Source: an uncultured archaeon
Lineage (GTDB): Archaea > Asgardarchaeota > Lokiarchaeia > Sigyniarchaeales > SOKP01
Direction: 5' to 3'
NCBI GenBank assembly: GCA_964525635.1
Contig: CAZGJX010000041.1
Location: forward strand, 1 to 33,275
DNA: 33,275 nt
Shown: piece after piece, positions 1-33,275 of the stretch
Numbering within the stretch: position 1 is the first letter of the stretch
How the letters are laid out: each line of letters opens with the position of its first letter
Position numbers and translations under genes: made by a program
Notes under the pieces: generated by a model
What the model saw: only the letters and a program-made list of their open reading frames with translations
Databases searched by the model: none
What the model was told of the DNA's origin: nothing

Positions 1-2
1 TT

Positions 3-3000
3 CGACAACATTTGGATTCCTATAATGATTTTATCGAAAATGAAATGCAACAAATTGTTGATGAAAGCGGGGAAGTTGTACCTGACTTATTAATTCATAT
101 TTCATGAATATACAGGAAATACCCGGTTTCAAAATCAAATTTGGTAAAATAAAGATAGGAAAACCAAAAGTTCGTGAAGCAGACGGCGCAACTATGGAGA
201 TTACTCCAATAGAGGCTAGAATAAGGGAGTTAAGTTATGCGGCAGATATAACTCTAGAAATGACACCAATAACTATTGATGAAAGAACTCAACGAGAAGA
301 ACCAGAAGAAACTCTTGATATATATATTGGAAAGATCCCAATTATGTTAAAAAGTTGTCGATGTCCCTTAGAAGACCTCTCAGAACGAGAATTAATTAAT
401 AGAGGAGAAGATCCATTAGATCCTGGTGGATATTTTATAATTAATGGTACTGAGCGTGTTTTAGTAACTCAAGAAGATTTGGCACCCAATCGAATTCTAG
501 CTGAAGAAGCTAGTAGAAGTTCAAGTGCCACTCATCAAGCAAAAGTTTTTTCGACAAGAAGTGGTTTTAGAGCGCCAGTAACGATAGAAAGAAAGAAAGA
601 TGGAAATCTAAGAGTATCTTTTCCTTCTGTACCTGGGAAAGTTCCACTTGCAATTTTGATGCGAGCCTTGGGATTACATTCAGATAAGGAAATATTCGAG
701 GCTATATCTGAAAATGAAGAAATTCAAAAAGAATTAATACCAGTAATAGATGTTGCATCTGAGATTCAAGTTTTAAAAGATCCTAAAAAATCTCAACAGA
801 ATGCCCTTGATTATATAGGTAAAAGGGTCGCTATTGGACAGACAAAAGATTACCGTATAAGAAGAGCATTACAGGTTTTAGATAGATATCTCTTACCTCA
901 TATAGGAAATAGTGAAGAAGATAGAATAAAGAAGTCCTATTATTTGGGGCAGATGGCTCAAAAAGTAATGGAACTTGCATTAGGATTAAGAGAAACTGAT
1001 GATAAAGATCATTATGCTAATAAACGCTTGAAACTTGCAGGAGATCTATTTACTTCATTATTTAGGGTAGCTTTTCTAAATCTTGTAAAAGATATTAAAT
1101 ATCAACTTGAACGTACTGCTGTAAGAGGTAGAGCCCCCAATATTAAAACTGCAGTAAGAGCAGATGTAATTACGGAAAGAATACGACATGCTCTTGCAAC
1201 TGGTAATTGGGTTGGAGGGAAAGCAGGAGTAAGTCAACTTCTTAATCGAACAAATCATGTTGGAACATTAAGTCATTTAAGACGAGTTATATCCCCATTA
1301 AGTAGAAGTCAACCACATTTTGAAGCACGAGATCTCCATCCAACACAATGGGGAAAAATATGTCCAGCGGAAACTCCTGAAGGGCCAAATTGTGGACTTG
1401 TAAAAAACCTTGGGCTTAGTTCTATAATATCCATTGGTGCAGAAGCTAGAATCATTGAGAATATATTAATTGATTTAGGGGTCGTTCCAATCAATGAAGT
1501 AAAAAATATAAAAGGGGAGAAGGTTAAAGTATTTCTTAATGGAAAATTAGTTGGAGTCCATCAAAAATTTGATGCATTCATCAGAGAAATTAGAGAAAAG
1601 CGCCGAAGAGGAGAAATTGGCCAATATGTTAATATAGGATATTATCATGATTCCAGAGAAATACAAATTAATTGTGATGCTGGACGAGCAACTAGACCAC
1701 TCTTTATTCTTAAAAATAAAAAATCACTGATTAGCGAAGAAGATGTTGAAAAAATTATACAAGAAAAATTAGTTTGGTCTGATCTAATTGAGAAAGGATT
1801 AATTGAATATTTAGATGCTGAAGAAGAAGAAAACGCATATATCGCAATGTTTGAAGAAGATATTAATGAGGAACATACACATCTTGAAATATCTCCTGCA
1901 GCTATCTTAGGCATTTGTGCATCAATTATTCCATTTCCTGAACACAATCAATCACCAAGAAATACGTATGAAGCAGGAATGGTTAAACAAGCTCTGGGAT
2001 TGTTTGCAGCAAATATGCATTTAAGATTGGATACCCGAGGTCATACTCTACATTACCCACAACAACCATTAGTTAAAACAAGTCCAATGGAAATTGTTGG
2101 TTTTAACAAACGCCCCGCAGGACAAAACTTTATTATTGCAATGATGAGCTTTGAAGGTTTTAATATAGAAGATGCAATTATTATTAATAAAGCTTCAATA
2201 GAACGAGGTCTTGCTCGAAGTCATTTTTTTAGAACTTATGATGCTGAAGAAAGAAAGTATCCCGGAGGAGAGGTTGATAAATTTGAGATTCCTGAAAGAG
2301 GTGTGAGAGGATTTAAATCTGCTGAATCTTATAGACTATTATCTGAGAATGATGGTATTATTGAACCTGAAACACAGGTAAATGGAGGAGATGTCTTGAT
2401 TGGAAGGACATCTCCACCAAGATTTATTAAATCATATGAAGAATTTGAATTAATGCAACCAAATCGACGTGAAACCTCAAAAAATATGAGACATAATGAA
2501 AAAGGAATTGTCGATACAGTCTTAATATCTGAAACAGTTGATGGAAACAAATTAGTAAAAATAAAAGTAAGAGATTTAAGAATTCCGGAATTAGGAGATA
2601 AATTTTCATCGAGACATGGTCAAAAAGGGGTATTAGGACTCATGGTTGATGAAGCTGATATGCCTTTTACATCAACAGGAGTAATTCCAGATATAATTAT
2701 AAATCCTCATGCTATGCCTTCAAGAATGACTTTAGGACAATTATTCGAGGGAATTAGTGGTAAAATTGCTTGTAATAATGGACGATTGGGAGACGCGACA
2801 GCATTTGAGTGGAAAAATATAACTAGATTGCAGGAAGAGTTGGTCGAGGCAGGGTTTGAATTTAATGGAAGAGAAACTATGTATAATGGAATTACTGGGA
2901 AAAAATATGAAGCAGGGATCTATTGCGCTCCAATTTATTATCAAAAGCTTTATCATCTTGTTGCAGATAAACTTCATGCACGAGCAAGAGGCCCAGTTCA

Positions 3001-3331
3001 AATATTAACAAGACAACCTACAGAAGGAAGGGCAAGAGAGGGAGGGCTAAGATTTGGAGAGATGGAAAGAGATTGTTTGGTTGGACATGGTTCTGCTTTA
3101 TTGTTGAAAGAAAGATTACTTGATGAATCAGATAAGACTATAATTTTAGTATGTGAAAAATGTGGACTTTTAGCAGTTTATGATAGAAATCGTGATAAAC
3201 GATATTGTCCTGTCTGTGGAGAAGGAACAACAATTTCTAAAGTTATTTGTTCATATGCCTTTAAATTACTTCTACAAGAAATGATGTCTTTAGGACTGGC
3301 TCCAAGACTTAAATTGAAAGAAAAAATCTGA
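3..3331 (+). CDS. rpoB: DNA-directed RNA polymerase subunit B (unsplit Rpo2), 5'-truncated by the window edge; exon 1 <3..86, predicted intron 87..118, exon 2 119..3331
   Basis: Frame 3 from nt 3 reads RQHLDSYNDFIENEMQQIVDESGEVVPD, the conserved Rpo2 N-terminus. ORF 104..3331 carries ETPEGPNCGLVKN, GDKFSSRHGQKG, RQPTEGRAREGGLRFGEMERD and the C-terminal CxxC..CxxC clamp zinc finger. Removing 87..118 joins the two frames. Confidence 0.97.
87..118 (+). other. Predicted 32-nt BHB-type intron in rpoB mRNA
   Basis: Outer helix GTA(78-80)/TAC(120-122); central 4-bp helix CCTG(81-84)/CAGG(113-116); 3-nt bulges AC^T(85-87) and AA^A(117-119); inner helices TAT(88-90)/ATA(110-112) and ATTCAT(93-98)/ATGAAT(104-109). 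Spliced junction CCT GAC ATA CCC GGT = P-D-I-P-G. Confidence 0.88.
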
Positions 3332-3464
3332 TTCTTCTTTATTTCTATATTTATTTCTTTTTTATTGTTATTTGAATTGAGATCTAGTTTTAAGAAAAAA
3401 CAGAAAAAAAAAATAAAAAAAAGAAATTATATTATATAATTTTCAAATAATTTATATTGTTGAC

Positions 3465-3908
3465 TTATAATGGGGCTTGTCCAAATAATCTCCAAATGAA
3501 TTCGTATAATTCTGGAACTAATGTAAATATAATATACAGAATAAAGATTGCAATTAATGAAACCCATAATGCAGAGTCCCATTTTAGATCAATTAGATAT
3601 TTAGTACATACTAATATTAAAAGAAATCCGAATATAATTACTAATCTCATTAAATAGTTAGTTGTACCCCTAATATCTGCTATCGGTTGTCCAATATAAT
3701 TTAAAACTTGCCCTACAGCATTCAAAATTATTGGTAGTAAGACGACAATTATTAATGCTAAAAGAAAGATCATTATAACTTTATCTGAAGCCTTATGCTT
3801 TGATTCGACTAAAATAACTACTATATAAATAACTAAAGCAATTATTATTACTGCGATAATCAATCCAAGAACAAAGAGTAATGTATCATCACCTTCTTGA
3901 AATAACAT
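3465..3908 (-). CDS. Hypothetical membrane protein (about 4 TM helices)
   Basis: 147 aa with four long hydrophobic stretches; GAGGT Shine-Dalgarno-like motif upstream on the minus strand. Confidence 0.8.
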   Translation of the reverse strand: MLFQEGDDTLLFVLGLIIAVIIIALVIYIVVILVESKHKASDKVIMIFLLALIIVVLLPIILNAVGQVLNYIGQPIADIRGTTNYLMRLVIIFGFLLILVCTKYLIDLKWDSALWVSLIAIFILYIIFTLVPELYEFIWRLFGQAPL

Positions 3909-4044
3909 TTTTTACTAACCTCAACTTTTTTTATTAATATATTTAGTGATTATAAAGTTATAGATTGCATTTTTTTTAAATATTAACATTTAAAAATATA
4001 GAAAAAATAATAAAAAATATCTCTATTAACTAATCCAATCGCAA

Positions 4045-4248
4045 TTACAATCCAAAACAAAGCAAAAAGAAATGAATTGAGAATCCTAAAAACACAGAGG
4101 CAATTATAATTAATATAATAGATAATTTAACAGATAATTCTCTACCATATTTTACATGAATTAGTAAAATAATAAATACAATTACTCCAAAAATGAAAAG
4201 TAGCCATGCAAAACTCCATAAAGTTGGGTCTGTAATTTGAGTCAACAT
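4045..4248 (-). CDS. Small hypothetical membrane protein (2 TM helices)
   Basis: 67 aa, two hydrophobic helices separated by a short basic loop. Confidence 0.65.
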   Translation of the reverse strand: MLTQITDPTLWSFAWLLFIFGVIVFIILLIHVKYGRELSVKLSIILIIIASVFLGFSIHFFLLCFGL

Positions 4249-4409
4249 ATAATAAAACCTATATTACTTTTAAAGTTCTTATAAACACGATTATAAATGT
4301 ATTTTTAGTTTTTAAATTAACTAGTGAATAAAAGTTTAAAGGTATGTGACCTTGATTATTAATAATCATTAGCAAAGAATATTGAAGATATAAAAATTAT
4401 TGATAAAAT

Positions 4410-5189
4410 ATGCATTTTTTAAAACAAATTATAGAGAATCCTAATCTAAAAAATCCAGCTAAAGAACATATGAATATTCATCGTCATTTCTATCGTTATT
4501 CAAAGGGTATTTTTATCGGTCCTGCTATTGAGATCAGAAGAACAGCATCCAAAATTTCTTTTAAAGGTTCTTTAGAGTATGAAGATATAATACAAGAGAT
4601 TGTATTAAAAACAATACCAGATAGTAATGTTAATATTGAAGGAGTTTTAATTTCAGGAGCAGATATTAAGGATTTAATTCGTGAATTAGGGGTAGATTGG
4701 GTATTAAAAGCATCAAAAGGTAAAACTAAGAATTATAAAGCTCTAATTTTAGAGGAAATAGGGAAAGAAAAACTTCTTAAAATTATTGAAGAACTTAGAA
4801 AGAATAGTTATTTATTAGTTTCATTTAATTCAGAAGATAAAACATATAAGTTAACTACAAATAAAAGACTGCCTGGTCCCTCAAAAAAGAAACCCGTTGA
4901 TGATGATGTTGCCAAGAGAATAGGTTTCTGTAAAGGAGATATAATTAACAATACAACAAATCTTGAAATTGTTTTAGATGAGCTGTTATATGATTTTAAA
5001 TCAGAACTCCCGGAAAAATGGAAGAAAATAACAATATTAAATAACTATAAGATAAATGAGCTCGAGATTCCCAAGGACATAAAGAATTCTGCAATGTTAA
5101 GAATTATGGCAATTAGAAAGGGAAAATTAATAAGAACCGCACAGATTGATGAAGAATCGGTTGAAAAACAATATTCTATTGTTGTTTAA
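4410..5189 (+). CDS. Hypothetical protein
   Basis: 259-aa ORF with genome-typical composition, directly upstream of tfe; no function recognised. Confidence 0.75.
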   Translation: MHFLKQIIENPNLKNPAKEHMNIHRHFYRYSKGIFIGPAIEIRRTASKISFKGSLEYEDIIQEIVLKTIPDSNVNIEGVLISGADIKDLIRELGVDWVLKASKGKTKNYKALILEEIGKEKLLKIIEELRKNSYLLVSFNSEDKTYKLTTNKRLPGPSKKKPVDDDVAKRIGFCKGDIINNTTNLEIVLDELLYDFKSELPEKWKKITILNNYKINELEIPKDIKNSAMLRIMAIRKGKLIRTAQIDEESVEKQYSIVV

Positions 5190-5251
5190 TAAACACAATC
5201 ATTAAATATAATTATTATTTAAATATTAAGGAACTAAAGGTTATTATAGAA

Positions 5252-5833
5252 ATGACAGAACTTAATCCATTATTAAAATCTTTCTTATATATTATTGGCG
5301 GAGAAATCGCGATAGAAGTAGGTATGGAATTATTAAATTCAGAAGACGAGGATATAACAGATGAGGATATAACAGATAATATAAAAGAAAAAATAAAAGG
5401 TAAGAAAGATTTTGAACCAGATGATGATGAAATTCTAAAATTGAATACAGTACGTAAAACATTATATAAATTATACTCTGAGAAGCTAGCTCAGTTCAGA
5501 AGAATACGAGATAAATCCACTGGATGGTTTATTTATTTTTGGTGGCACGAGTTTGATCTTTTAGATGAGATTTTATTGGAGAAAAAAAATTTACTGAGAC
5601 ATAAACTAAGGGATAGATTAGAATATGAAAAAACTAATTATTTTTTCTCATGTGAGGATTGTGATAAAAAACAGAGAAAACATACATTTAGTGATGCTTT
5701 TGAATTAAATTTTCGTTGTTCTGATTGTGGAGGTCAATTAATTGCTCAAGAAAATCAACATATTATACATTTTTTGAAAGAAAAAATAATTCAAAATCAA
5801 AAAGTTTCCATTTCCATTGATGATCATGTTTAA
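5252..5833 (+). CDS. tfe: Transcription factor E alpha subunit (TFE)
   Basis: Winged-helix motif ITDE..KLNTVRKTLYKLY..RIRDKSTGWFIYFW, followed by a zinc ribbon CEDC..AFELNFRCSDCG. Confidence 0.93.
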   Translation: MTELNPLLKSFLYIIGGEIAIEVGMELLNSEDEDITDEDITDNIKEKIKGKKDFEPDDDEILKLNTVRKTLYKLYSEKLAQFRRIRDKSTGWFIYFWWHEFDLLDEILLEKKNLLRHKLRDRLEYEKTNYFFSCEDCDKKQRKHTFSDAFELNFRCSDCGGQLIAQENQHIIHFLKEKIIQNQKVSISIDDHV

Positions 5834-6381
5834 TCTTCCTTCTTCTTTTTAATAAAAGCAATATCTCCTAATGATGATCCTAGATTTTTTTTCATATATT
5901 TATTAGGATCAACTTCTATAATGTCAGGTTCTTCCAATAGTTTTATCTTAAATTCACGTTCTATTTTATTTGCTAGTTCTATTGTCGGTTTAACCTTTTT
6001 TGTTTCAATTCTTCTAATTAAAGATTCTTTTTCATGTATTCTTTGAGCAAATTGTCCTTGGGTAAGATTATGTTTTTGTCTTACTTTACGAATTTTCTTA
6101 TCATAATCATCTATTATCATTAGCTCATCTTTTAAATTAGATTGATAAGTTTTTTTTGATTTCTCATATTTTTTTTTTATTGGAGGGTTTGTTCTCTCAG
6201 ATACCCTTTTCTTATAATATGGACTTTTATTTGTTTGAATAACATTTTTTCCATGTGTAGCACAACTTTGGCATACAATCATTTTTGCTCCTTCTAATAT
6301 AGTTAGTTGTCCCCTACCCCAAATAACTCCTCCACAAATTGGACATTCTTTATCAATATCTTTTTCATTGTGCTTAGTCAT
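5830..6381 (-). CDS. mbf1: Multiprotein bridging factor aMBF1
   Basis: N-terminal zinc ribbon CPICG..EGAKMIVCQSC, Cro-type HTH (LTQGQFAQRIHEKESLIRRIE), C-terminal SLGD. Confidence 0.92.
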   Translation of the reverse strand: MTKHNEKDIDKECPICGGVIWGRGQLTILEGAKMIVCQSCATHGKNVIQTNKSPYYKKRVSERTNPPIKKKYEKSKKTYQSNLKDELMIIDDYDKKIRKVRQKHNLTQGQFAQRIHEKESLIRRIETKKVKPTIELANKIEREFKIKLLEEPDIIEVDPNKYMKKNLGSSLGDIAFIKKKKED

Positions 6382-7049
6382 GATTTAATCCTATTTTTTT
6401 TTTTTTTCCCTAGGTTGAATTATCAATTCTTAGGATATGAATTTTATTAATAGTAGATTTTGATATTTTAATTTTTATTAATTTATTGCTTAATAGAATT
6501 TAAATTGTTTGACTATGAAAATGAGTAAAATTGTACTCATTTTATTTCAAATAATAATATCATTGACGTTTTATTAAATTTTTTATGGCAATAATCCTAT
6601 ACTTCCTTTCTATCTATAGAAACTGTTTTTAAGGAAATTTATTTCATAATATTCATTCTATTATCTCTTTTAATTCAGAGAGCTTTATTCATTTTTCCAA
6701 CGATCTTAATCCTTTATGATATAGTTGAGTAAATTTAATTCTAGTATTTCATCATATCTTTTATATTTCATTAAGGTTTTAAAGAGGTTAATTTTTAATA
6801 AGTGATTCCATTAATCTAATTAACTCTTTCTCATTTAGGTATTAAATCAATATATTGATAAAGATATAACTATACCAGATTATAGAATCCTAATTTCTCT
6901 ATTTATTTTTATTATCTATATAAAATGATCATAGATTTTTTATTACAGCACTATAATATATACAAAAAGAGAGATAATTAAATATAAATTAGTAAAGGAT
7001 CTTTAATAAAATAAGAGAAAAAAATTAAAATAAACAAGAGAATTTCTAC

Positions 7050-8261
7050 GTGACGACAACAAAATATAAAAAGAAGGAAAAAGAACCCAAGGATGGAGAG
7101 TATTTAATTACTTACACAAGACATTTAGAAAAAAGATTACGGAATTTAGAAACCGAGAAACAATTATTAGATGCTGAAAGATTACGATTAGAACAAGAAC
7201 TACATAGCTTACGGAATGAAATAGACAGATTAAGAGAACCCCCTTTGGTATCTGCTACGATTATTGATATTTTGGATGAAAATACAGGGAGATCTATAGT
7301 TAAAAGTTCTACTGGTCCCAGTTTTGTAGTGAATGCTAGTAGAAAAGTAAAGAATGATAAATTATATTCAGGAATGAGAGTTGCTCTGAATCAAAGAACT
7401 TTTGCAATTATGGAGGTTTTACCGACAAAATTAGATCCATTTGTAAAAGGCATGGAGGTTGTTGATGGTGTTCCTGAAGAGACATACACTGAGATTGGGG
7501 GGCTTGAACAACAACTATTAGAAGTAAGAGAGACTGTAGAATTACCCTTAAAGAAACCAGAATTATTTAAAAAGATTGGTATTGACCCCCCTAAAGGAGT
7601 TTTACTCCATGGCGCACCCGGTACAGGAAAAACATTAATGGCAAAAGCAGTTGCTCATGAAACTGAAGCTTCATTTATAAGAATCATTGGATCTGAGCTA
7701 GTTCAAAAGTTTATCGGTGAAGGTGCTCGATTAGTCAGAGAAATCTTCAATCTTGCAAAACAAAAGGCACCTACAATCTTATTTATTGATGAATTGGATG
7801 CAATTGGTTCTCAAAGACTAAAAATCGCAACTTCAGGAGATAGAGAAGTACAGAGGACTCTTATGCAATTATTAAGTGAATTAGATGGATTTGAATCTAG
7901 AGGAGATATAAAAATCATCGGAGCAACAAATAGAGTGGATATTTTGGATCCAGCTCTTCTAAGACCAGGTAGATTCGATAGAATGATAGAATTTCCCATT
8001 CCTGATGAAGTTGCTAGGGAAGCTATTTTTAAAATTCATACAAGAAAATTGAATTTTGAAAATAAGGACGATTTTAAAATTTACATAAAAAAAACAGAAG
8101 GTTCAACAGGAGCAGATATAAAAGCTATTTGTACTGAAGCTGGAATGTTTGCAATTCGAAGGAATTCAGAAATTATAACAAAAGATGATTTTCTAGCTGC
8201 TATTGATAAAGTCATGAATAAAGTTAAAAATAATTGCATTGAATCAAGGCTTTATTCTTAA
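7050..8261 (+). CDS. pan: Proteasome-activating nucleotidase
   Basis: N-terminal coiled coil; Walker A GAPGTGKT, Walker [20 protein letters not shown]; HbYX-like C-terminus LYS. Confidence 0.97.
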
Positions 8262-8329
8262 GTATGTTATCTTACTTTTTTTTTGATAATTTATTTTATT
8301 AAAAATCTATACTTATATTTTTTATAAGG

Positions 8330-8815
8330 ATGGAAACAGAACAATTTTTAGCAATAAGAAAAATCAAGGCAATTTCTGATTATCAATTTGGACCAGAAAT
8401 AACTGATGTTTTATTTAAAGATGTTGAAAATATAAGGATAAAGAGATCGAAAAATACCGATAAAATTCGATACATATACTTAGATGATGAATTATTATTA
8501 ACCTTGAGACCTACAAATAGTTTTTTTACTTTAACTGTTTTATCAGCAAGAAAAATCATTCAAAATATAGTACCCCCAAAATTAAGAGTTATAATACAAA
8601 ATGATATCTCTGAATTTATTAAAAAAGGGCGAAATGTATTTTGTAAACATGTTATTGACATAGATGAGAATTTAAGGCCAATGGATGAGGTTATTGTTGT
8701 AAATCAAGATGGAGATCTCTTAGCTATAGGGAGAGTAAAGATCCCTATTTCCTACATTAAGACTTTTAAAAGAGGAATTGCTATTGATGTGAGAAAAGGA
8801 ATAAAAAAACCTTAA
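8330..8815 (+). CDS. PUA-domain RNA-binding protein
   Basis: DYQFG...GRNVFCKHVIDIDENLRPMDEVIVV...AIDVRKG pattern of stand-alone archaeal PUA proteins. Confidence 0.85.
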   Translation: METEQFLAIRKIKAISDYQFGPEITDVLFKDVENIRIKRSKNTDKIRYIYLDDELLLTLRPTNSFFTLTVLSARKIIQNIVPPKLRVIIQNDISEFIKKGRNVFCKHVIDIDENLRPMDEVIVVNQDGDLLAIGRVKIPISYIKTFKRGIAIDVRKGIKKP

Positions 8816-8872
8816 AAAATTAAAATTTCAATAAATTATTATTATATATTATTAAATTGATATTGTGATTTT

Positions 8873-9355
8873 ATGAAATTACCGAAAGAAATGCAAAAGA
8901 GAGAGGATAATAAACCAAAAAGACCTACTCCCGTCAAAAAGCGACCTGGTCAACAATATGGATCGAGAGCAATGCGTCGAAAAATGCAACAACAGGGAAT
9001 TGATATGGACCAGATAGAAGCAACAAGAGTTATTATTGAAGGTTCAGAAAAAACAATCGTTATAAATCAGCCAGAAGTTGTAAAGATGGAACAAATGGGG
9101 CAAACTATTTTCCAAATAATTGGAACTCCTGAAGATTATGCTTCAGGTGAAATCGATATTGGAGAAATACAAGAATCAGAAGATATAGAGTCAAACCAAC
9201 AATTTGAAGATAATGATATTAAACCTACAATTACCGAAAACGATATTATGTTAGTAGCAGTACAAGCAAATGTTGGAAAAGAGGAAGCTGAAGCTGTACT
9301 AAGAGAATTTGAAGGAGATATTGCAAAAGCAATAGTTCATCTTAAGAATAGATAA
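8873..9355 (+). CDS. nac: Nascent polypeptide-associated complex protein
   Basis: MRRKMQQQGIDMDQIEATRVII..PEVVKM..FQIIG NAC domain, plus C-terminal UBA-like DIMLVAVQANV..GDIAKAI. Confidence 0.92.
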   Translation: MKLPKEMQKREDNKPKRPTPVKKRPGQQYGSRAMRRKMQQQGIDMDQIEATRVIIEGSEKTIVINQPEVVKMEQMGQTIFQIIGTPEDYASGEIDIGEIQESEDIESNQQFEDNDIKPTITENDIMLVAVQANVGKEEAEAVLREFEGDIAKAIVHLKNR

Positions 9356-9430
9356 AATTTTTCTTTTAAATAAATATTAAGAAGGATAATTCATTTTCAC
9401 TTTTATTAATCAATATAACCACGATCTTGT

Positions 9431-9790
9431 ATGTCAAAATATAAACAAAAAAAGGAACAAAAAGTTCAAAGTTCATATGAAACAGATGTAAGATTCGAAA
9501 GGAGTATAGAAATCTCGGGTTGGTTCTTTTTAATTGCTATAATTGGATTCTTAGGTTTGTGGATTATTTTTGATTTTCTTTTGGATGTCTCAATGATAGA
9601 TTTTGAAGCTAATGTATATTCATTTACTTATATTGTCTTTACTGGTACATCTTCTGCTTTTGCATTTAGTGTATCATGGAATATTAAAAGTAATAGAGAA
9701 AAGAAAAAGCAAATATTTTTTGATTGGTTATTAGGGGAATTCTTACTATGTTTATTTGCTATTTTTGCTTTAGCAATATATCAATGGTAA
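9431..9790 (+). CDS. Hypothetical membrane protein (3 TM helices)
   Basis: 119 aa with three hydrophobic segments. Confidence 0.7.
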   Translation: MSKYKQKKEQKVQSSYETDVRFERSIEISGWFFLIAIIGFLGLWIIFDFLLDVSMIDFEANVYSFTYIVFTGTSSAFAFSVSWNIKSNREKKKQIFFDWLLGEFLLCLFAIFALAIYQW

Positions 9791-9909
9791 AATTCTAATT
9801 TACTTGAAAATCAATCTATTTTATAATTTTGCTTTATATTTTTTTGATTTTATGTTTATATATTATTATTTGTTATGAATTATTATTATATTTAGAGATT
9901 AGTTTAATT

Positions 9910-10227
9910 ATGAATAGGAATAAAATTCTATCTGATATTCAAAAAATAGTAGATGAGTGGATTCTTGGACATGGAGGGTATTGGCATCCCCTAGCGATGC
10001 TTGGTGCTGTATTAGAAGAATTAGGGGAATTAAGTCGGGAAATAAATTCTATAGAAGGTTTTAAACCAAAGAAAAATAAGTATAAGATTTCAAATATAGG
10101 AGGAGAATTAGGGGATTTATTATTTGCATTAATTTGTATTGCAAATCATTATAAAATAGATTTAGATGAAGAAATAAAAAAAAGTATAGATAAATTTACA
10201 AAAAGAGATGCAGATCGCTTCATTTAG
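9910..10227 (+). CDS. MazG-family nucleotide pyrophosphohydrolase
   Basis: EELGELSREIN and ELGDLLFALICIAN motifs; likely start is the ATG at 9910, not 9829. Confidence 0.9.
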   Translation: MNRNKILSDIQKIVDEWILGHGGYWHPLAMLGAVLEELGELSREINSIEGFKPKKNKYKISNIGGELGDLLFALICIANHYKIDLDEEIKKSIDKFTKRDADRFI

Positions 10228-10413
10228 ATATTTAATTATTACAACTACTATTTAAAATATTGGAAGGAATACATAATATTTAAGAAAGCATTCTTTTATT
10301 ATTATAGATGAAATTATTATCATGAATCATTATATTATTAATTTAATGGTAAATAAAGCGGAATTTTGTGAGAATTCATATTAAGTATTAATAATTAATT
10401 TTAGATTTTAGAA

Positions 10414-11589
10414 ATGTTAAAAAAAGGATTAGATAAGCAAGAAATTCTGGAAATTTTGAAGAAAAAATTATCTACAGATTTTGGCTATGATTCTGGAAAA
10501 ATTCTAGGATCTATGTGTACACCTGTGTTTGAATTTGGGAGAGAGGTATATAATACATATTTAAATAAAAATTTAGGAGATCCTGGGCTTTTTCCCGGGA
10601 CTGCAAATTTAGAGGATGAACTTGTTTCTGAAATAGGAGAATTGTTTGGGGGGAAAAAAATAATAGGATCTTTTACAACTGGAGGATCTGAATCAAATTT
10701 AATTGCGATGAGAATAGCTAAAAAATTAAGACCAGATATAATAAAGCCAGAAATCGTTCTTCCTATTTCCGCACACGTATCTTTTGATAAGGCAGCAGAC
10801 CTTATGGGTATTAAATTGAGAAAAGTAAAGTTGAAAAAAAATTTTGAATTAGACCTTGATCATTTTAAATCTATGATAAATAATAATACATGTGGTGTAG
10901 TAGGTATTGCTGGAACAACATCCCTCGGTTTAGTAGATCCAATTGAAGAAATTGGAGAAATTATTAAAGATAGAAATATTTTTTTTCATATTGATGCTGC
11001 TTTCGGAGGTTTCGTACTTCCTTTTCTTGGAGAGATTGGATATAATGTACCAAAATGGGATTTTTCAGTAAAGCAAGTTGATTCAATAACAGCGGATCCT
11101 CATAAAATGGGAATGGGTGTTATACCATCAGGAGGTATTTTTTTAAGAAATGAAAAAATTCTTCATAAAACTGGATTTGAGATTCCTTATTTAGCTGGTG
11201 GAAATTTTAAACATCTTCATATAGTAGGGACACGAACAGGTGGTACAGTTATTTCATTTTGGGCGATTATTAGATATTTAGGAAAAGATGGTTTTATAAA
11301 AGTTGTAAAAAAATGCATGGAAAATACAGAATTTTTAGTAAATAAAATAGAACAATTAGATGGTATTAAAATCGCTGCAAATCCTATGATGAATGTAGTA
11401 GGAATTAAATTAGAAAATGACGAAAAAATATGTGAACTCGATAAAGAATTAAAAACACGAAACTGGATGTTAGGTAAATTTGAAAATTTTAATTTAATAA
11501 GAGTTGTTGTTATGCCTCATGTTACTAAAATGCATCTCTCTCGTTTCATTGATGATTTAGAAATTGTTTTAAAAAAATTTAATTTTTAA
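10414..11589 (+). CDS. mfnA: PLP-dependent tyrosine/aspartate decarboxylase
   Basis: ILGSMCT, NLGDPGLFPGT, TTGGSESN, HIDAAFGG and SITADPHK (PLP lysine). Confidence 0.92.
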   Translation: MLKKGLDKQEILEILKKKLSTDFGYDSGKILGSMCTPVFEFGREVYNTYLNKNLGDPGLFPGTANLEDELVSEIGELFGGKKIIGSFTTGGSESNLIAMRIAKKLRPDIIKPEIVLPISAHVSFDKAADLMGIKLRKVKLKKNFELDLDHFKSMINNNTCGVVGIAGTTSLGLVDPIEEIGEIIKDRNIFFHIDAAFGGFVLPFLGEIGYNVPKWDFSVKQVDSITADPHKMGMGVIPSGGIFLRNEKILHKTGFEIPYLAGGNFKHLHIVGTRTGGTVISFWAIIRYLGKDGFIKVVKKCMENTEFLVNKIEQLDGIKIAANPMMNVVGIKLENDEKICELDKELKTRNWMLGKFENFNLIRVVVMPHVTKMHLSRFIDDLEIVLKKFNF

Positions 11590-11605
11590 AATCAAACATT
11601 TGATT

Positions 11606-12187
11606 TTATTCTTTAAAATCATTCCATGAATTGATTTCTATGGTCTTTACATCTTTTTCAATTAATTGAGAAATGAGATTTATTTTATCTAAAGTTAACT
11701 TATCAGATTTATTCCTATTTTCATATATAAAATACAAATCTTTATCTTGCCAATCTTCATCTTTTAATTCTTTAATTAACCGATTACATTTCTTTTGTAT
11801 TCCAGGATTTATTTTTTCATAATCTTCTATGAAAAATGGTCCTCCTGATATAATTAATTTACGAGGATCAACACCAATATTTTTTAATATTTTTTTTGCA
11901 GAATTGGATGAAACCAATGCGATATTTCCCTTATTAAATAATACAGATATTTTTTGTTTTAATATTTCTATATTTTTTTCTATTTTTATTTGAGATTTTT
12001 GTTTTAAATAAGTAGAAAATATGATCGTTAATTTTTTTTTTAGAGCAAGTAATTTATTTTCAAATTCTTCTTGTAAAGAATCTGTTAATTCATAAGTTGG
12101 TGATATTTTTCGAATAATAACTTTTATATCGATCAAATCTTCGATTGCATCCAATAGGTTTTTTATTTCCTCTTTTTTAATTCTCAT
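11606..12187 (-). CDS. Conserved archaeal protein (DUF2100-like)
   Basis: KKILKNIGVDPRKLIISGGP..ED..KINP and DKLT motifs. Confidence 0.6.
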   Translation of the reverse strand: MRIKKEEIKNLLDAIEDLIDIKVIIRKISPTYELTDSLQEEFENKLLALKKKLTIIFSTYLKQKSQIKIEKNIEILKQKISVLFNKGNIALVSSNSAKKILKNIGVDPRKLIISGGPFFIEDYEKINPGIQKKCNRLIKELKDEDWQDKDLYFIYENRNKSDKLTLDKINLISQLIEKDVKTIEINSWNDFKE

Positions 12188-12336
12188 TTTTTCGAAATTT
12201 TGATATTAATTTATTTATTTTAATGAATAGAATTTTATTAAAATTCTTAGATTTTTAAATAATCTTATAAAAATATTTATGATTAAAACAATTTAATTAT
12301 AAATAATTGAAATATAATTTCTATTGGCAATGAAGA

Positions 12337-13092
12337 ATGGGTAAAAAAAATAAATCTAAGCTTGGAATAAAAACTGCGAGATTCTTTACTAAAACTTGTT
12401 CTAATTGTGGTAATGAATATCCAAATTGGTTTGTATGTTGTCCAGGTTGTGGAACAGCGTGGGATAAGGAAGAAGGAAAAGAAATTGTAGATTCCGAAAA
12501 ATTAACTAAAAAAAATGTAAAAATTGTAGTGAAAATAACCGAAGAAGACTTTAATGAACCAATTAATACCGTTGATCTCATTTTTAGTGGAGATCAGGGG
12601 CAATCATGGTATAAGATGAAAATGGAATTCAAATCAGATTATTTTTTAGCAGAAATAATTGAGGTTCCTATAGGTGCGAGTATTATCTATTATATTGAAG
12701 TTGAATTAAAGAATGGAGAAAAAATTATAGAGAATAATGATGGAGAATATTTTATATATAGAGTTGGTACACATGAAATTGAAGAACCTAGAGAGATATC
12801 GAAAATAGAAAAAATAAAACAAATACCTTCTCGACCACAAGAATATTTTAAACCTAAAGATTCTTCTTTTAAAGCCCCTGTAACAAATAATGAGGAAATT
12901 AAGACAGAAGAAAATTTTGCTCCTGAGTATATTGAAAGTCCAAAAGAATTTTTTAAGGATTCAAAAGATTTAACTATTTTTGGAATACCCCAGACAGAAA
13001 AAGATCCTGATTTGAAAATATGTCCTAAATGTGAATCAAAAATAAAGAAAATGTGGAATATATGTCCAATTTGTGGACACCGAATTGAATAA
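12337..13092 (+). CDS. Protein with N- and C-terminal zinc ribbons and a central beta-rich domain
   Basis: CSNCG..CPGCG at the N-terminus, CPKC..CPICG at the C-terminus. Confidence 0.8.
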   Translation: MGKKNKSKLGIKTARFFTKTCSNCGNEYPNWFVCCPGCGTAWDKEEGKEIVDSEKLTKKNVKIVVKITEEDFNEPINTVDLIFSGDQGQSWYKMKMEFKSDYFLAEIIEVPIGASIIYYIEVELKNGEKIIENNDGEYFIYRVGTHEIEEPREISKIEKIKQIPSRPQEYFKPKDSSFKAPVTNNEEIKTEENFAPEYIESPKEFFKDSKDLTIFGIPQTEKDPDLKICPKCESKIKKMWNICPICGHRIE

Positions 13093-13126
13093 TCGAAGAA
13101 ACATAAACATCTCTATTTTTTATCAT

Positions 13127-14794
13127 TTATATTAATTTAGATCCACATTTATTACAAAAAGCATATTCTGGAGATAATTTTGAACCACATTTCTTACAAA
13201 CAACTTGTTTTACTATATCAGCAGGAATTTCATTTAAGTTAGTTGTGTATGTAGGATATAAAGTAATTGCTCCTGAATCTTTTTCTAGATCTTCTATATT
13301 TGGAATTATTCTTAAATCTGAAGATTCAGTATCGTTTATTGGAGATGCAAATGGTACGAATGCAGTCTTTTTTTCTTCTTCTTTATATGTTGTTGATTTA
13401 TAGTAAAGGGATTCAAACAACGAGGGAAGTTTTGAATTTTGCTCTTGTTCAATTTCTTGATATATTGGTGGTTCGACGATTAAATCTGCTTCCTTTGGTT
13501 GAATTACTTCTTTTTTTTCTTTTTTCTCCTTTTTCTCTTTTTTCTCCTTTTTCTTCTTTTTAGGTTTCTTTTTTTCTTTCTTTGCTTCTATAGGTTGTGG
13601 TATATAATCAAATAAAGAATCAGAGGCCTGTTCTCCTGATATACTAGATGAGCTAGGTTGATTAAAGGCAAAGGGAGGTGATTTTTCCGAGATTGGTTCT
13701 TGATCTTCAATAGATAGACCTGATTTAAACTGCTCTGGCCCTTCTATTGGAACGGGGGCATTAGAAGAGAATGGTATTGATTTTGGTTTGAAAGATTCGC
13801 TTACTAGTGGTTTTGTGGATGATGATACTTGAGAAAATTCCACACTTGCTCTTTCTTGCTGTAATTCCTCTGCTATTATCTCATCTGGAGTTTTAAAATC
13901 AAATTCAACTTTTTTATCTTTCTTAAGAGGTTCTGGGAGAGGTACTTCAGGTTCTATTTCTTGTCCAATTAGGGATTTTAAATCATCTGTTATCTTTTCA
14001 GATTCTGATTTATATGTTGGAGTTTGTGGTGCTTGGAAGAACTCTTGAGAGGATATAGGTTCAGTTTGTTGAGGGAGTTTATATTCAGGTTCCGGTTCAA
14101 ATGAATCATATTCAGATGAGAGGGGAATTGGTGATTCTGGAGTAAATGGTTGTTCATACACCTCATTTGATATAATTGCAGGTTCTTGCCCTAAAGCAGG
14201 TGATACAAGGACTTGTCCAGGAGCACATACTTTACCTTCTGCGATTAATCTGTCCGGGACACCCTCACCAATCATTAAACAAGCAAGGATTTGAAAACAA
14301 TCACCAACATTATCACCAGTTTTAGCAGAAGCTTCCATATAATATAAATTAAAATCTCGTGTAAAACTTTCAATTTCTTCCAAAGATACTGCTCTTTGTT
14401 CAATTAAATCACATTTATTTCCTACTAGAAGTAACGGGACTTCATTTTGTACATTTGCGCGTACTTCTTCTATCCATTGTGGTAAATGTTCAAAACTAGG
14501 AAGAGAAGTTAAATCAAACATAAGAAGAGCCCCCAAAGCTCCTCGATAATACATAGGACGTATAGAACTGAAACGTTCTTGACCCCCTGTATCCCATATT
14601 TGAAGTTTTGCTCTAATAATTTCTTCATCAGTTTCGACGGAAATAGTCCTAACGTGAAAATCTACTCCTATTGTCATTTTATAGTCTTCAGTAAAGAATC
14701 CTTTACTAAAACGGAGGGTCATAGCGGTTTTGCCGACTCCACCGTCACCTACAACGATAGACTTAAATAAGTAATCATAATCTTCTGCCATCAA
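13127..14794 (-). CDS. Rab-like small GTPase with long disordered tail and C-terminal zinc ribbon
   Basis: GDGGVGKT, TIGVDF, KLQIWDTGGQERF, YYRGA, NKCD, EASAK; P/E/S-rich tail; CKKCG..CNKCG; AGGAG SD upstream. Confidence 0.95.
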   Translation of the reverse strand: MMAEDYDYLFKSIVVGDGGVGKTAMTLRFSKGFFTEDYKMTIGVDFHVRTISVETDEEIIRAKLQIWDTGGQERFSSIRPMYYRGALGALLMFDLTSLPSFEHLPQWIEEVRANVQNEVPLLLVGNKCDLIEQRAVSLEEIESFTRDFNLYYMEASAKTGDNVGDCFQILACLMIGEGVPDRLIAEGKVCAPGQVLVSPALGQEPAIISNEVYEQPFTPESPIPLSSEYDSFEPEPEYKLPQQTEPISSQEFFQAPQTPTYKSESEKITDDLKSLIGQEIEPEVPLPEPLKKDKKVEFDFKTPDEIIAEELQQERASVEFSQVSSSTKPLVSESFKPKSIPFSSNAPVPIEGPEQFKSGLSIEDQEPISEKSPPFAFNQPSSSSISGEQASDSLFDYIPQPIEAKKEKKKPKKKKKEKKEKKEKKEKKEVIQPKEADLIVEPPIYQEIEQEQNSKLPSLFESLYYKSTTYKEEEKKTAFVPFASPINDTESSDLRIIPNIEDLEKDSGAITLYPTYTTNLNEIPADIVKQVVCKKCGSKLSPEYAFCNKCGSKLI

Positions 14795-15136
14795 AGATCT
14801 CCTTTTTATAAATATTTATTAGTGAGAAATAGTTAATATTAAATTTCTCATTATTTTCTTTTTATGTAATATAACTATTTTAAAAATTTAAAATTTATAA
14901 TTTTTATTCAGATAAATACTGTTTTAATAAATATATTTAAAAATACAAAAATCTACACTATTTTATAAAATTTAAACTAATCCAACTATTAAAAATTTTT
15001 GAAAGAAAAAAATGAACTACTATTTGATCATAAATTCTTGAAAAATTGATTGATTATATAAAATTTTAATTTTCAGAAAGATTATATATTAACGAGAATA
15101 AGGATTTTATCATTCAAAAAACCAAGGTAAGCGGAT

Positions 15137-16477
15137 TTGATAAGAAAAAGAGAAAATGAACCATATTTACAAATAGCACTTGATTTAGTTAATATAAATA
15201 GAGCTGTAAAGATTGCTGAAGAATCTATCAATGGTGGAGTAGAGTGGATTGAAGTTGGAACTCCCTTAATTAAATCAGAGGGAATGAATGCAATTAGAAT
15301 AATGCATGAAAAATTTCCAAATAATGTTATAGTTGCTGATATGAAAACAGTAGATGGGGGGTCAATAGAAATTGAGATGGCAGCAAAATCAGGTGCAGAT
15401 ATAGTATTAATGCTTGGGGGTAGTGATGATGCATCTGTAACTGAAGCTATAGCTGCCGCACGTAAATTTGGCGTAATTTTAGGATGTGATACTATTGATA
15501 TTCCTATGGATAATTTAATAAAAAGAGCTTTGAAATTAGAAGAATTGGGTGTTAACATGATTTGTTCTCATGTGGGGATTGATCAACAAACTATTTATGG
15601 TGGAGAAAAAACACTTGAACTTGCAAAACAACTAAAGCAAAAGTTAAAACCTACAACTTGGTTAGCAATCGCAGGAGGTATTAATAGTGAAACCGCAGCA
15701 AGTGCAAAAGAGCTTAATGTTGATGTTATTGTAGTAGGAGGTGCTCTCTACAAATCAGAGAATCCAGAACAAACAGCAAGAAAGATAAAGAAAGCTATTA
15801 TCTCAGCAAAACCAATCGAAACTAAATTATTTAAAAAATATAATGAGTCTCAAATTTATGATGCTTTAATGATGGTATCAAGTCCAAATATTTCAGATGC
15901 GATGCATCGTTCAGGTGAAATGCAAGGTCTAAAACCTGTGTGGATTGGTACGGAAGAACATCCATTGAAATTCGTAGGACCTGCTGTTACTGTAAGAACT
16001 TACAACGGCGACTGGAGTAAACCTGTAGAAGCAATAGAGGATGCTAATAAAGGCGATGTTATTGTTATTGATGCTTGTGAAGGAAAAGATGCAGTTTGGG
16101 GAGAACTTGCTTCATGGAGCTGTAAAGTTAAAGGTATTGTCGGAGTTGTAATTGATGGCGCTGTTAGAGATATTGAAGAAATAAGAAAAATAAAATTACC
16201 CATCTTTGCAAAACATTTTACACCTACTGCTGGAGAACCTCGCGGATTCGGAGAAATAAATACAAGTATTATATGTGCAGGTCAGAGAGTTGATCCCGGA
16301 GATTGGATTGTGGGAGACGATTCTGGAGTTATTATTATTCCAAAAGTAAAATCTCAGGAAATAGCAAATAGAGCTATTGATGTTTTTGAAAAAGAAAATC
16401 GTCTTCGCGAAGAAATAAAAAGAGGATCTACTCTATCTGAAGTTACTTATCTAAAAAAATGGGAAAAACAAAAATAA
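15137..16477 (+). CDS. 3-hexulose-6-phosphate synthase fused to an RraA/MenG-like domain
   Basis: LQIALD, WIEVGTPLIKSEG, VADMKTVDGG (HPS); NISDAMH, AVWGELA, VIDGAVRD, PGDWIVGDDSGV (RraA-like). Confidence 0.9.
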   Translation: MIRKRENEPYLQIALDLVNINRAVKIAEESINGGVEWIEVGTPLIKSEGMNAIRIMHEKFPNNVIVADMKTVDGGSIEIEMAAKSGADIVLMLGGSDDASVTEAIAAARKFGVILGCDTIDIPMDNLIKRALKLEELGVNMICSHVGIDQQTIYGGEKTLELAKQLKQKLKPTTWLAIAGGINSETAASAKELNVDVIVVGGALYKSENPEQTARKIKKAIISAKPIETKLFKKYNESQIYDALMMVSSPNISDAMHRSGEMQGLKPVWIGTEEHPLKFVGPAVTVRTYNGDWSKPVEAIEDANKGDVIVIDACEGKDAVWGELASWSCKVKGIVGVVIDGAVRDIEEIRKIKLPIFAKHFTPTAGEPRGFGEINTSIICAGQRVDPGDWIVGDDSGVIIIPKVKSQEIANRAIDVFEKENRLREEIKRGSTLSEVTYLKKWEKQK

Positions 16478-16576
16478 GCCAAGGGAGGGATTTGAACCCC
16501 CGCAAATCAACTCTGCAGGCTGACGCTTTCGGCATAAATTGTACGTTTTTATACAACCGGGCTAAGCGACCTTGGC
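16477..16576 (-). tRNA. tRNA-Cys(GCA) with a 26-nt non-canonical D-arm intron (16528..16553)
   Basis: Acceptor GCCAAGG/CCTTGGC with U73 discriminator; anticodon arm TCAGC-CT-GCA-GA-GTTGA; T arm GGGGG-TTCAAAT-CCCTC; BHB central helix CGGT/GCCG with TGT and AAA bulges. Confidence 0.9.
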
Positions 16577-16733
16577 TTTTCTTTTTTATAATTAAAATTT
16601 GAAAGAAGTATAAAAACCTTATTTTATAAAAGGTTAAATCAAATTTTAATTTTATGAATTCACTGCTATAAAGGATTTTTCATTTAGCTTAAAGTTTTAA
16701 AAATAATAAACAGTGATTAGTTTAGATTATTTT

Positions 16734-17570
16734 TTAACTTATGATATTATAATAAAATTTTTCAGGATCAGGTAAATCAAGATTAAATTTATTAAAATAA
16801 TTAAAAATATTTTTGATATCTCTTACTAAAAATATTTCTGCTTTTGGATGATGTACTGAAACTGCTTGAGAAATATCAATTATAACTGATTTTTGATTAT
16901 GATATAAAATGTTAAATTCTGAAAGATCTCCATGAACAAGTTTTGCTTTCTGATATAGATCTTTTATAAAGGATAGAATTTCATCAACAAGGTTTTTTTT
17001 ATTTGTAAGTTCCTTAATATCTTTTAATTTAGGCGCAGGAATCTGTCCAAATCCAATATATTCCATTAAGAGAATGTTAGATGATACAAAAATAGGTTCA
17101 GGAACGCTTAAATTAGAATTAAATGCTCTTTTTAGATTTTTAAATTCTTTTGTTGCCCACAAATATATAATTTTTGAAATATTGTTTGGAATTTTCTTAA
17201 ATCTTGGATCTCCTATAATATAATTTTTCATCCATTTTGAGGTATTTCTATCTATTTTATAAATTTTGATTGCTATTTCTTTTCCATCAAAATCATATCC
17301 AAGATAAACATTTGCTTCTTTTCCAGCAGAAATTATCCCCTCAACGTAGTCTAAAATACCCTTCTCAAGTATTTTTCCTAATTGATATATTGTTCTCTCA
17401 TCAAAAACGGATTCAAGTGCTGCTCTTTTTTTGGTTTTATCAATAATTTTAATTTTTCTTAAGTCTATACTTTTTTTTATTAAATCATCCACTTTTAAAT
17501 TGGAAAAATTAGAATCTTCTGAAAATTCATCATCATCCTCATTATTTAAATTGTCTTCATCAAAATTCAT
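16734..17570 (-). CDS. rio1: Rio1-family atypical Ser/Thr kinase
   Basis: ISAGKEANVY, AIKIY, GDPRF, LVHGDLSEFNIL, IIDISQAV; AGGTGA SD. Confidence 0.95.
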   Translation of the reverse strand: MNFDEDNLNNEDDDEFSEDSNFSNLKVDDLIKKSIDLRKIKIIDKTKKRAALESVFDERTIYQLGKILEKGILDYVEGIISAGKEANVYLGYDFDGKEIAIKIYKIDRNTSKWMKNYIIGDPRFKKIPNNISKIIYLWATKEFKNLKRAFNSNLSVPEPIFVSSNILLMEYIGFGQIPAPKLKDIKELTNKKNLVDEILSFIKDLYQKAKLVHGDLSEFNILYHNQKSVIIDISQAVSVHHPKAEIFLVRDIKNIFNYFNKFNLDLPDPEKFYYNIIS

Positions 17571-17726
17571 TTAATCACCTTTTTTTAATAAAATTTAATG
17601 AATTATTGAAGAAAAATTAGAATCTTCTGAAAATTCATCATCATCCTCATTATTTAAATTGTCTTCATCAAAATTCATTTAATCACCTTTTTTTAATAAA
17701 ATTTAATGAATTATTGAAGAAAAATT
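17503..17726. repeat. Perfect 108-bp direct tandem duplication bounded by 8-bp microhomology GAAAAATT
   Basis: 17503..17610 repeats at 17611..17718; GAAAAATT occurs at 17503, 17611 and 17719. Confidence 0.93.
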
Positions 17727-18600
17727 CGAAATCTTTTACAATCTTTATATTTTTTTCATTTTTAAGGATTACTTTATTTTTAAGGATAGTTTCAACATTA
17801 AACTCCTCATTATTCATTAGAATTACATCATTTCTATTAAATGGTAAGAACTTTATTAAAGTCTTTAATCGGAAGATGTTCCTCCCTCTATTTATATCTC
17901 TTCCTACTAATTTTTTTGATCTTTTTAATATAAAATGTGAATTTCCTCTTAAATATGAAATAATATACTTCATTAATTCATTAGTGCTTAAATATAAATC
18001 TGCACCATTTTTTTGATTAACTACTTTTGAAATATAATGTCTAGGTTCTTTAATAAATAGTTTTTCAACATAATTATCAATTTTATCTACAATATCTTCA
18101 ATATAATCTAATCTTTTTTCATCAGCAACCCTTAATTGAATAATAGATAAAAAGTAAGTACCTCCTCTCAAATTGACACAATTTTTACACAATTCATGAT
18201 TAACATTAATACGTATCTCCTGTGAATACCTAATTTTTGGATTTTCTACTAAATTACCCTCTATTCTAACATTTAAGCATTTAAGGAGATCATTTGAGGA
18301 AAATTCTTTAGAATTTTCATCTAAAATAATTTCAAACTCAATATTCTCTTTTTTTAACGAATGTTTTAATATAAATCTTTGAATTGCATTTTTTACAATT
18401 TGATTCATTTCTGTGTTGTCCGATTCAAACCATTCTTCTTTCTTGGTATAATTTAAGCAATCTAAGCAAACCGAAAAAGAGAATTTGTTAGGTAATTCAA
18501 ATAAAGGATGTTCTTTCAAATAACATTCAATACACATTCCAAAATGAGGGGAAAAAGTATCAATCTTTTTTCCGCAAATAGCACAATATCTATTAGGCAT
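17683..18600 (-). CDS. nmd3: Nmd3-family large ribosomal subunit biogenesis protein
   Basis: CAICG..CIEC, CLDC, CKNC..GGTYFLSIIQLR, GADLY, KLVGRD; conserved position next to rio1 and aIF2beta. Confidence 0.88.
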   Translation of the reverse strand: MPNRYCAICGKKIDTFSPHFGMCIECYLKEHPLFELPNKFSFSVCLDCLNYTKKEEWFESDNTEMNQIVKNAIQRFILKHSLKKENIEFEIILDENSKEFSSNDLLKCLNVRIEGNLVENPKIRYSQEIRINVNHELCKNCVNLRGGTYFLSIIQLRVADEKRLDYIEDIVDKIDNYVEKLFIKEPRHYISKVVNQKNGADLYLSTNELMKYIISYLRGNSHFILKRSKKLVGRDINRGRNIFRLKTLIKFLPFNRNDVILMNNEEFNVETILKNKVILKNEKNIKIVKDFEFFFNNSLNFIKKR

Positions 18601-18896
18601 TAAAAAACCATCTTTAAAGCCATTGGAACACCATTTATTCGGTGCACTCCTTCTTCAGATAAGATTTTATAATTAATTGCTTCTTTTATAATTTTATCTC
18701 CAACAATATTAAAATAAGAAGCTTGTTTTAGGATTTTAATTGCCTCATCTATTTCTATAAGATCTCCCCCAAAAAAATAATTAGATATTTCGATTCTCAA
18801 ATTACCCTCATGAAATACTTTACACAAAAGATCTTCATCACATATAGCAATAGTTTCAATTCCATCCTTAAAATGAACCTTAATATACACTTTCAT
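18600..18896 (-). CDS. DUF424-family protein
   Basis: AICDEDLL, FFGG, NIVG..I..AI, INGVPMA pattern. Confidence 0.85.
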   Translation of the reverse strand: MKVYIKVHFKDGIETIAICDEDLLCKVFHEGNLRIEISNYFFGGDLIEIDEAIKILKQASYFNIVGDKIIKEAINYKILSEEGVHRINGVPMALKMVF

Positions 18897-18916
18897 TGTA
18901 AAATAAGAGTTTTTCT

Positions 18917-19330
18917 CTATTTTTCTTTAATTTCTATTCTTGCACCGCATGCTGTACATTTAAGGTACTGTTTTTTATTTTCTCTTATAACGGTTGTATC
19001 TGGTTTATTACAAATATTACATAAAACATATTCTTTAGCATATTGTTTTATTAATCTATTTAATACCTGTGGTTTGTAGTAACTCTTTAAAAATAATTGA
19101 TTACCTCGGATTTCTCCCATAGTACCCGCTGTTTTTAAAAATATTCCACAAAAATGCTTTTTACTTCTATTAAGAGTAGATAATATTTTAGTAAAATTTG
19201 AGATATATGTATTTTTTCCTTCATAACGGAGTTCAACTTCAGGAATCTCAAATCTACTTGATTGTTTTACATTATCAGGAATTTTTTCATATGCTTTATC
19301 CAGAAGTTCACTATATTTATTTAAATCCAT
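18917..19330 (-). CDS. eif2b: Translation initiation factor aIF-2 beta
   Basis: YSELLDKAYEKIP..RFEIP..T.ISNF..LNR; zinc finger YVLCNICNKPDT..CTACGA. Start is probably 19330 or 19339 rather than 19408. Confidence 0.93.
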   Translation of the reverse strand: MDLNKYSELLDKAYEKIPDNVKQSSRFEIPEVELRYEGKNTYISNFTKILSTLNRSKKHFCGIFLKTAGTMGEIRGNQLFLKSYYKPQVLNRLIKQYAKEYVLCNICNKPDTTVIRENKKQYLKCTACGARIEIKEK

Positions 19331-19435
19331 ATTGATCATTAATAATGCAATAAGTTTAATATGTATAATATTAGATTCTTGAATAATTTTTCTATTTTTC
19401 TCATTCAAAAATGGAAAGATATTTAGAAAAACATC

Positions 19436-20176
19436 TTAATAAGACTGATATATATTATCATCTGATTGATATATCTTTGATTCAATTTCTAAATCCTTCA
19501 ATAGATTTTTTAAATCTTCTTTATTTATATTTAAAAGATTTTTTAATTCTTGGAAACTCACACCCTCTCCTTGGAGAGTATGTTCTTCTATTGTTAGATA
19601 TAATTCTTCTTTAAAATCTAATTCTTTAGAATTATTTTCGTGGAATAACGAATCGACATTTATTTCATTGATATGATTACTAATTTCAAAAACATCATCC
19701 TCAATCTCAGGAATATCTTTAATATCCCCTTCTTTTATTTGTTTTATTATTTCAAGATCACATAATAATGCAAAATTAGGATCATCTATCTTTTTAATAA
19801 TTTCTGGAGAAATGGATGTATAACCCTTCCAATTTCTAATTAATCCAATTATATCAATTTTATCTCCTTTACTAAATTGCATATAATCTTCTGGATTTAC
19901 ACTCCATAAAGTAGCTCTAATCACCCCAGTACCATCATCTAAATGAAATTCAACTCTTATATTTGAAGAATTATCATCTAATGGATCATCTTCAATTAAA
20001 TTTTGATTGTTTATGATTTCTTTTTTATCTATTATCGTAGCAGCAACTCTAATTCTTTTAATTTGACCAAAGATAGTGTAAAGTGATTTATCATTATTTG
20101 AATACTTTCCCTCAAGGATGTGCCCTATCCAACAACGGATTGCTGGGAATCTTCTAAATGTTTGTGCTTCACTCAT
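19436..20176 (-). CDS. RPA32/Rpa2-like OB-fold ssDNA-binding protein with C-terminal winged helix
   Basis: RRFPA.R, RIRVAATII, FHLDDGTGVIRATLW OB fold; acidic linker; C-terminal GVSFQEL..L..LE.ESKIYQ. Confidence 0.8.
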   Translation of the reverse strand: MSEAQTFRRFPAIRCWIGHILEGKYSNNDKSLYTIFGQIKRIRVAATIIDKKEIINNQNLIEDDPLDDNSSNIRVEFHLDDGTGVIRATLWSVNPEDYMQFSKGDKIDIIGLIRNWKGYTSISPEIIKKIDDPNFALLCDLEIIKQIKEGDIKDIPEIEDDVFEISNHINEINVDSLFHENNSKELDFKEELYLTIEEHTLQGEGVSFQELKNLLNINKEDLKNLLKDLEIESKIYQSDDNIYQSY

Positions 20177-20322
20177 AATTATATTTTACTAATTTCTTAT
20201 TATTTTTAATTTATTATATTTATTATATAATATTTTAATTTTTATTCATAATTATTACTTTATGAATAATTAATAATACTTTTTCTTATATTTTGTTTAA
20301 AAGTAAATTTGAAGGAAAAATA

Positions 20323-20459
20323 TAGCGGGGATTGGATTTTCAGTTTACTGGAAACCAGCTACTCACTTTTGAACCAATGATCTCAGGGTTTCTTAAAGGA
20401 ACACAGTAGTTGTTCCATTTATGAGCCCTGCGGCATAAACCAGGCTAGCCCACCCCGCT
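20323..20459 (-). tRNA. Initiator tRNA-Met(CAT) with two introns: 37/38 (20390..20419) and T-loop 59/60 (20337..20367)
   Basis: A1-U72 acceptor AGCGGGG/CCCCGCT; three consecutive G-C pairs in the anticodon stem CAGGG/CCCTG; removing both BHB introns gives CT-CAT-AA and TTCAAAT loops. Confidence 0.93.
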
Positions 20460-20810
20460 TCTATTGAATAAATAATAAGTTAAAGTTTTTTTATATTCAA
20501 ATTATTATATTAAACATATCTTTTATTCTTTATCTAAATAATACTAAGGTTATCAATTTTCTTAAAATTGTTAAGTAATAGTATAGCATCATAATAAAAG
20601 TTCATTAATAATTTGATACATAATCCTTATTTTAGCAAGCTTAATCTAAAAGATCTATTAAGTAGGTTATAAAGAATATGACCTCCAACTTCATTTCTAA
20701 GAATATTTAAAGCTCCTTTTAAATGATATTAACTATATTAATAGTTATATTTTTTAATATAGAATTGAATTGATAATAATGATTAAGTTATCAATTTAAG
20801 TTAGATTATA

Positions 20811-21236
20811 ATGACAGATTCTCATAAATACATTTTTTTTGGACAAAACGTAGGATTAATCATCCATAGTAGTTCTAAACATAATCCTTTTCTTTATATT
20901 CAATGTATAAAAAGAAAAATTGGTGGAGACTGGGAAAAACCAAGTAAAGGGGAGGGTAAAGTTATCAAATTTTCATTGGAAGAGCTAGTTTGTATTATAC
21001 AAGTTTTAAATCATAAAATAGAGTATTGGAATTCAAAACATTGTTATAATAATGTTGAAACAGATATCAATATTAATTGGGAAAACAAAGAATTTAATAG
21101 ATTATGGATTAATATATCAAACTATTCGAAATTACTAAATTATGCTCAAGTGGAAATATTAAAAATTCTTTTAAAACATATTTTATATGAAAAAATAGAA
21201 TTTTCAACCTCCATCATTAAAAGAAAAGGTATTTAA
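20811..21236 (+). CDS. Hypothetical protein, possibly Whirly/PC4-like fold
   Basis: 141-aa ORF with ..DWEKP..KVIKFSLEEL.. and an apparent repeated beta4-alpha pattern; the fold call is inference. Confidence 0.65.
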   Translation: MTDSHKYIFFGQNVGLIIHSSSKHNPFLYIQCIKRKIGGDWEKPSKGEGKVIKFSLEELVCIIQVLNHKIEYWNSKHCYNNVETDININWENKEFNRLWINISNYSKLLNYAQVEILKILLKHILYEKIEFSTSIIKRKGI

Positions 21237-21483
21237 TATAATATAATTTTCTGGTTAAATAGGATTTATTTTAGTTTTCAGTATGATTTCGAATTAATTT
21301 TTTTATTCGACGGAAACAGAAATTCTTTTTTAGACCTATTTAGAATTTTATACTAATATAGCATTCTTAATTGAAACAAGTATGTTATTTTAAGTTCAAT
21401 TTATAAAATATTTCTAAAAACAAATAAATTTAATTTCTAATCTGAATTTAAAAAGTTAAGATTTTTACGAAATATAAGTTCAA

Positions 21484-23268
21484 ATGATTTTTTTGGAAAT
21501 ATTAGAAGCTTTTATATTAAGTCCTTGGTTTATTGCTTCAGTTCTTTTTTGGATTTTTGTTTGCATATTGATCTTTTTATTGAGAAAAAAAAAGAAATCA
21601 TACTATCTATTTTTCCCAGTTATGGCACTATTTAAAACAAAAAAATTGAACAAATATATTGTAAATATTGGAAAAAAAGCACCTAAATTTTGGAAGATTT
21701 TTTGGACAATTGGTATATTTCTTTCTTTTGGTTTCATGATATTTTCCTTTTGGATAATCTTCAGCAATTTATTTTTATCTATTTTTAATCTTATAAATCC
21801 ACCTATTGAAAATGGAGGGGTATCAGATTTTAATATGGAATTTGCCTATTGGATTCTACCATTAATATTTTTATATACCACACATGAATTATCTCATGGA
21901 ATAGCTGCCAGTGCAGAAAATGTAGATGTGAAATCAACGGGAATTATTGGTTTAGGATTTTTATTTCTTATTGGATTTGGTGCTTTTGTTGAAGTTGATG
22001 AGAAAGAGTTATTTTCTACTAAAGTTTCGAGGACCACACGTTTAAGGATTAGTGCTGCAGGAGCTCATATTAATATAATCACAACAGGTATAATTTTTCT
22101 CTTTCTTACAATATCTCCTTATCTAATATCTCCTTGTTATACAAAATCCTCTAAGATATTGAGGGTATTAACACCTGAGGAAGGAGGATTTAATTATGGA
22201 AATCTTACAAATAATGATATTATTTATGGAATAAAAAAAGATGGTACATCTAAATTTATAACCTTAGATGAATTTCAAGACACTACTTTAGATACTATAT
22301 TATCAAATCAAACAACTGGAATCAATTGTACTGTAGGTGATGTCCTCAATGTAAAAGTATATAACGAGGATAGTAGTACCTTTTCTGAAAAGAATATTAC
22401 ATTAGGCCCTAAATATGAAACTGGAATAGCATTTGAATATATCAATAATTCAGCACTTAAAATATTCTATAATTATACCTCAAAGAAATATGTAAATATA
22501 ATTATAACTGAAATTGAAGGAATAAAAATTGATCTTACAGAAGGAAACACTTTAGAAAAAAAACTAACTGAAATAAATTTGAAAACTATTGAATTGACTT
22601 CCAGTGATGGTGAAAATTATACACTAAATCTCAAACTTGATGGAGTATATATTGGAATTATAAGTAAATCATCATTTATGTATAAAAATGATCTTGGTCA
22701 ATTCCTTACTAATTTCTTTCCAGAATTTATAACAAAGCAATTATCATGGTTTTACCTTTTATCAATGGGATTAATAATATTTAATCTTCTACCATTATTT
22801 ATAACTGATGGAGATAGAATGGTAAAGGAAGTAATTAATTGGGGAATTGGAGAGAATTTTAAAGAAAAAAGAGAAAAAAAGGAGAAAATTTATTTTAGAA
22901 GAGAAGAAAAAGAAATAGAATTATCTGAATATAGAGTAGAGAAAATTAATTCAATTAAAATAATTACTGAAGATGGAACTCAACCAAGTATAAAGAATGA
23001 AATTATGTTAGGGAAAAATAATTATACGCTATTTGATAAAATAGGAGATGGATTTACATCAACTGTTAGGTTAAAACTTACTGATAACTCTCACTTAGAA
23101 GAAGGAGCTTTAATAGAAATAGATTATGAATATATACATGATGTAAAAAAGAAGAATAAAAAAATCATATTAAATACGATTCGTATCATAACTCTATTGG
23201 TTTTTATTATTAATTTCGTATTTCTTTTTTCCCAATTTGGATTTAGTTTATTTGGAATTTCTTTATAG
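21484..23268 (+). CDS. Site-2 (M50) intramembrane metalloprotease
   Basis: HELSH (HExxH), GAFVE, RISAAG, NLLPLFITDG (NxxPxxxxDG); multiple TM helices. Confidence 0.92.
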   Translation: MIFLEILEAFILSPWFIASVLFWIFVCILIFLLRKKKKSYYLFFPVMALFKTKKLNKYIVNIGKKAPKFWKIFWTIGIFLSFGFMIFSFWIIFSNLFLSIFNLINPPIENGGVSDFNMEFAYWILPLIFLYTTHELSHGIAASAENVDVKSTGIIGLGFLFLIGFGAFVEVDEKELFSTKVSRTTRLRISAAGAHINIITTGIIFLFLTISPYLISPCYTKSSKILRVLTPEEGGFNYGNLTNNDIIYGIKKDGTSKFITLDEFQDTTLDTILSNQTTGINCTVGDVLNVKVYNEDSSTFSEKNITLGPKYETGIAFEYINNSALKIFYNYTSKKYVNIIITEIEGIKIDLTEGNTLEKKLTEINLKTIELTSSDGENYTLNLKLDGVYIGIISKSSFMYKNDLGQFLTNFFPEFITKQLSWFYLLSMGLIIFNLLPLFITDGDRMVKEVINWGIGENFKEKREKKEKIYFRREEKEIELSEYRVEKINSIKIITEDGTQPSIKNEIMLGKNNYTLFDKIGDGFTSTVRLKLTDNSHLEEGALIEIDYEYIHDVKKKNKKIILNTIRIITLLVFIINFVFLFSQFGFSLFGISL

Positions 23269-23278
23269 TAAAAGAATA

Positions 23279-24262
23279 ATGAATAATAATAGTGAGTTTA
23301 AGAAAATAAATAAAAAAGATAAATGTTCTTTTTGTAAAAAGAATGGGAATCTGTATTATAGAAAACATTCTGGACAATATTTATGTTCAGAGTGTTTAAT
23401 TATGAGTATAGAAAGAATAATCTATAGAACAATTTCTAAATATAAAATGCTGAAACCAGAAGATAAGATTATAGTTGCCCTCTCTGGTGGAAAGGATTCT
23501 ATAACACTATTATACAATTTAATTCAAATCCAAAAAAAAACTTATAAATCAAAATCATTAGTTGCATTATCTATTGATGAGGGAATTCAAAGTTATACAC
23601 AAAGAAATTTAAAAATAGCTAGCGAATTTTGTGAAAAGTATAATATCGAACACAAAATAATCTCATTTAAAACACGAATTGGAAAAACACTTGATGAAAT
23701 CATAGAGTTAAAGAGAACAAGGGATGATTTTAAATATCGCTGTAATTATTATTCTATTTTAAGAAATAGATTACTTAATGATGAGGCAAAGCAATTAGGA
23801 GGGACGGTTTTAGTATTAGGAACTAACCTGACAGATATATCAGAGACATTTTTAATGAATATATTAAATAATAAATTTCATCTGATTGGTGATCAATATG
23901 GTTTAGATGATAATAAAAAGATTTATAACTATTATATAAAAAAAGTCATGCCTCTAATGAAGATTCCTCAAAATGAGATTCTATACTACGCTAAATTAAA
24001 GAATTTGAAATATATTAATGTTCATTGTTTATATAGAAAACAATATCCCATTCTTAGAAAGAAAATATTAGAATTTATAGAAAATTTGAAAATAAAAAGT
24101 CCTGAAATAGAATTTAATCTATTTAATGGATTTATAGAACTATTAAAAGTTTTTAATAAGGAAGAAAAACAAAAAAAACTAAATTTTTGCATAAAATGTA
24201 ATTATCCTACAAATAATCCTCAAAATTGCAATTATTGTAACATATTAGAGGACATTTACTAG
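23279..24262 (+). CDS. TtuA/NcsA/Ctu1-family PP-loop tRNA thiolation protein with degenerate Cys motifs
   Basis: SGGKDS PP-loop, IDEGI, N- and C-terminal zinc fingers; the central CxxC reads CNYY. Likely start ATG 23279. Confidence 0.85.
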   Translation: MNNNSEFKKINKKDKCSFCKKNGNLYYRKHSGQYLCSECLIMSIERIIYRTISKYKMLKPEDKIIVALSGGKDSITLLYNLIQIQKKTYKSKSLVALSIDEGIQSYTQRNLKIASEFCEKYNIEHKIISFKTRIGKTLDEIIELKRTRDDFKYRCNYYSILRNRLLNDEAKQLGGTVLVLGTNLTDISETFLMNILNNKFHLIGDQYGLDDNKKIYNYYIKKVMPLMKIPQNEILYYAKLKNLKYINVHCLYRKQYPILRKKILEFIENLKIKSPEIEFNLFNGFIELLKVFNKEEKQKKLNFCIKCNYPTNNPQNCNYCNILEDIY

Positions 24263-24265
24263 ATT

Positions 24266-25246
24266 CTATTTTATTAAGAATTCAGACATTTCTTTTAATT
24301 TTAAATATGTCCTTATTTCATTTCTGAATAATGGTACTTGGATAATATTTTTCTTCATTCTATTTTCGAAAATATCTTTTATTCTGCCAAGATGTTTATT
24401 CTGCATACTACGTCTACTATTACAAAAATCACACATTTCTTCAGATTCAGGAAATATTTGATTTACAACCATATTTGATACAGGAATTTTGTATTTAATT
24501 AATTCATTTAACAATCTCCCGGTCTCTGCTATTGCCATCTCTTCGGGTATCATTACTATTACAAAACTATTTATTTTAGGATTTGTAATATCATCCCTTG
24601 CATTAATTATTGATTCATTAAGCCGTTCTAAGAGTTCAAGAGAATTGTCTTTTTCCGATTTTTCTTTTTTGAATAAATTTTTAAACACTCCTAAGAAATT
24701 ACCAAGTTTAAGTTTTAATCGTAATAATTTTCCAATCCACCCCGATAGTGTTTCAGGAAGAGCTAGAAATCTTAAAGTATGGCCCGTCGGTGCTGTATCA
24801 AAAATAATTAGATCAAAATCATGATCTGTTTCAATAAATTCTAGGATTTTAGCGAATGCTAAAGCCTCATCAATTCCAGGAGGATTCATTGATGAAAGTT
24901 CTTGGATCTCCCCCATTATACCATTATCATCCATTGCAGGAAGGCCTAAATTATCCATTGGATTAATTTTTGTCAAACCTTCAAATTCAGACATATTAGC
25001 TTTAGGATTAATTTCTAAAGCAGTTAGATTTTGAATTCCTTCTATAGGAGTAGGTATACCTGGTGGAAGTTCTAATCCAAGACAATCTCCAAGAGAGTGT
25101 GCAGGATCTGTACTAATTATTAATGTATTTCTTCCTTTTTCAGCAGCCCATATAGCAGCACTTGAAGCACAACTAGTTTTACCGACACCACCCTTTCCCC
25201 CAAACATCACAAATTTCAAATTTAATAATTCTTCCTTTAATTCCAT
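24266..25246 (-). CDS. Get3/TRC40/ArsA-family ATPase (single ATPase domain)
   Basis: GGKGGVGKTS, STDPAHSL, PGIDEA, FDTAPTGHTLRFL and C-terminal CDFC. Confidence 0.93.
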   Translation of the reverse strand: MELKEELLNLKFVMFGGKGGVGKTSCASSAAIWAAEKGRNTLIISTDPAHSLGDCLGLELPPGIPTPIEGIQNLTALEINPKANMSEFEGLTKINPMDNLGLPAMDDNGIMGEIQELSSMNPPGIDEALAFAKILEFIETDHDFDLIIFDTAPTGHTLRFLALPETLSGWIGKLLRLKLKLGNFLGVFKNLFKKEKSEKDNSLELLERLNESIINARDDITNPKINSFVIVMIPEEMAIAETGRLLNELIKYKIPVSNMVVNQIFPESEEMCDFCNSRRSMQNKHLGRIKDIFENRMKKNIIQVPLFRNEIRTYLKLKEMSEFLIK

Positions 25247-25343
25247 TTAAAAAACCAAATATATTCTAATCTTTTTTCTTATTATGAATCTATATTTAAA
25301 AACCAATTGATAAGTTATTTCTTTTTTTTATATAAATATATGT

Positions 25344-26618
25344 TTAAAATGATAATTTATACCGGAGAATCGCAACAATTCCTCCAAATGTGCTAAATAA
25401 TGTTTCTCCTTCCTCAGTTTCAGTAGAAATGATTTCAATATTAGCTCCTGTTTTTTCAGCAATTTCTCCAAACACTTCAATAATTGAATTGTTTTCACCA
25501 ATTTTATATGTATTTGATGCACATTTTGGACAATTTTGTTCTTGATACAAAGATTCAATCTTATCCAATTCGGACTCTTTTATAATTTTAGCATCATCAT
25601 GCCCACAGTTTGAACATTCAATCTTCACACGATAAAGATTTAATTTTTCCGACATAATCAAAGTATCTACAGCACCATAATCTAATGCTTTTTGAATATG
25701 TTCAATACCATATATCGCCAATTCTGAATCATTTGTTATTTCTTTCATAAATTTTTGCATTATCTGCTTTTCTTGAATATATTTAATATCTTCTATTTTA
25801 TCTTTTACCTGTTCTAATAGAGCTCTTATTCCTTCTGCACCTCCATATCCTAAATCTACAGTATCCATTATTTTATCTCTCAATCGATAATCGAGAGTCT
25901 CATCCTTAACAAATTTTTCTTTTGAAAAACCAGGTCCTCCAATAAATATTCCTTTTAAATCTTCAATTTGCATGAAAATTTGATTAATTTCTTCCGAGAT
26001 TCTACGATAAAAACCTTTTTCCTTTTCTTCCATATCTCGTTCATATCTTCTTTGAGATTGTCCTCCAGCTCTATGTTTACTATGTACTCCTGAAGTAAAT
26101 TCTCTAACAACTTCAACTTTATTTCCCTTAACATATCCAACAGCAGATCGTTGTCTCCCTATCGTTATTAATCCATATGTTGCTTTTGGTTTCAACATAT
26201 CATCTAGTGGCCAGAGTAAAAATTCATTAGCACAATGATATTTAAATGTAGGAACGATTTCAGGAGGATCTACAATATATAATTCATTTCTTTCAGTTCC
26301 AGGGGTATTATTTTGAGGAATTGCACCTGAAAACATAATTAAGCCATTTTCAGGTAATTCATTGATATTTTTTAATTGGCCTATCAAGGTTGAGATACCA
26401 TCTAAGACATTTTTTCGTGTTAATTTAGATTTTATATTTTGACTTTCGCTAATTTCATTCTTTAAATAATTGGTAACATCAGAAACTTTTTTATTTGGGG
26501 GGATATAAAGTGAAATTAATTCAGTATGAAATCCTTTTTTCTCCTTAAGGTGATTAATTAATTTTTTTGTTCTATATAGTTTTAGATCAATACCTTTCTT
26601 TATAGCTTCTTGGCCCAT
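25344..26618 (-). CDS. prf1: Peptide chain release factor aRF1
   Basis: TELISLYIPP, NIKS, YHCANEF (YxCxxxF), GGQS, FGGIVAILRY. Confidence 0.97.
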   Translation of the reverse strand: MGQEAIKKGIDLKLYRTKKLINHLKEKKGFHTELISLYIPPNKKVSDVTNYLKNEISESQNIKSKLTRKNVLDGISTLIGQLKNINELPENGLIMFSGAIPQNNTPGTERNELYIVDPPEIVPTFKYHCANEFLLWPLDDMLKPKATYGLITIGRQRSAVGYVKGNKVEVVREFTSGVHSKHRAGGQSQRRYERDMEEKEKGFYRRISEEINQIFMQIEDLKGIFIGGPGFSKEKFVKDETLDYRLRDKIMDTVDLGYGGAEGIRALLEQVKDKIEDIKYIQEKQIMQKFMKEITNDSELAIYGIEHIQKALDYGAVDTLIMSEKLNLYRVKIECSNCGHDDAKIIKESELDKIESLYQEQNCPKCASNTYKIGENNSIIEVFGEIAEKTGANIEIISTETEEGETLFSTFGGIVAILRYKLSF

Positions 26619-26715
26619 AATTATCTACAAGAAAATTAATATAACAAAGATTATTAGTTTTTCCTTAATTTAAGATAAATATAGAAAAAATTGTCGAAAA
26701 GATTAAGAGAAAAAA

Positions 26716-27507
26716 TTGCCAGAAAATGAAACTATTAATCAAAATATTCCTAAAGACCATCCTAGATATCAGAGTTTAAAATATCGTCATCAAATTATTG
26801 AAGGAATGAAAAATTTAGTCGTTGCTGAAGCAGGGCTTATAGCTCATGGTAGAGGGGAATGTTTTGATTATATTCTAGGAGAAAAAACAAATAAAGTGGC
26901 AAAAGAAGCGATAAAAGCAGCAATTGCAACATTATTATTAGCTAAAAATCCAATAATTAGCGTTAATGGGAATGTGGCAGCACTCGTTCCAAAACAAATA
27001 GTAAAACTTTCAAAGATAATAAAAGCTCATCTTGAGATTAATTTATTTTATCAAAAAAAAGGGCGTATTGAGGCTATAAAAAGCGTATTGGAAAAGGAGG
27101 GGGCTTCTGATATTCGAGGTGTTCTAAATGAGGATATAGTGGCAATAGAAGGATTAAAAAGTAATAGACGTTATGTGGAATCTATACTCAATGCAGATAC
27201 CGTATTGGTTCCTTTAGAAGATGGAGATAGGACAGAGATATTGAAAAAAATCGGAAAAACAATAATAACTATTGATTTAAATCCAATAAGTCGGACTGCT
27301 TTAAATGCTGATATTACAATTGTCGATAATATTATCAGAACTATTCCATTAATGATAGAAATTGCTAAAGAACTCAAGAGAGAGAATATTGAGAGTCTAA
27401 GAAATATTGTAAATAATTTTGATAATATAAAAAATATCAAGAAAACTTTAGATTTAATAATTAATTATATTGAAAAACAGAAAATTAAATTAAAAAATAA
27501 ATCTTAA
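26716..27507 (+). CDS. 4-phosphopantoate--beta-alanine ligase (phosphopantothenate synthetase)
   Basis: IPKDHPRYQSL, GLIAHGRGECFDY, ISVNGN, LVPLEDGDR, IDLNPISRT. Confidence 0.93.
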   Translation: MPENETINQNIPKDHPRYQSLKYRHQIIEGMKNLVVAEAGLIAHGRGECFDYILGEKTNKVAKEAIKAAIATLLLAKNPIISVNGNVAALVPKQIVKLSKIIKAHLEINLFYQKKGRIEAIKSVLEKEGASDIRGVLNEDIVAIEGLKSNRRYVESILNADTVLVPLEDGDRTEILKKIGKTIITIDLNPISRTALNADITIVDNIIRTIPLMIEIAKELKRENIESLRNIVNNFDNIKNIKKTLDLIINYIEKQKIKLKNKS

Positions 27508-27596
27508 ATGATTATTTCTAAATAATATTTTTAAAAAAGATTAAAAATTTTTATTATTATACATCTATTATATCACAATTAATATCATTTATCATT

Positions 27597-28136
27597 ATGG
27601 GTACAGAAAAAGAAGTTAAAACAAATGTTTTTAATGCTTCAGATATGAATTCAGATTTTATCATAAGAAAATGTACAGTTGAGGATTTAGAAGGTGTAAT
27701 TGAAGTTAATGAAAGGGAATTACCAGAAGATTATCCTTATTTTTTTTATAAAAGTATTTTGGAAAATTATCCAGAGTCATTTTTTATTGCCTCAAAAAGA
27801 AAGAATCCTCAAAAAATAGTTGGATATATTATGTGGAGAATTGAGAGAACCCCTTCATTAAACGGATTAAAATTAATTAGTAAAGGTCATTTGGTATCAA
27901 TTGCTGTTTCCGAAGGACATAGAAGAAAAGGAGTTTCCACAGCACTTTTAGATAAAAGTATGCCAGCTATAAAAAATGATAACATTTCAGAATATGTGCT
28001 AGAAGTAAGAGTATCAAATTATCCAGCAATCAATCTATATAAAAAGTTCGAATTTAAAATCCACTCAATTAAAAAAAATTATTATAGAGATGGCGAAAAT
28101 GCTTATTATATGATTAAAGAAGTTAGAGAAGATTAA
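27597..28136 (+). CDS. Ard1/RimI-type N-terminal acetyltransferase (GNAT)
   Basis: LPEDY, GHLVSIAV..RRKG, LEVRVSN..AI.LY, YYRDGENAY. Confidence 0.92.
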   Translation: MGTEKEVKTNVFNASDMNSDFIIRKCTVEDLEGVIEVNERELPEDYPYFFYKSILENYPESFFIASKRKNPQKIVGYIMWRIERTPSLNGLKLISKGHLVSIAVSEGHRRKGVSTALLDKSMPAIKNDNISEYVLEVRVSNYPAINLYKKFEFKIHSIKKNYYRDGENAYYMIKEVRED

Positions 28137-29136
28137 AATCTGATTTTTCCAAACCCTTAATCAAATAAGTTAATGTTTTATTTACTGGAACTTGAACACC
28201 TAAATCTTTTGCATATTCAACAATCTTACCATTAATAAAATCTATTTCTGTTTTCTTACCTTTTAATATATCTTGGAACATAGAATTAATATTAGTTTTG
28301 GTTTTTACTGCTACATTATAACTTAAAACAACATAATTTTTATCTGGGATTTTAACATTTATTAATTTTGCAATCTTTATTGCTTCTTCTATTGCCTCTT
28401 TCATTAAAGTTTTTAATCCTTTTATTTCTAAGATTTGTCCATTTTTCAGTCGACTTAGGGTACCAAATGCATTAATTCCAATATTTACAAAAACTTTCTC
28501 CCAACAATTTATTAGAATATCATTAACAATTTCTGTTTTAATGAGGGAAAGATCAAGCAAATCTTTTAAAACCTTTAAAGCAATTAAGGATTGTTCTTTT
28601 TCAGATTTCAATAATATTTTTTCCTTAAAAGGAAAACCAATTTTCGTAAATCCTTTACCAGTATGTTTAACTTCACCAGGTTTAGTTAAAAGTGCTCCAT
28701 GAGAAGTTACCACCCTGATAATCTTTAATTCAGGAAAAAATTTTTTTACTATTTCTTCATTTCCTATTCCATTTTGCAATATTACTAACCATTTAGTATG
28801 ATCTAATATTTTTGAATATTTTGATAGAATAATTTCAAGATCATAAGCTTTAGAGCTTAAAAATATATAATTAAAATCTTTAATATCGTTTTCAATGAAT
28901 TTATTATAATATTCTTTCGGATTAGTGAACCCTAAGATATTTCTAATTTTTATTTTTTTTGAATCTTTAAATATTACTAAACCTTCCTTATTGATTATTT
29001 CTATATGTTGTTTTCTTCCAAAGAAAATAACTTCAGTTATATATTTTTTTGATTCTAAATTTGCTAAAGATCCACCAAATAGACTCCCTATTGATCCTGC
29101 TCCAATAAATCCAATTTTAATTTTTCTTTGATACAA
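28123..29136 (-). CDS. panE: 2-dehydropantoate 2-reductase
   Basis: GAGSIG Rossmann motif, LQNGIG, WEKVFVN, NSMFQD..TEIDFING. Confidence 0.92.
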   Translation of the reverse strand: MYQRKIKIGFIGAGSIGSLFGGSLANLESKKYITEVIFFGRKQHIEIINKEGLVIFKDSKKIKIRNILGFTNPKEYYNKFIENDIKDFNYIFLSSKAYDLEIILSKYSKILDHTKWLVILQNGIGNEEIVKKFFPELKIIRVVTSHGALLTKPGEVKHTGKGFTKIGFPFKEKILLKSEKEQSLIALKVLKDLLDLSLIKTEIVNDILINCWEKVFVNIGINAFGTLSRLKNGQILEIKGLKTLMKEAIEEAIKIAKLINVKIPDKNYVVLSYNVAVKTKTNINSMFQDILKGKKTEIDFINGKIVEYAKDLGVQVPVNKTLTYLIKGLEKSDFNLL

Positions 29137-29182
29137 TTATCTGCACATAGTTTTTTAATTATAGATTGTTGTATATTGATTT

Positions 29183-30055
29183 CTATTCAAAATATTTATC
29201 TAAGGTTGTTTGTTCTTTCGATAAACGACCAAACTTTTTATTTCTAATTTCAAGAGCATTAATATCCTCAGGATTATTTCTAGGTTTAATATCTAATTTA
29301 TTCATCATCATTAGAGAGTTTTTAACAGCATAACCTGAAAAATGGTTATTAAAGTAAATATTAGTGGATTTAACCAAAGATATAACTTCTTTAAGCTTTT
29401 TAGCATAATTGTGTATTTCATCATCACTAAACAAATAATTAAACCATATTTTATCTCCAAAACCATGAAATCTAATATAAAAGAGATCTTCATTTGTGAT
29501 ATCCATCCTAGGAGGGAGTAACGGTTCAATTACAGCACAATAAGTCAAAGAATTATCCCTCAGATAATTAAAGACTTCTTCATTCATCCATGATTTATTT
29601 CTGAATTCAACTACTAAATGATATCCTTCATTATTATAATCTGAAGGCCAATTTCTGATAAAATTCTTTAATGATTTGAAATGGTCAGATCTATTAAAAG
29701 AAGGAGGTAATTGAATCAAAAAAGCAGTAAGTTTTTGAGAGGATATTAAGGGTTCCATTGCTTCTAAATATAGTTCTAAATCCTCATGACATTTTTCCAA
29801 ATCTAATTTACTATCATGAGTGATAGATTTTGGAAGTTTTGCTGTAAAATAAAAATCATTTGGAGTTCTATCAACCCAACTTTTAACAATCCATTTTGAA
29901 GGTATTTTGTAGAATGTGCTATTGATCTCATTAGTGTAAAAAATCTCTGAATAATATGTGAGAAAATTTTTTTTTTTTAAATTTTTTGGATAAAATGGAC
30001 CAATCCATTCATCATAACTCCAACCTGAAGTTCCTGTTAATACATTCTCTATCAT
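29183..30055 (-). CDS. DUF72-family protein
   Basis: GTSGWSY, EINSTFY, QLPPSF, VEFR..SW, YIRFHG, YFNN. Confidence 0.92.
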   Translation of the reverse strand: MIENVLTGTSGWSYDEWIGPFYPKNLKKKNFLTYYSEIFYTNEINSTFYKIPSKWIVKSWVDRTPNDFYFTAKLPKSITHDSKLDLEKCHEDLELYLEAMEPLISSQKLTAFLIQLPPSFNRSDHFKSLKNFIRNWPSDYNNEGYHLVVEFRNKSWMNEEVFNYLRDNSLTYCAVIEPLLPPRMDITNEDLFYIRFHGFGDKIWFNYLFSDDEIHNYAKKLKEVISLVKSTNIYFNNHFSGYAVKNSLMMMNKLDIKPRNNPEDINALEIRNKKFGRLSKEQTTLDKYFE

Positions 30056-30274
30056 ATATTTCTAATATTATGAATAATATAATTTTATTATTTACCGTGA
30101 AGTAAAAGGTATGATATATTTAAATTTATTCTAAAACTATTAATAAATTTTTTAATATTAGATTTTATTCCATCCAAATGTCTTAAAATATTTTTATTGC
30201 ATTATTAGGAAATACTATAATGATAATATAATTATACTATTTTAAACCTTTCATTGGAAAAAGTTAGAGAGAAA

Positions 30275-30529
30275 ATGTTAATTTAATTTAAAAATCAGAA
30301 AAGTAAAATTAGGTTAATTATATTTCTAAATAATAGGTATATTTCATATAACAACGAAACATTAGATAGAATTAAAGATCTTTATTATGAAAAATATAAT
30401 GAAAAAGAAATTCTCGAGATACTAAAAGAACACATAAATATTAGAACCAGTGCTGAAATAAAAGCAATTGAAACTACATTAATTACATTACAAAGAATTG
30501 ATGATAGAATGATGTTTAAAAATGGTTAA
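30275..30529 (+). pseudogene. Probable gene remnant
   Basis: ATG TTA ATT TAA (stop 30284-30286) followed in frame by 80 open codons FKNQKSKIRLIIFLNNRYISYNNETLDRIKDLYYEKYNEKEILEILKEHINIRTSAEIKAIETTL...; protein-like but with no usable start. Confidence 0.5.
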
Positions 30530-31019
30530 ATTTAGTTAAAGCAATTATCAATTCTAAACTTTATCAAGGTATTATCATATTAATAAAATACTCTCTCTTA
30601 CCGTTTTAATAGAAAATATATTAAATAAACCAAAAAATTTTTAATATAAGATTTATTCTAATATTTTGTCGATGATATATTTTTTAGTATTATAACCCTA
30701 AAAGATCATCGAAAATTATTGGCAGGTATATATACCTCATCTGTGTGATGACGTATCTCCAATAATTGATATGGCTCCGAGGAAGTACATCATATATATG
30801 ATGATACATGAGACGGAAGCTTAAGCAATCATAAAATATACTAATCCTTGATTAGTTTAAGAAAACCATATCAAGCATGAGAAATTGTGCTCATAGGAAC
30901 AACTCCCTAAATAATGTAATATGTATGTCTTCAAGTTATAATTTCATATCGTCAAGAAATTATTTACCTCATACACATGCCTATGCGTGAGCTCTCTGAA
31001 CCTTTCCCCTATTAGATAC

Positions 31020-33275
31020 CAATACGCCTACACTATTTGGGGGATATCTAGGCTTGGGAACCGAAGAAGAGCGTAACAAGCTACGATAAGCTCGGGTTAG
31101 TCGCATGTAGACGTAGACCCCGAGATTCTTGAATTGGACATCCACTTGTGGCCCAATAATCCACAAGATTCCCATATGGGAAGGGGAACCCTGAGAAGTA
31201 AAACATTTTAGTATCAGGAGGAAAAGAAAACAAGAGTGATTCCGTTAGTAACGGCGAGCGAAAGCGGAACAGATCAAACCGAATCCTCAGAGAAATCTGA
31301 TGGAAATGTGGTGTTAGGACCTTGTACGACCTACTCAATGAAGATGAATATTCCTGGAAAGTTAAGCCAAAGAGCGTGATAGCCGCGTAATTATAAATTG
31401 AGAGGTTGCTTCAAGAGTTCCAGAGTAGTGCGGGATGGTTTTCTCGTACGAATATGCCAAATACACGTTGGCAAATCTAAATATGTCCCAAGACCGATAG
31501 CGCAGTAGTAGCGTGAGCGAAAGATGAAAAGAAACCCGGAAGGGCCGTGAAAAGCGCTTGAAACCAAATAGTTTAGTAAGGATGCAGCCTGAAAGGACAG
31601 ATTCTGCGTGAATGAATTCTGGTGACGGAAATTCAAAATGCAGAGGACTAGGGTTGCATCATCAGTCTGGAATCATTGGCCAGGGAGTTTATAGTAGAGG
31701 CGAGCTTAAGTGGTTCACCCACGAAGGCAAAGGGAAACCAATATTCTTGCAATCTAATTATCACATTAGGATAATCTATTCATCGAAAAATGGTTTTGCC
31801 ATTTGTAGCTGCTTAGTGAATCCTTCTAAGGAATTAGACCAGAAGAATGGTCTTAAAGGGCCTAAAGTCTCTGCTATAATACCCGAAGCCGGTCGATCTA
31901 TTCCTGGTTAAGATGAAGTCATTCGAAAGGATGATGGAGGTCTGCACCAGTGCTGACGTGCAATTCGCTTGGATGAACTGGGAATAGGAGCAAAAGGCTA
32001 ATCTAGATCGGTGATAGCTGGTTCCTCCCGAAGTTGGTGTCAGCCAAGTCTCAGACGAGGTTGCCAGTGGTGTAGAGCACTAATTGCGAAGTACGGGGGA
32101 GAGATCTCTCGCTTCGCTCTTAAACTCCGAAATTGCTGGCGCTTTAGACTCTGGGAAACGGGTTGGTGGGCGTAAAGTCCATCGCCGAGAAGGGAACAAC
32201 CTAGACTTGGGTTAAGGTCCCAAAGTGCAGGTTAAGTGTTAAACTAAAGGGCGTCATATTTCTAAAACAGCAAAAGGATAGGTATAGAAGTAGCTATTCC
32301 CTAACGAGTGTGTAACAACTCATTTGCCGAGAAATATGGCCCCGAAAATGGACGGGGCTCAAATCTGCCACCGAGACCCAAGGGCACGGGGAGAAGAACT
32401 CCGTGATCCGGTAGGGAGGCGTCCGGGTCGGGCAGAAGCAGGTGCGTAAGTTCCTGTGGACCGGCCTGGAGTGCAGATCCTGGCGAGAGTAAAAGCAAAG
32501 ATGGGTTAGAATCCCATCCGCCGAAAGGGCAAGGGTTTCTTCGCAATGCGTCGTCAGCGAAGAGTTAGTCGATCCTAAGTGCATCCTTAACTGGAGTGCG
32601 CGAAAGGGAAACAGGTTTATATTCCTGTACCACGGCACTACGATTGTGGTGACGCATGGTTCAGTGCTGACGGTTCAGGGTAGGTGGAATAGGGTTGTCG
32701 AATATTTCCCTATTTAAATGTATAAAGCTGGTGAATAGAGTAAATCTTAGACCCAGCTAAAATCATGAATAGCCATCCAAATGTGGAAGGTTCCGCCGAG
32801 CCCAGGATCTAATAAAAAGGCACTAACAAGAAATGCCGTGTTCGTACCCAGAACCAACACAGGTGCCCCTAGGTGAGTAGCCTTAGGCGTTTTCGTGTAA
32901 AGGAGGTTAGGGAAATCGACAAATTAGAGCCGTAACTTTGGGAAAAGGCTTGCTTGCGAACTTCTATACGCCTTACAGTGTATGGGGGCTCTCAAGTCGC
33001 AGTAACTAGGGGGGGACGACTGTTTAATAAAAACATAGGTCTCTGATAGAGCGAAAGCTTGTTTACAGAGGCTGAAACCTGGCCAGTGGCAGTTTGATAA
33101 ATCCGGGTTACAACCCGAGTAAGTCCTGCTAAACGCCGGGAGTAACTATAACTCTCTTAAGGTAGCCAAATGCCTTGTCTGGTAAGTTCAGACGTGCTTG
33201 AATGGTTCAACGTTCTCCCTATTGTCCCAACCTTCTGACGATTGAAATCACACTCCGGCGAACGGTCCGGAGATA
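31020..33275 (+). rRNA. 23S rRNA, 5' part (3' truncated by the window; 5' end approximate)
   Basis: Sharp GC rise and conserved LSU motifs: GATTCCGTTAGTAACGGCGAGCGAA, GACCGATAGCG, GATAGCTGGTTC, GACTGTTTAATAAAAACATAG, CTCTTAAGGTAGCCAAATGCCT. Confidence 0.97.

What the first reader, a model, noticed from the sequence alone, without database searches (positions are those of the whole stretch)
63..130. Candidate BHB (tRNA-endonuclease-type) intron in the mRNA of RNA polymerase subunit B
Seen: the conserved RpoB N-terminus (RQHLDSYNDF...GEVVPD, frame 3) hits a stop at 105-107, and the rest (IPGFKIK...) is in frame 2. The intervening DNA folds into a canonical BHB: GTA|CCTG|ACT|TAT...ATA|CAGG|AAA|TAC. 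That is a 4-bp CCTG/CAGG helix with a 3-nt bulge 3' of it on each strand, an inner ATTCAT/ATGAAT hairpin, and extra exon-exon pairing between 63-70 and 123-130. Established: archaeal EndA cuts after the 2nd nucleotide of each bulge. Those cuts remove exactly 87..118 (32 nt), restore the frame and give DESGEVVPDIPGFKIKFGK, which as I recall aligns without gaps to crenarchaeal RpoB. Inference: this essential gene needs EndA/RtcB splicing of its mRNA. The established archaeal example is crenarchaeal cbf5; I know of none described for rpoB in an Asgard archaeon. Gene callers would miss it by starting at the ATG inside the intron.
Basis: partly seen in the sequence, partly recalled or inferred. Interest (0 to 1): 0.96.

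Follow-up and report, generated by a model that had tools for sequence, protein, structure and literature searches.

The report
tRNA-type mini-intron in Asgard rpoB
The only gene for RNA polymerase subunit B in this Asgard archaeon (a Lokiarchaeon) is broken by a real 32-base insert shaped like a tRNA intron, one of at least eight such inserts in its protein genes, so its messenger RNA very probably has to be cut and rejoined by the tRNA-splicing enzymes, which has been shown inside a coding region for only one archaeal gene (cbf5).

Summary
Confirmed. The single rpoB of this Promethearchaeota (Loki) genome is interrupted by 32 nt (87-118). Bulge-helix-bulge (BHB) cuts remove exactly this stretch and give a 1123-aa protein, gap-free against intron-less relatives. 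The insert is real DNA (independent assemblies, three runs). It is kept in two congeners with about 45% synonymous divergence and one compensatory stem change, and is absent from the other 141 matched genomes of the order. Shuffled inserts give this motif in 5e-5 of trials. The genome encodes an Aeropyrum-type (αβ)2 EndA with the broad-specificity loop, plus RtcB and archease. A homology screen of 657 genes found seven more 30-32-nt frame-breaking inserts (IF-2, EF-2, S27a and others); their central helices covary in relatives. Caveats: no RNA data; the outer exon helix is not in the minimum-energy fold; and an AUGA stop-start overlap inside the insert allows a translationally coupled split-protein reading (about 5%). 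Only cbf5 (coding region) and HVO_1309 (5' UTR) are published archaeal EndA mRNA introns in the library searched. The scan has noted the same kind of intron before, in this genome and in other Asgard genomes (rpoA1, rpoA2, rpo10), but not in rpoB.

The parts
1..86 (+). 3' part of rpoB exon 1 (codons 26-53, ending ...VVPD). The first 25 codons and rpoH lie upstream on contig C189 / locus L039.
   Evidence: Pfam RNA_pol_Rpb2_1 positions 1-28
87..118 (+). 32-nt phase-0 insert, predicted EndA-excised intron; shifts the frame and carries a TGA in the exon-1 frame
119..3331 (+). rpoB exon 2 (1070 codons, IPGFKIK... to stop)
78..87 (+). 5' strand of the BHB: exon helix GTA (78-80), central helix CCTG (81-84), bulge AC^T (85-87; predicted cut 86/87)
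113..122 (+). 3' strand of the BHB: central helix CAGG (113-116), bulge AA^A (117-119; predicted cut 118/119), exon helix TAC (120-122)
88..112 (+). Intron hairpin: 88-90/110-112 and 93-98/104-109 with a 5-nt loop; U94-A108 becomes A94-U108 in congeners
104..107 (+). AUGA stop-start overlap inside the intron stem: TGA of the exon-1 frame and the ATG used by gene callers (exon-2 frame)
63..70 (+). 5' arm of the extended exon-exon pairing
123..130 (+). 3' arm of the extended exon-exon pairing (kept by a register shift in congeners)

Best explanation
The rpoH-rpoB transcript folds around nt 78-122 into a BHB or a slightly relaxed BHB. The cell's (αβ)2 tRNA-splicing endonuclease cuts at 86/87 and 118/119, RtcB with archease ligates the exons, and the mature mRNA encodes a normal 1123-aa subunit B; the 32-nt intron probably circularises. 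The intron was gained once in the ancestor of this genus (or spread among its members) and persists because it is removable. It belongs to a population of roughly 30-nt AU-rich hairpin introns that this lineage carries in tRNAs and in about 1% of its conserved protein genes. SHOWN: the insert, its limits by homology, BHB geometry, conservation and covariation, the intact enzyme genes, the sibling inserts. INFERRED: transcription, cleavage, ligation and circularisation.
For: Deleting 87-118 restores a gap-free alignment to 27 intron-less relatives. The gene is split in only 3 of 144 genomes of the order, all in one genus, and it is single-copy in G000. The BHB register gives Asp at the junction, as in all 21 intron-less same-family relatives inspected; left-shifted cuts would give Glu. 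Null probability of the motif is 5e-5. The intron differs at 4/32 and 0/32 sites between species whose 4-fold sites differ by 41-46%; the changes are one bulge base, a compensatory pair and a register shift, and all four alter amino acids if the stretch is read as protein. EndA alpha best matches A. pernix (E 4e-37), keeping Y/H/K, R, W and the KPR loop (PMC3241643); a beta subunit, RtcB and archease are present. There are seven sibling 30-32-nt inserts, five of them in frame with stops; the central helix is fully paired in five and 3/4 paired in two, and no mirror control reaches 4/4. Central-helix covariation occurs at the EF-2 site (AUGG/CCAU vs ACGG/CUGU) and the phosphorylase site (UAGC/GCUA vs CAGC/GCUG).
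Against: No spliced RNA or peptide has been seen. The canonical outer exon helix is energetically disfavoured in the folding model. At rpoB the central and outer helices never vary among only three species, so the local covariation is one pair and does not beat the shuffle control (171/500). The conserved AUGA overlap (2.3% by chance) offers an alternative route. A motif-only genome scan was not enriched over decoy geometries (27 vs 16-20), so the motif counts only together with homology.
Confidence: 0.88

Rival explanations
1. Translationally coupled split gene. The ribosome terminates at TGA 105-107 and reinitiates at the overlapping ATG 104-106, giving a 59-aa N-terminal piece and a 1075-aa piece that assemble into subunit B. 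It could also act as a fallback on unspliced mRNA alongside splicing.
For: The AUGA overlap is kept in all three species and arises by chance in 2.3% of shuffles. Archaeal RNAP subunits are naturally split at other positions (B'/B'' models). Eukaryotic Rpb2 is 11-25 aa longer over this region; from memory, the extra residues form a loop near this site, so it may tolerate a break.
Against: It does not explain the BHB, whose chance probability is about 500-fold lower. The AUG is buried in the stem (pairing probability about 0.8), and stem pairing alone explains its conservation. All four intron substitutions change amino acids in a 94-96% identical protein. None of the seven sibling inserts has a usable restart codon, and they break P-loops or a zinc ribbon.
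Confidence: 0.05
2. Recoding on unspliced mRNA: a -1 frameshift within 87-104 (adds about 11 residues), or translational bypassing of the hairpin as with T4 gene 60 or mitochondrial byps (mechanisms known from my own knowledge).
For: A short hairpin insert of byp-like size, with frame 2 open from nt 86.
Against: No X XXY YYZ slippery heptamer is visible in 87-107. No matched take-off/landing codons were found (GAC or GAT vs GAA). Five sibling inserts are in frame with stop codons, which frameshifting cannot rescue. None of the 141 relatives has an indel here.
Confidence: 0.03
3. Excision is real but done by another route (DNA-level excision or a different nuclease/ligase), or the geometry cut differs from the canonical one.
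For: The MFE shows an internal loop rather than a clean 3' bulge. Several sibling inserts have only a 0-1 bp outer helix.
Against: No contig shows an intron-less DNA form (contigs only). Cut positions deduced from homology match the EndA rule in all eight inserts. CSL-type EndA cuts relaxed motifs (PMC3241643), and cbf5 motifs are relaxed too (PMC2738675).
Confidence: 0.03
4. Assembly artefact or dead pseudogene.
For: It lies near a contig end in a metagenome-assembled genome.
Against: An independent JGI assembly is 100% identical over 2 kb (L039). It is spanned by contigs in runs X1, X2 and X3. It is present in two other species and one further contig. This is the only rpoB and it is otherwise intact, under purifying selection.
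Confidence: 0.01

Closest known systems
cbf5 pre-mRNA BHB intron of Desulfurococcales/Sulfolobales (Watanabe 2002; Yokobori 2009, PMC2738675)
   Same: Short intron inside a protein-coding region, BHB-type junctions, cut between bulge nucleotides 2 and 3, host with (αβ)2 EndA carrying the Crenarchaea-specific loop; patchy presence among relatives.
   Different: A different gene (core RNA polymerase subunit B), a different phylum (Asgard), a recent genus-level gain rather than an ancient one, and one of many such inserts in the genome rather than a single case. Splicing is demonstrated for cbf5 and not here.
HVO_1309 intron of Haloferax volcanii (PMC7714728; PMC10485636)
   Same: EndA-cleaved BHB intron in an mRNA.
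   Different: It lies in the 5' UTR and does not break a reading frame; α2-type enzyme.
Non-canonical tRNA introns of Asgard archaea (PMC11291895; bioRxiv 10.64898/2026.10.13.758758)
   Same: Same motif and enzyme, repeated lineage-specific gains, unknown arrival route. This genome's tRNA introns of 28-32 nt have the same AU-rich hairpin build.
   Different: Those papers treat tRNA genes only; the preprint's text never mentions mRNA or cbf5. No sequence match of the rpoB intron to any other place in the genome was found.
IRE1/RtcB splicing of HAC1/XBP1 mRNA (PMC13149111)
   Same: Spliceosome-independent removal of a short frame-shifting intron by an endonuclease plus a tRNA ligase.
   Different: Different nuclease and motif (dual stem-loops); stress-regulated, whereas the rpoB intron is presumably removed constitutively.

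Membership tests
Archaeal EndA-spliced (BHB) pre-mRNA intron, cbf5 type | Intervening sequence absent from orthologues whose removal restores the reading frame | tested here: met
Archaeal EndA-spliced (BHB) pre-mRNA intron, cbf5 type | 4-bp central helix with 3-nt bulges 3' of it, junctions after bulge nucleotide 2 | tested here: met
   junction residue Asp agrees with orthologues
Archaeal EndA-spliced (BHB) pre-mRNA intron, cbf5 type | Outer exon-exon helix closing the 3' bulge | tested here: inconclusive
   3 bp possible and invariant in 3 species but probability about 0.001 in the ensemble; longer exon-exon pairing just outside it is in the MFE
Archaeal EndA-spliced (BHB) pre-mRNA intron, cbf5 type | Structure maintained by compensatory change | tested here: inconclusive
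   One compensatory pair at rpoB, not above shuffles with 3 sequences; clear central-helix covariation at sibling inserts
Archaeal EndA-spliced (BHB) pre-mRNA intron, cbf5 type | Host encodes catalytically intact, broad-specificity EndA plus RtcB/archease | tested here: met
Archaeal EndA-spliced (BHB) pre-mRNA intron, cbf5 type | Spliced mRNA in vivo and cleavage by EndA in vitro | not testable with these tools
   No RNA holder listed
Programmed translational bypass element (byp / gene 60 type) | Matched take-off and landing codons flanking the insert | tested here: not met
Programmed -1 frameshift | Slippery heptamer before the stop | tested here: not met
   Read directly from nt 87-107; codons TTA TTA ATT CAT ATT TCA TGA
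Translationally coupled split gene | Stop-start overlap with the start in the downstream frame | tested here: met
   AUGA at 104-107, conserved
Translationally coupled split gene | Added residues conserved as protein; two products in vivo | tested here: inconclusive
   4 of 11 added residues differ between congeners; products not testable
Group I / group II self-splicing intron | Ribozyme core of hundreds of nucleotides | tested here: not met
   32 nt only; no Rfam hit in this part of the window

The most novel reading that the evidence does not exclude
This Lokiarchaeia lineage uses the tRNA-splicing machinery as a general mRNA-splicing system: about 1% of its conserved protein genes (at least 8 among about 660 tested, so probably some tens genome-wide), including RNA polymerase B, IF-2, an EF-2 and ribosomal protein S27a, carry roughly 30-nt BHB introns that are gained and lost between sister species. 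Core gene expression would thus depend on spliceosome-independent splicing in the prokaryotic group closest to eukaryotes.
Probability: 0.8. Interest if true: 0.88.

Novelty: new variant of a known kind. Interest (0 to 1): 0.78.

Why it matters
If true, mRNA splicing in archaea is not a curiosity of one or two genes but routine in an Asgard lineage, and essential: without EndA/RtcB the cell could make no intact RNA polymerase subunit B. It shows that protein genes of eukaryote relatives can accumulate introns with no spliceosome, which bears on how intron tolerance and RtcB-type mRNA splicing (HAC1/XBP1) arose. Congeners that differ by single introns (S27a, IF-2) make intron gain directly testable, the question left open for Asgard tRNA introns. 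In practice, public annotations of these genomes carry truncated or split core proteins (the 1075-aa RpoB is what was deposited), which affects marker-gene phylogenies and gene-loss claims.

Tried and rejected
No RNA holder was listed for the region; this is no evidence either way. All four runs laid were contigs, so rare intron-less alleles cannot be excluded. A motif-plus-ORF genome scan without homology showed no real excess over mirror and wrong-bulge decoys (27 vs 20/19/16; the first attempt timed out), so it was not used as evidence. A search for copies of the intron elsewhere in the genome found only short AT-rich chance matches: no donor identified. Pattern searches for an insert at the same site outside the genus gave only non-rpoB chance hits (L037, L042, L043, L143, L144, L148-L156); the patterns are specific to this family's sequence, so divergent Asgard rpoB genes were not really tested. 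A co-conversion tract was looked for: divergence dips mildly over about -90..+120 but is not clearly separable from protein conservation. The homology screen missed rpoB itself (probably the contig edge) and returned about 20 short or doubtful breaks (3-24 nt, 39 nt, and one doubtful 30-nt call on C40) that were not pursued, so its count is a lower bound. Complex prediction on the two halves was not run because split-gene halves pass by likeness to solved structures. Literature: nine searches found no report of Asgard mRNA introns; the library lacks most subscription papers.

Full report
Observation. The window begins inside rpoB. Frame 3 reads RQHLDSYNDF...ESGEVVPD, continues LLIHIS and stops at TGA 105-107; the remainder is a 1075-codon ORF in frame 2 from ATG 104, which NCBIfam matches to unsplit archaeal subunit B from profile position 54 on. 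The first 25 codons and rpoH lie on contig C189, which overlaps the window by 55 nt, and on the independent contig L039. Deleting 87..118 gives a 1098-codon frame in the window, 1123 aa in all, the commonest length among the cluster members listed. The BHB is as described: GTA/TAC, CCTG/CAGG, bulges ACT and AAA, inner hairpin.

Reality of the DNA. A JGI contig is 100% identical over 2 kb including the insert. Logan contigs from three salt-marsh runs span it with no joint or indel; X1 may be the source, X2 and X3 are other samples, and X3 also holds a congener-type variant. Record titles place the congeners in Promethearchaeota.

Distribution. An intron-less N-terminal query matched 144 of 154 genomes of the order. 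Only G000, G001 and G002, all of one genus, are split, and G000 has no second rpoB. The fourth congener has no hit (89% complete). The spliced sequence aligns without gaps to 27 intron-less loci, and the intron-less query aligns without gaps across the site to Thermococcales and Sulfolobales RpoB. All 21 intron-less same-family sequences inspected have PD|IPG; the BHB cut gives D, whereas cuts shifted left would give E. No insert at this site was found outside the genus, within the limits of the patterns.

Chance and selection. With the junction fixed by homology, shuffled inserts form the 4-bp Watson-Crick central helix in 2.4e-4 of trials and helix plus inner stem in 5e-5. The three species differ at 41-46% of 4-fold sites, yet the intron differs at 4 of 32 (G000 vs the others) and 0 of 32 (G001 vs G002), and nt 57-85 are identical. 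The four changes are the first bulge base, a compensatory U94-A108 to A94-U108, and a change at 110 that shifts the stem register; all four are non-synonymous if translated. With three sequences the covariation does not exceed shuffles. The folding model supports the central helix and inner stem (p about 0.8) but prefers an internal loop to the 3-bp exon helix; the canonical form is 4.4 kcal/mol above the MFE, against 2.7 for a tRNA-Ala intron of the same genome taken out of its tRNA context.

Machinery. The genome has two EndA paralogues. One matches A. pernix EndA alpha best (E 4e-37) with the catalytic Tyr/His/Lys, the Arg and Trp recognition residues and a KPR motif aligned to the Crenarchaea-specific loop, which confers cleavage of relaxed motifs at any position (PMC3241643). 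RtcB and archease are intact. Its tRNAs carry 28-32-nt AU-rich hairpin introns with BHB junctions, including a two-intron tRNA-Met in this window.

Not a lone case. Earlier scan notes listed further candidates in this genome, so I tested this independently. A motif-only scan did not beat decoys. A homology screen with proteins from 1.6 Mb of an other-genus relative matched 657 genes and found seven further clear frame-breaking inserts, all 30-32 nt: a Ras-family GTPase (C27), ThiF/E1-like (C178), nucleoside/AMP phosphorylase (C109), ribosomal S27a (C7), IF-2 (C19), MoxR (C1) and an EF-2 (C151). The central helix at the EndA register is fully paired in five and 3/4 in two; the mirror control never reaches 4/4. 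Outer exon helices are often only 0-1 bp, so many motifs are relaxed. Five inserts are in frame with stops; none has matched take-off/landing codons or a usable restart. In relatives the central helix covaries: AUGG/CCAU vs ACGG/CUGU at EF-2, UAGC/GCUA vs UAGU/GCUA vs CAGC/GCUG at the phosphorylase. The S27a and IF-2 introns are present in G000 and G002 but absent from G001 and G003, so there is turnover within the genus.

Mechanism and rivals. Best reading (0.88): EndA cuts at 86/87 and 118/119 and RtcB joins the exons; the geometry and enzymes are shown, the reaction is inferred. It would yield 59-aa and 1075-aa pieces. It leaves the BHB unexplained, the AUG is buried in the stem, and the sibling inserts lack it; it might still serve as a fallback on unspliced mRNA. 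Frameshifting or bypassing (0.03) fails the slippery-site and matched-codon tests. An artefact (0.01) is excluded.

Comparison with what is known. It works like the crenarchaeal cbf5 intron (PMC2738675) and meets every genomic criterion that could be decided; the defining RNA evidence is untestable here. Reviews list cbf5 and the 5' UTR intron of HVO_1309 as the archaeal cases (PMC7714728, PMC10485636). Asgard intron papers concern tRNAs only (PMC11291895; 10.64898/2026.10.13.758758). Nine searches found no published Asgard mRNA intron, in a library that lacks most subscription journals. The scan's own notes report the same kind in rpoA1, rpoA2, rpo10 and other genes of other Asgard genomes; these are unchecked AI notes and were not counted as support. 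Gene callers deposited the truncated 1075-aa protein at NCBI and JGI.

Verdict. Observation confirmed, interpretation supported. A new variant of a known kind: known chemistry, but in an essential gene, a new phylum and on a genome-wide scale.

Noticed in passing
window 20323-20459 (-): tRNA-Met(CAT), initiator-like, with two introns: about 30 nt at 37/38 (about 20419-20390) and 31 nt in the T arm (20367-20337, perfect central helix). Missed by ARAGORN and Rfam.
   Followed up: partly
G000 C151:5048-5079 (L142) and C19:11080-11109 (L140); G006 L132: EF-2 and IF-2 carry different-sequence introns at the identical position in the P-loop motif DHGK|T, and in G006 a third translational GTPase (eIF2-gamma-like by sequence) has one there too: a possible insertion hotspot shared by paralogues.
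   Followed up: partly
G000 C7:6422-6451 (L139): 30-nt in-frame intron starting with TAA in ribosomal protein S27a; present in G002, absent in G001 and G003.
   Followed up: yes
G000 C109:3066-3095 (L138): 30-nt intron in a nucleoside/AMP phosphorylase gene, shared by four congeners and G006 (another genus), absent in G017; compensatory changes in the central helix and stem; no outer exon helix.
   Followed up: yes
G000 C27:33768-33797, C178:567-596, C1:63071-63101: Further BHB-type inserts in a Ras-family GTPase (at the G3 motif), a ThiF/E1-like gene and moxR.
   Followed up: partly
window 3331-5833: rpoB is not followed by rpoA1/rpoA2; next come a convergent 147-aa ORF, a 259-aa ORF without family hits and tfe. 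Other scan notes see the same in related genomes.
   Followed up: no
G000 C54:19098-26273 and C146:5782-8433: Arrays of 22 and 6 mostly intron-less tRNA genes, unlike the scattered intron-rich tRNAs elsewhere; possibly from a mobile element or a contaminating contig.
   Followed up: no
window 13127-14794 (-): 555-aa protein with an N-terminal Ras-family GTPase domain and a C-terminal zinc ribbon.
   Followed up: no
window 31016-33275 (+): Archaeal 23S rRNA gene running off the contig end, with no 16S Rfam hit upstream in the window.
   Followed up: no
G000 C41:1-55 / C189:4834-4888: The assembly breaks inside rpoB exon 1 with a 55-nt overlap; contig L039 bridges it.
   Followed up: yes
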